Shown here: positions 1 through 52,934 of the stretch, in pieces
Layout of the letters: the number at the start of each line of letters is the position of its first letter
Position numbering within the stretch: the first letter of the stretch is position 1
Origin: Gammaproteobacteria bacterium
GTDB taxonomy: Bacteria > Pseudomonadota > Gammaproteobacteria > JAJDOJ01
DNA: 52,934 bases
NCBI GenBank assembly: GCA_022340215.1
Contig: JAJDOJ010000202.1
Coordinates: forward strand, 1-52,934
Reading direction: 5' to 3'
Position numbers and translations under genes: made by a program
Notes under the pieces: generated by a model
The model's database searches: none
What the model was told of the DNA's origin: nothing
What the model saw: the letters and a program-made list of their open reading frames with translations, nothing else

Positions 1-786
1 GATCGCTCGAAGAAGGTCAGGCTCTATGCCGGCGAGGACGTCGAGGGCTACTCCGAGAGCGAGGTCGAGCGCATTCGCACCGAGTCGCCGGAGGAGGGGA
101 TGACGGGGGTCAGTCCGCGTTTCGTCATCAATGCGATCTCCAACGCCATCACACGCAGCGAGGCCCGCAGCCTGACGAGCATGGAGGTGCTGCTGGCCCT
201 GAAGGACACCATCGATTCGGACGCCCGTATGGAGACGCGGCAGAAGCAGCAGTGGATCGACCTGTTGGTCGCGGCGCGCAAGGATTTCTATAACCGCTGG
301 GTCAAGGAGGACGTTCACAAGGCATTGTTCGCCTCCTTCGAGGAAGAGGCCCAGGAACTGCTCGACAAGTATCTCGACGAGGTGGAGGCCATACTCGACC
401 AGCGCGAGGTGGAGGACCCGATCACCGGGGAGACCCGACCGCCCGACGAACGGTTTCTGCGCTCGGTGGAGGAGAAGATCCGGATCTCGGATTCCGGCAA
501 GCATTCCTTCCGCCAGGAGGTCGTGCGCAAGGCGATGGTCGCGTTCAAGGCGGGCGAGAAGTTCACGCTCGACAGCCATTCGCGTTTGCACGAGGCCATC
601 GAGCAGTATCTGTTCGAGGAGCGACGCGACGTACTGCGTCTGGTCGGGTCGGCGGCGCGCCCGGACGATGAGGCGCAACAGAAGATCTCGGCCGTTCAGG
701 AACGTCTGGTGTTGGAGTACGGGTACGACGCGCACAGCGCCAGGGAGGCCCTGAACTACGTCACCACGCTTCTGTCGCAGGAGTAA
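1..786 (+). CDS. prkA: PrkA family serine protein kinase, C-terminal part (5-prime end cut by window edge)
   Basis: Frame 1 is open from base 1 to the TAA at 784-786. The translation (…EGMTGVSPRFVINAISNAITRSE…) matches the PrkA/YeaG C-terminal region. It is followed by yeaH-like and spoVR-like genes, as in the conserved prkA-yeaH-ycgB trio. Confidence 0.85.
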   Translation, partial: DRSKKVRLYAGEDVEGYSESEVERIRTESPEEGMTGVSPRFVINAISNAITRSEARSLTSMEVLLALKDTIDSDARMETRQKQQWIDLLVAARKDFYNRWVKEDVHKALFASFEEEAQELLDKYLDEVEAILDQREVEDPITGETRPPDERFLRSVEEKIRISDSGKHSFRQEVVRKAMVAFKAGEKFTLDSHSRLHEAIEQYLFEERRDVLRLVGSAARPDDEAQQKISAVQERLVLEYGYDAHSAREALNYVTTLLSQE

Positions 787-854
787 GCATGCGAGCGCCC
801 CATTCGATCGGGGCAGGCCCGGGTGGGCGCCTCGCCTGGAACTGGTAGTTCGAA

Positions 855-2051
855 ATGACCGATACCACCAACACGACTCACCGGCCTTCGAGCCGCTGGT
901 ACGACCTTTTCTCCCGAGGGGCGCGTGACTGGCTGCGTCACAACGAGAAGGTCCGCACCGCCGTACGCGAACAGTTGCCGGAGCTGATCTCCCGGGTCGA
1001 CATCGGCGGCGGTGACGGTAACCGCAGGCTCGGTGTCCCCGTGCGTTTCCTGGAACACTACCGATTCCGGCTGCTGGCGGGGGAGTCGACCGCGGGGACC
1101 GGGCAGGGCAAGGTCGGTGCGGGGGACGTACTCCGACCGGCCGACGCGGGCGGAGATGGGGATGCCGGCAAGGGGCGCGGCGGCAGCGGTGAGGGCGGGC
1201 TCGAGTTCGTCCTGGAACTCAAGGTCGACGACATCGTCGACTGGCTCTGGGAAGAGATGGAACTGCCCAATCTGAGGCCCCGGGAGGGCAACCTGGCCGA
1301 TGAGCAACTCGAGCGTGAAGGCTGGGACCGTCGGGGGGCGCGTTCGCGCCTGGATCGGAGGCGGTCCTTGAAAGAGGCGCTGAAGCGCAGGGCGGTGCAG
1401 CCCCGGGGGGCGCCCTTTTCCAATGAGGACCTGCGCTTCCGTCAGCTCACGCGACGCCGTCGCCCGGTGACGCGGGCCGTCGTGTTCTTCGCCCTGGACG
1501 TGTCCTCCAGCATGTCGGAGCGGGATCGCCGGCTCGCCAAGACCTTCTTTTTCTGGGTGACTCAGGGTCTGCGCAGGCAGTACGCCCAGGTCGAGGTGGT
1601 GTTCGTGGCCCACACCGTGCAAGCCTGGGAATTCAGCGAGGCGGAGTTCTTCCAGGTCCGTGGTTCGGGCGGCACCGTGGCATCGACCGCGTTTCGCAAG
1701 GTGCTCGACATCGTGACCGAGCGCTACGATCCATCACGCTACAACGTCTATCTGTTCTACGCCTCGGACGGAGAGAATTTCGCCCATGATCGCGGCCCCG
1801 CCGCTGGCGCGCTCGAGGCGCTGGCGGCCGTGGCAAGCTTCATGGGGTACGTCGAGACGATGGCCGGCGGCCGCGCCATGCAGACAGAAACGGCGAACCT
1901 GTTTCGTGCCCTGGCGTCACGAGGGGCGAGCGCTGCGTCCTACCCGCTCTCGGCGGACCGGGATATCTGGAACGCCATCCGGAAATTCTTCCGCCGCGAG
2001 AGCGAATCGGCCGAAGCCGAGATCGGGGTGAATCAGGGAATGCGCCGGTGA
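855..2051 (+). CDS. yeaH: YeaH/YhbH family protein (DUF444, vWA-like)
   Basis: 398-aa ORF with an ATG start. It has a Gly/Asp-rich linker and a vWA-like block (VVFFALDVSSSM). It lies between prkA and spoVR, and its stop overlaps the next start (GTGATG at 2048-2053). Confidence 0.85.
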   Translation: MTDTTNTTHRPSSRWYDLFSRGARDWLRHNEKVRTAVREQLPELISRVDIGGGDGNRRLGVPVRFLEHYRFRLLAGESTAGTGQGKVGAGDVLRPADAGGDGDAGKGRGGSGEGGLEFVLELKVDDIVDWLWEEMELPNLRPREGNLADEQLEREGWDRRGARSRLDRRRSLKEALKRRAVQPRGAPFSNEDLRFRQLTRRRRPVTRAVVFFALDVSSSMSERDRRLAKTFFFWVTQGLRRQYAQVEVVFVAHTVQAWEFSEAEFFQVRGSGGTVASTAFRKVLDIVTERYDPSRYNVYLFYASDGENFAHDRGPAAGALEALAAVASFMGYVETMAGGRAMQTETANLFRALASRGASAASYPLSADRDIWNAIRKFFRRESESAEAEIGVNQGMRR

Positions 2052-3424
2052 TGGAGAGGACGCTCGAACATTACCTGCCGAAGATCGAGGCCCTCGCTCG
2101 CGAGAGTGGTCTGGTGTATTTCCCGGTCGACTACGAGCAGGTCCCGGACAGCTTCATGATGGAGGTGGCGGTCTACGGCCTGCCGGTGAGGATGCCGCAC
2201 TGGTCGTTCGGTGTGCGGTATATCTACCAGTTCGTGCAGCACCGCATGGGGCATTCCCGCCTGTTCGAGGTCGTGTTTCCCGGAGATCCGGGCCGCGCCT
2301 ATCTGTCCCGCAACAACAGCGTGGCTGAGAACGTGCTGGTTGCCGCGCATGTACTGGGTCATGCGGATTTCTCTCGCAACAACCTGCTCTTCGAGGCGGC
2401 ACAGCGATCCGTCGGGTACCACATCGTAGAGCAGGCGGCCGTCCATGCCCGCGAGATCTCCCGGGCGATCGAGCGCCACGGCATCGATCGGGTCGAAGCG
2501 GTGCTGGATGCGGCACTGTCACTGGAGCAGTACATCGCGGTGGATCGCGATCTGACACGGCAGCCCTATCCGGAATACGTCGAGGAGAAGACGGAACCGG
2601 CCTCCTCGCCTTTCCGGTCTCGATACGATCGCCTGCCGGGCGGCGGGAGATCCCGGGGTGGTGTTGCCGAGCCGAAGCGTTCACCGATCCCGCCGCATCC
2701 GGAACACGATCTGCTCTGGTTCGTGGCCAACTACGCCCCGGAGATGGAGCCCTGGGAGAGGGATGTCTTCCTCGCCGTGAGGGAGGAGTCGTTCTATTTC
2801 TATCCCGTTTTCGCGTGCCAGATCATGAACGAGGGCTGGGCCAGCTACTGGCACGCGCGTCTGTTGCGCGAGGCGGATTTCCTGCCCCAGCAGATGTATC
2901 TGGAGGCGGTGAAGGCGCATTCTGACGTGGTCAGGCCGTACGCGGCCGGTCAGGAGGTCTCGCTGAAGATCAATCCCTATCACCTGGGATTCTTTATCTG
3001 GGAGGATATCGTCGAGAGCGGCGGCTTGGAGGCGGCGCGCAAGGTGATGCGCGAGAACGACGACTTCGGTTTCATTCGTAACCACCTGGAAGAGTCGCTC
3101 GCACGGAAACTCGATCTGTTCACCTGGGAGGCGAGGCGCAGCGGAGAGGTCAGGGCAAAGGCGTTCGATATCGACGCGATACGGGAGTTCGTCCTGTCGG
3201 GGAAGTTCAATTTTGGCGCACCCAGGGTACATGTCGCCGAAATGCGAGCGGACGGGACGCTCGTATTGGTGCACGAGCACGCGACCGACGGCCGCGGGCT
3301 GGACCGGCAGAGCGCCGAGAAGGTCATGGACTATCTGCTCCGGGTCTGGCGCCGGACGGTGGAACTGCGTACGGTGGACGCGAAGGGCGGTCCGTCAAGG
3401 ATCGTCAGGCAGCCTAAGGGTTAA
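2051..3424 (+). CDS. ycgB: SpoVR family protein (YcgB-like)
   Basis: 457/458-aa ORF (ATG 2051 or GTG 2048) translationally coupled to yeaH. Its length and sequence (…NEGWASYWHARLL…) are typical of SpoVR/YcgB. Confidence 0.85.
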   Translation: MERTLEHYLPKIEALARESGLVYFPVDYEQVPDSFMMEVAVYGLPVRMPHWSFGVRYIYQFVQHRMGHSRLFEVVFPGDPGRAYLSRNNSVAENVLVAAHVLGHADFSRNNLLFEAAQRSVGYHIVEQAAVHAREISRAIERHGIDRVEAVLDAALSLEQYIAVDRDLTRQPYPEYVEEKTEPASSPFRSRYDRLPGGGRSRGGVAEPKRSPIPPHPEHDLLWFVANYAPEMEPWERDVFLAVREESFYFYPVFACQIMNEGWASYWHARLLREADFLPQQMYLEAVKAHSDVVRPYAAGQEVSLKINPYHLGFFIWEDIVESGGLEAARKVMRENDDFGFIRNHLEESLARKLDLFTWEARRSGEVRAKAFDIDAIREFVLSGKFNFGAPRVHVAEMRADGTLVLVHEHATDGRGLDRQSAEKVMDYLLRVWRRTVELRTVDAKGGPSRIVRQPKG

Positions 3425-3476
3425 ACCCGCCGATTTCCTCTTTCGGCGGGGCTGCGGGGAGCCCTGGGCGGACAGG

Positions 3477-3531
3477 CAACCGTATTGCCTGGTTTCGGCG
3501 ATACGGTTGTTGTATTTAATTTGTTGTTTTT
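3477..3531 (+). terminator. Rho-independent terminator of the prkA-yeaH-spoVR operon
   Basis: Perfect 9-bp stem CAACCGTAT (3477-3485) / ATACGGTTG (3501-3509), followed by the T-rich tract TTGTATTTAATTTGTTGTTTTT. A second 8-bp hairpin, CCCGCCGA/TCGGCGGG at 3426-3450, lies just after the stop codon. Confidence 0.55.
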
Positions 3532-3537
3532 AAGTGG

Positions 3538-3660
3538 TTAAGTGCTCTAGGCATCCGGATCGCATTTGTGTTGCACTGACCTTGCATAGAGCGCAAGGAC
3601 TGTGACCAAAGCGGCGATGGATACGGCTATTGCGGAGAGCGTGAAGCTGTCGAGTGCCAT
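3538..3660 (-). CDS. Possible small membrane peptide (40 aa), hypothetical
   Basis: ATG at 3660 is preceded by AGGA at about -8. Translation is MALDSFTLSAIAVSIAALVTSLRSMQGQCNTNAIRMPRAL, a hydrophobic helix followed by a basic tail. It lies in an AT-rich intergenic island and is below the 60-aa cutoff of the ORF track. There is no homology support. Confidence 0.25.
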
Positions 3661-3824
3661 TTTTCAGTCCTCTGTGTTACGTCTCAGACATAATTAGTAT
3701 ATAAGAAAAAACTAATATATGATACCCGTTCGTCGGGAAATGTGATCCGCTTGCCTGTATGGCCCGAGTCGGGAAGTCGAGTCTCGGACGCCGAGGATGG
3801 CACCGCGACGCGTCGGTCGTGGCG

Positions 3825-4676
3825 CTAGCGCTGCGGCGGCGCGATGCCGGCCGCGGCGATCCGTCGCGCGACCTCGCGCAGATTCTCCATGTAGTCCGGG
3901 GAAAGTGGATCCAGGACCTCGACATGCCCGCCAATGGCGCGGGCGACCTGTTCAGCCAGCCGGCGGTCGAACTGTGGCTGGATGAAGACAACAGTGATGC
4001 CGTCGCGCTTCGCCTCGTCGATCAGCGCAATCAGCGCCCTGGCGCTGGGCTCCTTTGCGTCCTTCTCGATGGCGATCTGGGTGAGTCCGTACCGTTCGGC
4101 AAAGTGCCCCCAGGCGGGGTGATAGACCATGAATCGGGAGGTTGGCAGGTCGGAGAGCGTTTTGCGTAGCTCCACGTCCAGCGCACCGAGTTCCGCGTTC
4201 AATGCCGCATAACCGGCCTCGAACGCCGTCGCGTTACCGGGCGCGAGTGAGATCAGCGTGTCCCGTATGTTTCTCGCCATGTGACCGGCGAGCGGTGGAC
4301 TGGTCCAGACATGCGGATCGTGCCCGTCATGTTTCCCGTGCCTATCGCTTATCTGAACCTCGAGTCCCTCGCGTGCATCGAGGACTTCCATGTCAGGATT
4401 CGCCGAGCGGAATCTCGTCAGCCAGGCGTTTTCGAACGGGACACCGGTACGAACGTAGAGATCAGCGCCTGCGAGGTTCTTGACTTGTTTCGGCGTCGGC
4501 TCGTAGGTCGCCGGACTGAAGCCGGGCTGCACCATGGATTGAACCTGGACCCGCGGCCCTCCCACACGTTCAACGAGATACTCCAGCGGCGGCACGCTCA
4601 CCACGACCCGGATAGGTTCCGCGGCGCTGAGGGCCGGGGTGGCCAGTGCCAGCGACAAGACGAATCTCCACAACAT
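3825..4676 (-). CDS. Metal (Zn/Mn) ABC transporter substrate-binding protein, ZnuA/TroA family
   Basis: 283 aa with signal peptide MLWRFVLSLALATPALSA. It has a His-rich loop (HGKHDGHDPHVW, including the DPHxW motif) and C-terminal helices typical of cluster A-I binding proteins. No permease or ATPase gene is adjacent. Confidence 0.8.
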   Translation of the reverse strand: MLWRFVLSLALATPALSAAEPIRVVVSVPPLEYLVERVGGPRVQVQSMVQPGFSPATYEPTPKQVKNLAGADLYVRTGVPFENAWLTRFRSANPDMEVLDAREGLEVQISDRHGKHDGHDPHVWTSPPLAGHMARNIRDTLISLAPGNATAFEAGYAALNAELGALDVELRKTLSDLPTSRFMVYHPAWGHFAERYGLTQIAIEKDAKEPSARALIALIDEAKRDGITVVFIQPQFDRRLAEQVARAIGGHVEVLDPLSPDYMENLREVARRIAAAGIAPPQR

Positions 4677-4994
4677 TCACCCATACCTCGGCGCCAATCG
4701 AGAATCCTGCCCCCGGCCGCGTTCGGCGGGTCGATGCAGGGCAACCCCAGCGGGGGAAAGCCGGCCCAACGAGCCCGGTTCCGGGACTGGGCCGTTTTCG
4801 TTGGACATGCCGAACGACCGGTGAAGGGGCCCGTCCCGACGGCACTCGGTGCCGTCGCGGCAGTATAACCTTGCCCGCCATCCTGGGAGCGGTGGTATTG
4901 GCTGTCCAGTGGTGGAAATCGAGGTCTACGGCCGATTGGTTTTCTGGTAAAACGCTTCCCTTGTTCTCTTGGTTTGAGAAATTCGGATCGATCG

Positions 4995-5841
4995 ATGATC
5001 AAGTGTTCCCATCTCAACAGGGGGCCCGGCGACGGGCGTCGGCATCGGCTGCCGGTTCTCGTCCAGGCAATCTTGATGTGCGTGTTAGCGGTCAACGGTC
5101 AGGCGATCGCGGCGGCAGACGTCCGTTCCTCCACCGGAATCGTCGTTCCCGAAAGGCGCGTGACGCTGGCGGCGAAGATCGTGGGCCGGATTGCCGCGGT
5201 AAACGTCGAGGAGGGAGAGGCGGTGAGGGCCGGGGAACTGCTCATCGCGATCGACGATGCGGAACTCGCAGCGGACCTTGCCTCGGCGAGGGCGGCCCTG
5301 GATCAGGAAAACGTCAGTCTGGCGTATAAGGCCGGGCTGGACAGGCGTTACCAGACGTTGCTCAGGAAGAAATCGGTCTCGGCCGACCAGGCCGACGAGG
5401 CTGCGTTCAATCATGCCGCGGCGAAGGCACGGGTGGACCGGGCGAGGGCGCTGATTGAGAAGGCCGAAGCGATACTGCGCGAATCGAGGATCGAGGCACC
5501 GTTCGACGGGGTGATCGTCGCGCGTCACGCTGAGATCGGTCAGGTCACCGCGCCAGGGGAGGCACTCCTGGTTCTGGAAGACCAGAATACCCTCCGGTTT
5601 CGTACCGCTGTCAAAGAGTAAGGACATCCCGCATGTCTCTGTTGGGCAGCGGATCGTCGTGACCATCGGGGCGCTGGGTGACCTCGAGTTACCGGCGAAG
5701 ATAGACCGCCTGATTCCATCGGCCGACACGGACACCCACGAATTCGTGATCGAGGCGGTGTTGCCCGTGCACGACCACCTTCATCCCGGCATGTTTGGCA
5801 GGGCTCGGTTCGATGGCGATCCCGCATCACCTCCCCGGTAG
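4995..5841 (+). pseudogene. Efflux RND periplasmic adaptor (HlyD/MFP family), disrupted by a +1 frameshift
   Basis: ORF 4974/4995..5621 carries the lipoyl and coiled-coil parts (…RIAAVNVEEGEAVRAGELL…). It ends at the TAA in GAGTAAGG (about 5620). Skipping one base restores …VKE-KDIPHVSVGQRIVVTIGALGD…, which continues as ORF 5659..5841, the beta-barrel/MP part. Confidence 0.75.
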
Positions 5842-5925
5842 TCCCGCGTGTCCTCCCGGGCGTTCGGAACGCACGGCCGTCGCGGGCGGCGACGAGGCCC
5901 GACGTATCCGGTTTCTGAAGACGCC

Positions 5926-6570
5926 ATGAAATCCCTGATCCGGTTCTTCGCCGACAGGCTCACGCTCTCCAACGTACTGACCTTCCTCATCGTCTTTCTC
6001 GGTCTGAGTTCCCTCAGCGTCATCCAGCGCGACAATTTCCCGAGTGTGGACTTCCTCGAGATGACGGTGACCACGCGCTATCCCGGCGCGTCTCCCGAAG
6101 ATGTGGAGCTCAACGTGACCAACAGGATCGAGGAGGAGCTGAAGGAGGTCGACGGACTGGACAAGTACACCTCGTTTTCCATGGAGAACATCTCCATCGT
6201 TCACATCTGGATCGACCGCGACGCCGAGGAGCGATACCGGATTCCGGTACGCGACGTCGTCGCTGCCATCCGCAACCGCAACATCCGGGCCACGGGTGGT
6301 TCCTTCGAGTCCTACACCAGCGAGAAGAACATCGTCACGCTGTCGGAATTCAGCGACCCAATGGATGCCGGGGAGGCGATCGTCAAGCTCACTGAGGGCG
6401 GGGCCACGGTCAGGGTGCAGGACCTCGCCGCCGTGAGGGATGGGTTCGAGCCGGCGAAGATCCTGTCGCGGATGAACGGAAAGCCGGCCATTTCGTTTCT
6501 GGTTTTCAAGAAGGAGTCCGCTGACGGCGCTATCGCGAGGAGGGCATGCCGCCGATCGATGCCGCGGTAG
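5926..6570 (+). pseudogene. RND efflux permease (AcrB/CzcA superfamily), N-terminal fragment with internal deletion
   Basis: It starts MKSLIRFFADRLTLSNVLTFLIVFLG (TM1), followed by a periplasmic porter segment. The sequence jumps from …SIVHIWI directly to DRDAEERYRIPVRDVVAAIRNRNI, a motif that normally lies about 100 aa further on. The frame is lost near 6540. Confidence 0.75.
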
Positions 6571-7607
6571 AGGGTACCTGGTCGGTGTTCCAGCCCGTGC
6601 TGACCACGATCCTGACAACGGTCCTGGCCTTCATGCCGATGTTCTTCATGTCCGGGACCTTGGGGGACTTTGTCTACGTCATTCCGCTGGTCGTGGTGCT
6701 CGCACTCACCATCTCGTGGTTCGACGTCACGTTCCTGATGCCCGCGCACCTGATCGCCGGCGCCGGTCAGATAGTCGGGGTGACCGAAGGGAGACGCGAG
6801 CACTGGTTCGAGGGAATCCGGGAGACATACCGGGGGTTTCTAAACGCTGTCCTCAGAATGCGCTATCTCGTGGTGGCGATCTTCGTCGCGCTGCTCGTGA
6901 TCGCGTTCTGGTATGCCGGGCGATACATGGATTTCGTTCTGTTTCCCACGCAGTCCGCCGACGAATTCTATATGCTCGTCGAACTGCCCAGTGGTTCATC
7001 GCTGGAACACACCAAGGAGAAACTGGCGGAGGTCGAGGCGCTCGTGCAGGCGCTGCCCGCCGGGGAACTGGACTCCATGGCGAGCCTGTTCGTTGCGTTC
7101 GTCGCCGCCGCGGTCGGCATCTACCTGATCCTGCTGTTGTTGTTCGACTCGATGGTCCAGCCGCTATTGGTCATGTTCGCCATTCCTTTCGGTCTGGTGG
7201 GCGTCATCTTCGCCTTCGCCGTGCATGTTCAGCCGCTGGGCTTCCTGGCCATGCTCGGCGTGGTCGGGTTGACCGGGATCGTTGTGAACGATTCCCTGAT
7301 TTTGGTGAATCTGCTCAACCGGTTGCGGCGCCAGCACCCGGAGAACTCGCTGCCGTCCCAGATCGTCGAGGCGGCGTCGAGCCGTCTACGCCCGATACTC
7401 CTGACCTCGTTCACGACCGTCGCGGGCTTGCTGCCGATGGCATACGGGCTGGGCGGGTCGGATCCGTTCTCCGCCCCCATGGCGTTGGCGATGGGGTACG
7501 GCATCCTGTTTGCCACACCACTGACGCTGCTGCTACCCTGCCCGCTGGTCCTGCAGGACGACCTGAGTGAGCGCATCGTCCGGCAGTGGGCTGCACTGCG
7601 CTGGTGA
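6546..7607 (+). pseudogene. RND efflux permease, C-terminal fragments (internally deleted)
   Basis: 353-aa ORF containing TM5/6-like (…TTILTTVLAFMPMFFMSGTLG…) and TM10-12-like (…IPFGLVGVIFAF…LLTSFTTVAGLLPMAYG…) segments. The second periplasmic loop is largely missing. The two fragments total about 570 aa, against roughly 1,030 aa for intact pumps. Confidence 0.75.
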
Positions 7608-7736
7608 GCGCCGCTGGACTATTACCCTTGATTTATACGGTCGAGAAGCGGATTCTCAAATACCTGCGCGTTCGACCATTCCGGCGACGGCAGGTGTTGA
7701 CGCGCCTCGGACTGTAGGGCCCGGGGGTCATGAGGA

Positions 7737-7874
7737 ATGAGAGACATCGATAAGCTGTCAGTGAAGGACAATCTCATCGAGATCGACGGGATCGACGCCT
7801 TCGTGGACACGCCGGTGCTCGATATCAAGCCATGGCGTCCGGCGGTCGGATCGGGACGTGCCAGAGACCGGTGA
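7737..7874 (+). pseudogene. C-terminal remnant of a TsaA/TrmO (UPF0066, YaeB-like) methyltransferase
   Basis: 45-codon ORF MRDIDKLSVKDNLIEIDGIDAFVDTPVLDIKPWRP…. It carries the family C-terminal signature (…GLD.LDGTP.LDIKPY). No upstream part of the domain is present in any frame. Confidence 0.45.
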
Positions 7875-7916
7875 ATCCTGAGCCCGTCCGATCCAAAAGG
7901 TCGCCCCGATGTGCAC

Positions 7917-9240
<1,324 letters not shown>

Positions 9241-9438
9241 CGGTTGCCGTTCTCCTTCAGGCATCGGGCGGCTTGACGGTCGTGACGCGGCAACGCTATG
9301 TTGCCGGGCCAGCAGCGCGTCACTGTGCAGCGACCTGTCCCGGCCGCTGGCACCCGCGCGGAATTATAGCAACGAACGCTTGTACGGAAGAATCCGGATG
9401 GGTTTCCGAATCCTTGTCCTGTTCAGCGAGTCCGGTTG

Positions 9439-9723
9439 ATGGGTGGGACCACGCAGCCGGTCTGTGTGCGGTGCCGGGTCACGGGGCGGGTCCAGGGCGT
9501 ATTCTTTCGGGCGTCGACCGTAGATAAGGCGCGCAAGCTGGGTTTGTCGGGTTATGCCAGGAACCTAGCGGACGGCAGCGTGGAGGTATATGCCAGGGGT
9601 GGGGCGGGCGCCGTCGAGGCGCTGAAGACCTGGTTGTGGGAAGGTCCGCGGTACGCGCGGGTCGACGCCGTGGTGTGCATGTCCGCCGAACCCGAGGGTC
9701 ATCGCGGATTCGACATTCGCTGA
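9439..9723 (+). CDS. acyP: Acylphosphatase
   Basis: About 94 aa with the signature V.GRVQGVFFR and …GYARNLADGSVEV…. Confidence 0.8.
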   Translation: MGGTTQPVCVRCRVTGRVQGVFFRASTVDKARKLGLSGYARNLADGSVEVYARGGAGAVEALKTWLWEGPRYARVDAVVCMSAEPEGHRGFDIR

Positions 9724-9755
9724 GTCCCGTGCCAGGCTCCAGGTCCGACTGGGCC

Positions 9756-11483
9756 TCACATCGGCTCCGATCGGTTCGCCACGAGTTCCGACCTCAGGAA
9801 CGGCAGCAGTTCCTCCAGTGGGATATCTCGTGGCTTCTCGTCCCGGCGCCCCTTGTATTCCGCTGTGTCTGAATCGAGTCCCCGTTCCCCCAGCACGACA
9901 CGGTGCGGGATTCCGATCAGTTCGAGGTCGGCGAACATGACGCCCGGGCGGATGTCGCGATCGTCGAACAGGGTATCGATACCGGCTGCGAGCAAATCCT
10001 CGTACAGGGACTCGGCCTTCTGGCGGGTTGGTTGCGAGCGGCCCATGTTGATCGGCGCCAGGGCGACCTGGAAAGGTGCGACGGGCGTGGGCCAGACGAT
10101 GCCGCGATCGTCGTGGTTCTGCTCGATCGCCGCGGCGACGATGCGCGTGACGCCGATGCCGTAGCAACCCATGATCATCTCGACGGCGCGTCCGCTCTCG
10201 TCCAGGGCAGTGGCATTCATGGCCTGGCTGTATTTCGAGCCGAGCTGGAAGATGTGTCCGACCTCGATGCCGCGGACGATGGACAGGGTTCCCCGTCCGT
10301 CCGGGCTCGGATCGCCGTCGACGACGTTGCGCAGATCGACGCTGTCGATATCGGGCAGATCGCGTCCCCAGTTGACGCCGGTCAGGTGCGCGCCATCCCG
10401 GTTGGCGCCGCAGACGAAATCCGCGAGTTGGGCCGCGGCATGGTCGACGAAGATCGGAATCTCCAGTCCGACCGGACCGATGGATCCGGGGCGGCACCCG
10501 CAGGCGGCCAGTACGGCGGTTTCGTCGGCGAGTTCGAGTGGCGCGGCAACGCCATCGAGTCTTTCGGCCTTGACGCGATTGAGTTCGTGATCTCCGCGAA
10601 GCACCAGGGCGACGAGCCTGTCCCCCTCTCCCCGAACGACGAGCGTCTTGACGCAACGCGATCCGGGGATCCCCAGAAACTCGCTGACCTCGGATATCGT
10701 GTGGGCACCGGGTGTGTCGACTTCCCGCAGCTCCTCGTCTGGTGCCGTACGATCACCCGCCGGTGGCGTGGCCGCGGCGAGTTCGACGTTGGCCGCATAA
10801 CCGCCTTCAGAAGAGAAGGCGATGGCATCCTCGCCGGAATCGGCCAGGACATGGAATTCATGCGACGTGTTGCCACCGATCGCACCGGTGTCGGCCTGTA
10901 CCGCCCGATACTCCAGACCGAGCCGGTCGAAGATGCAGCTATAGGTCGCGTACATCGCCTCGTAGGTCTCGGCGAGGGACGCCTGGTCCATATGAAAGGA
11001 ATAGGCGTCCTTCATGATGAATTCGCGGGCACGCATCACACCGAATCGTGGCCGCACCTCGTCACGGAACTTCGTCTGGATCTGGTAGAAGTTGACGGGC
11101 AACTGCTTGTAGCTGCGGATCTCGCGCCGGGCCAGGTCGGTGATGACCTCCTCGTGCGTGGGACCATAGCAGAAATCACGGCCGTGACGGTCGTGCAAAC
11201 GCAGCAGCTCGGGACCGTACATCTCCCAGCGCCTGGATTCCCGCCAAAGCTCGGAGGGCTGGACAGATGGCATCAGGATCTCGATGGCACCACTTCGGTT
11301 CATCTCCTCACGGATAATGTTCTCGACCTTGCGCAACACCCGTAGGCCGAGCGGAAGCCAGGTGTAGAGGCCGGAGGCCAGCTTGCGGATCATGCCGGCT
11401 CGCAGCATCAGCTTGTGACTGACGATCTCGGCGTCGGCCGGTATTTCCTTCACAGTGTAGAGAGGGAAAGTGGACGTTCGCAT
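9756..11483 (-). CDS. proS: Proline--tRNA ligase
   Basis: 575 aa from the ATG at 11483 ([34 protein letters not shown]…). It has class II aaRS motifs and an INS editing domain. The 61-codon upstream extension in the ORF track is unlikely to be translated. Confidence 0.95.
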
Positions 11484-11586
11484 GGGTGTTAACGGTTTCC
11501 GTGTCGCGTCGCCTGCGGACGGGTGATCGTTCGGGCCTCCGTGTCGCGGACGGAACCCGTGTGTCGGGTCGCGGCCTCCGGCGATC

Positions 11587-11931
11587 TCAGAAGGTACGGC
11601 CGTCGTAGCCCCACATCCTGCGAGGGGCGTCCACGAATTCGATGTAGATCCGTGTCCGGGGGACATTGAGACGCTGCTCGATCAACTCGCACAGGGCCGC
11701 CGACAACCCGGCGGTCGCCTCCTCGGGCAGCCCGATGCTGGCCAGCCGCAGCAGTGCCAGCGGTTCCGCGTTCCCGGCAAAGATCATGTTCGGGTTGTGA
11801 GAGGTGCGGACCATCACATAGCGTTCGGATTTTCCCAGTTGCTCCGAGGTCAGGCGCGAGGCCGCTTCGAGGAGCCCCGGGATGGCCTTCTCGTCGATCT
11901 GATGGTTGGTCTCTATGCTCAACAGGGGCAT
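11587..11931 (-). CDS. MIF/phenylpyruvate tautomerase family protein
   Basis: 114 aa with an N-terminal Met-Pro (MPLLSIETN…), the catalytic Pro-1 arrangement of the MIF/tautomerase superfamily. Size and pattern fit the family. Confidence 0.7.
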
Positions 11932-12036
11932 GGTTCGGATCTCGTCTCTGAGTTGGGTACGATCAGCGTGGTGGAGTCACCTGTCGCGGAACCGGACCGC
12001 GCCGTGGTGAACGCGAACGACGGGACGGCCGCTGGA

Positions 12037-12582
12037 TCAGTCGCAATACCTGGCGACGTTCTCCTCGGCCGCGCGGATGAGTTCCTGTCGCTCTTCCTCG
12101 GGCAGGGTCCTGTATTCGTCGCCTTCCTTGAACTTGACCCGGCCGCGGCTGGTGAGCTGGGTCAGCGATTGCCGGGAGCGCTCGCAATTCTGTTGCCGGG
12201 TTTCCGCTTCGTGCTGTTCGCGCGCCGCGCTCGCGTCCGATTCCATCCTTTCCAGGCGGCGATCCTGGAAAGCCCCCATCTCTTGCTGCAGCTGGGGATC
12301 CGGTTGTCCCGCGGTTGGCGGCGGCTTTTCCGGTGTGATTTCCACCGATTCGGTATCGGGGGGCGGGGTCTGGGTGTAGTGAATCTGGCCTGATGCGTCC
12401 CGCCACTTGTACATCGTCGCCGAGACCGCCAGGGGAGTCAGCAGGCATGCCAAGGCAAAAAATGTAGCGATCCGGTTCAATTCGAGTCCCGCATGATGGA
12501 GCAAGTGTCGCGAAACTATACAAGAATCCCGGGCCCGATACATCGATCTGTTGAAGGCGCGGAACGGGATCCGGGCCCACAT
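12037..12582 (-). CDS. DUF4124 domain-containing protein (secreted)
   Basis: A signal-like segment (NRIATFFALACLLTPLAVSA) is followed by MYKWRDASGQIHYTQTPPP, the DUF4124 signature. The true start is probably internal (TTG 12480 or ATG 12543). Confidence 0.65.
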   Translation of the reverse strand: MWARIPFRAFNRSMYRARDSCIVSRHLLHHAGLELNRIATFFALACLLTPLAVSATMYKWRDASGQIHYTQTPPPDTESVEITPEKPPPTAGQPDPQLQQEMGAFQDRRLERMESDASAAREQHEAETRQQNCERSRQSLTQLTSRGRVKFKEGDEYRTLPEEERQELIRAAEENVARYCD

Positions 12583-12657
12583 CGAGATGGCGCGAGGTTA
12601 TATTCAACGGTGATATAATGCTTTTATCTATCCCTACGTGGTCTTTATGAGGAATCC

Positions 12658-13593
12658 ATGGCCGACCGACGATTGCAGGTCTTCTACACGGTAGCCCGCC
12701 TGTTGAGCTTCACCAAGGCGGCGGAGACGCTGCACATGACCCAGCCGGCGGTTACCTTTCAGGTAAGGCAGCTCGAGGATCACTTCAATACACGTCTGTT
12801 CGACCGCACCCACAATCGCGTTTCGCTGACCGAGGCCGGTCGACAGGCTTGCGAGTACGCGGAGAAGATCTTCGAGCTCTACGGGGAAATGGAGAGTGCG
12901 GTGAAGGAACTTACCGGGGACGTCAGCGGGGCGCTGACCCTGGGGGCGAGCACCACCATTGCCGAGTACATGCTGCCCGCACTCTTGAGGGACTTCAAGG
13001 AACAGTATCCGAAACTCAATCTCATCCTCAAGGTGTCCAATTCAGATGGCATCGTCTCCATGGTCGAGAACAGCATGATCGATCTCGGCGTCGTGGAGTC
13101 GCCGGTCACGAACAAGAATCTCCTGGTCGATGTCTGCCGCGTCGACCATCTCGTCGTGGTCGTCAAGCCCGGGCATCCATTGAGCGAGCACCAGTCGCTG
13201 ACCATGGCGGAATTGCTGAAGTATCCGTTCATCTGCAGGGAGGAGGGGTCCGGCACACGGGACGTCATCATGGAGTACCTGGAACAGTCCGGCGTAAAAC
13301 GCAACGAACTCATGGTCTGTATGGAACTGGGAAGTCCCGAATCCATCAAGGGAGCGGTCGAGGCGGGAATGGGAATCTCGATCCTGTCACGCGCGACCCT
13401 CGCCAAGGAACTCGCACTCGGGTCGCTGATGGCCCTGGATCTGGATCCGCCGCTCGAACGGGAGTTCTCGTTCGTACGCCAGAGGCAGAAGTTCAGGCAT
13501 CAGGCCATGGAAGCGCTGCTGAATCACGCGCGCCAGTACTGTCAGCGCGATACGGACGCCGAAACACCGGAACGGTCTGTCTCCCGGGGATAG
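12658..13593 (+). CDS. LysR family transcriptional regulator
   Basis: N-terminal wHTH (FTKAAETLHMTQPAVTFQVRQLE) plus a LysR substrate-binding domain; 311 aa. An extended -10 element, TGATATAAT, lies about 35 nt upstream. Confidence 0.9.
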   Translation: MADRRLQVFYTVARLLSFTKAAETLHMTQPAVTFQVRQLEDHFNTRLFDRTHNRVSLTEAGRQACEYAEKIFELYGEMESAVKELTGDVSGALTLGASTTIAEYMLPALLRDFKEQYPKLNLILKVSNSDGIVSMVENSMIDLGVVESPVTNKNLLVDVCRVDHLVVVVKPGHPLSEHQSLTMAELLKYPFICREEGSGTRDVIMEYLEQSGVKRNELMVCMELGSPESIKGAVEAGMGISILSRATLAKELALGSLMALDLDPPLEREFSFVRQRQKFRHQAMEALLNHARQYCQRDTDAETPERSVSRG

Positions 13594-13745
13594 GCCACAG
13601 GATGCAGGTGCTAACCTGCCAGTCCCCCGCCGGGGTGTCGTTGAGGCTGCGCCGGAATGACACCTGCCCAGGGCCCCGCGCCTTCTAGTAGAATCGGCCA
13701 GTAGTCGGAAGTTCTCATCCGGAGAACGCTTTCAGGTCACCCCAG

Positions 13746-14150
13746 ATGCTTGGAAATATGCAGCCCATGGACGGTCCCCTCATTCGGGACGGTGAAACCC
13801 GTAAGCTCGTGAGGATGTTCGGCGGGCTCTCATGCGGGGACCGCGAGACGGTGATCGCATTCGTCGAGTTTCTTCAACAGCGAGCCGCCAATGGGGCGTC
13901 GGAGGCCGGCGGCGACTCGACTCCGAACGAACCGCTCGACATTGCCAGGCCGGCAACGGAGTCCGTGGTGAAGGCGATCAAACGGCTGACCGCCACCTAT
14001 CCGATGGTCGACAAGTCGTCGATGCTGAACGAGACATCCACGCTGATGACACAGCACCTCGTACAGGGTCGCTCCGCCCCGGCAGTGATCGATGACCTCG
14101 AGACACTGTTTCGCCGTTACTTCAATGCGTGGAAGGAGCGGCGAGGGTGA
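13746..14150 (+). CDS. Hypothetical protein (134 aa)
   Basis: The ORF has genome-typical codon usage. Its stop overlaps the GTG start of the downstream transporter (GTGA at 14147-14150). No family was recognised. Confidence 0.5.
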   Translation: MLGNMQPMDGPLIRDGETRKLVRMFGGLSCGDRETVIAFVEFLQQRAANGASEAGGDSTPNEPLDIARPATESVVKAIKRLTATYPMVDKSSMLNETSTLMTQHLVQGRSAPAVIDDLETLFRRYFNAWKERRG

Positions 14151-15286
14151 TCGATCTCCTCAAAAACTGGTACAAGCGGCACTTCTCGGATCCGCAGGTA
14201 GCCATCCTCGCGTTCATCATCCTGTGCGGGCTCGCCGTCATCGTGCTGGCGGGCGACATCCTCGCGCCACTGCTGTTCGCTATCGTCATTGCCTACGTCC
14301 TCGACGGCGCTATCGACCAGTTCGTGCGTCTGAAGGTGCCACGTTTTGTCGCGCTCAGTGTGGTGTTCGCCCTGTTTCTCACCTTCCTCGTTTCACTGAT
14401 TTTTGGTCTCCTGCCAATGTTGCTCAGGCAGAGCGCCCAGTTCTTCAGGGAGGTCCCGAACATGATCTCCCAGGGGCAGGCACTGTTGATGGAACTGCCC
14501 GAAAGCTACCCGAAGGTGATCTCGCAGGACCAGGTCGTCAATCTGATCGGCGCGTTGCGGAATGAGATGTCGGAGGCGGGCCAGTACGTGTTGTCGACCT
14601 CGATCTCGTCCGTCATCGGCCTGATCACGCTGATGGTGTATCTGATCCTGGTCCCGCTGCTGGTATTCTTTTTCCTGAAGGACAAGCAGAAGATCCTCGA
14701 CTGGGCGGGCGGATTTCTGCCCGAGGAGCGCGGGTTGTCCGTCGCTGTCTGGGGCGAGGTCAACCGCAAGATCGCCAGTTACATCCGAGGCAAGATCGGC
14801 GAGATCGTCATCATCTGGGGCGTGTCTTATGTGACCTTTATGGTCCTCGGTCTAGACTTCGCGATGCTGCTGTCCTTCCTGGTCGGGATTTCCGTCGTCG
14901 TGCCGTATGTCGGCGCGGCTGTGGTGACGCTTCCCGTCGCTGTCGTGGCCTACTACCAGTGGGGGTTTACCTCGGATTTCGGTTATACCCTGGTTGCCTA
15001 CGGCGTGATTCAGTTCATCGACGGGAATCTCCTGGTCCCCATCCTGTTCTCGGAAGTGGTTAATCTTCACCCCGTCGCGATCATCACGGCGGTGCTGGTG
15101 TTCGGCGGGATCTGGGGATTCTGGGGGGTGTTTTTCGCGATTCCGCTGGCCACCCTGATTCACGCGGTGATCAACGTCTGGCCCGACCGAGCCAAGGAGA
15201 ACGCATCACCGCAGGTCGCTGAGGTTTCCAACCGGGTCTCCGCGGGTCCGGGCAGCGGGCAGACCGACAGAAAGACTGGCAGCTGA
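14147..15286 (+). CDS. AI-2E family transporter (PerM/UPF0118)
   Basis: About 379 aa and polytopic, with 7-8 TM segments. A family-typical C-terminal block is present (…VNLHPVAIITAVLVFGGIWGFWGVFFAIPLA…). The GTG at 14147 is preceded by GGAAGGAG with an 8-nt spacer. Confidence 0.85.
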   Translation: MIDLLKNWYKRHFSDPQVAILAFIILCGLAVIVLAGDILAPLLFAIVIAYVLDGAIDQFVRLKVPRFVALSVVFALFLTFLVSLIFGLLPMLLRQSAQFFREVPNMISQGQALLMELPESYPKVISQDQVVNLIGALRNEMSEAGQYVLSTSISSVIGLITLMVYLILVPLLVFFFLKDKQKILDWAGGFLPEERGLSVAVWGEVNRKIASYIRGKIGEIVIIWGVSYVTFMVLGLDFAMLLSFLVGISVVVPYVGAAVVTLPVAVVAYYQWGFTSDFGYTLVAYGVIQFIDGNLLVPILFSEVVNLHPVAIITAVLVFGGIWGFWGVFFAIPLATLIHAVINVWPDRAKENASPQVAEVSNRVSAGPGSGQTDRKTGS

Positions 15287-15304
15287 TCTGGACGGCTACG
15301 CTCT

Positions 15305-15359
15305 TAGGCGATTGCCGGAAAATGGCATACCAGATCGCGCCGGATATTCGTTCGTCATC
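15305..15359 (-). repeat. Half copy (right arm) of the palindromic MITE-like repeat
   Basis: TA-GGCGATTGCCGGAAAATGGCATACCAGATCGCGCCGGATATTCGTTCGTCATC is the reverse complement of the right arm of the elements at 24174 and 52081. Similarity stops after about 55 nt. Confidence 0.6.
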
Positions 15360-15507
15360 CGCCAGAAGCAGCGACGGCGCGGTGTTCGCCGACAGGGGAA
15401 ACACAACTCCCGTGACCAGGAGCAGGGACAGGATCAATAGTCCCGAGTGGTTCATTGAACCCGTGTGTCGGTTTGGCTACCGAGCCAGGCGACGGGCAGA
15501 GGCCGCC

Positions 15508-16914
15508 TCAGAGCGCCTCCGTGGCGAAGTCCGCCAGGCGCGATCGCTCACCGCGCAGCAGCGTGATATGTCCCGCGTGCGGCCATTCTTTGAAGTGGTC
15601 GACGACGTAGGTCAGACCTGAGGTTGTCTCCGTCAGGTAGGGGGTATCGATCTGGGCGATATTGCCGATACATACGAGTTTGGTTCCCGGGCCGGAGCGG
15701 GTGATCAGGGTCTTCATCTGTTTGGGCGTGAGGTTCTGCGCCTCGTCGAGGATGATGTATCGATTCAGAAAGGTGCGGCCACGCATGAAATTGACGGAGC
15801 GGATCTTGACCTTGCTCATCACGATATCGTTGGTGGCGGCCCGTCCCCACTCGCCGCCCTCGCCGTTCTGGGTCAATACCTCGAGATTGTCCATCAGGGC
15901 GCCCATCCACGGGGTCATCTTCTCCTCCTCCGTCCCGGGGAGAAAGCCGATGTCTTCGCCCACGGGTATGGTGATGCGCGTCATGATGATCTCACGGTAT
16001 CTCGGCTCGTCCAGCGTCTGTGCCAGGCCCGCCGCGAGCGCCAGGAGGGTCTTGCCGCTGCCGGCGACGCCAACCAGGGTGACAAAGTCGATCTCGGGGT
16101 CGAGCAGCAGATTCAGTGCGAAGTTCTGTTCCGGGTTCAGAGCGGTCACCCCCCAGACACTACGCCGGGATTCGCTGTAATCATTGGCATATTCGATCAC
16201 GGCGTGGTCGGTTGCGACCTCGCGTACGATCGCCCTGAAGGGCTCCGGTCCATCGAGGCTGAGGCAGAGGTTCGGGGTCCAGCTGGACGCCAGCGGTCCC
16301 TTGATTCGGTAGTAGGTATGGCCCTCCTCTTTCCAGGAGACCATCTCCTTGCCGTGCGTCTCCCAGAAATCCCCGGGCAGGTCAGCGGTGCCACTGTACA
16401 GCAGGTCCACGTCCTCCAGGACCTGGTCGTTATAGTAGTCCTCGGCGTGAATCCCCAGTGCCGCGGCCTTGATCCGCAGGTTAATGTCCTTCGACACCAG
16501 GGTCACCCGCGTGTCTGGAGAGTCACCGCTGAGCGCCAGCGCGATACCCAGTATGGCGTTGTCGGGTGTCGTTCCCGACAGGCTGTCCGGCAATTCCGCG
16601 GGTTGTTCGAGGGTCTGCAGAAAGAGTCTGCCGCTGGCTTCGCTCGAGATCTCGCCCATCTCACTGAGCGGCAGGCCCTGCATGATTTCCTGACGGTCCC
16701 GTCCAGCGATCAACTGATCGATGATCCTGCTGGCCTGCCGCACGTTGCGCGCAACCTCCGATACCCCCTTCTTGGCCTTGTCGAGTTCCTCCAGCACGAC
16801 CATCGGCACATAGATATCGTGTCGCTTGAACCGGTAGAGCGCCATCGGGTCGTGCATCAGGACGTTCGTGTCGATCACGAAGAGGCGGTTTTCAGTCGTC
16901 TTGTCTTCAGGCAT
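15508..16914 (-). CDS. PhoH family ATPase with N-terminal PIN domain (YlaK-like)
   Basis: N-terminal PIN (FVIDTNVLMHDP…EELD) and C-terminal PhoH P-loop (GVAGSGKTLLALAAGL); 468 aa. Confidence 0.9.
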   Translation of the reverse strand: MPEDKTTENRLFVIDTNVLMHDPMALYRFKRHDIYVPMVVLEELDKAKKGVSEVARNVRQASRIIDQLIAGRDRQEIMQGLPLSEMGEISSEASGRLFLQTLEQPAELPDSLSGTTPDNAILGIALALSGDSPDTRVTLVSKDINLRIKAAALGIHAEDYYNDQVLEDVDLLYSGTADLPGDFWETHGKEMVSWKEEGHTYYRIKGPLASSWTPNLCLSLDGPEPFRAIVREVATDHAVIEYANDYSESRRSVWGVTALNPEQNFALNLLLDPEIDFVTLVGVAGSGKTLLALAAGLAQTLDEPRYREIIMTRITIPVGEDIGFLPGTEEEKMTPWMGALMDNLEVLTQNGEGGEWGRAATNDIVMSKVKIRSVNFMRGRTFLNRYIILDEAQNLTPKQMKTLITRSGPGTKLVCIGNIAQIDTPYLTETTSGLTYVVDHFKEWPHAGHITLLRGERSRLADFATEAL

Positions 16915-17161
16915 GTCGTCTCACGGGAGGATTTGGAGCAGAGGTGCGGGCGGAAGGGGACGAAACGGATTCGGGTTCCTGCAGCACCTTGCCGGCCTTT
17001 ATTCTCGAGCCGCGACGTTTGAAGGACCTGACGGAGCGTCACTCATGCCAGGCCGGGAGACAACCCCGATAACCGAATGTCATGGCCGCACGAGTCGATG
17101 TCCGTCGATGCGCCTTAGTTTGCCGGCCCGTCGGGCGCGAGCGAACGGCCTCGCGCATGGA

Positions 17162-17695
17162 TTACGGAACCTTGATCGGTTCCAGTACGCCGTCCAGGTT
17201 CATTTCGTCGCAAAGGTCCATGAATTCCTCCCGTAATTGAGCGATGTGCAGTGAGGAGGGCACCTCGACCGTCATTCGGATCGTCAGCATGGGGGTGGCG
17301 GTGTGGGCCGCATGGTAGGTGCTGGTCACCATGTCCTGGATATTGATACCGCGGGTCGCCAGGAATGCGGCGACCTGGTTGACGATGCCCGGGTGGTCGA
17401 GTGTGACCACGTCGAGGGTGTACGGCATCAACCGGTCTTCGGACTTGCGCTGTTCGGTATTCCTGGAGGCGATGGTCAGGTTGAGCGGCCCCTGGAGCGC
17501 AGCAAGCGCGTTCTCCAGTTTCGCCAGGTTGTTCCACTGGCCGGATACGAGCTGGATCAGTGCGAACGATCCGCCGAGTACGGACATCCTGCTGTCTTCT
17601 ATGTTGCAGCGGTGCGCGGTAACCGTGGCCGATAGCCTCTCCACGGTCCCCGCGCGATCCTCGCCGATTGCCGAAATGACCAGATAGTTCGCCAT
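17162..17695 (-). CDS. gcvR: Glycine cleavage system transcriptional repressor (tandem ACT domains)
   Basis: 177 aa with two ACT-like repeats (LVISAIGEDRAGTV… and …LDVVTLDHPGIV…). It is divergent from dapA, as in other gammaproteobacteria. Confidence 0.8.
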   Translation of the reverse strand: MANYLVISAIGEDRAGTVERLSATVTAHRCNIEDSRMSVLGGSFALIQLVSGQWNNLAKLENALAALQGPLNLTIASRNTEQRKSEDRLMPYTLDVVTLDHPGIVNQVAAFLATRGINIQDMVTSTYHAAHTATPMLTIRMTVEVPSSLHIAQLREEFMDLCDEMNLDGVLEPIKVP

Positions 17696-17869
17696 GCCCG
17701 ATTCCGATGCGCCACAGGTATCGCAAGGTTACCAGTATTCAGGGTGTCCATAAACGGAAACCCGAGCTTTCCGTAGCGTCGGGGATTGCTGTCCGGCGAC
17801 CACCTCCCGGTTGCTTGTCAAGCCATACGCCCAACAGTACCATGACATGAATTTTTTTCGGAGAGGCCA

Positions 17870-18751
17870 ATGTTTCACGGCAGCATCGTCGCCCTGGTGA
17901 CACCCATGTCAGGGGACGGCGCGATCGATAACAGGGCGCTTGATGAGCTGATCGAGTTTCATGTCGCGAACGGCACTGACGGCATCGTCCCCGTCGGGAC
18001 CACCGGTGAGTCCGCTACGCTGGACCACGACGAGCACTGCAACGTCATCCGGCGAGTCGTCGACCGGGTCGCCGGCCGGATCCCTGTCATCGCGGGAACG
18101 GGCGCGAACGCGACCACCGAGGCGATCGCACTGACCCAGTGCGCGATGGAGGCCGGTGCAGATGCCTGCCTTTTGGTCACCCCCTACTACAATAAGCCTA
18201 CCCAGGAAGGACTGTACCTGCACTTCAAGGCCGTGGCGGACGCGGTTCCCATTCCGCAGATCCTCTACAACGTACCGGGCAGGACGGCCTGCGACATGGT
18301 TCCCGAGACCGTCGAGCGCCTGTGCGAGTTGTCCAACATCGTCGGTATCAAGGAAGCAACGGGGGATCCCGCCAGGGCAAGGGAGATCGCCGATCGATGC
18401 GGCGACAGGCTCGACGTGTTCAGCGGTGATGACGCCATCGCGCGCGAGATAATTCTGGACGGTGGCAAGGGTGTTATTTCCGTGACCGCCAATGTGGCAC
18501 CGGACGCGATGCACGCGATGTGCGAAGCCGCGATCCAGGGGGATTCGGAACGGGCGCTGGCGCTGGACGAACCGTTGTCCGGACTCCACCGCGATCTGTT
18601 CCTGGAGGCGAATCCGATTCCGGTGAAATGGGCGCTGGCCGAGATGGGCCTCATCCCGCGGGGTATCCGTCTGCCGCTGACACCGTTTTCCGAGGCGTTC
18701 CACCCGCGTCTCGTGGAGTCCATGCGCCGGGCCGGCGTGCTGGTTGCGTGA
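17870..18751 (+). CDS. dapA: 4-hydroxy-tetrahydrodipicolinate synthase
   Basis: 293 aa with MFHGSIVALVTPM…, GTTGESATL and YNVPGRT motifs. Confidence 0.95.
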   Translation: MFHGSIVALVTPMSGDGAIDNRALDELIEFHVANGTDGIVPVGTTGESATLDHDEHCNVIRRVVDRVAGRIPVIAGTGANATTEAIALTQCAMEAGADACLLVTPYYNKPTQEGLYLHFKAVADAVPIPQILYNVPGRTACDMVPETVERLCELSNIVGIKEATGDPARAREIADRCGDRLDVFSGDDAIAREIILDGGKGVISVTANVAPDAMHAMCEAAIQGDSERALALDEPLSGLHRDLFLEANPIPVKWALAEMGLIPRGIRLPLTPFSEAFHPRLVESMRRAGVLVA

Positions 18752-18756
18752 CACCC

Positions 18757-19926
18757 ATGGATCAGGAAAAAAAATTGCCGTCCTACCTGTGCCGGATTTT
18801 GGTTTTTGGTGTGTGCCTATCGGTTGCCGCCTGCTCGTTCTTCGACAGGCGCTCCAACAAGGAATACGTGGACAGCCGGTCGGTCGCGAAGCTCGAGATT
18901 CCTCCGGACCTCACCCAGCCGAGCTGGAGCGAGCGAATGAACGTCCCCGGTGAAGAAACCGTCCGCGCCAGCGCGAGAAAGCAAAGCGCAGCGACCGCCG
19001 CGACGGGCGGTGCGGCGGGTGCCGGGGTCGCGGGCGCCATGCAGGCCGGCAGTGACGTGATCCCCGATTTTCAGAATATATCAGTGGGGCGGGACGGCAA
19101 TACCCGATGGCTGGAGGTGCAGGCGCCGGCAGATGACATCTGGCCGCAGCTGGTGGATTTCTGGAGGGAGCAGGGAATCGATCTGGAGCGCAACGAACCA
19201 GTCCTGGGGGTAATGCAGACCGAGTGGGTGGCCGAGCGGCAGAGTTTGCCCGGGTTCGGTATCCAGGGTGTGCTGTCGAGCGTGACCGGAGTGCTGGCGG
19301 GTAGTGTTGGCGTGCGCGAGCGTTTTCGGACTCGCGTCGAGCGGCGGGGTGACTCGACGACCGATATCTACATCACTTCCGAGCGTGCCGAATTGACCGC
19401 CGATTCGATGGACGACGACCGGACACCGGAGTGGGGAATGGTCCCGCCTGACCAGGGCGCCGATGTCGAGATGCTGACCCGCCTGATGGTATTTCTCGGC
19501 ACCAACGAGGAACGTGCGCACGAAGCGGTCGCCACGGCCACCGGCGCGGGGGTATCCATCGGGATCGTGAACGAGGGAGACACTCCGGTGTTGGTCGTCG
19601 ACGACAAGTTCGACAGTGTATGGCGCTTGACCGGGGTTGCGCTCGACCGGGCGGGTCTCTACGTGGAGCAGCAGGACCGTGCGGCCGGCACCTATTATTT
19701 CACCTATACCGAGGATCTGAGAGAGAAACGCAGCTTCTGGCAAAAACTGACCGGTGGCGACGCGGGCCTGAAGATGGACGAACTGTATGAGGTGCGCCTG
19801 ACGCAGAGCGGGGATGAGGTCCGCATCACCGCTCATGACAGTGGTGACGACGCCAGGCCCCTGGAACCGGAAGGGGCCGAGAAAATCCTCGAGCGCCTGA
19901 TGGCGTCCTACAGGGTTAGCAGCTAG
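18757..19926 (+). CDS. bamC: Outer membrane protein assembly factor BamC (NlpB lipoprotein)
   Basis: The ATG at 18757 gives MDQEKKLPSYLCRILVFGVCLSVAAC with a lipobox. It lies immediately downstream of dapA, the classical dapA-nlpB arrangement. The longer ORF from 18520 overlaps dapA and is rejected. Confidence 0.8.
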   Translation: MDQEKKLPSYLCRILVFGVCLSVAACSFFDRRSNKEYVDSRSVAKLEIPPDLTQPSWSERMNVPGEETVRASARKQSAATAATGGAAGAGVAGAMQAGSDVIPDFQNISVGRDGNTRWLEVQAPADDIWPQLVDFWREQGIDLERNEPVLGVMQTEWVAERQSLPGFGIQGVLSSVTGVLAGSVGVRERFRTRVERRGDSTTDIYITSERAELTADSMDDDRTPEWGMVPPDQGADVEMLTRLMVFLGTNEERAHEAVATATGAGVSIGIVNEGDTPVLVVDDKFDSVWRLTGVALDRAGLYVEQQDRAAGTYYFTYTEDLREKRSFWQKLTGGDAGLKMDELYEVRLTQSGDEVRITAHDSGDDARPLEPEGAEKILERLMASYRVSS

Positions 19927-19939
19927 GTAAACCCAGGGC

Positions 19940-20803
19940 TTACCTTATCGCTGGTTCGGATCGCTCGGCCGTCTCGCCCGTTTGTCTGGCCGCTTCCGCA
20001 TCCTTGTCCCTTTCGATCAGCGCATATGCCGAGTGGTTGTGGATGGATTCGAAGTTCTCGGATTCCACCACATAGGCAGAGATCCGGTCGTCCAGGTTCA
20101 GCCTCACGGCCATATCCCGGACCAGATCTTCGACGAACTTGGGGTTGTTGAAGGCCTGCTCCGTGACATACTTTTCGTCCGGGCGTTTCAGCAGGCCATA
20201 GAGTTCGCTGGAGGCCTCCTGCTCGACGAGATCGATCAGGTCTTCTATCCAGACGAAATCGCGGAGCCTGACCTTGACGGTCACGTGGGAACGCTGGTTA
20301 TGGGCCCCATAGTCCGAGATCTTCTTGGAACACGGACACAGGCTCGTGACTGGAACGACGGCCTTGATATGCGTGTGCGCCACGCCGTCGACGAATTCTC
20401 CGATGAGGGTGATGTCGTAATCCATCAGGCTCTGCACACCGGAAACCGGGGCAGATTTGTTCACGAAGTACGGGAAGGACATCTCGATGTGTCCGGAATC
20501 CGCCTCGAGTCGCACCGTCATCTCCTTCAGCATCTCGCGGAACGACTTGACCGTGATTTCCCGCTCGTGATTGTTCAGGATCTCCACGAACCGCGACATG
20601 TGCGTGCCCTTGAAGTTGTGTGGCAGGTTTACGTACATGTTGAAACGCGCGATGGTGTGCTGCTCTTCGCCTGCGCGGTCCTGAATGCGCACGGGGTGAA
20701 GGATGTCCTTGATCCCGACCTTGTTGATCGGTATCTGGCGCGTATCCTGCATTGCCTGGATGTCGGGAATGGTGTTGACGATATTCTTGACTACGGTGCT
20801 CAT
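19940..20803 (-). CDS. folE2: GTP cyclohydrolase FolE2 (type IB)
   Basis: 287 aa; …[14 protein letters not shown]… and …SLCPCSK… are FolE2 signatures. Confidence 0.9.
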
Positions 20804-20986
20804 GATCGTATGAGAACTGCTCCATCATGCCCGGAACACGCCCCATGGATGCTTCGGCCACTACTTTTCTGAACGGCGTGGTTTCCGCCCCGGGGACGCC
20901 CGTTGGCAGGTTGTCCCTTGGCTACGCTCCGGGAATGGATGCGGGGCTGTAGGAAATGCCGTTGGGTTGAATAACTGAGTAAAGCC

Positions 20987-22879
20987 CTAGGATATTACTT
21001 GAGAACGCAGTGGCTTGCAATTTGGCTTGTCCGACACCATGCAGATCGAACGGAGGATGCCAGCCTCGTCCAGTCCCGCCTCGGCGAGCAGTTGTTCACG
21101 CGAGCCATGCTCCAGGAACCGGTCGGGCAGTCCCAGGTTGAGGGTGGGGGTCTTCACTGCGCTGCAGGCGAGACATTCATTGACCGCGCTGCCGGCACCT
21201 CCGACCACCGCATTATCTTCCACGGTGACGATCAGGTCATGGGTCCTGGCCAGTTCCAAGACCAGGTCTTCGTCCAGGGGTTTGACGAAGCGCATATCGG
21301 CAACGGTAGCCTGCAGCGTCTCCGCCGCTCCCAGGGCCGCCGACAGAGGGCTGCCGAAAGACAGGATCGCGATGCCTTTCCCCCTCCGGCGCAGTACACC
21401 CTTGCCGATGGGCAGGCACTGCATTTCATTCTGCACGATCGCACCGGGGCCCTTCCCGCGCGGGTAACGGACGGCCGCCGGGCCATTCTGCAGATATCCC
21501 GTGTAGAGCATCTGCCGGCACTCGTTCTCATCGGACGGCGCCATGACGATCATATTCGGTACGCACCGCAGGTAGCTCAGGTCGAAGCTGCCGGCGTGGG
21601 TCGGTCCGTCGGGTCCGACGACGCCGGCGCGGTCGATGGCGAACAGCACCGGGAGGTTCTGCAACGCGATGTCGTGGATCAACTGGTCGTAGGCCCGCTG
21701 CAGGAACGTCGAATAGATCGCGACCACGGGCTTGGCCCCCTCGTGCGCCATTCCGGCCGCGACCGTGACCGAGTGCTGCTCGGCGATGCCGACGTCGAAA
21801 TAGCGTTGTGGGTATTCCTGGTCGAAGCGCACGAGACCCGACCCCTCACGCATCGCGGGCGTGATGCCGATCAGGCGATCGTCCGCAGCAGCCATATCGC
21901 AGATCCAGTCCCCGAACACCTTAGTATAGGTTGGACTCGAAGGTTTCTTGTCCGCCACCACGCCCACGTTCGGGTCGAACCTGGGAACCGCGTGATACCC
22001 AACCGGATCCGCCTCGGCCGGTTCGTATCCCTTTCCCTTGCGCGTCACCGTGTGCAGCATCCGGGGGCCCTTGTGGGAACGCAGATTGCGGAGGGTCTGA
22101 ACCAGGCCGATGACGTCGTGTCCGTCGACGGGACCGAAATAGTTCACACCGAGTTCCTCGAACAGCGTTCCGGGGGCGATCATGCCCTTGACGTGTTCCT
22201 CGGTGCGCTTGGCCAGCTCCCACATCGGGGGCATCTGTTTGAGGATCTTCTTGCTCCCCTCGCGCATCGAGGAGTAAACCCTGCCGGAGAGCAGTCGGGT
22301 AAGGTAGTTTGTCATTGCCCCGACGTTGGGCGAAATCGACATTTCGTTGTCGTTGAGAACCACCAGGACGTCGGCATAGACATCGCCCAGGTGATTGAGG
22401 GCCTCGAACGCCATACCGGCAGTCATGGCGCCGTCCCCGATGACCGCGACACACTTGTGTTTCTCGCCCCGGTGCCTGAACGCGAGGGCCATACCCAGCG
22501 CGGCGCTGATAGACGTGCTGGAGTGACCGACCCCGAAGGTGTCGTACTCACTTTCTGTGGGGGTCGGGAACGGGGCGAGTCCGCCCTGCTGACGTATGGA
22601 AGATATCCGGTCGCGCCGCCCGGTCAGGATCTTGTGAGGATACGACTGGTGTCCGACGTCCCATACCAACCTGTCGTATGGCGTGTCGAAGGCATAGTGC
22701 AGGGCCACCGTCAGTTCTATCGTGCCCAGCCCGGCCGCGAAGTGCCCACCGCAACCCGAGACGGAATGCAGGAGACAGGAGCGCAGCTCGTCGCAGAGCG
22801 CCGGGAGGTCCTGCGCCGGCAATCTGCGGAGGTCGGCAGGCGAATCGATACGCCCTAGTAGTGGATACTCGTCGTTCAT
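20987..22879 (-). CDS. dxs: 1-deoxy-D-xylulose-5-phosphate synthase
   Basis: 630 aa from the ATG at 22879 ([20 protein letters not shown]…). TPP-binding GDG…NDN and transketolase-like domains are present. It lies downstream of ispA. Confidence 0.95.
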
Positions 22880-23163
22880 AATATTTCGCTTAATCGGCGG
22901 ATTATCCAGCGCCACTGGAGTCCATGCAAGCCGTTTTCCGGTCACTCCCAGCTTTTCAGGGGGAGACTGAATGCCGGTGTTGTGCTCGCTTGCGGACCCG
23001 CCATCCGTGGCGGCGGTAACCGACGGCGATTCCTTGACGTTGTTCGTTCGGGCGCCGGGCGCGGTCTGGAAGGGTGGGGAATGAGGCTCCTGGATGGCGG
23101 GTGATCCGGATCCGAACCGTGCGATGCGATGGTCCCGGCCCGAGAAGAGTGCTCCGAGCGGGT

Positions 23164-24066
23164 TCAGCGCCGGCGCGTTACGATATACGCGGCGATGTCC
23201 TTCAGCAGGGAGGCCGAATCCCCCAGGTCCGACAGACTGGCGATCGCTTCGCCGTAGAGGTCCTGAGCCCGTTTTCTGGAATCCGATAGACCCAGGATCG
23301 CCGGATAGGTCGGTTTGTTCCGGTCACTGTCCGATCCCTGGGGTTTGCCCAGGGTTTCGGTGTCCCCTTCCACGTCCAGCACGTCGTCATGGATCTGAAA
23401 GGCGAGCCCGATGCACTTGGAGAAGTGGTCCAGACGTTCCAGTGTTGCATCGTTGATGCCGGGCCTCGCGTATGCAGCCAGCATTACGCTGGCGCGGATG
23501 AGCGCGCCGGTCTTGTGGATATGCATGTCTTCGAGCTCGCTCAGGTTGAGCGTCTGACCGACCGATGCCAGATCGATGGCCTGTCCGCCGGCCATGCCGC
23601 GCGATCCCGCGGCGCGGGCCAGCACCTCAATCATCTTCAATCGGGTGCCGGCAGAGTCGGGGCCGTTTGGATCCACGCTAACGATGTAGAAGGCCAGTGC
23701 CTGGATCGCATCGCCGGCCAGGATAGCGGACGCCTCGCCGTAGGCCTTGTGGCAGGTGGGTTTTCCGCGGCGCAGGTCGTCGTCGTCCATGGCCGGCAAG
23801 TCGTCGTGAATCAGCGAATAGGCGTGGATCAGTTCGACAGCCGCAGCGGCCCCGTCGAGGGAATCGAGCGGGATATCGAGTGCTATGCCCGTGGCGTAGA
23901 TCAAGGCCGGCCGGATGCGTTTGCCGCCGTTCAGAACGGAGTAACGCATTGCCTCGTGGAGCGGGGCCGGGTGGATGTTTTCCTTTGGGACCCAGCGATC
24001 CAGGACGGTCTCCACGCGCTGGCTGAGGGAGCTGAGCTGCGCCTCGGTGACTTTCAGCCGGTTCAC
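23164..24066 (-). CDS. ispA: Farnesyl diphosphate synthase ((2E,6E)-FPP synthase)
   Basis: 300 aa with the two Asp-rich motifs [14 protein letters not shown] and FQIHDDVLD. Confidence 0.9.
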
Positions 24067-24173
24067 CCGGTCTCCTCGAGGGTTGTGTCATGGTATCCCA
24101 CCGGTGCCGGCGGAGATCGCTCCTTCGACACCCAGGCGTCGAGCCAGGTCCGGGACGTCAGGTGCCCACAACC

Positions 24174-24336
24174 TAAGGCGATTTCTGTCATAATGACATA
24201 CGATGCTGTTTGTCTTTTCGTCCGTCCTCCGTGTTGCGACAACAGCGACATAGCTCGACTATGCGCCTGTTGTCGCGCCTCGATGACGAACGAAAATCCG
24301 GCGCGATGTGGTATGCCCTTTTCCGGCAATCGCCTA
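24174..24336 (+). repeat. Palindromic MITE-like repeat, full copy A
   Basis: The 163-nt element is bounded by TA. Its ends are TA-AGGCGATT… and …AATCGCC-TA (imperfect terminal inverted repeats). The core hairpin is GCGACAACAG-CGA-CATAG-ctcga-CTATG-CGC-CTGTTGTCGC. It is about 90% identical by eye to 52081-52242. Confidence 0.7.
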
Positions 24337-24444
24337 AACCTTCAGCAACCGGCCGCGTCGGGACCGTGCCCTCGTATCTTTCGAACCTGCGCCGGGACGG
24401 GTCGCGGGCAGGAGCTAGTCTATCATCTAACGGTCAGGTAACGG

Positions 24445-24729
24445 TCAGGGTTTCACGGATTCGTCGCGCCCGGGGCCCGTGGCGATGGAAGGGTCGAAAT
24501 CCCGTTCGCCGCCGTCGTCGCTCAGGATCCTGACCCTTTGTTCGGCGGTCTTCAATTCCGCTTCACAGGCCTTCACCAGGCGCATGCCGTACTCGAAGGA
24601 CTCGAGGGAGTTCTCCAGGGAAAGCGTCCCCTGTTCGAGTTGTCCCACCAGTTTCTCGAGGGCATCGAGTTTTTGCTCGAATCCTCGGGGCATGGAGGGC
24701 GATTTTTTCGGTGTCTTCTGCTGCGCCAC
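24445..24729 (-). CDS. xseB: Exodeoxyribonuclease VII small subunit
   Basis: …FEQKLDALEKLVGQLEQGTLSLENSLESFEYGMRLVKACEAELKTAEQRVRIL… matches the XseB pattern. It lies upstream of ispA-dxs as in E. coli. The start is GTG 24729 (GGGA about 9 nt upstream) or ATG 24693. Confidence 0.8.
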   Translation of the reverse strand: MAQQKTPKKSPSMPRGFEQKLDALEKLVGQLEQGTLSLENSLESFEYGMRLVKACEAELKTAEQRVRILSDDGGERDFDPSIATGPGRDESVKP

Positions 24730-24808
24730 TATATAATTCCCGCGGTTGCCGTTTCGTCCCCTGCGAAACCTTAACACGAGGCCATTTCCCGTGGATCGCC
24801 GCGTCGTG

Positions 24809-24837
24809 TTGACAACAAACCAGCCGTGGCTTACAGT
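24809..24837 (+). promoter_or_regulatory. Sigma70-type promoter of the rubrerythrin operon
   Basis: TTGACA (24809-24814), a 17-nt spacer, then TACAGT (24832-24837), about 75 nt upstream of the ATG at 24913. Confidence 0.5.
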
Positions 24838-24845
24838 TCCACTCA

Positions 24846-24866
24846 GATTTAGAATTAGTCTAAATC
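24846..24866. promoter_or_regulatory. 21-bp palindromic operator, Fur-family (PerR-like) box candidate
   Basis: The sequence is GATTTAGAATTAGTCTAAATC. It has 8-bp perfect outer arms plus one inner pair, giving 10-1-10 symmetry with one mismatch. It starts 9 nt after the -10 hexamer. The central 7-1-7 (TTAGAAT-T-AGTCTAA) matches 11 of 14 positions of TTATAAT-N-ATTATAA. Confidence 0.5.
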
Positions 24867-24912
24867 ATGTCGCTGGTAATATTTTCATTCCATCCTTTGG
24901 AGGTAACTGACA

Positions 24913-25332
24913 ATGTCACTGAAAGGCTCAAAGACCGAGCAGTCACTCAAGGACGCATTCGCTGGTGAGTCACAGGCAAACCGCCGCTATCTGTATTTCG
25001 CATCCAAGGCCGATGTCGAAGGCTACAACGACGTCGCGGCCGTGTTCCGTTCCACCGCCGAAGGCGAGACCGGACACGCTCACGGCCATCTGGAATATCT
25101 CGAGGAGTGCGGCGACCCCGCCACTGGACTGCCCTTCGGCCCGACCGACGAGAACCTGAAGACGGCGATTGCCGGTGAAACGCACGAGTACACCGACATG
25201 TATCCCGGCATGGCCAAGGGCGCGCGTGAAGAAGGTTTCGACGAGATCGCCGACTGGTTCGAAACCTTGGCGAAAGCCGAGCGTTCTCACGCCAACCGAT
25301 TCCAGAAGGCTCTGAATTCTCTCGGCGACTGA
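24913..25332 (+). CDS. Rubrerythrin family protein without rubredoxin domain (erythrin type)
   Basis: 139 aa; …[13 protein letters not shown]…, EGETGHA…, …GETHEY… and …AERSHANRF are the four-helix diiron E/ExxH motifs. There is no C-terminal CxxC pair. GGAGG lies 9 nt upstream of the ATG. Confidence 0.85.
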
Positions 25333-25461
25333 AGCCGGACGAGAAGAAGTACGGGGCCGACGATCCGGTCCCGTCTTCCCTTATGCATACCGGCGCAGAT
25401 TCCCACCATCGTCCCGAGGCGGTAGGCCAGCGTACACCCGATCCAGGAGAGCGTTAAGAAA

Positions 25462-26808
25462 ATGGCGACAGCTACCGAAGGCCAGCGCGAAGGCAGCCTG
25501 GAGGCGCCCACGCGGCACCCGCTGGGTTGGCGCGGCCCGGAGTTCTACGACGAGGAATCGCTGTTCTCGGAACTGGAACGTGTCTACGACATCTGCCACG
25601 GATGTCGGCGGTGCGTCAGTCTGTGTAATTCGTTCCCCACACTGTTCGATCTCGTCGATGAATCGGACACCATGGAGGTCGACGGGGTCGACAAGAAGGA
25701 CTACTGGCAGGTGGTGGATCACTGTTATCTCTGCGATCTCTGTTACCTGACCAAGTGCCCCTACGTACCGCCTCACAAGTGGAACGTCGACTTCCCACAC
25801 CTCATGCTTCGGGCCAAGGCGGTCAAGTACAGGCAGGGAAAGGTCAAGCGCCGCGACAGAATCCTGACCTCAACGGACACCGTCGGTCGGCTCGCCGGTA
25901 TTCCGGTCGTGGTCCAGGCGGTCAACGCCGCGAATCACAACGGTGCAGCGCGTAAGCTGCTGCAGAAGACGCTTGGTATTCATGCCGATGCCGTTCTGCC
26001 CGAGTATCATTCGAAGACCGCCAGAAAGCGCCTTTCCGGCGTGCGCAGTCCAGTCACGAGCCCGGAGCCAGCCGGCAGGACGCGGGGACGTGTCGCCCTT
26101 TTCGCGACCTGCTATGGAGACCGGAACGAACCGCAGGTCGTCGAAGACCTTGCCAGTGTGTTTACGCACAACGGGATCGAGGTGACGCTGGCGAAAAAGG
26201 AACAGTGTTGCGGCATGCCGAAGCTGGAACTGGGAGACCTCGAGGCGGTCGAGGCTGCAAAGGACGCCAACATCCCGGTACTGACAGGCATGATCGACGA
26301 AGGCTGGGACATCGTCGCGCCGGTCCCGTCCTGTGTATTGATGTTCAAGCAGGAGCTCCCGCTGATGTTCCCCGACGACGAGGAGGTCGCCAGGGTTCGC
26401 GACCACATCTTCGATCCGTTCGAATACCTGATGATCCGTCACGCCGAAGGCAAGCTGAATACCGACTTCAAGAACCCGCTGGGCAAGGTCGCTTATCACG
26501 CTGCTTGCCATCTTCGAGTCCAGAAGATCGGTTTGAAGACTCGGGACCTGTTCAACCTCGTACCCGGAACCGAACTCGATGTGATCGAACGCTGTTCGGG
26601 GCACGACGGGACCTATGCCGTCAAGCAGGAGTATCACGAGATATCGATGAGAATCTGCCGTCCGGTGGTCACTCGTGTGAAGAAGGCCGAGGCCGACCAC
26701 TACGCCAGCGACTGCCCGATGGCCGGGCATCAGATCGAGAACGGTCTGAAGGATGACAGTGCGCCCGAACATCCCCTGACGCTGCTGCGACAGGCCTACG
26801 GGATCTGA
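25462..26808 (+). CDS. (Fe-S)-binding oxidoreductase, heterodisulfide reductase-related (2x[4Fe-4S] plus CCG domains; GlpC/HdrD-like)
   Basis: 448 aa with two ferredoxin-type motifs, CHGCRRCVSLC and CYLCDLCYLTKCP. It has a CCG motif (EQCCGMP) and a second Cys-rich repeat (ERCSGHDG). Confidence 0.85.
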   Translation: MATATEGQREGSLEAPTRHPLGWRGPEFYDEESLFSELERVYDICHGCRRCVSLCNSFPTLFDLVDESDTMEVDGVDKKDYWQVVDHCYLCDLCYLTKCPYVPPHKWNVDFPHLMLRAKAVKYRQGKVKRRDRILTSTDTVGRLAGIPVVVQAVNAANHNGAARKLLQKTLGIHADAVLPEYHSKTARKRLSGVRSPVTSPEPAGRTRGRVALFATCYGDRNEPQVVEDLASVFTHNGIEVTLAKKEQCCGMPKLELGDLEAVEAAKDANIPVLTGMIDEGWDIVAPVPSCVLMFKQELPLMFPDDEEVARVRDHIFDPFEYLMIRHAEGKLNTDFKNPLGKVAYHAACHLRVQKIGLKTRDLFNLVPGTELDVIERCSGHDGTYAVKQEYHEISMRICRPVVTRVKKAEADHYASDCPMAGHQIENGLKDDSAPEHPLTLLRQAYGI

Positions 26809-26835
26809 ACTAATTCTTTTAAGGAGCGAAAAAGG

Positions 26836-27141
26836 ATGTCGAACGAAGGCTATCACGAACCGATTGGCGAACTCTCTGACGAAACGCGCGACATGCATCG
26901 TGCGATCGTCTCGTTGATGGAAGAACTGGAGGCTGTGGACTGGTACAACCAAAGGGTCGACGCCTGTCGGGACGAGGAACTGCGGGCCATCCTCGCTCAC
27001 AATCGTGACGAGGAGAAGGAGCATGCTTCGATGGTACTGGAATGGATCAGGAGGCGCGATCCGACCATGGATAAAGAGCTGAAGGACTACCTGTTCACCG
27101 AGGCTCCCATCGCGTCGCTGGAGCACGGGCACAAGGAGTGA
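26836..27141 (+). CDS. Encapsulated-ferritin-like (EncFtn family) protein lacking a cargo-loading tail
   Basis: 101 aa. HRAIVSLMEELEAVDWYNQRVDACRDEELRAILAHNRDEEKEHASMVLEWIRRRD matches the EncFtn core as I recall it from the Rhodospirillum rubrum protein, including the Glu/ExxH metal ligands. The C-terminus (…TEAPIASLEHGHKE) has no Gly/Ser-Leu-rich targeting peptide. AAGGAG lies upstream. Confidence 0.75.
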   Translation: MSNEGYHEPIGELSDETRDMHRAIVSLMEELEAVDWYNQRVDACRDEELRAILAHNRDEEKEHASMVLEWIRRRDPTMDKELKDYLFTEAPIASLEHGHKE

Positions 27142-27146
27142 TTCTG

Positions 27147-27731
27147 ATGGACAAGTTGAAGCGGGGGGACCTCTACTCCCTCGAGAAGTATGCCGAGATC
27201 CGGCCCGAATTCCGCAAGCAGGTCATGGCGCACAAGAAAACCCGGCTTGTGCACATTGGCCCCAACGTCACGATCCATTTCGAGGACCGGTTGGTGATGC
27301 AGTACCAGATCCAGGAGATGCTGCGTGCCGAGCGCATCTACGAGGGTGAGGCCATCCTGGAAGAGTTGGACGCGTACAATCCGTTGATTCCCGACGGATC
27401 CAACTGGAAGGCGACACTGATGATCGAGTTTGAGGACGAGCATGAGCGGCAGCGCCAACTCGCCTTGCTCAAGGGACTCGAGGCCGCTACCTGGGTCCGC
27501 GTCGGCACCCTGGACAGGGTCCATCCGATCGCCAACGAGGACCTGGAACGCGAAACCGAGGAGAAGACCTCCTCGGTTCATTTCCTGCGTTTCGAGCTGA
27601 CCCCGGAGATGGTGGCCGCGGCACAGGACGGAGCGCCGATAGGGGTCGGTGTCGATCACCCGCGATACCGCTACGAGCTAGACGCGGTGCCCGAGGCGGT
27701 TCGGGACTCGCTGGTCAATGATCTAAGCTGA
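27147..27731 (+). CDS. DUF3501 family protein
   Basis: 194 aa. The ATG is preceded by AAGGAG with an 8-nt spacer and starts 5 nt after the EncFtn-like stop. The sequence (…VHIGPNVTIHFEDRLVMQYQIQEMLRAERI…) and its position next to rubrerythrin and a CCG Fe-S protein fit my recollection of this family. Confidence 0.7.
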   Translation: MDKLKRGDLYSLEKYAEIRPEFRKQVMAHKKTRLVHIGPNVTIHFEDRLVMQYQIQEMLRAERIYEGEAILEELDAYNPLIPDGSNWKATLMIEFEDEHERQRQLALLKGLEAATWVRVGTLDRVHPIANEDLERETEEKTSSVHFLRFELTPEMVAAAQDGAPIGVGVDHPRYRYELDAVPEAVRDSLVNDLS

Positions 27732-27747
27732 TCCGCCGGATCAATCG

Positions 27748-29730
27748 TCAGGATTCCCCGACGGGTTGTTCCGAGCCCGCCAGCCGTTCCTCGAGCAACG
27801 TCGAGAGGCTCGCGATCGACGGATGATCGAAAAGGTCGGTCACGTCGACGGTCTCGGGAAAGGCTACGTCGATGCCTTCGTGGATACGGGCCAGTTCTAG
27901 AGAACTCGTGCCGATATCGAACAGGTTGTCCTCGATTGCCACCTCGCGTCCTTCCAGGACCTCGTCACAGATCGCCTTGAGCTGGGCCTCAATACCCGAC
28001 AGGTCCTGCTCGTATCCTGCCCTGGGCACGAGTGAGAGCGCCTCCAGTCTGGCCAGGACCTCGTCGAAATCCCCATTTCGATAGGCGTCGATCAGAAGGT
28101 GTCGCTGTATCTTGCCGCTGGTGGTCTTCGGGATTCGGATCACGGGGATGATGTGCAGCGTCTCGAGGCCCGTGTGCGTACTGAGTGCGGCATGAATGTC
28201 GCGGGCGACACCGGTGATTTCCTCCACCTTGCCCTTGTGCAGCAGGAAGACGAGCAACTCATCGCTGTCGGCCCCGTCCGCGCGCCACGCAGCCGTCACG
28301 ATCCTGCCCAGCTCGATTCCGGTGTCACGTTCAACGATGGCTTCGAGGTCGTGAGGATAGTAGTTCTGGCCGTTGGCGAAGATGATTTCCTTGGATCTTC
28401 CGGTAACGACCAGGCCGCAATCCGCCGTGAATCCAAGGTCGCCGGTATCGAGCCACCCGTCCGGGGTGAATGCGGTCTGGTTTGCCTCGTCGTTGCGGAA
28501 ATAGCCCGTCGTTACATTCGCTCCTCGAATCTGGATATGCCCGACACGGCGTTCGGGCAGGGGTTCGTTGGAGGCGCCCGAGATGCGTATCTCGCAGCCC
28601 GCAACCGGTCTCCCCGTGCAGACCAGCGACAACGTCCCCGGACCGTCCATGGTGCCGATTCGCACACCGTTCACGTCCTGCAGGCTGTCGCGTTCGACAC
28701 GGACGGTCGTGATACCGGTTTCCGCTTCCGGAAAGGTGACCGCGAGGCTTGCCTCCGCGAGGCCGTAGACGGGAAACATGCAGGATCGTTTAAGGCCGTA
28801 TGCTGCAAGCGCCTCCAGGAATTCCTCGCACAGGTCGACGGAGATGGGCTCGGCGCCATTGACGATCAGGCGAATGCGCTGCAGGTCGAGAGTTTCCGGG
28901 GGATGCCTCCTGAGCGCCCTGAGCAGATGCTTGAGTCCGAAGTTGGGCGAGCAGGTCACGCTGACCCCCAGCTCGGAGGACTTTTCCAGCCACAGCAGGG
29001 GGTGCCGGACAAAGAGGTCGGTGGGCATCAGGCAGTGGTCGACTCCGGCGGCGAGAGGCGTGAGGTGAAACCCGATCAGTCCCATGTCGTGCGTCAGCGG
29101 CATCCAGCTAAGCGCGCTGTCCCCGGCGCGCACGCGGGCCCCGGCGGCAATCGCGCGGATATTGGCGAGAATGTTACCGTGACTCAGTACGACTCCCTTG
29201 GGTTCACTCGTCGACCCCGACGAAAACTGGATGAAGGCGGTGTCCGCAGCGTCTGCACGATAGACGCGCCCCGGTTCACCGGACAGGTCCACGGCAGCCG
29301 GATCGACCACGCGTCGGTTCCACGCTTCCGGAAGCTTCTCCGCGCCTGCCTCGTTTGCCAGGGACTCAAGTCGTTTCACGGTCCCGGCGTCGGTGAATAG
29401 CCACGGGTCGGTCAGCGACCGGTAGATGCGAATCAGTTTAAACCGGTGTTCGTCACTGATCCCGGGTGCGACGGGCACGGGGACGACCCCGCCGAGGATG
29501 CCGGCCCAGAATGCGTAGAGGAACTGCTCGTTGTCGTTGACATGTATAATCAGCTCGCTGCCTGGCTTCAGCCCGCGATCCTGCAGGGCGTTCAGCATCG
29601 CGCGCGCCCGACCGAACAGCGTGTCGAACGGGATTTCGCGTGTCTCCGCCGCGCCCGCCAGTAGCGTGATCCGGCCTCTCTCTTCGGCCTTCTTCGTCAG
29701 TGCCTGTGTCAGCGTGCTGAAGTCTGTCAT
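27748..29730 (-). CDS. Fatty acyl-AMP ligase (adenylation domain) fused to a C-terminal acyl/peptidyl carrier domain
   Basis: 660 aa with adenylation cores FSSGSTSEPKGVVLSH, WLDTGDLGF, GRSKEIIFANGQNYYPHDLE (FAAL-type) and PKTTSGKIQR. The C-terminal carrier motif is DNLFDIGTSSLEL. Confidence 0.85.
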   Translation of the reverse strand: MTDFSTLTQALTKKAEERGRITLLAGAAETREIPFDTLFGRARAMLNALQDRGLKPGSELIIHVNDNEQFLYAFWAGILGGVVPVPVAPGISDEHRFKLIRIYRSLTDPWLFTDAGTVKRLESLANEAGAEKLPEAWNRRVVDPAAVDLSGEPGRVYRADAADTAFIQFSSGSTSEPKGVVLSHGNILANIRAIAAGARVRAGDSALSWMPLTHDMGLIGFHLTPLAAGVDHCLMPTDLFVRHPLLWLEKSSELGVSVTCSPNFGLKHLLRALRRHPPETLDLQRIRLIVNGAEPISVDLCEEFLEALAAYGLKRSCMFPVYGLAEASLAVTFPEAETGITTVRVERDSLQDVNGVRIGTMDGPGTLSLVCTGRPVAGCEIRISGASNEPLPERRVGHIQIRGANVTTGYFRNDEANQTAFTPDGWLDTGDLGFTADCGLVVTGRSKEIIFANGQNYYPHDLEAIVERDTGIELGRIVTAAWRADGADSDELLVFLLHKGKVEEITGVARDIHAALSTHTGLETLHIIPVIRIPKTTSGKIQRHLLIDAYRNGDFDEVLARLEALSLVPRAGYEQDLSGIEAQLKAICDEVLEGREVAIEDNLFDIGTSSLELARIHEGIDVAFPETVDVTDLFDHPSIASLSTLLEERLAGSEQPVGES

Positions 29731-29828
29731 TGAGCGTGTGGGATGGGGAGCAGGTCAGATCGTACCTGCCGATGACGGATCCAAGTATACGACGATGACC
29801 AAAGGGTTCGCGACCGCAGGGCGAAAGC

Positions 29829-30533
29829 ATGGCTGAGACAACGACCGACCTCGGGTTGCCGCTGCACAAACGGCTCCTGTTTCCGGTCATCGCGCCGCTG
29901 GTCGCGTGGCTGTTGCGCTTGTTCTGGCTGGTCTGCCGGGTGCAGCACATCGAGGGTGAAGAATATCTCGAGGCGCTATCTTCCGGCGCAGGCGCCATCA
30001 TCCCCTGCCACTGGCACCAGCGACACATTTTCTGTGCGTACTACCTGGTCAGGAAGCTGTCCGGCAAATTCAGAATCGGTTACCTGGTCAGTCCCTCGAA
30101 GGACGGAGAACTCGGGGCCATGATCCTGAAGCGGCTGGGTCTGGTCGCGATTCGAGGATCGGCGAAGCGCACCGGGGCCCAGGCGATTCGCGACCTTTAC
30201 CTCTGTCTCTCGAGGGACGGGATCTCCCCCGTATTGACCCCGGATGGATCCGAGGGCCCGACTTACAAGTTCAAGCCCGGTCCGGTGATGCTGGCGCAGT
30301 TGTCCGGTGCACCGCTGGTGCCGATGAGCTATGCTGCCCGGCGAGCCTGGTATCTCGATTCCTGGGACCGCTTCATGATCCCGAAGCCGTTTACCCGAGT
30401 GGCGATCGCCATCGGCCGACCCCGTTACGTGGAAAGGTCCGGCAAGCTGGGCGGTACCAGTTCAATGCAGGAGCAGATGGAGGCGGAGTTGAACCGGCTG
30501 GGTCGGGAGGCGGAGGCGGCGCTGGAGCGATAG
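29829..30533 (+). CDS. DUF374 domain protein (lysophospholipid acyltransferase-like superfamily)
   Basis: 234 aa with an N-terminal hydrophobic anchor. Conserved DUF374 blocks are VSPSKDGE…IRGS and LTPDGSEGP. It is divergent from the FAAL-ACP gene across a 98-bp spacer. Confidence 0.75.
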   Translation: MAETTTDLGLPLHKRLLFPVIAPLVAWLLRLFWLVCRVQHIEGEEYLEALSSGAGAIIPCHWHQRHIFCAYYLVRKLSGKFRIGYLVSPSKDGELGAMILKRLGLVAIRGSAKRTGAQAIRDLYLCLSRDGISPVLTPDGSEGPTYKFKPGPVMLAQLSGAPLVPMSYAARRAWYLDSWDRFMIPKPFTRVAIAIGRPRYVERSGKLGGTSSMQEQMEAELNRLGREAEAALER

Positions 30534-30554
30534 CCGCGGTCCGATCCGACCCGA

Positions 30555-31913
30555 TCAGCCCAGAGACTCAAGGTGCTCGATCGCTTCTCGAAGTCGGTGC
30601 GCAGGGAGTACCTTCAGCTTTCCGTTCCCGCCCCTCGGTGCGTTTGCCGCCGGGACCAGGGCGTACCGGAACCCGTGCGTCTCGGCCTCGGCCAGCCGCT
30701 CCTGTCCGTTGGGGACGGGGCGGATCTCTCCCGCCAGACCGAGTTCGCCAAAGACGACCAGGTCAGCGGGCAGCGGCCTGTCCCGGTGGCTGGACAGCGC
30801 GGCCAGCACCACGGCAAGGTCCGCCGCGGTCTCCGTGACGCGCACACCTCCCACCACGTTGACGAATACGTCCTGGTCGAACATCGGCACGCCGCCGTGG
30901 CGATGCAGGATGGCGAGCAGCATGCCGAGCCGGTTCTGGTCGAGGCCGACGGAGACCCGCCTCGGGTTGGCGAGTTGGCTCCCGTCGACCAGCGACTGGA
31001 TCTCCACGAGCATGGGTCGGCTCCCTTCGCGGGTTACGACGATCACACTGCCGGATACCGGTGTCTCGTGTCGGGACAGGAAGATGGCGGAGGGGTTGCC
31101 GACACCCTTGAGTCCGGATTCGGTCATCGCAAACACCCCGAGTTCGTTGATCGCGCCGAACCGGTTCTTGACCGCGCGAAGGACGCGGTAGCGCCCCCCT
31201 GGGTCTCCCTCGAAGTAGAGCACCGTATCGACCATGTGCTCGAGCACGCGGGGGCCGGCCAGTGCCCCTTCTTTGGTGACGTGTCCGACGAGGAAGATGG
31301 TCGTGCCGCTGGTCTTGGCGTAGCGCACGAGTTGGGCTGCGCATTCTCTCACCTGGCCGACGGAGCCGGGCGCGGACTGGAGGTCGCCCGAGAACAGGGT
31401 CTGGATCGAGTCGATCACCGCGAGCCGGGTACGCTCCCTGGCCAGTACGTCGACGATCCGCTCCACTGTGGTTTCGGTGAGTAGCCTGAGATGCTGGGCC
31501 TGCAGGCCCAACCTTCGGGATCGCAGGGCTATTTGCGGGGGCGATTCCTCGCCGCTAACGTAGAGGTTTGCGGGCTGGGAGACCGTGGCCAGCATCTGCA
31601 GCAGCAGGGTGGATTTGCCGATCCCGGGGTCGCCGCCAATCAGGATCACTGAGCCTTCGACGATACCACCGCCGAGTACCCGATCGAGTTCCTTGATCTG
31701 ACTCGACTCACGGGGCTTCTCCGCGGTACTGACGGTCGACAGCGCCACCGCGCCGGTCCCCCCGGTCCCGGTCCAGCCGCCCCGCCGGTTTTTCGGTGCC
31801 GGTGCGATCTCCTCGATGACATTCCATTCGCCACAGTCGGTACACTGCCCCGACCACTTGGTGTGCGACGCCCCGCACGCGCGACACTGATAGGCTGCCC
31901 TGGTTCTGGCCAC
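30555..31913 (-). CDS. radA: DNA repair protein RadA/Sms
   Basis: 452 aa with an N-terminal zinc ribbon (CRACG…CTDCGEWN), Walker A (GGDPGIGKSTLLLQ), KNRFG and a Lon-like C-terminal domain. Confidence 0.95.
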   Translation of the reverse strand: MARTRAAYQCRACGASHTKWSGQCTDCGEWNVIEEIAPAPKNRRGGWTGTGGTGAVALSTVSTAEKPRESSQIKELDRVLGGGIVEGSVILIGGDPGIGKSTLLLQMLATVSQPANLYVSGEESPPQIALRSRRLGLQAQHLRLLTETTVERIVDVLARERTRLAVIDSIQTLFSGDLQSAPGSVGQVRECAAQLVRYAKTSGTTIFLVGHVTKEGALAGPRVLEHMVDTVLYFEGDPGGRYRVLRAVKNRFGAINELGVFAMTESGLKGVGNPSAIFLSRHETPVSGSVIVVTREGSRPMLVEIQSLVDGSQLANPRRVSVGLDQNRLGMLLAILHRHGGVPMFDQDVFVNVVGGVRVTETAADLAVVLAALSSHRDRPLPADLVVFGELGLAGEIRPVPNGQERLAEAETHGFRYALVPAANAPRGGNGKLKVLPAHRLREAIEHLESLG

Positions 31914-32017
31914 GGTGTGTTCAGTTACGCGTCGTGTCGGCCGGCGCTGTCATCGGCCCAGCCGCGTGGAGACGATCGCAAACCCCGGGCCGGTTCGATT
32001 TCGACAGATTGGGTCGC

Positions 32018-33307
32018 TCATCGCGGTGCGTTTCCGGAATCCGCGCTCCGGCGCCATATGGGTCGTACACGGACGGTCTTCACCGCGTTGGCCTTTGTCT
32101 GGACCACCTCCACGGGATATCCGTCGATCATCAGGCTGGTGCCCGGTTCCGGGATGAACTCCATGTGCTCGAGGACCAGTCCGTTGATCGTGCGCGGCCC
32201 GCTCTCCGGGAGACGCCATCCCAGGCTGCGGTTGAGATCTCGGATGTGCGTGCCGCCATCCACGATATAGCTGCCGTCGTCCTGCGGGAGGATGTCCTTA
32301 TCGTAGGCGCTGGGGTCGCTGGTGAATTCGCCGACGATCTCTTCCAGCAGGTCCTCCAGGGTGACAAGCCCCTGAATATCGCCGTATTCGTCCACGACCA
32401 GCCCTGAACGTTGTCTTCCCTTGCGGAAATTGAGCAACTGCCGGGCAAGACTCGTACCCTCCGGGATAAAGTGTGGTTCCCTGATCGCGCTGACCAGTGC
32501 CTCGGGCGTCAGTTCGTCCCGAGACAGCAGCGGCAGGATCTTGCGGACGCGAAGAAATCCCTCCACGTTGTCGATGCTGCCCCGGTAGACGGGAATTCGG
32601 CTGAAATGGCCGTCATGCAGTTCCGTCAGTACCTGTTTCCAGTCGTCATCCAGGTCGATTCCGGTGATCTCGTTGCGCGGCACCATGATGTCCTGGACGA
32701 TCGCCTTTTCCAGGTCCAGGATGCCGACCAGCATCTTGCGATGTTCCCTTGGGATCATTCCCCCCGCTTCGGAAACGACCAACCGGAGTTCCTCGCGCGA
32801 GAGGGTATGATCTTGTTCGCTGTCCGGGGCGACGCCGAACAGCCTGATGAGGTTCCTTGATACCCGGGTCAGCAACCACACGACCGGAGCGAGGGCACGG
32901 GACAGTGGGGTGTACACCCACGCGGCCGGGAAGGCGACCTTCTCCGAATGTACGGCGGCAAGCGTCTTCGGCGTGATCTCGGCGAAGATCAGCAATGTCA
33001 GCGTGAGTGCTCCGGTTGCGATGGCGATGCCGGCGTCTCCGTACAGCCGATAGCCGAGATAGGTTGCGATTTGGGTAATGACAATGTTGACGAAATTGTT
33101 GCCCAGGAGGATCAGCGTGATCAGGCGGTCGGGTTTCTCGAGCAGTTGCTGCGCCCTGATGGCGCCCCCGTGTCCGGTCCGTGCCAGGTGGCGTAACCGG
33201 TAACGGTTCAGCGCGATCAACGCCGTTTCGGACCCAGAGAAGAACGCCGAAAGCAGGAAAAGTACGATCAGGGCGAGGAACAGCGCACTGACGGGCAGGG
33301 TATCCAA
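32018..33307 (-). CDS. HlyC/CorC family transporter (CNNM/DUF21 + CBS pair + CorC_HlyC), PaeA/YfjD-like
   Basis: 429 aa. FFSGSETALIALNRYRLRHLA…LLEKPDRLITLILLGNNFVNI is closely similar to E. coli YfjD as I recall it. It lies downstream of the ypjD homologue as in E. coli, with a TTG start. Confidence 0.85.
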   Translation of the reverse strand: MDTLPVSALFLALIVLFLLSAFFSGSETALIALNRYRLRHLARTGHGGAIRAQQLLEKPDRLITLILLGNNFVNIVITQIATYLGYRLYGDAGIAIATGALTLTLLIFAEITPKTLAAVHSEKVAFPAAWVYTPLSRALAPVVWLLTRVSRNLIRLFGVAPDSEQDHTLSREELRLVVSEAGGMIPREHRKMLVGILDLEKAIVQDIMVPRNEITGIDLDDDWKQVLTELHDGHFSRIPVYRGSIDNVEGFLRVRKILPLLSRDELTPEALVSAIREPHFIPEGTSLARQLLNFRKGRQRSGLVVDEYGDIQGLVTLEDLLEEIVGEFTSDPSAYDKDILPQDDGSYIVDGGTHIRDLNRSLGWRLPESGPRTINGLVLEHMEFIPEPGTSLMIDGYPVEVVQTKANAVKTVRVRPIWRRSADSGNAPR

Positions 33308-33381
33308 GTGGGTGCTCGGGTCATGTAAGTGTCCCCATTACACGGTGACACGATAACGGGTGTCAAGCGGGGGGCGGGGGG

Positions 33382-34194
33382 TCAGACCGTTCGCTTCAGG
33401 ACCAGTTCGAGCACGAACTTGCTGCCGAAATAGGCCAGCATCAGCACAACGAATCCCCCCAGTGTCCACCGGATCGCGGTGCGGCCCCGCCAGCCGAGAC
33501 GCCAGCGCCCGATGAGCAGGACCACGAAGACCATCCACGCTAGTATGGACAGGACGGTCTTGTGGACGAGATGCTGGGCGAAAATGTCCTCCAGATAGAG
33601 AAATCCGGTTGCCAGGGAAATGCTGAGCAGCACCACTCCCAGTCCGATCAGTCCGAACAGCAGTTGCTCCATCAATTGCAGCGGTGGAAGCGCGCGAATA
33701 ATGCCCCCTGGGCGATGATTGTGGATATGACGGTCCTGGATCGCCAGCAGGACCGCCTGAAGCGCGGAGAGCGTCAGCACGCTATAGGCCAGTAGCGACA
33801 CCAGGACGTGGACCTGGGCCGAGGGTTTGTCCGTACTGATGATCGTGGCGCCCTCCGGGACAAACTGGATCAGGATGACACTGAAGGCGGAGAACGGCAG
33901 CACGGCGATGGCAAGGTTTTCTACGGGGCGAATCAGCGTACCAAGCAGCAGCACGCACGATAGGGTAAGTGCAACCAGCGAGGTCGCGTTGGAGAAATTC
34001 AGGTCCAGCCCCTTAGGCAACACGATGTGATCATAGAGGACAAAGGCGTGCAGGGTGATCGCCGCCGCCCACAACCACAATGCGACACCCTTGCCCGTGG
34101 TCTCGCCCCTGGCCACCCTGCGCAGACGTAGTAGCAGGGTGGCCGCCGATGACAGGTAGAGGATTGCGGTGATCAGGGTGATGGCGATGGTCAT
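33382..34194 (-). CDS. ypjD: Cytochrome c assembly family inner membrane protein (YpjD/CcsA-like)
   Basis: 270 aa with 8 TM segments. Synteny with the paeA-like gene and (interrupted) with ffh supports the call. Confidence 0.8.
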   Translation of the reverse strand: MTIAITLITAILYLSSAATLLLRLRRVARGETTGKGVALWLWAAAITLHAFVLYDHIVLPKGLDLNFSNATSLVALTLSCVLLLGTLIRPVENLAIAVLPFSAFSVILIQFVPEGATIISTDKPSAQVHVLVSLLAYSVLTLSALQAVLLAIQDRHIHNHRPGGIIRALPPLQLMEQLLFGLIGLGVVLLSISLATGFLYLEDIFAQHLVHKTVLSILAWMVFVVLLIGRWRLGWRGRTAIRWTLGGFVVLMLAYFGSKFVLELVLKRTV

Positions 34195-34467
34195 ATCGGC
34201 GTATGCGTTCGTTTCTTGTTACGCACTACTGTCGGTGAATCGGGCCCCGATCGCAAGGAATCGCGACTGAAACGTGGCGCATACCCGGGGTTGGGTGACC
34301 GTAAGGGTTCGGGTGTTCGAATTGCGGTGACGCGACGCGCGAAAACCCGTTCGGCTACCGCTACCGTGATTGTGGGTATCATGTTAGCGTTACATACCGC
34401 GTGCGTTCAGTCCACAGGGGCACCACACCCCGGGCCGGTGGACGCTTACACGATTCCGGACTCCTCA

Positions 34468-35163
34468 ATGTACCGACTGCTGCGCCTGTTTCGTACCTCG
34501 ATCGGCAGCAAACTGATGATGGCGATCAGCGGCCTCGTACTGGTCGGGTTCGTGACCGGCCACATGATCGGCAACCTGAAGGTCTTCCAGGGGCAGGAGG
34601 CGATCAACGACTACGCCGCCTGGCTTCAGGGACATCCCCTGGTGTGGGGGATTCGTCTGGCGATTCTCACGGTGTTCGCCTTGCATGTCTACACGGGTAT
34701 AAGGCTTCATCGCGAGAACCGTGCAGCGAGGCCACGTCGTTATGCGACACGGGTTCCCGTTGAGACCGGTTTCGCCGCCCGTCACATGCTCCTCAGCGGG
34801 CTGATCGTCCTGGCCTTCGTCATCTACCACCTGCTGCACCTCACGATCGGTGTCGTTCAGCCGCAATACGCCGGACTGCTCGACGGGGCCGGCCGGCCGG
34901 ACATCTATTCCCGTCTCGTACTCGGACTGTCGAATCCCTGGCTGGCGGCGATCTACGCCACCGCCGTGTCGCTGGTCGGACTGCATCTGTGGCATGCCGT
35001 GCGCAGCATGTTGTATACGCTCGGATTCGGACACAATGCCTGGCGGCGCGCGACCGACATCGGTACCGGCGTATTCAGCGCCTTGGTGGTTTCCGGGTTC
35101 CTGTCCATGCCACTGGCGGCGCAACTCGGTTGGCTGGACATACCTGTAGTGCCAGTGCGATGA
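34468..35163 (+). CDS. sdhC: Succinate dehydrogenase/fumarate reductase cytochrome b subunit, b558 (single-subunit dihaem) family
   Basis: 231 aa from the ATG at 34468, with five TM helices. Four candidate haem-ligand His residues are present (TGHMIGN, ALHVYTG, YHLLHLT, GLHLWHA). The stop overlaps the sdhA start (ATGA). Confidence 0.8.
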
Positions 35164-37079
35164 GTCCGTCCCTTGATGCAGGGATACCGGATGGTGCACT
35201 GAAGGACAAGTGGAGCCATCGCCAGGATGAACTCAAGCTGGTGAGCCCGGCAAACCGGCGAAAATACCGGATACTTGTGGTGGGGACGGGGCTCGCGGGG
35301 GCGTCGGCGGCAGCCACGTTGGCCGAACTCGGCTATGAGGTGGAATGCTTCACCTTCCACGACAGTCCCAGGCGTGCGCACTCGGTCGCCGCGCAGGGCG
35401 GTATCAATGCCGCCAAGAACTACCAGAATGACGGGGACAGCGTCTACCGCTTATTTCATGACACGGTCAAGGGAGGCGATTTTCGTGCGCGGGAGGCGAA
35501 CGTCTACCGGCTGGCCGAGGTCAGCAACCGCATCATCGATCATTGTGTGGCGCAGGGGATCCCCTTCGCACGCGAGTACGGCGGGCTGCTGGACAACCGC
35601 TCCTTCGGTGGTGCACAGGTCTCGAGGACATTCTACGCGCGCGGGCAGACCGGGCAGCAATTGCTTCTAGGCGCCTACGGGGCGCTGAACCGACAGATCC
35701 ATGCCGGCCGGGTCCGTGTCCACAACCGCTGCGAGATGCTCGATCTGGTCCTGCTGGAAGGTCATGCCCGGGGTATCGTGACCCGGGATCTGGTGACCGG
35801 TGCCATCGGTCGTCATTCCGGTCAGGCGGTGGTGCTCGCGACCGGCGGGTACAGCAACGTATACTTCCTGTCCACCAATGCACTGGGCTGCAACGTAACC
35901 GCCACCTACCGCGCCTACCGGAGCGGCGCACTGTTCGCGAACCCGTGCTTTACCCAGATTCATCCTACCTGCATCCCGGCCTGCGGCTCGAACCAGTCCA
36001 AGTTGACGTTGATGTCGGAATCCCTGCGAAACGATGGCCGCATCTGGGTGCCGCTGCATCCCGGGGAGACGAGGGCACCCAACGAGATACCCGAAGCCGA
36101 GCGCGACCACTATCTGGAGCGCCGGTATCCAGCCTACGGCAACCTGACACCTCGAGATTTCGCGTCCCGGGCAGCGAAGCAGGTCTGCGACGAAGGACGC
36201 GGTGTCGGACCGACGGGACGCGGGGTCTACCTGGATTTCTCCGAGGCCCTGGGTCGTCTGGGACGGGCCGCGATCGAACAGCGTTATGGCAACCTGTTCA
36301 GCATGTACGAACGCATCACCGGGGAAGATCCCTACCGGGTCCCGATGCGGATCTATCCGGCAGCGCACTACACCATGGGTGGCCTCTGGGTAGACTATGA
36401 CCTGATGAGCAACATCCCGGGTCTGTTCGTTATCGGGGAGGCCAATTTCTCGGACCACGGCGCCAACCGGCTGGGAGCGAGCGCCTTGATGCAGGGGCTG
36501 GCCGACGGATATTTCATCCTGCCGCAGACCCTGGGTCACTATCTGGCCGTCGAGAGGCCGGGGTTGCCGGACCCCGCCTGCGAACCCTTTCGCCGGGTCG
36601 AGGCGGACGCCGTCGGGCGTACCCGGGCCCTGCTCGACATCGGTGGGAATCGACCCGTCGACAGCTTCCACAGGGAATTGGGCGAGATCATGGAGTCCCG
36701 CTGCGGTATGGCTCGGAACGAACAGGGATTGCGCGAGGCGCTGTGCTTGATACCCGATCTACGTGAGGCATTCTGGCGTGAGGCCTGCGTCTGCGGGAAC
36801 GGGGAAGAACTCAATGTATCGCTGGAACGCGCCGGACGGGTGGCCGATTTTCTGGAGTTCGCCGAACTGCTCTGTCAAGACGCCCTGGCGCGGGACGAGT
36901 CCTGTGGCGCGCACTTCCGCGAGGAACATCGGACCGCTGAAGGCGAGGCGGTTCGGAACGACGATCGATTTTCTCATGTGGCCGCATGGGAATATCGCGG
37001 GGCGGACACCGATCCGGTGTGCCACTGTGAGCCCCTTTCTTTCGAGACGGTGCATGCGGTGACCCGGAGCTACAAATGA
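35160..37079 (+). CDS. sdhA: Succinate dehydrogenase/fumarate reductase flavoprotein subunit
   Basis: 639 aa. FAD fold [17 protein letters not shown], the covalent-FAD region [11 protein letters not shown] and HYTMGG are present. Confidence 0.92.
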
Positions 37080-37861
37080 GACTCAGGCTGCGGGTGTGGC
37101 GGCAGCGATCGTCCGAAGGTGCCGGTCGACTGGTCAATTACGAGGTGGAGGGGGTCGAGGGCGGCATGTCGTTTCTTGAGATGCTCGATCTGTTGAATCT
37201 GGACCTGGCGACCAAGCGCGAGGCGCCGGTGGCCTTCGATCACGACTGTCGGGAGGGTATCTGCGGAGCCTGTTCCCTGGTCATCAACGGGGTCCCGCAC
37301 GGACCCCGTACGGCGACCACGGCGTGCCAGCTCTACATGCGGCATTTTCGCGATGGCCAGGAAATTGTCGTCGAACCCTGGCGCGCCGCCGCTTTCCCGA
37401 TCATCCGGGACCTGATCGTCGATCGGGGGGCCCTGGACAGGGTGTTGCAGGCAGGGGGATACGTCTCGGTCAACGCTGGATCGGCCCCCGACGCGAATAC
37501 CCTGCCTGTTGCGCACCAGCTTGCGGAGCGTGCGTTCCTGGCCGCGTCGTGTATTGGTTGCGGCGCCTGTGTCGCCGCCTGTCCGAATGCCTCGGCAATG
37601 CTCTTCGTGGCGGCCAAGCTCGGGCAGTTGAACGCGTTGCCCCAGGGGCAGCCCGAGCGGACGCACCGCGCCATCGCGATGGTCGAGGCCATGGACGCCG
37701 AGGGATTTGGAAACTGCGGGAATCACTACGAATGCGTCGCCGTCTGTCCGAAATCCATCCCACGGGACTTTATCGCCAGGCTGAACCGCGAATTCTTCCG
37801 CGCGGCGATGATTGCGCATGAGTTTGCTTCTCCTCCTCCAAGCGGGGAGTTGGAGGAATAG
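37076..37861 (+). CDS. sdhB: Succinate dehydrogenase/fumarate reductase iron-sulfur subunit
   Basis: 261 aa with the Cys clusters [21 protein letters not shown] and [12 protein letters not shown]. The start overlaps the sdhA stop (ATGA). Confidence 0.9.
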
Positions 37862-37892
37862 CTCACAACCCGGGTTCTTTCTGCCTGCAAGA

Positions 37893-40733
37893 TTACTTGG
37901 AGGGTTGTTTGCCGTCGTCTACCGGAGCGTTCGATTCCTTCAGCGAGTCCGATCCCTCCCGGAACGTCAACTCGATGAATGACTCGGCCGAGACCGGCTT
38001 GCCGAAGTAGTAACCTTGAAACACGCGGCAACCGCGTTGTTTGAGGAAATCGAACTGTTCCTCGGTTTCGACGCCCTCAGCCACAGCCTCCAGTCCCAGG
38101 TGTGCGGTGATCGAGATGATGGTTTCCACGATGGCGGCGTCCTGCGAATCCGTCAAGATGTCCCGGACGAAGGAGCGATCGATCTTCAGGATGTCCAGCG
38201 GTAACCGCTTGAGATACGTTAGCGACGAGTATCCGGTGCCGAAGTCGTCGATCGAGAGGTGCAGTCCGTAGCTCTTTAACCGGCGCATCTTGCCGATAAT
38301 CTCGTCGAGATCGCCGAGAAGCGCGTCTTCGATGATCTCGATCGTGACGTGGCTCGAGTCGACCCCGGTTTCCTCGATAATCGCGGCGATACTATCGACA
38401 TAGCCCTTCTGACGGAATTCGATAGGACTGACATTGATCGCCAGGGAACGGAGTGCCGGATAACACTCGCCGGCGTCCATCCACTGTTTAAGCTGGTAGC
38501 AGGCCCTGCGCATGACCCACTGGCCCAGTTGGAGGATCAATCCCGTTTCCTCGGCAACCGAGACGAAGCTGGCCGGCGATAACGCTCCCCGGGTCGGATG
38601 GTCCCAGCGGAGCAGCACCTCCGCGCCAATGATGCGGCCGGATGACTGCACCAGGGGCTGGTAGGCCAGAGAAAGCTGGTCGTGCTCGAGGGCAGCGCGT
38701 ATCTGGCTCTCCAGCGAAAGACGGTGGTCCGTCTCCTTCTGCATTTCCGGTTCGAAGAACCGCATCCCGTTGCCGCCCGCGTGCTTCGCCTTGTACATGG
38801 CGGCATCGGCGTTGCGCAGGATATCCTCGGCGTGGCCGGTGTCTTCGGGGAACATCGCGATCCCGATGCTGGCTGTGATCTGGTAACGGTGCCCGTCGAG
38901 CTCGAAGGGCTCGGCCAATACCCGGCGAAGTTTCTCGGCGACGGCGCGCACATCGGCGCCCGGATCTCCGTGGACGCCACCGAGTTCCGGCAGCGCGACG
39001 ACGAACTCGTCTCCGCCGATGCGGGCCACGCTGTCCTCGGCCCTCAGGGCCCTGACCAGACGCCGACCGGTCTGCCGCAGCAGCTCATCTCCGACCGCGT
39101 GTCCCAGGGCGTCGTTCAGGGTCTTGAAACGATCGAGGTCGAAGAACAGTACGGCGCCGCTTTTTGAATACCTTGCCGCGAGTCGCATGTCGTGTTGAAG
39201 CCGGTCAAGTAACAGACGGCGGTTGGCCAGACCGGTCAGCGGGTCGAAGTACGCCAGTCGTTCGATGGCTTTGGCATCGCGTCGTTGGCGGATCCCCATG
39301 CTGAGGGCATCCGCGACCTGCTCGAGAAAGGCCTTTTCGTGGGTGGAATAGGGGTGTCCGTGGGGCAGATAGAAGACCATGACGCCCAGCACGCGATTGT
39401 CGGCCATGACGGGGACGTTGTAGTGCCCGTGTGGGGGCATTCCCGGGTACCGCGTGACGTGGCGATCGTCCACGCAGTCCGCGAACTGGGTGCAGTTTTC
39501 CGCGGCGGCGCGTCCGCACAGACACGCTCCGAAGGGCACCGTGCTGCACAACTGTCGAATCTCTGGATCCAGGTTGTGGCTGGAGACCAATCTCAGTTCC
39601 TCTCGCGTCTCCCCGGCCAGGAATATACCTGCCTGGGGGAGCGCCCCCAGCCAGGGAATCGCGCGCAGCAGGTTGTCGAGGGATTGCTGCAGGTAGATTT
39701 CCAGCGGGTGTCCCTCAAGGGACAGACGAAGCAACATACCCAGGGCCTGTTCCTCTGTCTCGGAGCGGTCACGTTGCTCGATACTGGACCTGAGTGCCCG
39801 TGTTCTGCGTTGCAGGACGAGTTCGAAGGCCATAAAGATTGTCAGTGCGGCCAGGGCCAGGCCAATGACTCCGAGCAGTATCCAGCCCACCCAATCCGGC
39901 AACCCCCCCCCTGAGTCTTCGTCCAGCCACTGCTCCAGCAAGCTGTAATAGGCCGAGTCCGGATCCGCCTTGAGGGCCCCCAGGCGTCTGTCGACGGCAG
40001 ACCGAATTGCCGCCCCGTGGGCGTCGTCCCCGGGCATCGCCATCCGGAGCCCGACGGGGTTGAAGATGACTGAGGTTTTCTCGACACCGTCGATCCTGCT
40101 CTCGGGGCCAGAGAACAACCGGGTCACCAGGCCCGCGTCCGCATGACCTAGGGCGATCGAATCCAGCACCTGGGCGTAGCTGGAGAAATCCCGGAAGTCG
40201 ATGGTGATCTCGAAGGCGTCTGCCAGTGCGCGCAGTTTCGTGTAGTGCGCATCGTCGCTGACCACGGCAACCCGCATCCCGTCAAGGTCGCGAATCGATT
40301 CGATCTCGACGCCCTCGCGGGCGTAGATTTTTCCCCAGTTGATGATGAAGTTGCTGCGGTTGAATCGATAGCGCTTGAGGCGCTCAGCGTTTTCCGCGAC
40401 CGGCACGACCAGGTCGATATTGCCGGAGTCCAGCAGGCTGAGGCAGCGGGGAAAGTCGCAATGGACATATTCGAGCCTCCAGCCTTGCTCACGGGAGATC
40501 TCGTTGAGTAACGCGGGAACGAACCCGTCGACCTTGCCGGCCTGATTGAGAATGACCAGCGGCGGGTTGTCGTAGACACCAACGCGAAGATTCGTTTCCG
40601 TATCCGCATGGGATACGGCGAGGACGGACAAGAGCAGGGCCCCCAGGAGCGGCCGGCCGCAGTGCAGGATTCCCGAACGGCCACCTCGTCTGGGTCTGTG
40701 CTCCATCGCCCCGTATTCATCCATTGATATCAA
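37893..40733 (-). CDS. Sensor diguanylate cyclase/phosphodiesterase: periplasmic SBP_bac_3-like domain, TM, GAF, GGDEF, EAL
   Basis: 946 aa. An N-terminal signal/TM segment precedes an amino-acid-binding-protein-like domain (RVGVYDNPPLV…) and a second TM. These are followed by GAF, an intact RIGGDEF motif, and an EAL domain (EVLLRW, DDFGTGYSSL, KIDRSFV, EGVETEEQ). Confidence 0.9.
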   Translation of the reverse strand: MISMDEYGAMEHRPRRGGRSGILHCGRPLLGALLLSVLAVSHADTETNLRVGVYDNPPLVILNQAGKVDGFVPALLNEISREQGWRLEYVHCDFPRCLSLLDSGNIDLVVPVAENAERLKRYRFNRSNFIINWGKIYAREGVEIESIRDLDGMRVAVVSDDAHYTKLRALADAFEITIDFRDFSSYAQVLDSIALGHADAGLVTRLFSGPESRIDGVEKTSVIFNPVGLRMAMPGDDAHGAAIRSAVDRRLGALKADPDSAYYSLLEQWLDEDSGGGLPDWVGWILLGVIGLALAALTIFMAFELVLQRRTRALRSSIEQRDRSETEEQALGMLLRLSLEGHPLEIYLQQSLDNLLRAIPWLGALPQAGIFLAGETREELRLVSSHNLDPEIRQLCSTVPFGACLCGRAAAENCTQFADCVDDRHVTRYPGMPPHGHYNVPVMADNRVLGVMVFYLPHGHPYSTHEKAFLEQVADALSMGIRQRRDAKAIERLAYFDPLTGLANRRLLLDRLQHDMRLAARYSKSGAVLFFDLDRFKTLNDALGHAVGDELLRQTGRRLVRALRAEDSVARIGGDEFVVALPELGGVHGDPGADVRAVAEKLRRVLAEPFELDGHRYQITASIGIAMFPEDTGHAEDILRNADAAMYKAKHAGGNGMRFFEPEMQKETDHRLSLESQIRAALEHDQLSLAYQPLVQSSGRIIGAEVLLRWDHPTRGALSPASFVSVAEETGLILQLGQWVMRRACYQLKQWMDAGECYPALRSLAINVSPIEFRQKGYVDSIAAIIEETGVDSSHVTIEIIEDALLGDLDEIIGKMRRLKSYGLHLSIDDFGTGYSSLTYLKRLPLDILKIDRSFVRDILTDSQDAAIVETIISITAHLGLEAVAEGVETEEQFDFLKQRGCRVFQGYYFGKPVSAESFIELTFREGSDSLKESNAPVDDGKQPSK

Positions 40734-41031
40734 ATAATGCGTAGGCCCTCACGCCGGATTCTAACGTGTAACCGCGCGGACCACACCATTGGCATTACCG
40801 ACGAGCCTGTTACGGACAGGGGCGAAAGGCGCGGGGCGGCGTTACCGCTGCGGCGACGCCAACGGCGCGAGCCGCAACATTCATGCCCTGGATGTGACGC
40901 GCTCGACAATGCCGCGTGTGAGGCAACGCACAGCTCGTGGCATTCGAGTTTCAGGCTTGCAGTATTGCGAATTACGGCGTGCTAGCATCGGTTGTCCAGC
41001 AGCTTGATTCTCATCTAGAGCGGCAATACCG

Positions 41032-41799
41032 ATGCGCGTTGAAATACTGGGATGCAGTGGGGGGATTGGCGAGGGTTTGCTGACAACCTCGCTACTGTTG
41101 GGGGAAGATGTACTCGTCGACTGCGGGAGCGGTGTCGGTTATTTATCCATCGAGCGAATGCGCGAGCTGCGTCACGTCTTCATTACCCACCAGCATCTCG
41201 ACCATATCGCAAGTCTGCCACTACTCGCCGATACCCTGTACGAAACGCTTCAGGACCGGCCGCTGGTAGTCCACTGCGAACCCTCCACCTACCAGACCCT
41301 GCGGACCCATGTATTCAACTGGGAGGTCTGGCCGGATTTTTTTCAGTTGCCCGCAGGAAGGGAACCAGTGCTTCGTTACGAACCGATAGTTCCGGGCGAG
41401 TCTCACCGAGTCAATGACCTGGTGATCGAGGCCATCCGTGTCAACCATGTCGTCCCCACGCAGGCATTCTACGTGTCCAATGGCCGCTCGGCGATGTCAT
41501 TCAGCGGCGACACGACGACCAATGATGCACTGTGGGATACCCTCAATGCCCGTGAACTTCTAGACCTGCTCGTCGTGGAGTGCGCCTATCCCGAGAGTGG
41601 ACGCGAATTGAGCAGAATGGCCCGCCACTATTGCCCCTCGTTGCTGGCGGGGGACCTGGGCAAACTGAGGCATGATCCCCGACTCTGTATCTCTCATCTC
41701 AAGCCGGGGTCCGAATCCGAGACCATCGCCGAGATCAACGCGCGTCTGACCGGGCGGCGAGCCCACCGCCTGACCAGCGGGGAAGTGTTCGAGATCTAG
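41032..41799 (+). CDS. MBL-fold hydrolase resembling class II 3',5'-cyclic-nucleotide phosphodiesterase
   Basis: 255 aa. MRVEILGCSGG… and the HQHLDHIASLP core (HxHLDH signature of class II cAMP phosphodiesterases) are present. No signal peptide is seen. Confidence 0.7.
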   Translation: MRVEILGCSGGIGEGLLTTSLLLGEDVLVDCGSGVGYLSIERMRELRHVFITHQHLDHIASLPLLADTLYETLQDRPLVVHCEPSTYQTLRTHVFNWEVWPDFFQLPAGREPVLRYEPIVPGESHRVNDLVIEAIRVNHVVPTQAFYVSNGRSAMSFSGDTTTNDALWDTLNARELLDLLVVECAYPESGRELSRMARHYCPSLLAGDLGKLRHDPRLCISHLKPGSESETIAEINARLTGRRAHRLTSGEVFEI

Positions 41800-41997
41800 G
41801 GCCACTGCAGGCCCCCGAGTAGTGCCATTCGCGCTCGAATCGGAACTTCAATAATGTGCTGGTCGACTGGAAACCGCAGGTTTCTGCGCGTTACTGGCCC
41901 GCCCGAGTCGCAATTCGGCTGCTTGCCAAGGTGCCGTGCCCGTGGTCTCCAATCGTCTATAATGCAGCACTTTCCAGGAAGCGCAATAGGGTAAACG

Positions 41998-43359
41998 ATG
42001 TTCGAGAATCTGAGCGAAAGACTTGCGGGCACCGTCAAGCACCTCAAAGGGCAGGCACGGCTCACAGAGGACAATATCAGAGACAGCCTGCGGGAGGTCC
42101 GCATGGCCTTGCTGGAGGCGGATGTGGCGCTTCCGGTCGTCCGATCGTTCATCGATGAGGTTCGCGAGCGCGCCCGCGGTCAGGACGTATTGCACAGTCT
42201 TACGCCGGGTCAGGCACTGATCAAGATCGTCAATGACGAACTGGTGCGCGTCATGGGTGAGGCCAATGAGGGCCTGAATCTTCAGACACGGCCTCCCGCG
42301 GTGGTCATGCTGGCCGGCCTTCAGGGCGCGGGGAAGACCACGACCGCCGGCAAACTGGCGCGCTGGCTTCGTGAGAATGCCGGAAAGCAGGTGATGGTCG
42401 CGAGCTGCGATGTCTACCGTCCCGCGGCCATACAGCAGTTGGAGCGACTTGCCGGCGAGGTCGGCGCGGCATTCTATCCGAGCGAACACGGACAGGATCC
42501 GGTGGAGATAGCGAGGGCTGCCGTGGAGAGTGCGAGAAGCCGGGCCTCGGACGTGCTGATACTGGATACTGCCGGCCGACTCCATATCGACGCGGCGATG
42601 ATGGACGAGGTTGCCCGGATCCATTCAGCGGTCGAGCCCGTCGAGACCCTGTTCGTCGTCGACAGCATGACGGGGCAGGACGCGGCGAATTCCGCCCGGG
42701 CCTTCAACGACGCATTGCCGCTGACCGGCGTGATCCTGACCAAGACCGACGGTGATGCCAGGGGCGGTGCGGCGCTGTCGGTCAGACATGTGACGGGGAA
42801 ACCGGTCAAGTTCATCGGTGTCGGAGAGAAGTCCGTCGCGCTGGAACCGTTTCATCCGGATCGTATCGCCTCGCGCATCCTTGGGATGGGAGACGTCCTG
42901 GGCCTCGTCGAAGCGGCGCAGCGCAAGGTCGATCAGCGTGAGACCGAGAAGCTTGCCAGGAAACTCAAGTCGGGCAAGGGTTTCGGCCTGGAGGACTTGA
43001 AGACCCAACTCGAGCAGATGCTCAGTATGGGCGGTGTCGCCGGATTGCTGGACAAACTGCCGGGCGCGACGTCGCTGCCGGCCTCCGTCAGGAATCAGGC
43101 GGACGACGGCGAGATTCGCAGGATGATCGCCATCGTCGATTCGATGACGCGCCGCGAACGCCGTTTTCCCGAGATCGTCAAGGGGTCGCGAAAGCGGCGG
43201 ATTGCGAGTGGTTCGGGAACACGCGTCCAGGACGTGAACCGTTTGCTCAAGCAGCACACCCAGATGCGCAAGATGATGAAAAGATTCTCAAAAGGCGGTA
43301 TGAACCGCATGATGAGGGGAATGAAGGGGGGAATGCCGCCGGGCATGCCGTTCGGCTGA
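41998..43359 (+). CDS. ffh: Signal recognition particle protein Ffh
   Basis: 453 aa with N/G domains (GLQGAGKTTTAGKLA, DTAGR) and a Met-rich M domain ending …MMRGMKGGMPPGMPFG. Confidence 0.95.
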   Translation: MFENLSERLAGTVKHLKGQARLTEDNIRDSLREVRMALLEADVALPVVRSFIDEVRERARGQDVLHSLTPGQALIKIVNDELVRVMGEANEGLNLQTRPPAVVMLAGLQGAGKTTTAGKLARWLRENAGKQVMVASCDVYRPAAIQQLERLAGEVGAAFYPSEHGQDPVEIARAAVESARSRASDVLILDTAGRLHIDAAMMDEVARIHSAVEPVETLFVVDSMTGQDAANSARAFNDALPLTGVILTKTDGDARGGAALSVRHVTGKPVKFIGVGEKSVALEPFHPDRIASRILGMGDVLGLVEAAQRKVDQRETEKLARKLKSGKGFGLEDLKTQLEQMLSMGGVAGLLDKLPGATSLPASVRNQADDGEIRRMIAIVDSMTRRERRFPEIVKGSRKRRIASGSGTRVQDVNRLLKQHTQMRKMMKRFSKGGMNRMMRGMKGGMPPGMPFG

Positions 43360-43407
43360 GCGGGACAGGTCCTGTTGTTCCTGCAAGGGACCGGAAGCCG
43401 GTTATTC

Positions 43408-43450
43408 GGTCCGGGCGGTGCGAGTGACCCGCACCGCCCGGACCGGTTTT
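43408..43450 (+). terminator. Rho-independent terminator after ffh
   Basis: Perfect 15-bp stem GGTCCGGGCGGTGCG (43408-43422) / CGCACCGCCCGGACC (43430-43444) with a 7-nt loop, followed by GGTTTT. Confidence 0.75.
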
Positions 43451-43453
43451 CCC

Positions 43454-43481
43454 TTCACATTTCTCCAATTTAGGATAGAAT
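43454..43481 (+). promoter_or_regulatory. Candidate sigma70 promoter of the rpsP-rimM-trmD-rplS operon
   Basis: TTCACA (43454-43459), a 16-nt spacer, then TAGAAT (43476-43481), about 68 nt upstream of the rpsP ATG. Confidence 0.45.
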
Positions 43482-43548
43482 CGCGCGTTTTGGTCAGGGC
43501 CTTCCGGGTTCGTGGGCCATGTCATTCCCAACATTGGAAGCGGAACAA

Positions 43549-43797
43549 ATGGTAACAATGCGTCTTTCCCGGGCCGGCGCCAAGAGGCGGCCCTTTTATC
43601 ACATCGTTGTCACGGATTCCCGAAAGCGGCGTGACAGTGGATACATCGAGCGCATCGGGTTCTTCAATCCCGGGGCCCGTGGAAAGGAGGTCAAACTGAA
43701 CATCGACCTGGCCCGTGTGGACCACTGGCTATCTGTCGGGGCCGGCACGTCCGACCGGGTCGATACGCTGATTCGGGAGCAGCGAAAGGCAGGCTGA
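43549..43797 (+). CDS. rpsP: 30S ribosomal protein S16
   Basis: [21 protein letters not shown]… is the canonical S16 N-terminus; 82 aa. Confidence 0.95.
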
Positions 43798-43808
43798 AGG
43801 GTCCCGGG

Positions 43809-44312
43809 TTGCCGATCGAACCGCTGGTCCTGGGCCGGGTTTCCGGCCTGTTCGGTGTCGGGGGCTGGGTCAAGGTTCATTCCTACACCCAGCCAAGGGA
43901 CGGCATTACACACTATGGTCACTGGTTGCTGCGCCAAAATGACGGGTGGCGTCGCTACCAGGTGCTCTCCGGACGGCCGCAGGGCCGGACCGTGGTCGCC
44001 CGACTGGCCGGGATCGACGATCGGGATCGGGCAGCGAGGCTGGTGGGACTGGAAATCGCGATCGACCGCGATCAGCTTTTTACGCCCCCGGAAGGAGAGT
44101 ACTACTGGGATCAGCTGATCGGCCTGCAGGTCGTCAACCGGCTGGGCGAGTCGCTGGGTGAGGTTCAGGGCATGATGGAAACAGGCGCCAATGACGTGTT
44201 GGTGGTCCGGGGGGAACGCGAAAGGCTGATTCCCTGGGTGCAGGGTTCGGTGGTCATGTCGGTCGAGCTGGACTCGGGTACGATCCATGTGGACTGGGAT
44301 GCCGATTACTGA
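43809..44312 (+). CDS. rimM: Ribosome maturation factor RimM
   Basis: 167 aa with a TTG start; GRVSGLFGVGGWVKVHSYTQP… and a PRC-barrel C-terminus. Its operon position supports the call. Confidence 0.9.
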   Translation: MPIEPLVLGRVSGLFGVGGWVKVHSYTQPRDGITHYGHWLLRQNDGWRRYQVLSGRPQGRTVVARLAGIDDRDRAARLVGLEIAIDRDQLFTPPEGEYYWDQLIGLQVVNRLGESLGEVQGMMETGANDVLVVRGERERLIPWVQGSVVMSVELDSGTIHVDWDADY

Positions 44313-44314
44313 CA

Positions 44315-45079
44315 TTGCGCGTTGATGTGGTCACCCTGTTTCCCGAATTCGTGGCCCAGGTCCTTGGCTACGGGGTGACGGCGCGCGCCGTGCAGCGCGG
44401 ATCGATCGCAGTCAAAGCGCACAATCCCAGGCAATATGCGACGGACCGCCATCGCAGCGTGGACGACCGGCCGTTTGGCGGCGGTCCGGGAATGGTGATG
44501 ACGGTCGAACCGCTGAGGTCCTGCGTGCGGTCCGTCCGGAGGCAGGTATGCGTGGATGCCCGAACGGTATTCCTGAGCCCGCAGGGCAAACCGCTGAACC
44601 AGGACAAGATCAACGAATGGGCCAGTTTGCCGGGACTGCTGCTGGTGGCTGGCCGCTACGAGGGTGTCGACGAACGCTTCATCGAAACCGAGGTCGACGA
44701 GGAGTGTTCCATCGGTGACTATGTGTTGAGTGGTGGCGAACTGGCGGCGATGGTTGTCGTCGATGCGTTGGCCCGCCTACTGCCGGGAGTGCTGGGACAT
44801 GCGGACTCCGCGCGGCAAGACTCGTTTATGGATGGTCTGCTCGATTGCCCTCATTACTCCCGGCCGGCCTCGGTCGACGGTCGCGCCGTACCGCAGGTGC
44901 TGTTGGGTGGCGATCACGAGGCGATCCGGCGCTGGCGATTGAAGCAGTCGCTCGGTCGCACCTTCATCAGACGACCCGAGTTGCTGGCGCGCCGGGGTCT
45001 GGACGAAAACGAAAGGGCACTGCTGGACGAATATCTGGGCGAACGGGGGATTGGCGACGAGCCTGTTTGCAAGGATTGA
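44315..45079 (+). CDS. trmD: tRNA (guanine37-N1)-methyltransferase
   Basis: 254 aa with a TTG start; RVDVVTLFPEF…, GGGPGMVM and SIGDYVLSGGE motifs. Confidence 0.95.
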   Translation: MRVDVVTLFPEFVAQVLGYGVTARAVQRGSIAVKAHNPRQYATDRHRSVDDRPFGGGPGMVMTVEPLRSCVRSVRRQVCVDARTVFLSPQGKPLNQDKINEWASLPGLLLVAGRYEGVDERFIETEVDEECSIGDYVLSGGELAAMVVVDALARLLPGVLGHADSARQDSFMDGLLDCPHYSRPASVDGRAVPQVLLGGDHEAIRRWRLKQSLGRTFIRRPELLARRGLDENERALLDEYLGERGIGDEPVCKD

Positions 45080-45104
45080 ATAGTGTACGAGGGAAATAAA
45101 TATC

Positions 45105-45452
45105 ATGGGTAACATCATTGAAGAGCTGGAAGCGGAACAACTGAAATCCGATCTTCCGGACTTCACGTCGGGCGACACGGTTGTCGTACAGGTGAAGGTG
45201 TCGGAAGGCGGCCGTGTGCGATTACAGGCATTCGAAGGCGTGGTAATCGGCAAGCGGAACCGGGGCCTGAATTCCTCGTTCACCGTGCGCAAGATCTCCC
45301 ATGGCGAAGGGGTGGAGCGCGTGTTCCAAACGCACAGTCCGCTGCTTGCGAGCATCACCGTGAAGCGCCGCGGCAAGGTGCGCCGGGCCAAGCTGTATTA
45401 TCTGAGGGGTCGGACCGGCAAGGCGGCCAGGATCAAGGAGAAGCTCGGCTAG
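45105..45452 (+). CDS. rplS: 50S ribosomal protein L19
   Basis: 115 aa; …[29 protein letters not shown]…RRAKLYYLR. Confidence 0.95.
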
Positions 45453-45624
45453 CGCCCGGTACTTTCGGTCGTGAATGCCGTCCGATGATGGATTCGCCGG
45501 TTCAAGGCCCGCTGTTGACTCGTAGCCGGCGTACCTCGAGCGGCGCTCCGGATGCCTCAGAGCCCGGGGTGGGCAGATCCCCTGATACCCCCCTGTCTTC
45601 CGCGTAAATGAATGCACGATCACG

Positions 45625-46350
45625 ATGAAGATTCACTATCTGATGCACGTGCCCTTCGAAGGGTTAGGTGGAATTGAGCCCTGGTTCATCGGCCATGGTT
45701 TCATGTTGTCGAGAACGCGCCTGTTTGCCGGAGAACGACTTCCGGAACCCGAATCGGTCGACGGTGCGGTCGTCATGGGTGGCCCTATGTCCGTCGGCGA
45801 TACCGGCCCGTTTCCGTGGCTTAATGCGGAAAAGCGATTCATCGAGCGTGCCTTGCGTGCAGGGAAACCGGTTCTCGGTGTATGTCTCGGGGCGCAGCTG
45901 CTGGCCGATGTCATGGGATCGCGGATCTACCGGAACCGCGATACGGAGATCGGCTGGTTTCCCGTTACGCTGAGTCCGTCCGCCTCGTCTAGCCCGATCT
46001 TCAAGGGATTCCCCGCGCGATTCGATGCCTTCCATTGGCACGGAGACACATTCGACATCCCGGATGGCGCCTGGGGGATCGGTTCCAGCGATGCCTGCGC
46101 AAATCAGGGATTCGTGGTGGATAATGCGGTTGCGCTGCAGTTCCATCTCGAGTCGCAACCCTCCGGTGTCATGGACCTTTGTAGGGAATGCGCGGATGAA
46201 CTCGTGCCGGCGGCCTTCGTGCAGACTCCGCAGGCGATGCTCGGTGATCCCGTCCGGTTCCTGGCGCTTCTGGCCCTGAATCGCACCTTGCTGGGAAACC
46301 TGTTCGCGGACGACTCACTGGCCGGGGATCTTCCGGACAAGGCTGCTTGA
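45625..46350 (+). CDS. Type 1 glutamine amidotransferase (GMP synthase-like GATase1 domain protein)
   Basis: 241 aa with the nucleophile elbow GVCLGAQLL and FHWHGDTF. Confidence 0.8.
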   Translation: MKIHYLMHVPFEGLGGIEPWFIGHGFMLSRTRLFAGERLPEPESVDGAVVMGGPMSVGDTGPFPWLNAEKRFIERALRAGKPVLGVCLGAQLLADVMGSRIYRNRDTEIGWFPVTLSPSASSSPIFKGFPARFDAFHWHGDTFDIPDGAWGIGSSDACANQGFVVDNAVALQFHLESQPSGVMDLCRECADELVPAAFVQTPQAMLGDPVRFLALLALNRTLLGNLFADDSLAGDLPDKAA

Positions 46351-46392
46351 TTCGCCGTTGTGCGGTGACCTGCGACGGCGTGTCCCGGGCCC

Positions 46393-46422
46393 CTTGAAAA
46401 TATCCGCTGTCGTCGCCACTCT
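46393..46422 (+). promoter_or_regulatory. Candidate sigma32 (heat-shock) promoter of htpG
   Basis: CTTGAAA (46393-46399), a 15-nt spacer, then GCCACTCT (46415-46422). The latter is a weak match to CCCCATNT. It lies 36 nt upstream of the htpG ATG. Confidence 0.35.
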
Positions 46423-46457
46423 CTTTATTCAATCCAGTACCCTCGGAGCTCTACGCA

Positions 46458-48383
46458 ATGTCAGTAGGAACCCAGAAGGAAACGCTTCAATTCCAGACCG
46501 AAGTCACTCAGTTACTTCACCTGATGATTCACTCGCTGTACTCCAACCGCGAAATCTTCCTGCGCGAAGTGATCTCCAACGCCTCGGACGCCTGCGACAA
46601 GTTACGGTTCGAGGCGATCTCGGACGAGGCACTGTTCGAACAGGACACCGACCTGAAGATCGAGGTCGAATTCGACAAGGACAAACGCACCGTGACCATC
46701 CGCGACAACGGGATCGGTATGACCCGTGACGAGGTGGTCAACAACATCGGGACAATCGCGAAGTCCGGTACCAGGGAGTTCTTTGAGTCGTTGACCGGTG
46801 ACCAGGCGAAGGATGCCGGATTGATCGGGCAGTTCGGCGTCGGATTCTATTCTGCGTTCATCGTTTCGGACAAGGTCAGCCTGGTCACGAGACGGGCCGG
46901 CATGGGACCGGAACACGGCGTGCTCTGGGAGTCCGACGGCAAGGGCAGCTTCGAGATCGAAAACGTCGAAACCGCCTCACGGGGAACGGCGGTGACCCTG
47001 TGGTTGAAGAAAGAAGAGGCGGAATTCGCAGATGGCTGGCGGCTGAGATCGATCATCCACAAATACTCGGACCACATTCCGCTGCCTGTTCGAATGCTGA
47101 AGGAAAAAGACGCGGGTGAAGAAAAGTCGGAAGATCGGGAAGTGGCGGAATGGGAGACCGTCAACAAGGCCTCCGCGCTGTGGTCTCGACCCAAGTCCGG
47201 TATCAGCGAGGACGAATACAAGGAGTTCTACAAGCACGTCGGGCATGACTTTCAGGACCCGTTGGCCTGGACCCACAACCGGGTCGAGGGTACGCAGGAG
47301 TACACCACACTCCTCTATATCCCCTCCAAGGCCCCTTTCGACCTGTTCGACAGGGAACATATGCATGGCGTCAAGCTGTACGTGAAGCGCGTTTTCATCA
47401 TGGACGACGCCGAGCATCTGCTGCCCAGGTACCTGCGGTTCGTTCGCGGTGTGGTCGACTCCGCCGACCTGCCGCTCAACGTGTCTCGGGAGATCCTGCA
47501 GAGTAACAAGGTCATCGACAATATCCGTGCCGGGGCCGTCAAGAAGCTTCTCGGTTTGCTCGAGAACATGGCCGACAAGGAGCCTGAGAAGTACGCGACC
47601 TTCTGGTCGGAATTCGGCAAGGTTCTGAAGGAGGGCCCTGCCGAGGACTTTTCCAACCGCGAACAGATCGCGGGATTGCTGCGTTTCTCTTCCAGTCACG
47701 ACGACCAGGAGATGCAGGCGGTGTCGCTCGATGACTATATCGGGCGAATGAAGGAGGGTCAGGAGAAGATTTACTACGTGACCGCCGACAGCTTCGCCGC
47801 CGCGAAGAGCAGTCCCCACCTGGAGATCTTCCGCAAGAAGGGTATCGAGGTGCTGCTGATGCACGATCGAGTGGATGAGTGGCTGGCCGGCAATCTTACC
47901 GAATTCAAGGGCAAGGCCCTGCAGTCCGTGGCGAAGGGTGAGCTCGATCTTGGCGACGTGGAATCCGAGGACGACCGCAAGGAATACGAGAAGGTCGAAA
48001 AGGAAGCAGAAGACGTCATCAAGCGCATCAAGGACGCGTTGGGGGACCGGGTCGAAGACGTTCGTGTTTCGCACCGCTTGACCAGTTCCCCGGCCTGTAT
48101 CGTGCTGAACGAGCACGACATGGCCATGTACATGCAGCATCTGCTCAAGCAGGCCGGTCACGAGATGCCTGCAAGCCGGCCGTCGCTCGAGGTCAACCCG
48201 ACCCATCCGCTGGTCGGTCGCATGAAGGAGGAATCCGATGACGGGCGGTTTAGGGACTGGTCGACCATGTTGTTCGAACAGGCTGTCCTGGCCGAGGGTG
48301 GGCAACTGGAGGACCCGGCCGGTTTCGTGACCCGACTCAACGCCCTGATGATGGAGATGGCGACGACTCAGACTATGGGCTGA
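46458..48383 (+). CDS. htpG: Molecular chaperone HtpG (Hsp90)
   Basis: 641 aa; …[34 protein letters not shown]…-type N-terminus and GQFGVGFYS. Confidence 0.95.
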
Positions 48384-48439
48384 GCATAGGGGTTGCGTCC
48401 GCGCTGCGCCGAAACGGTTGACTGCGGTATGGCATTTCG

Positions 48440-48847
48440 ATGATTGGAGCCGATGCCGGTGACGATGCGGTTCGCCTGGACAAGTGGCTTTGGGCAGCGA
48501 GACTGTTCAAGACACGGGGACTGGCGGCCCAGGCCATCACGGGCGGGAAGGTACACGTCAATGGGGAACGGGTGAAGGCTGCAAGACGGGTGAGGACCGG
48601 GGACACCCTCGAGGTGACGCGCGGCAGCGAGCAGATGAAGGTTGTTGTCCGGGGGCTCGCCCTGCGTCGGGGTCCGGCTTCGGAAGCCGCACACCTGTAC
48701 GGGGAAACCGACGAAAGCAGGGTCCGTCGAGAACGGGAGCACGAAGCAAAGCGGCTTGCGAACATCACCGTGCACAGACCGAACCGTCGGCCGGACAAAC
48801 GCCAGAGGAAGACCCTCCGCCAACTGGGCGGGAAGGACCGATCGTGA
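48440..48847 (+). CDS. hslR: Ribosome-associated heat shock protein Hsp15 (S4 RNA-binding domain)
   Basis: 135 aa; VRLDKWLWAARLFKTR…A…I.GGKVHVNG is the HslR S4-domain signature, with a basic C-terminal tail. Confidence 0.85.
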   Translation: MIGADAGDDAVRLDKWLWAARLFKTRGLAAQAITGGKVHVNGERVKAARRVRTGDTLEVTRGSEQMKVVVRGLALRRGPASEAAHLYGETDESRVRREREHEAKRLANITVHRPNRRPDKRQRKTLRQLGGKDRS

Positions 48848-49284
48848 CGCGCCCGGTTACGCCGTTGCTGGCGGTGGATGTCGTCATTCGCGTGAGCGAT
48901 GAAGGCGGCGGATACGGGATCGTGCTCATCGAGCGACGCAATCCGCCGTTCGGATGGGCGTTTCCCGGCGGATTCGTCGACATCGGAGAGACCCTGGAGT
49001 CGGCCGCGGTGCGGGAAATGCGCGAGGAAACGAGCCTCGATGTGACACTCGAGGCGCTCCTGGGTTGCTACTCCGATCCCTCCCGCGATGCCCGGGGACA
49101 CACGGTGAGCGCAGTCTATATCGGCTCCGCGCCAGGGATACCGATGGCCGCGGACGACGCAAAAACAATCCGTGTTGTGAATCCGCAGGATCCGGGTGTC
49201 GAACTGGCCTTCGATCACCATCTGATCCTGGAGGACTACCTTGCATGGCGCGAGTCGGGCAGACCGGCCCCGCTCAGGGCCTGA
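48844..49284 (+). CDS. NUDIX hydrolase
   Basis: The GTG at 48844 overlaps the hslR stop (GTGA). The Nudix box GGFVDIGETLESAAVREMREETSL is present; about 146 aa. The longer ORF from 48484 overlaps hslR out of frame and is rejected. Confidence 0.8.
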   Translation: MTRPVTPLLAVDVVIRVSDEGGGYGIVLIERRNPPFGWAFPGGFVDIGETLESAAVREMREETSLDVTLEALLGCYSDPSRDARGHTVSAVYIGSAPGIPMAADDAKTIRVVNPQDPGVELAFDHHLILEDYLAWRESGRPAPLRA

Positions 49285-49285
49285 G

Positions 49286-50293
49286 CTACAGGCGATAGTA
49301 TTCCCGGTACCACTCGACGAAACGCCGAACCCCCGTTTCCACAGATGTCTGTGGTTTGTAGCCGACGTCACGCACCAGATCCGAAACCTCGGCGTAGGTG
49401 TCGGGTACGTCTCCCGGCTGAAGCGGCAGCAGGTTCTGCTTCGCCTCGATCCCCAGGCAGTCCTCCAGCACCTTGATGTAGTGTCTCAACTCGACGGGCG
49501 CGTTGTTGCCGATGTTGTAGAGTCGCCAGGGAGCCGCGCTGGTGGCGGTGTCCGGCGTGTCCCCATTCCAGTCCGGGTTCGGTTCGGGTATCGAGCCCAG
49601 CGTTCGAATCACACCCTCGACGATATCGTCGATATAAGTGAAGTCCCGGCGATGATTGCCGAAGTTGAACACGTCGATGGGTTTACCCGCGAGGATCCGG
49701 GCGGTGAACAGGAACAGCGCCATGTCGGGACGTCCCCACGGCCCATAGACGGTGAAAAACCGCAGGCCAGTGGTCGGAATCCGGTATAGATGGCTGTAGA
49801 CGTGCGCCATCAGCTCGTTCGCCTTCTTGCTGGCCGCGTAGAGGCTCAGAGGGTGGTCGACGTTATCGTGTACCGAAAACGGCATGCGGGTGTTGGCCCC
49901 GTAGACCGAACTGCTCGAGGCATAGACCAGGTGCTCGATCCGGTGGTTGCGACAGCCCTCGAGGATGTGTAGGAAGCCGACGAGGTTGGTGTCCACATAG
50001 GCGTGCGGGTTCTCGATCGAATACCGCACACCCGCCTGGGCCGCCAGATTGACGACGCGTTGGGGGCGATGCGTCTCGAAAACCTGCTCGATCGCGGCGC
50101 GGTCCTCCAGGCTGACACGCATGTCGGTGTACGAATCGTAGGCCCGGGTACGCTCGAGGCGCGCCTCCTTGAGGCGGACATCGTAGTAGTCGTTGAGATT
50201 ATCGATACCCACGACCTCGTCCCCGCGTTCGAGGAGTCTGAGGGATAGCGCCGAACCGATAAATCCCGCGGAACCCGTCACCAGTACCTTCAT
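49286..50293 (-). CDS. NAD-dependent epimerase/dehydratase, UDP-glucuronate 4-epimerase-like
   Basis: 335 aa; [14 protein letters not shown] Rossmann motif, YxxxK (YAASKKANE), and overall similarity to CapI/WbnF-type epimerases. Confidence 0.85.
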
Positions 50294-50753
50294 GGTTGCT
50301 CCCAGTCCAGATTTTCGCTCATTAAATCAATGCCTCAAGGTGGGCGGGTATCATACCAGAGTGACCGGTTAGCAGTTCCCCGTGGGTTTCGCGCCCCGGG
50401 CCCGCGTCGTGTGTGGCAGCAAACTGACGGGCTGATGCGATACAGCTACAATTATGAGAACATATACGGACTCGATGCACGGGAATTCCAGTAAGTCCCC
50501 GGCCGGGGATCGATTCACAGAACCCGAGTGATTCCGGCAGCTTAGCGTCGCCTGGTATGCCTCTGCGAGGCCCCGGCGCAGGGTTGCCAGGGTGGCGTCA
50601 CGACCGGGTCGAGTTGAGCGTATTTGTTGATCCAGTGCGCAGTTGGCGTGAGCGCGGGTAGCAAAATCTTTGATTTTTCGCTATGAGAATATCGGCGGGG
50701 TTGATTTTTGCGCCTGCAAAGTCACATGGCTCCTGAACGGCAGGGAACAAGAT

Positions 50754-52040
50754 ATGGGCATTCGCAGCGAAATGAACAAGAATTGTGCGGAAGCATCCAG
50801 AACCGGGGGGGGATCGCTTCCCGTGCTGGGGGTGAAAAGGGTTCGTTTATCCTTGGTGGCTGCCCTGATCGCTTTTCTGGTTCCCTCGTTGGCGTGGGGC
50901 GAGGCGTGGCAACTGGAGCCGGAGTTCAGCCTCGGCGGCAACTACAACACCAATTTCAGGCTGTCCACCACGAACCAGCAAGAGGTCGGGACCGGAAGCG
51001 TGGCCGGCGCCCTCAAGTTCAGTCGTCTCACCGAGTCTTATGAGATTGCAGGCCTAGTGCGTCTGAACTTCCTCGGCTATGTCGGGGATACCGAGAACTT
51101 GTCGAACCAGGGAGACCAGCTTTTCGGTTTCGAGTCGAAGAAGAAGTTCGAGCGATCCAATATTGGTCTCGACGTGTTGTGGAGGCGCGACACGGTGCTT
51201 CGCAGCATCAATGTGGTGGCGAACCCGGATAATCCGGCCATCGAGCCGGACCAGTCGGTCGACAACGACATCGTGACGGAGAACATTCGCCGCAATCAGA
51301 TCACTGCGCGCCTGCCGATCGATTATGATCTTACGGAGCGAGATCAGGTGGGTGCAAGGTTGCTGTTCAATGCCTCACTGTATGCGGAGAACCCATTTCT
51401 GAACGACTTCCGGCAAGGTGGGCTGCGGCTTGATTACTCCCGCAAGCTGACGGAGAAGGACAATCTCATCGCCCTGGCCCAGGCATCGCGCTTTGATTCG
51501 GACAGCGGGCAAACCACGGACAACTACGAGATACAGGCAGGATACCAGTACGCATTCTCTGAAACGACGAAAGCGGGATTCACCGCAGGTGGTCGCTATA
51601 CGGTGTTCGACAACCCCGGTCCTGGAGAAGACGGCACGAATACCGGATGGGTCGCGCGGTTACAGGCCTCGAAGATCACCGGTCAGGCGCGATTTGATGT
51701 CAGGCTCGAGAGAAACCTCTCGCCCAGCGGCGTGGGCAATCTGGTGGAAACCGACGAGGTCAACGCGAACATGAGTTATCAGCTTGCCGAACGATGGAGC
51801 TTCGCGTTACGTACACGGCTGTTTCAGAACGAAAACATCGAAAACCCACAATCGGGAAGTAACCGGCGGTACTTCCAGATCCTGCCCGCGTTGACGTATC
51901 GGATTACACCCGATTGGCGCGTTGAAGCGGCATACCGGTACGTCAGGCAGAAGCGATTCAACGAACCCGAAAGCGCTGACAGCAACACGGTTTTTCTCAA
52001 CTTTCGTTGGACGAAGCTGACACCGATCGATTCGCTCTAG
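50754..52040 (+). CDS. Putative outer-membrane beta-barrel protein of an exopolysaccharide (possibly PEP-CTERM-associated) locus
   Basis: A signal peptide (…VKRVRLSLVAALIAFLVPSLAWG) suggests GTG 50832 is an alternative start. Alternating hydrophobic beta-strand patterning runs throughout (…AGFTAGGRYTVF…, …RVEAAYRYV…, VFLNFRW). It lies immediately upstream of a Wzz-like gene. Confidence 0.6.
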   Translation: MGIRSEMNKNCAEASRTGGGSLPVLGVKRVRLSLVAALIAFLVPSLAWGEAWQLEPEFSLGGNYNTNFRLSTTNQQEVGTGSVAGALKFSRLTESYEIAGLVRLNFLGYVGDTENLSNQGDQLFGFESKKKFERSNIGLDVLWRRDTVLRSINVVANPDNPAIEPDQSVDNDIVTENIRRNQITARLPIDYDLTERDQVGARLLFNASLYAENPFLNDFRQGGLRLDYSRKLTEKDNLIALAQASRFDSDSGQTTDNYEIQAGYQYAFSETTKAGFTAGGRYTVFDNPGPGEDGTNTGWVARLQASKITGQARFDVRLERNLSPSGVGNLVETDEVNANMSYQLAERWSFALRTRLFQNENIENPQSGSNRRYFQILPALTYRITPDWRVEAAYRYVRQKRFNEPESADSNTVFLNFRWTKLTPIDSL

Positions 52041-52080
52041 TAATACGTCTCGATCGGGAAGGTTTTGTTCGATACCAAGG

Positions 52081-52242
52081 TAAGGCGATTTCTGTCAAAT
52101 GACATACCATCCAGCTTGTCTTTTCATCCGTCCCCTGTGTTGCGACAACAGTGACATAGTTCGACTATGCGCCTGATGTCGCGCCTTGATGACGAACGAA
52201 AATCCAGCGCGATCTGGTATGCCACTTTCCGGCAATCGCCTA
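52081..52242 (+). repeat. Palindromic MITE-like repeat, full copy B
   Basis: 162 nt, TA-flanked and in the same orientation as copy A. I counted about 16 substitutions and 1 indel relative to copy A by eye. The termini and central hairpin are the same. Confidence 0.7.
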
Positions 52243-52355
52243 AACTGTCAGTGCGGACTTGAGCGAGGAATTAGCCGTGTATGGGCAGTGTCGCAGTGAA
52301 AGGGTGAATAGAGATGACTCGCTGCCGTTATGCGGTAGACGAACGCAGGTAATAC

Positions 52356-52934
52356 ATGGAAAAGAAGGATCGCCAGGCAGGGTATGAGCTGCGCGAGTAT
52401 GTCGGCATACTCCGCCGCAGGAAGCGGGAGATCTTTCTCCCGGCAGCCGGTATTCTTCTGCTGGCAATCCTGGCTGCATTCCTGCTTCCCGTTGTTTACC
52501 GGGCCCCCGCAACTATCCTGATCGAGAGTCAGGATGTCCCCGAGACCTTTGTGGAGGCGACGGTACGCAAAGAACTGGCCGAGCAGGTGCAGGGGGTCAT
52601 GTTGCGTGTATTGGACAAGGATACCCTGCTAGGGATCGTTGATTCGCACAATCTTTTTCTCGACGAGAGAGACGAACTGCTACCGGCGCAGCTAGCCGGA
52701 ATGTTGCGTGGGTCCATCGGGATGGAGATTGCACAGTTTCAGGCAGTGAAGTCTGAAGATACTGCAACAGCTACCATGGCGATCCAGGTCTATGCCGATC
52801 TCGACGAGCCCGTCGCCGCGGCCGACGTCTCGAACGAAATTGCGGAACTGTTCCTTGAGCAAGACCGTGCCATGCGGCAGGAGGAAGCAGAGTCCGTGTA
52901 TAACTTCCTGCAGGGTGAGGGCGAGAAGCTCAAT
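52356..52934 (+). CDS. Polysaccharide chain-length determinant (Wzz/GumC-like) protein, 3-prime end cut by window edge
   Basis: The ATG at 52356 opens a frame that stays open to the window end (193 codons); it is absent from the ORF track because it has no stop. MEKKDRQAGYELREYVGILRRRKREIFLPAAGILLLAILAAFLLPVVYRA… is the Wzz N-terminal region plus TM1, followed by a periplasmic domain. Confidence 0.7.
   Translation, partial: MEKKDRQAGYELREYVGILRRRKREIFLPAAGILLLAILAAFLLPVVYRAPATILIESQDVPETFVEATVRKELAEQVQGVMLRVLDKDTLLGIVDSHNLFLDERDELLPAQLAGMLRGSIGMEIAQFQAVKSEDTATATMAIQVYADLDEPVAAADVSNEIAELFLEQDRAMRQEEAESVYNFLQGEGEKLN

Follow-up and report, generated by a model that had tools for sequence, protein, structure and literature searches.

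The analysed region carries the known aerobic-type rubrerythrin system in a minority four-gene form, and features as a new element a palindrome resembling the Irr iron control element (ICE), located behind a conserved TTGACA promoter. ICE-like sites had previously been reported only in alpha-proteobacteria. We think it somewhat more probable than the contrary (about 0.55) that the region forms a single operon responsive to iron and peroxide. The features are listed in Table 1, where positions refer to the window, i.e., the whole 52.9-kb stretch of DNA that was analysed. An ORF check placed the four genes, all on the plus strand, where the first-pass annotation had located them, and profile searches upheld its four family assignments, EncFtn and DUF3501 included.

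Table 1 Genes and control elements of the four-gene cluster.
Feature	Position	Strand	Basis or remark
Sigma-70-type promoter, TTGACA-17-TACAGT	24809-24837	+	-35 24809-24814; -10 24832-24837
Palindromic operator, GATTTAGAATTAGTCTAAATC	24846-24866	.	just downstream of -10
Operator core, TTAGAATTAGTCTAA	24849-24863		matches Irr iron control element (ICE)
rbr Shine-Dalgarno, GGAGG	24899-24903		
Rubrerythrin (rbr), 139 aa	24913-25332	+	PF02915, E 4.6e-30
GC-rich hairpin, ACGGGGCCG-acgatc-CGGTCCCGT	25351-25374	+	folding of intergenic region
CCG/Fe-S oxidoreductase (RFO), 448 aa	25462-26808	+	PF02754, E 6e-15
EncFtn-like gene Shine-Dalgarno, AAGGAG	26821-26826		
EncFtn-like protein, 101 aa	26836-27141	+	PF22277, E 2e-44
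DUF3501 Shine-Dalgarno, AAGGAG	27133-27138		overlaps 3' end of EncFtn-like gene
DUF3501 protein, 194 aa	27147-27731	+	PF12007, E 1e-69

The rubrerythrin, RFO and DUF3501 trio was named the aerobic-type rubrerythrin system in 2016 by Cardenas, Quatrini and Holmes, who reported that its members co-occur and co-evolve as a module in 185 genomes (PMC5114695). The same system was treated by Gray et al. in 2020, and has also been described in mitochondria (PMC7050145). The region can thus not be regarded as an undescribed system, as had been proposed, since its three-gene core has a name and three of the four proteins have close relatives with PDB structures. The remark that the trio recurs in proteobacteria agrees with both papers, and the statement that its mechanism is unassigned still holds, as illuminating the function of the system requires further work according to Gray et al. 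(PMC7050145). The window and the published system have in common all three families, the most frequent gene order (rbr, rfo, DUF3501), a one-domain rubrerythrin and a GlpC-related RFO (COG0247) with a CCG domain. In contrast, the EncFtn-like gene found between rfo and DUF3501, and the Irr/ICE-type control, set the window apart. The latter is absent from the published description. The EncFtn-like family is not mentioned in the 2016 paper, the text of which gives no hit for "encapsul"; only an unnamed "HYP" is given in a figure legend (PMC5114695).

Genes for rubrerythrin, the Fe-S protein and DUF3501 are found in the same order in 70 of 80 related genome loci, an RFO orthologue being in the same position in all 70, and 7 of the 10 loci lacking the full trio are interrupted by contig ends. 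The arrangement is therefore far from chance. Trio proteins of the window are 54-98% identical to those of the 80 proteobacterial loci, and the system is widespread, with at least 596 species-level genome hits. For instance, Thioalkalivibrio sulfidiphilus has the same four genes in the same dxs-ispA-xseB ... radA context.

The genes are separated by 129, 27 and 5 nt, and the positions of the ORFs and of the Shine-Dalgarno sites bear out the organization described earlier. Whether the four genes form a single transcription unit, as was also suggested, is less certain. Their closeness and shared strand are in favour of it, but a GC-rich hairpin directly follows the rbr stop codon and is common across loci, so that a single uniform transcript is not assured. 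The hairpin starts 19 nt past the stop. Most related loci have a strong hairpin no further than about 30 nt from the rbr stop, and some of these hairpins (L001, L017, L028, L074) are accompanied by a T-run. The element is possibly an attenuator or an mRNA-stabilising structure, and would probably yield an excess of rubrerythrin over the three downstream proteins. The window hairpin itself has no T-run, and this lack counts against the explanation we favour.

Scanning for promoter consensus sequences, which gave 10 of 12 matches, is weak evidence alone, as 2 sites were found versus 1.0 expected. The sigma-70-like promoter annotated earlier is substantiated by conservation: of 10 orthologous upstream regions that were aligned, 9 retain TTGACA, and a -10-like TAnAGT is found in the same register. 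As for the operator, 16 of 17 positions of TTTAGAATTAGTCTAAA (24848-24864) fit the ICE consensus TTTRGAAYNRTTCYAAA (PMC1698941), and the site is the sole one in the window matching TTAGAnTnAnTCTAA at 10 or more of 12 positions. Matches of at least 11/12 are found upstream of rbr in 33 of 68 loci, versus 0 of 1277 background windows, and four relatives feature a second operator copy between the -35 and -10 boxes. About half of the related loci have no ICE-like box, and some show OxyR-like ATAG-N7-CTAT sites instead.

No irr-like gene is present in the 52.9-kb window. Irr-like genes of the Fur family flank the trio in several gammaproteobacteria (loci L036, L049, L068 and L076), as well as in both of two independent look-ups (L168 and L170). 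The flanking regulators match Irr/IrrA models best, lack a CxxC zinc site and carry an HHH/HxH motif; the Irr-like proteins of related loci score 112-138 bits, versus NCBIfam Irr cut-offs of 150 and 170. A PerR-like peroxide sensor suits these regulators nearly as well as Irr. In alpha-proteobacteria, the Irr/ICE regulon includes mostly iron storage and iron-using proteins, and rubrerythrin-like genes make up a "minimal Irr regulon" in some of them; neither Irr nor ICE was found in gamma- or beta-proteobacteria in that study (Rodionov et al. 2006, PMC1698941). The loci analysed here thus share the operator palindrome, and Irr-model regulators beside related loci, with Bradyrhizobium and other alpha-proteobacteria. 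They differ in that the hosts are gamma- and beta-proteobacteria, the regulators fall below the Irr equivalog cut-offs and the window carries no regulator gene. Under the operon reading, an Irr-type repressor of the Fur family, of the kind encoded at related loci, would bind the palindrome downstream of the -10 box. By analogy with alpha-proteobacterial Irr, scarcity of iron or haem would keep the operon silent, and ample iron, or peroxide, would lift the repression. Together, the ICE-like box and the Irr-like protein make up a defined operator/regulator pair, from which the conditions of expression can be predicted.

The rubrerythrin consists of one ferritin-like domain. PF02915 was the only family detected in the 139-residue protein, and no rubredoxin domain was found by profile search, in agreement with the first-pass annotation and with the features of the aerobic-type system. 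Predicted di-iron ligands are E19, E52xxH55, E89, E92 and E123xxH126, which include two ExxH motifs. The closest solved structures are 9ONM, 4DI0 and 8FUH (E ~3e-74), the match to sulerythrin (1J30) being weaker (E 1e-51), and identity ranges from 81 to 98% across related genome loci. As expected from the family, the di-iron site would turn H2O2 into water. Electrons would come through RFO, as the rubrerythrin has no rubredoxin domain; the role of RFO as electron supplier is a hypothesis of Cardenas et al. (PMC5114695).

RFO has an N-terminal pair of ferredoxin-type cysteine motifs (C45xxCxxCxxxC55 and C88xxCxxCxxxxC99) followed by two CCG-type domains. The first (C217...C249-C250-G...C291) has a canonical CCG motif, while that of the second (C349...C378-S-G...C418) is degenerate, and neither domain has a terminal CxxC. 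HdrD-type proteins, taken as reference, are defined by two complete CXnCCGXmCXXC motifs for non-cubane clusters. Among 72 orthologues, 15 of the 16 cysteines are invariant, including all those of both CCG-type domains. No transmembrane helix was predicted (maximum KD19 1.21), indicative of a soluble protein, and no solved homologue is detectable by sequence. GlpC is the best named model (E 2.6e-70), yet scores are below the equivalog cut-offs (237.4 bits versus 278 and 157.6 versus 279.9). RFO thus resembles GlpC/HdrD/DsrK-type proteins in the cysteine motif pair followed by two CCG-type domains, but differs from them in the sub-cut-off GlpC score, the CSG motif and the missing CxxC at the domain ends. 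Neither GlpA/GlpB nor HdrE or DsrMJOP partners are encoded by the 44 window ORFs scanned. The HdrD/GlpC chemistry assigned to the protein earlier is hence reduced to a resemblance, given the sub-cut-off scores, the degenerate motif and the lack of GlpA/GlpB among these ORFs. In the proposed operon, a quinol, a thiol or another donor would feed electrons to the soluble RFO, whose two [4Fe-4S]-type motifs and CCG domains would relay them to rubrerythrin.

The DUF3501 gene is found 1.8 kb beyond rbr and in the same orientation. The length of 194 residues refers to the ATG start used by gene callers; an alternative GTG start is found at 27138. The protein has an alpha/beta fold, contains zero cysteines and is related to PDB 3FJV (E 4e-51), the sole match of its AF2 model (pLDDT 89.4) in Foldseek searches (TM 0.91), with nothing else above TM 0.3. 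Judging by the model, DUF3501 is an orphan fold. It may join rubrerythrin and RFO as an adaptor or assembly factor with no redox role, because it strictly co-occurs with rubrerythrin and DUF3501-RFO fusions have been reported. DUF3501 is found alongside rubrerythrin without RFO in Thermoproteales (PMC5114695) and, among the 80 related loci, in L069, which means that electrons must also be able to travel by a route other than RFO.

The EncFtn-like gene is an optional companion of the trio. The first-pass annotation had treated it as an integral member, which does not fit its presence in 12 of the 80 related genome loci and absence from 68 (85%), nor its distribution among its 80 closest metagenomic relatives, where the informative cases comprise 42 stand-alone and 5 in-cluster genes. 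It is possible, although we would not bet on it, that an independent small ferroxidase gene landed or was kept in the operon because the iron or peroxide conditions in which it helps are also those in which the operon does, with no physical or mechanistic tie to rubrerythrin, RFO or DUF3501. The stand-alone genes, which are found in unrelated contexts, speak for such a passenger: those from metagenomes have no recurrent neighbour, others occur in Marinobacterium and in two MAGs, and stand-alone copies may be 87-88% identical to the window protein, while some in-cluster copies are 67-71% identical. In contrast, when linked to the cluster, the gene always adjoins DUF3501, either before or after it, and EncFtn-bearing loci fall in at least four separate places of the RFO+DUF3501 tree, i.e., linkage is found in at least four separate lineages. 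Moreover, DUF3501 and the EncFtn-like gene are paired in a Thiomargarita MAG, neither rubrerythrin nor RFO being encoded within 6 kb, cluster copies of the window clade have a His-rich tail that the 95-residue stand-alone copies do not, and the overlapping Shine-Dalgarno site is a signal of translational coupling between the two genes in the window. None of the stand-alone copies carries an ICE box. The link of the EncFtn-like protein to the trio may consist in co-regulation only.

A broader reading, which we find doubtful, extends the favoured one in two directions. Irr/ICE control would reach beyond alpha-proteobacteria, the aerobic-type rubrerythrin operon being the main, perhaps ancestral, target of a cysteine-less Irr-like repressor in many gamma- and beta-proteobacteria. 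In addition, a shell-less EncFtn-type ferroxidase may be the direct partner of DUF3501, which could, for instance, act as an acceptor or chaperone of iron oxidised by the decamer, or metallate rubrerythrin. If true, this would be the first function for DUF3501. In the four-gene variant, the free EncFtn-type ferroxidase, invariably encoded beside DUF3501, is a natural candidate for its partner.

The module might alternatively be an iron redox-handling device rather than a peroxidase, in which rubrerythrin and the EncFtn-like protein act as ferroxidases, RFO and DUF3501 supply electrons to re-reduce or mobilise iron, and Irr controls the genes along with those for iron storage. The match of the operator to Irr/ICE, the regulon of which is mostly devoted to iron storage and iron-using proteins in alpha-proteobacteria (PMC1698941), and the presence of two ferritin-superfamily proteins in one operon are consistent with this idea, and a paper on the ferroxidase activity of D. 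vulgaris rubrerythrin figures in the reference list of PMC5012862. We deem it unlikely, as one-domain rubrerythrins have no storage cavity, EncFtn cannot mineralise iron (PMC5012862; PMC8346489) and OxyR-like sites replace the ICE box in some loci.

Under the operon reading, the EncFtn-like protein is expected, by analogy with R. rubrum EncFtn, to oxidise, as a free decamer, the Fe2+ that is set free or available during peroxide stress, limiting Fenton chemistry without storing iron. The window protein and the Family 1 encapsulin cargo EncFtn/Flp of Rhodospirillum rubrum (Rru_A0973, PDB 5DA5) belong to the same Pfam family and share a two-helix ferritin-like domain (E 1e-35). E30, E60 and H63 align to E32, E62 and H65 of the ferroxidase centre, and the neighbouring W/Y residues are also shared. 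Unlike the cargo protein, the window protein lacks a C-terminal targeting peptide, and its gene is not next to one for a shell. The sequence ends in ...PIASLEHGHKE, eight residues beyond the ferritin domain. EncFtn oxidises Fe2+ but neither mineralises nor stores iron without an encapsulin shell (PMC5012862; PMC8346489), and the iron sequestration suggested earlier is therefore doubtful. That the protein is loaded into a shell encoded elsewhere, coupling peroxide removal to true iron storage, is highly improbable: it passes the NCBIfam cut-off for "encapsulin-associated ferritin-like protein" (TIGR04535, 138.6 versus 125 bits), the name given by NCBI to the T. sulfidiphilus orthologue, but the match covers model positions 1-93 of 114, with the targeting end missing, the short His-rich tail SLEHGHKE is unlike the Family 1 targeting consensus SDGSLGIGSLKRS (PMC8346489), EncFtn of R. 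rubrum and Haliangium exceeds the window protein in length by 30-40 residues, no shell gene is found among the 44 window ORFs scanned or in the annotated relatives' loci, and stand-alone metagenome loci have no recurrent neighbour.

The closest solved relative of the EncFtn-like protein is NE0167 of Nitrosomonas europaea (PDB 3K6C, E 1e-46), a structural-genomics protein of 95 residues with ten chains in the PDB entry. The window protein differs from it in six extra C-terminal, His-rich residues and in being embedded in an operon. NE0167 shares its short, peptide-less form with the stand-alone genes found here, and this 95-residue form is mostly encoded by stand-alone genes in the loci examined. 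All 98 relatives examined are 95-101 residues long. As the four-gene variant illustrates, the "encapsulated ferritin" family includes a large branch that does without a shell.

The four-gene cluster of the window (table), in which the CCG-domain Fe-S protein gene (rfo) follows the rubrerythrin gene (rbr), agrees in reading frames, strand, spacing and protein families with the first-pass annotation, as verified by profile searches. The four genes are separated by 129, 27 and 5 nt. The locus is flanked by the divergent dxs-ispA-xseB genes and by a convergent AMP-ligase/carrier-protein gene, and the same four genes are found in the same chromosomal context in Thioalkalivibrio sulfidiphilus. Both the EncFtn-like and DUF3501 genes feature AAGGAG 8-9 nt upstream of the ATG, and the Shine-Dalgarno site of DUF3501 overlaps the last codons of the EncFtn-like gene. 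All four proteins appear to be soluble, as judged by sequence analysis. The stop codons of the DUF3501 and AMP-ligase/carrier-protein genes are separated by 16 nt, which contain the small palindrome GATCCGCCGGATC and no obvious terminator.

Features of the rubrerythrin cluster and of other regions of the window
Feature	Position	Strand	Description
PrkA/DUF444/SpoVR-like genes	100-3424
AcrB-end ORFs	5848-7607
LysR-type gene	12658-13593
-35 box	24809-24814		TTGACA
-10 box	24832-24837		TACAGT
ICE-like palindrome	24846-24866		GATTTAGAATTAGTCTAAATC
Rubrerythrin	24913-25332	+	139 aa; PF02915, E 4.6e-30; rubredoxin domain absent
Hairpin	25351-25374
CCG-domain Fe-S protein (RFO)	25462-26808	+	448 aa; PF02754, E 6e-15
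EncFtn-like protein	26836-27141	+	101 aa; PF22277, E 2e-44; TIGR04535, 138.6 bits (cut-off 125)
His-rich tail	27118-27141		last 8 residues of EncFtn-like protein
DUF3501 protein	27147-27731	+	194 aa; PF12007, E 1e-69
DUF3501/AMP-ligase gene ends	27729-27750
Flavoprotein and SdhB-like genes	34989-37861

The three-gene core is an already known system. An "aerobic-type" lineage of rubrerythrins without a rubredoxin domain was established by Cardenas, Quatrini and Holmes (2016), who linked it by co-localisation and co-occurrence to DUF3501 and to a COG0247 Fe-S oxidoreductase. They gave this oxidoreductase the name RFO and proposed it as the electron input in place of the missing rubredoxin. Of the 4,461 complete genomes surveyed, 185 carried all three genes, and DUF3501-RFO fusions were found in Nitrosomonas (PMC5114695). 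In Andalucia and other protists, according to Gray et al., the system is directed to mitochondria; these authors see a need for further work on its function (PMC7050145). The core of what had been annotated as an uncharacterised system has therefore been named and surveyed before (PMC5114695, PMC7050145). The four-gene variant provides testable handles on its mechanism. As far as a limited literature search could establish, neither this variant nor control of the Irr/ICE type in gamma- and beta-proteobacteria has been described; encapsulin is unmentioned in the 2016 study (PMC5114695).

A scan of one genome per species, with an 11-sequence DUF3501 alignment as query and hence limited to relatives at least 54% identical, yielded at least 596 matches. 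Genes for rubrerythrin, RFO and DUF3501 are found in that order in 70 of the best 80 loci, and seven of the ten exceptions are interrupted by contig ends. The EncFtn-like gene is a facultative fourth member of the cluster: in 11 of these best 80 loci it separates rfo from DUF3501, and in a twelfth, from a Thiomargarita MAG, it directly follows DUF3501. In a neighbour-joining tree of RFO and DUF3501, calculated without support values, loci carrying the gene are scattered over four or more positions; that of the window groups with Thioalkalivibrio-like loci in a clade of seven members, all of which have the gene.

The 80 closest metagenomic relatives of the EncFtn-like protein (80-95% identical) were also surveyed. 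Five are encoded within the cluster (three before and two after DUF3501), 42 stand alone, with at least 600 nt on each side of the gene, and 33 are uninformative. Neither a recurrent neighbour nor anything shell-like was found next to the stand-alone genes, and at three loci with Pfam-annotated neighbours the gene lies in unrelated contexts. The prevalence of stand-alone relatives favours the main alternative, namely that the EncFtn-like gene shares no more than its regulation with the other three, an explanation that we regard as tenable but rather unlikely. No ICE box (iron control element, the operator of the Fur-family regulator Irr) was found upstream of stand-alone genes, which thus show no sign of a common regulon.

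Cluster-embedded and stand-alone EncFtn-like proteins end differently. Nearly all stand-alone proteins are exactly 95 residues long and end in PIAH-x. In the clade of the window, the C-terminus is extended by a 5-6-residue His-rich tail (LEHGHKE, LEHEHKG, GHHDH), and short tails of this kind (LEHGHKE, GHHDH, GQHHE) are found on cluster-embedded proteins of several lineages (loci L001, L006, L008, L011, L012, L059, L062, L088, L102 and L151). The nearest solved relative of the window protein is Nitrosomonas europaea NE0167 (PDB 3K6C, 95 aa; E 1e-46), followed by the encapsulated ferritins of R. rubrum and Haliangium (E ~1e-35). Residues E30, E60 and H63 align with E32, E62 and H65 of the R. rubrum ferroxidase centre.

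EncFtn is a ferroxidase for which no peroxidase activity was observed and which "cannot mineralize iron"; storage requires that it be housed in a shell (PMC5012862). The iron-sequestration role initially ascribed to the EncFtn-like protein is consequently unsupported; oxidation of Fe2+ without storage seems the better reading. An iron-handling, non-peroxidase role for the whole module is less likely than the co-regulation alternative above. True encapsulin loading is also less likely: the protein ends 8 residues past the ferritin domain, nothing similar to the Family 1 targeting peptide SDGSLGIGSLKRS (PMC8346489) was found in 98 EncFtn-like relatives, and no shell protein is encoded by the 44 window ORFs scanned, so that the absence of both peptide and shell gene led us to reject a role as encapsulin cargo.

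The window rubrerythrin contains two ExxH motifs (E52xxH55 and E123xxH126) and is almost identical in length and sequence to the solved one-domain rubrerythrins 9ONM, 4DI0 and 8FUH (E ~3e-74); sulerythrin is also near (E 1e-51). RFO features two ferredoxin-type motifs (C45xxCxxCxxxC55 and C88xxCxxCxxxxC99), a first CCG domain (C217...C249-C250-G...C291) and a degenerate second one (C349...C378-S-G...C418). Among 72 orthologues, 15 of the 16 cysteines are invariant. The best named model for RFO is GlpC, yet the score (237 bits) falls below the cut-off of 278, and no solved relative was detectable by sequence.

Clustered at 50% identity, the DUF3501 family falls into about 2,500 groups; the residues conserved across it are mostly charged or aromatic (Y15, R19, R33, E46, Y53, Q54, E57, E62, H171, D192). 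Among solved structures, the window protein matches 3FJV (E 4e-51), a PDB entry from Burkholderia pseudomallei described as an "uncharacterized novel protein". A Foldseek search of the PDB with its AlphaFold model (pLDDT 89.4) retrieved 3FJV alone (TM 0.91), all other matches having TM values of 0.3 or less. The hypothesis that DUF3501 is a DsrC-like thiol/disulfide substrate of the CCG protein was rejected, as it has no cysteines. No informative domain fusions were found among 10 longer family members: nine match DUF3501 alone, and P0312 shows a marginal CNP1-like match of ~35 residues. The extra length probably reflects miscalled or frameshifted ORFs. In a Thiomargarita MAG (L051, 6001-6950), an EncFtn-like gene comes after DUF3501 and neither rubrerythrin nor RFO is encoded within 6 kb. 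This is the only locus seen with the pair alone, which is flanked by ORFs of 259 and 260 aa, grpE-like and HAD-hydrolase-like by eye alone.

A palindrome, which may be written TTTAGAA-N3-TTCTAAA in its 7-3-7 form, lies directly downstream of the -10 box of the operon. Its 15-nt core is the sole site in the window matching TTAGAnTnAnTCTAA at 10 or more of 12 positions. ICE-like boxes (at least 11/12) were found within 200 nt upstream of rbr at 33 of 68 loci, 18 of them perfect; among 1,277 control segments of 200 nt, drawn at random from these loci, none had a match at 11/12 and 0.2% had one at 10/12. Boxes are thus present at about half of the related gamma- and beta-proteobacterial loci, L001, L006, L011 and L012 included. 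The -35 TTGACA is conserved within the clade of the window, and four relatives carry a second box between -35 and -10. The palindrome corresponds to the ICE of Irr in Bradyrhizobium (consensus TTTRGAAYNRTTCYAAA), an alpha-proteobacterium, whereas the hosts here are gamma- and beta-proteobacteria; Rodionov et al. did not find Irr/ICE outside alpha-proteobacteria (PMC1698941).

Fur-family genes adjoin the trio at four loci (L036, L049, L068 and L076), in one case divergently from rbr. The encoded proteins lack the CxxC zinc site, carry an HHH/HxH motif and best match the NCBIfam IrrA/Irr models (E 1e-33 to 2e-40, below cut-off), with Leptospira PerRA next. A profile search retrieved thousands of Irr-like proteins, several labelled Gammaproteobacteria, and both of the two gammaproteobacterial ones looked up (L168 and L170) adjoin DUF3501-RFO-rubrerythrin genes. 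Some loci lacking the box (L029, L061, L080, L014 and L074) feature ATAG-N7-CTAT upstream of rbr, a half-site pattern that we take to be OxyR-like. These upstream sequences suggest that different oxidative-stress regulators may control the trio in different lineages. Neither a Fur-family nor an OxyR gene was found in the window, and a LysR-type gene considered as OxyR was rejected, as it fits a selenium-metabolism LysR model. Since the window holds no such gene, an Irr-type regulator of the operon is inferred for this organism.

Downstream of the rbr stop codon lies a GC-rich hairpin (~-16.5 kcal/mol) without a T-run. Most rbr-rfo spacers of loci L001-L084 contain a hairpin of similar or greater strength behind rbr, in some cases with a T-run, and the whole 146-nt spacer of the window is of ordinary stability (z = -0.6). 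A consensus scan of the + strand found no promoter-like site within the operon. The simplest reading is that a single promoter serves the operon and that transcripts are partly terminated, or else stabilised, after rbr; the hairpin may act as an attenuator or stabiliser yielding excess rubrerythrin. Presumably, rbr is the most expressed gene of the operon. Such an arrangement would explain why rubrerythrin is by far the most conserved protein (81-98% identity vs 56-89% for RFO and 54-85% for DUF3501).

Alongside the gene identities, order, conservation, operator and regulator adjacency in relatives observed here, we infer each of the following biochemical steps, which make up the mechanism that we favour. 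Under the control of an Irr-type regulator, RFO would pass electrons to the di-iron site of rubrerythrin, which would reduce H2O2. DUF3501 would serve as a non-redox adaptor, and a shell-less EncFtn-like decamer would oxidise Fe2+, limiting Fenton chemistry.

Three other regions of the window deserve mention. Genes for a PrkA C-terminal domain (cut by the window edge), DUF444 and a SpoVR-like protein lie in a row and form a yeaG-yeaH-ycgB-type stress module. Two adjoining ORFs match only the ends of the AcrB/RND model (positions 2-96 and 859-1012 of 1021). The ORF before them matches HlyD-family membrane-fusion domains and stops inside the matched domains, so that the region resembles an efflux operon that is degraded or has suffered an internal deletion. 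Some succinate dehydrogenase/fumarate reductase-like enzymes use CCG-domain anchor subunits. In the window, a succinate dehydrogenase/fumarate reductase-like flavoprotein (696 aa) and an SdhB-like Fe-S subunit are encoded as a pair that has no evident membrane-anchor gene beside it; the flavoprotein carries ~94 extra N-terminal residues.

What the first reader, a model, noticed from the sequence alone, without database searches (positions are those of the whole stretch)
26836..27141. Encapsulated-ferritin homologue with no encapsulin shell gene and no targeting peptide in this window
The 101-aa protein keeps the EncFtn core, including the Glu and ExxH ferroxidase-centre ligands (EELEAVDWY…, HNRDEEKEHA).

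Classical EncFtn genes sit directly upstream of an HK97-fold encapsulin shell gene and carry a C-terminal Gly/Ser/Leu-rich cargo-loading peptide. Here the downstream gene is DUF3501, no shell-like ORF exists in the 52.9 kb, and the C-terminus (…APIASLEHGHKE) does not resemble a loading peptide.

EncFtn alone oxidises iron but, as far as is known, cannot store it without a shell. A free-standing copy therefore implies either a different partner (possibly DUF3501 or the Fe-S protein) or a different role.
Basis: partly seen in the sequence, partly recalled or inferred. Interest (0 to 1): 0.65.

Follow-up and report, generated by a model that had tools for sequence, protein, structure and literature searches.

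The report
Shell-less EncFtn in rubrerythrin operon
This small iron-oxidising protein belongs to an already described, widespread class of encapsulated-ferritin relatives that have lost the shell-targeting tail; here it is co-transcribed with a rubrerythrin peroxide-defence gene set behind an Irr-type iron-control operator, which hints at its still unknown job.

Summary
Window 26836-27141 (+) encodes a 101-aa EncFtn-like protein (Pfam PF22277, E 2e-44). All ferroxidase-centre ligands are present, there is no cargo-loading peptide, and the window has no shell gene.

It is not a new kind. It is 80% identical to NE0167 of Nitrosomonas europaea (PDB 3K6C, ten chains). It belongs to the published tail-less class called "Non-EncFtn" (2016) or "s-FLP" (2024), whose function is unknown.

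More than 8000 homologues of 95-101 aa were found. Only 2 of 50, and 2 of 29, genomes carrying such a gene also have an intact family-1 shell.

This genome's only Linocin_M18 hit is a shell gene lacking about 115 N-terminal residues, fused in frame to a second EncFtn on another contig.

What I add is context:
- The gene lies in an rbr-rfo-flp-DUF3501 operon, and metatranscriptome contigs span its gene junctions.
- The promoter carries an ICE-type palindrome that occurs exactly once in the genome. The only near-match sits in front of an Irr-like Fur-family gene.
- Tail-less genes lie next to DUF3501 in 10 of 29 related families.

Best reading: a free cytoplasmic ferroxidase ring in an iron/peroxide-defence module. 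Verdict: new member of a known kind, moderate interest.

The parts
24809..24837 (+). Sigma-70-like promoter of the operon (TTGACA, 17 nt, TACAGT)
   Evidence: Consensus scan, 10 of 12 positions matched. This is a pattern match only. RNA contigs begin nearby at 24761-24763, but contigs carry no strand information.
24846..24866 (.). ICE-type palindromic operator GATTTAGAATTAGTCTAAATC (core TTTAGA-N5-TCTAAA at 24848-24864), 9 nt after the -10 hexamer
   Evidence: The exact core occurs once in the 3.89-Mb genome, against 0.026 expected. It is conserved upstream of rbr in L008, L022, L023 (two copies), L083, L092 (two copies), L120, L121 and L123, and in weaker form in L018, L109 and L122. It fits the published Irr ICE consensus TTTAGAA-N3-TTCTAAA with one mismatch.
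24913..25332 (+). Erythrin-type ('aerobic-type') rubrerythrin, 139 aa, without a rubredoxin domain
   Evidence: Pfam PF02915 Rubrerythrin, E 4.6e-30. It is 98% identical in L008.
25462..26808 (+). RFO: GlpC/HdrD-like Fe-S oxidoreductase with a CCG domain, 448 aa
   Evidence: Pfam CCG at 55.5 bits plus weak 4Fe-4S dicluster hits. It matches GlpC models below their cut-offs. Cardenas et al. 2016 named this protein RFO.
26836..27141 (+). Tail-less EncFtn-like protein (s-FLP / Non-EncFtn class), 101 aa; the finding itself
   Evidence: It is 80% identical to PDB 3K6C. Ligands E30, Y37, E60 and H63 are present. RNA contigs run through it (X22 25938-27300, X15 26626-27103).
27147..27731 (+). DUF3501 protein, 194 aa from ATG 27147. 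The SD AAGGAG at 27132-27137 lies inside the end of the EncFtn-like gene. An alternative GTG start at 27138 overlaps the stop codon.
   Evidence: Pfam PF12007, E 1e-69. Homologues start MDKLKR.... The AF2 model has pLDDT 90.2 and matches only PDB 3FJV, which has unknown function.

Best explanation
The 101-aa protein is a shell-independent member of the EncFtn fold (the published s-FLP / Non-EncFtn class).

**Assembly and chemistry (inferred).** It probably forms the same ring-shaped decamer as its 80%-identical homologue NE0167. Di-iron ferroxidase centres would form at subunit interfaces from E30, Y37, E60 and H63. It would oxidise labile Fe(II) in the cytoplasm rather than inside a compartment.

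**Operon (shown).** In this genome it is the third gene of a four-gene operon: rubrerythrin, CCG Fe-S oxidoreductase (RFO), EncFtn-like, DUF3501. Metatranscriptome contigs run across the gene junctions.

**Regulation (motif shown, binding inferred).** An ICE-type operator follows the -10 box. It is presumably bound by the genome's Irr-like Fur-family repressor.

**Proposed working (inferred).** When iron is plentiful or peroxide stress inactivates the repressor, the operon is switched on. Rubrerythrin then reduces H2O2 with electrons delivered through RFO. The EncFtn-like ring removes Fenton-active Fe(II). The Fe(III) goes to one of the three classical ferritin-type proteins encoded elsewhere, or to DUF3501.
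For: **Family and ligands**
- Domain matches and ligand conservation.
- PDB 3K6C (NE0167) has 10 chains in its one entry.
- The 2024 review states that it forms a decamer.

**No tail, no shell**
- Tail-less proteins are 95-103 aa; shell-adjacent ones are 125-144 aa with targeting peptides.
- Only 2 of 50 genomes with close homologues have Linocin_M18.
- Among 151 related families, 2 of 29 tail-less carriers have a full shell, each with its own canonical EncFtn beside it.
- The own genome has only a truncated shell fusion, no family-2A hit, and one phage-type capsid fragment on a phage-like contig.

**Operon**
- Gaps are 129, 27 and 5 nt.
- RNA contigs span rbr-rfo and rfo-flp-DUF3501.
- The same four genes in the same synteny occur in Thioalkalivibrio sulfidiphilus.

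**Linkage**
- The gene lies next to DUF3501 in 10 of 29 families.
- DUF3501 is present in 22 of 29 carriers versus 38 of 122 others (odds ratio 6.9, p 1.5e-5).
- In G130 the orthologous locus reads rbr-DUF3501-EncFtn(with targeting peptide)-encapsulin.

**Regulation**
- The ICE core is unique in the genome, and the only 1-mismatch hit lies 21 nt upstream of an Irr-like gene.
- The Irr-like gene co-occurs with DUF3501 (45/15/13/78, odds ratio 18, p 4e-14).
- It sits next to DUF3501 in four genomes.
- A rubrerythrin-like gene is a classic Irr/ICE target in Bradyrhizobium.

**Iron storage elsewhere**
- Three Ferritin-domain genes lie on other contigs.
Against: - No biochemical data exist for any tail-less member. 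Ferroxidase activity is inferred from conserved ligands only.
- Most close homologues (73 of 80 loci) are solitary genes with no conserved neighbour and no ICE box. Operon membership is therefore not general for the class, and the partner model may hold only for a subset.
- DUF3501 has no recognisable function.
- The Irr-like protein scores just below the NCBIfam IrrA and Irr cut-offs (143.5 vs 150; 136 vs 170).
- The co-occurrence tests treat one genome per family as independent. That is only approximately true.
Confidence: 0.6

Rival explanations
1. Redox partner rather than iron detoxifier. The di-iron ring would relay electrons, or act as a second peroxidase/oxidase, between RFO and the rubredoxin-less rubrerythrin. 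It would stand in for the lost rubredoxin domain.
For: It sits between RFO and DUF3501 in the operon. Cardenas et al. note that the electron route to aerobic-type rubrerythrin is unresolved. The link to rubrerythrin/DUF3501 recurs in two architectures.
Against: About two thirds of DUF3501 clusters in related families lack an adjacent EncFtn-like gene (60 genomes have DUF3501; 10 have adjacency). It therefore cannot be an obligatory electron carrier. Known EncFtn chemistry is substrate-iron oxidation, not electron shuttling.
Confidence: 0.15
2. Iron donor or repair factor. The ring would hold or deliver iron to build or re-metallate the di-iron site of rubrerythrin or the Fe-S clusters of RFO after oxidative damage.
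For: The same operon linkage applies. The His-rich short tail (...LEHGHKE) is conserved in the 101-aa subgroup.
Against: There is no direct evidence. Solitary copies dominate the family.
Confidence: 0.12
3. Cryptic cargo. The protein would still be encapsulated through an unrecognised short C-terminal signal (as the 2024 review allows), or by mixing into decamers with a tail-bearing paralogue.
For: The review lists LFTD(E/N)KPIAHE as a putative, untested signal. This genome does hold a second EncFtn and a shell-derived gene.
Against: 48 of 50 and 27 of 29 carrier genomes have no Linocin_M18 gene. The own genome's shell gene lacks model positions 1-115. From general knowledge of the fold, that part includes the N-terminal helix and the E-loop.
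Confidence: 0.05

Closest known systems
NE0167 of Nitrosomonas europaea (PDB 3K6C), the 's-FLP' / 'Non-EncFtn' class
   Same: It is 80% identical over 93 residues. Length is about 95-101 aa. It has the same short tail type (LFT-x-x-PIA...), no targeting peptide, and the same ligands.
   Different: The window protein has six extra residues (SLEHGHKE-type ending). Its operon context is documented here. No function is published for either protein.
Encapsulated ferritin (EncFtn) of Rhodospirillum rubrum (PDB 5DA5) and Haliangium ochraceum (5N5F, 7OE2)
   Same: Same two-helix fold family. It is 64% identical to the R. rubrum core. The ferroxidase centre and entry-site residues are identical.
   Different: Those proteins carry a 30-40-residue disordered tail ending in SLGIGSLK. 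They lie directly upstream of a family-1 shell gene and act inside it. Here neither feature is present.
Aerobic-type rubrerythrin cluster RBR-RFO-DUF3501 (Cardenas, Quatrini and Holmes 2016)
   Same: The same three genes are present with the same domain content.
   Different: That paper does not mention an EncFtn-like gene; its text has no 'encapsul' term, and its figure 3 legend lists only 'HYP'. Here the EncFtn-like gene is inserted between RFO and DUF3501, as in 10 of 60 DUF3501-bearing related families.
Irr / ICE regulon of alpha-proteobacteria (blr7895 rubrerythrin-like gene and bfr of Bradyrhizobium)
   Same: The palindrome fits TTTAGAA-N3-TTCTAAA. It lies at the promoter of a rubrerythrin gene. 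A Cys-poor Fur-family protein with an HHH motif is encoded in the genome.
   Different: The host is related to Thioalkalivibrio, a gammaproteobacterium, whereas the 2006 survey found Irr/ICE only in alpha-proteobacteria. The regulator scores just under the Irr model cut-offs. Binding is untested.

Membership tests
EncFtn (cargo of family-1 encapsulins) | EncFtn-like two-helix domain | tested here: met
   PF22277 at 149.6 bits. TIGR04535 at 138.6 bits, above its cut-off of 125.
EncFtn (cargo of family-1 encapsulins) | Ferroxidase-centre ligands (Glu32, Tyr39, Glu62, His65 of the R. rubrum protein) | tested here: met
   E30, Y37, E60 and H63 align and are invariant in the alignment.
EncFtn (cargo of family-1 encapsulins) | C-terminal cargo-loading (targeting) peptide | tested here: not met
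   The TIGR04535 match stops at profile position 93 of 114. The protein ends ...PIASLEHGHKE. Shell-adjacent relatives carry SLGIGSLK or LTVGSLK-type ends.
EncFtn (cargo of family-1 encapsulins) | Gene directly beside a family-1 shell gene | tested here: not met
   The neighbours are RFO and DUF3501. No Linocin_M18 match lies on contig C55.
EncFtn (cargo of family-1 encapsulins) | Intact shell gene somewhere in the genome | tested here: not met
   The only PF04454 hit covers profile 116-252 and is fused to another EncFtn. About 440 bp are missing relative to the intact operon in L090. The genome is 98.6% complete in 272 contigs, so a missed gene cannot be fully excluded.
s-FLP / Non-EncFtn (tail-less EncFtn homologues) | About 95-100 aa, EncFtn core, short tail of the LFT-x-x-PIA type, no targeting peptide | tested here: met
   
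s-FLP / Non-EncFtn (tail-less EncFtn homologues) | Occurs in genomes without encapsulin | tested here: met
   48 of 50 genomes with close homologues lack PF04454. So do 27 of 29 related-family carriers.
s-FLP / Non-EncFtn (tail-less EncFtn homologues) | Decameric ring | not testable with these tools
   This is inferred from 80% identity to 3K6C, which has 10 chains and is described as a decamer in the review.
Aerobic-type rubrerythrin cluster (RBR-RFO-DUF3501) | Rubredoxin-less rubrerythrin, CCG Fe-S oxidoreductase and DUF3501 co-localised | tested here: met
   All three domains are found on the same strand within 2.9 kb.
Irr / ICE regulon | ICE palindrome TTTAGAA-N3-TTCTAAA at the promoter | tested here: met
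   Window 24848-24864 reads TTTAGAATTAGTCTAAA, one mismatch to the consensus. It is unique in the genome and conserved in rbr-cluster loci.
Irr / ICE regulon | Irr-type Fur-family regulator encoded in the genome | tested here: inconclusive
   C260:921-1349 scores 143.5 bits against IrrA (cut-off 150) and 136.1 against Irr (cut-off 170). PerR models score far lower, at most 75 bits.
Irr / ICE regulon | Regulator binds the operator and responds to iron or haem | not testable with these tools
   This needs EMSA and expression assays.

The most novel reading that the evidence does not exclude
The tail-less EncFtn proteins arose from encapsulated ferritins inside the rubrerythrin locus. One genome still has rbr-DUF3501-EncFtn(with targeting peptide)-encapsulin at the orthologous site. 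The tail-less proteins would be a working component of the aerobic rubrerythrin peroxide/iron-defence system, under an Irr/ICE-type circuit that operates well outside the alpha-proteobacteria. From that operon the gene would later have spread as a solitary, extremely conserved gene across Proteobacteria.
Probability: 0.3. Interest if true: 0.65.

Novelty: new member of a known kind. Interest (0 to 1): 0.42.

Why it matters
Tail-less EncFtn homologues are numerous: more than 8000 database proteins at 80-92% identity. They are strikingly conserved, yet no function is published for them.

This case shows three things:
- They are truly shell-independent.
- A basal subset is co-transcribed with rubrerythrin, RFO and DUF3501.
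- That operon carries an Irr-type operator.

This gives a concrete, testable setting for their role, namely iron/peroxide defence. Cultured organisms are available for the test (Thioalkalivibrio sulfidiphilus, Nitrosomonas europaea).

Two further points follow:
- The automatic name 'encapsulin-associated ferritin-like protein' is misleading for this class, although the protein passes the TIGR04535 cut-off.
- Irr/ICE-like control seems common in gammaproteobacterial families (58 of 151 sampled). An earlier survey found it only in alpha-proteobacteria.

Tried and rejected
- **Conserved neighbours of the solitary copies.** I clustered all ORFs within 3.5 kb in 80 loci. Nothing recurred beyond the 7 rbr-cluster loci.
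- **ICE or other shared motif upstream of solitary copies.** None was found; there were only chance 2-mismatch hits.
- **DUF3501 function through structure.** The AF2 model is good (pLDDT 90.2), but its only PDB neighbour is 3FJV, itself of unknown function.
- **Other shell families.** The NF041162 (family 2A) search found nothing. It also rang in no control genome, so it is weak evidence. The single PF05065 hit lies on a 5.5-kb phage-like contig with a terminase gene.
- **C197 fusion as an assembly error.** This is unlikely. Independent per-run contigs of two runs (X1, X2) cross the junction without a difference. In a third run (X3) the contigs stop on either side of it. An intact-type allele fragment exists in another sample.
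- **Gene context of NE0167.** I tried to find it through the supplements of Cardenas et al. and got no hit.
The regulator scores far better against Irr models than PerR models, and the motif fits the ICE consensus better.

Full report
**1. Observation**

Window 26836-27141 (+) is a 101-aa ORF. An AAGGAG ribosome-binding site lies 9 nt upstream of its ATG. The protein matches Pfam PF22277 (EncFtn-like) at 149.6 bits, E 2.2e-44. It passes the NCBIfam TIGR04535 'encapsulin-associated ferritin-like protein' cut-off (138.6 vs 125). Only profile positions 1-93 of 114 are matched, so the part of the model that holds the linker and loading peptide has no counterpart.

Against the PDB, the best hit is 3K6C, 'uncharacterized protein NE0167' (E 1.2e-46; 74 of 93 residues identical, 80%). 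The R. rubrum and H. ochraceum EncFtn structures follow.

The R. rubrum ferroxidase-centre residues E32, Y39, E62 and H65 correspond to E30, Y37, E60 and H63. The entry-site residues E31 and E34 correspond to E29 and E32. All are present.

The protein ends ...LFTEAPIASLEHGHKE. Shell-adjacent EncFtns fetched from related genomes are 125-144 aa. They end in SLGIGSLK, LTVGSLK, FTIGSLK or similar peptides.

**2. Is there a shell anywhere in the genome?**

The window is contig C55 of a 3.89-Mb, 272-contig assembly (98.6% complete). Public runs that hold its sequence are salt-marsh and related metagenomes.

PF04454 (Linocin_M18) hits only C197:5531-5935, and only profile positions 116-252 of 253. 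The same open frame holds a second EncFtn-like domain. Read from its likely ATG, this is a 248-aa protein. Residues 8-91 are EncFtn, and residues 98-232 are the C-terminal half of a shell protein.

The closest database relatives of the shell half are ordinary 266-aa shells at 80-86% identity. One such operon (L090) has a separate 127-aa EncFtn with a tail ending FTVGPMKETP, directly upstream of the shell gene. A blastn comparison of L090 with C197 shows that about 440 bp are missing. The missing part covers the EncFtn tail plus the first ~115 shell codons. Flanking synteny is retained.

Logan contigs of two runs cross the junction without a difference. In a third run the contigs stop on each side of it. 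A metagenome fragment (L091) is identical downstream but has an intact-type sequence upstream. The deletion is therefore probably a real allele.

Other shell candidates:
- A family-2A shell model found nothing, though that search had no positive control.
- The single HK97 Phage_capsid hit lies on a 5.5-kb phage-like contig next to a terminase gene.

So no intact shell gene was found in the assembly.

**3. It belongs to a known class**

He et al. 2016 already separate 'Non-EncFtn' proteins from encapsulin-associated ones. They used 3K6C as the molecular-replacement search model. A 2024 review calls the class 's-FLP'. It notes the 3K6C decamer and the short tail LFTD(E/N)KPIAHE, and states that their encapsulation status and role are unclear.

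The class is very large. The homology search returned 8000 scored hits, the cap. The best 120 are 94-131 aa long (most 95-101 aa) and 73-93% identical, and they include the Thioalkalivibrio sulfidiphilus and Marinobacterium proteins.

Shell genes are rare in carrier genomes:
- Of 50 genomes holding close homologues, only 2 have any Linocin_M18 match.
- Among 151 related genomes (almost one per family of the class), 29 carry a tail-less copy that is not beside a shell. Only 2 of these also have a full shell, and each of those shells has its own tail-bearing EncFtn beside it.

**4. Context**

In the window the gene is third in the series rbr (24913-25332), rfo (25462-26808), flp (26836-27141) and DUF3501 (27147-27731). 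The gaps are 129, 27 and 5 nt.

Cardenas et al. 2016 described the RBR-RFO-DUF3501 cluster of 'aerobic-type' rubrerythrins. They did not mention an EncFtn-like gene.

T. sulfidiphilus has the same four genes with the same flanks: dxs-ispA-xseB on one side and radA further on.

Salt-marsh metatranscriptome contigs are near-identical to the window (0-1 differing letter in the contigs cited below). They cover the operon and cross the gene junctions:
- X15 25233-26619 spans rbr-rfo.
- X22 25938-27300 spans rfo-flp-DUF3501.
- X21 27102-27344 spans flp-DUF3501.

Coverage ends at about 27650. Contig depth is higher over rbr than downstream, but it is a poor measure of expression.

**5. How general is the linkage?**

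Among the 80 best genome loci, only 7 have the cluster. The other 73 have no conserved neighbour at all.

The family-level sample gives these figures:
- 10 of 29 tail-less copies lie next to DUF3501.
- DUF3501 is present somewhere in 22 of 29 carriers versus 38 of 122 non-carriers (odds ratio 6.9, Fisher p 1.5e-5).

In genome G130 the orthologous locus, next to ispA-dxs, reads rbr-DUF3501-EncFtn-encapsulin. That EncFtn is 128 aa and ends in the targeting peptide ...LTVGSLIK.

A quick tree of 99 core sequences places the shell-adjacent proteins outside. All but one of them lie there. The tail-less ones form one nested group. The DUF3501-adjacent members lie at its base, and the solitary ones form a shallow derived cluster. 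Only 96 columns were available and support is weak. I treat this as suggestive only.

**6. Regulation**

A TTGACA-17-TACAGT promoter-like site is followed by the palindrome GATTTAGAATTAGTCTAAATC.

- The core TTTAGA-N5-TCTAAA occurs exactly once in the genome, against 0.026 expected.
- The only one-mismatch hit lies 21 nt upstream of a Fur-family gene on contig C260.
- That 142-aa protein has no CxxC pairs and carries an HHH motif.
- It scores 143.5 bits on NCBIfam IrrA and 136 on Irr, just below their cut-offs. PerR models reach at most 75 bits.

The palindrome is conserved upstream of rbr in every cluster locus examined. It fits the published ICE consensus TTTAGAA-N3-TTCTAAA. Irr is known to repress a rubrerythrin-like gene, blr7895, and bfr in Bradyrhizobium.

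Across the 151 genomes, the Irr-like gene and DUF3501 co-occur strongly (45/15/13/78, odds ratio 18, p 4e-14). They are adjacent in four genomes. Rodionov et al. 2006 reported no Irr/ICE outside alpha-proteobacteria, so this looks like an extension of that picture. Binding is untested.

**7. Mechanism**

Shown:
- domain, ligands, absence of a tail, and absence of a usable shell;
- operon arrangement, with RNA contigs spanning the gene junctions;
- a conserved operator.

Inferred:
- decamer formation and ferroxidase activity, from 80% identity to 3K6C and from identical ligands;
- repression by the Irr-like protein;
- cooperation with rubrerythrin and RFO in peroxide/iron defence.

The genome has three ordinary Ferritin-domain genes elsewhere. 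Storage therefore need not be done by this protein.

DUF3501 remains opaque. A confident model (pLDDT 90.2) matches only PDB 3FJV, which has unknown function.

Rival readings are an electron relay, an iron donor or repair factor, and a cryptic cargo. They are listed separately with their odds.

**8. Verdict**

The useful additions are:
- the operon and regulon context;
- the G130 'link' locus;
- the decayed shell locus in the same genome.

Together these make the open question of what tail-less EncFtns do more directly testable.

Noticed in passing
Own genome contig C197 (L007 5480-6226, minus strand): A 248-aa in-frame fusion of an EncFtn domain to the C-terminal half of a family-1 shell. It arose by a deletion of about 440 bp in a canonical operon. 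It is transcribed at a low level. Other in-frame EncFtn-shell fusions with different junctions exist in databases: P0223 (222 aa), P0176 (167 aa) and P0143 (161 aa).
   Followed up: partly
L109 (G130:C6:24500-34500), 3079-5619 minus strand: Next to ispA-dxs, the orthologous locus reads rbr-DUF3501-EncFtn-encapsulin. The EncFtn is 128 aa and ends in the targeting peptide LTVGSLIK. A weak ICE-like box (GTTAGACTTAGTCTAAC) lies upstream of rbr. No RFO gene is present in this copy.
   Followed up: partly
Own genome C260:921-1349 (minus) and box at 1370-1386; L100, L103, L105: An Irr-like Fur-family gene is preceded by an ICE-like box, which suggests autoregulation. Homologues at E <= 1e-15 occur in 58 of 151 related families. 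This is unexpected, because a 2006 survey found Irr/ICE only in alpha-proteobacteria.
   Followed up: partly
window 24174-24336 (also 52081-52242, 15305-15359): This 163-nt MITE-like repeat gives 362 blastn hits in the 3.9-Mb genome, 243 of them at least 120 nt long. Copies also flank the C197 and C260 genes discussed here.
   Followed up: partly
window 24913-27731: In four metatranscriptomes, contig depth over rbr is several-fold higher than over rfo, flp and DUF3501. This may reflect partial termination or processing in the 129-nt rbr-rfo spacer. Contig depth is a poor measure of expression.
   Followed up: no
L013, L019, L086 (upstream of the solitary EncFtn-like gene): The roughly 50 nt upstream regions are nearly the same (..TATCACAATCATTACATCAATT..GAGGAGATAAAAATG) in genomes labelled Halieaceae, Psychromonas and Paracoccaceae. 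This suggests horizontal transfer of the gene together with its promoter.
   Followed up: no
window 26836-27141: The protein passes NCBIfam TIGR04535. Annotation pipelines will therefore name it 'encapsulin-associated ferritin-like protein', as they do for the T. sulfidiphilus orthologue, although 48 of 50 sampled carrier genomes have no Linocin_M18 (family-1 encapsulin) gene.
   Followed up: yes
L089 (G049:C25:47665-47994): A second partial Linocin_M18 match (profile 145-252) lies in a 338-aa open frame in a genome labelled Acidobacteria that also carries a tail-less EncFtn. I did not examine it.
   Followed up: no
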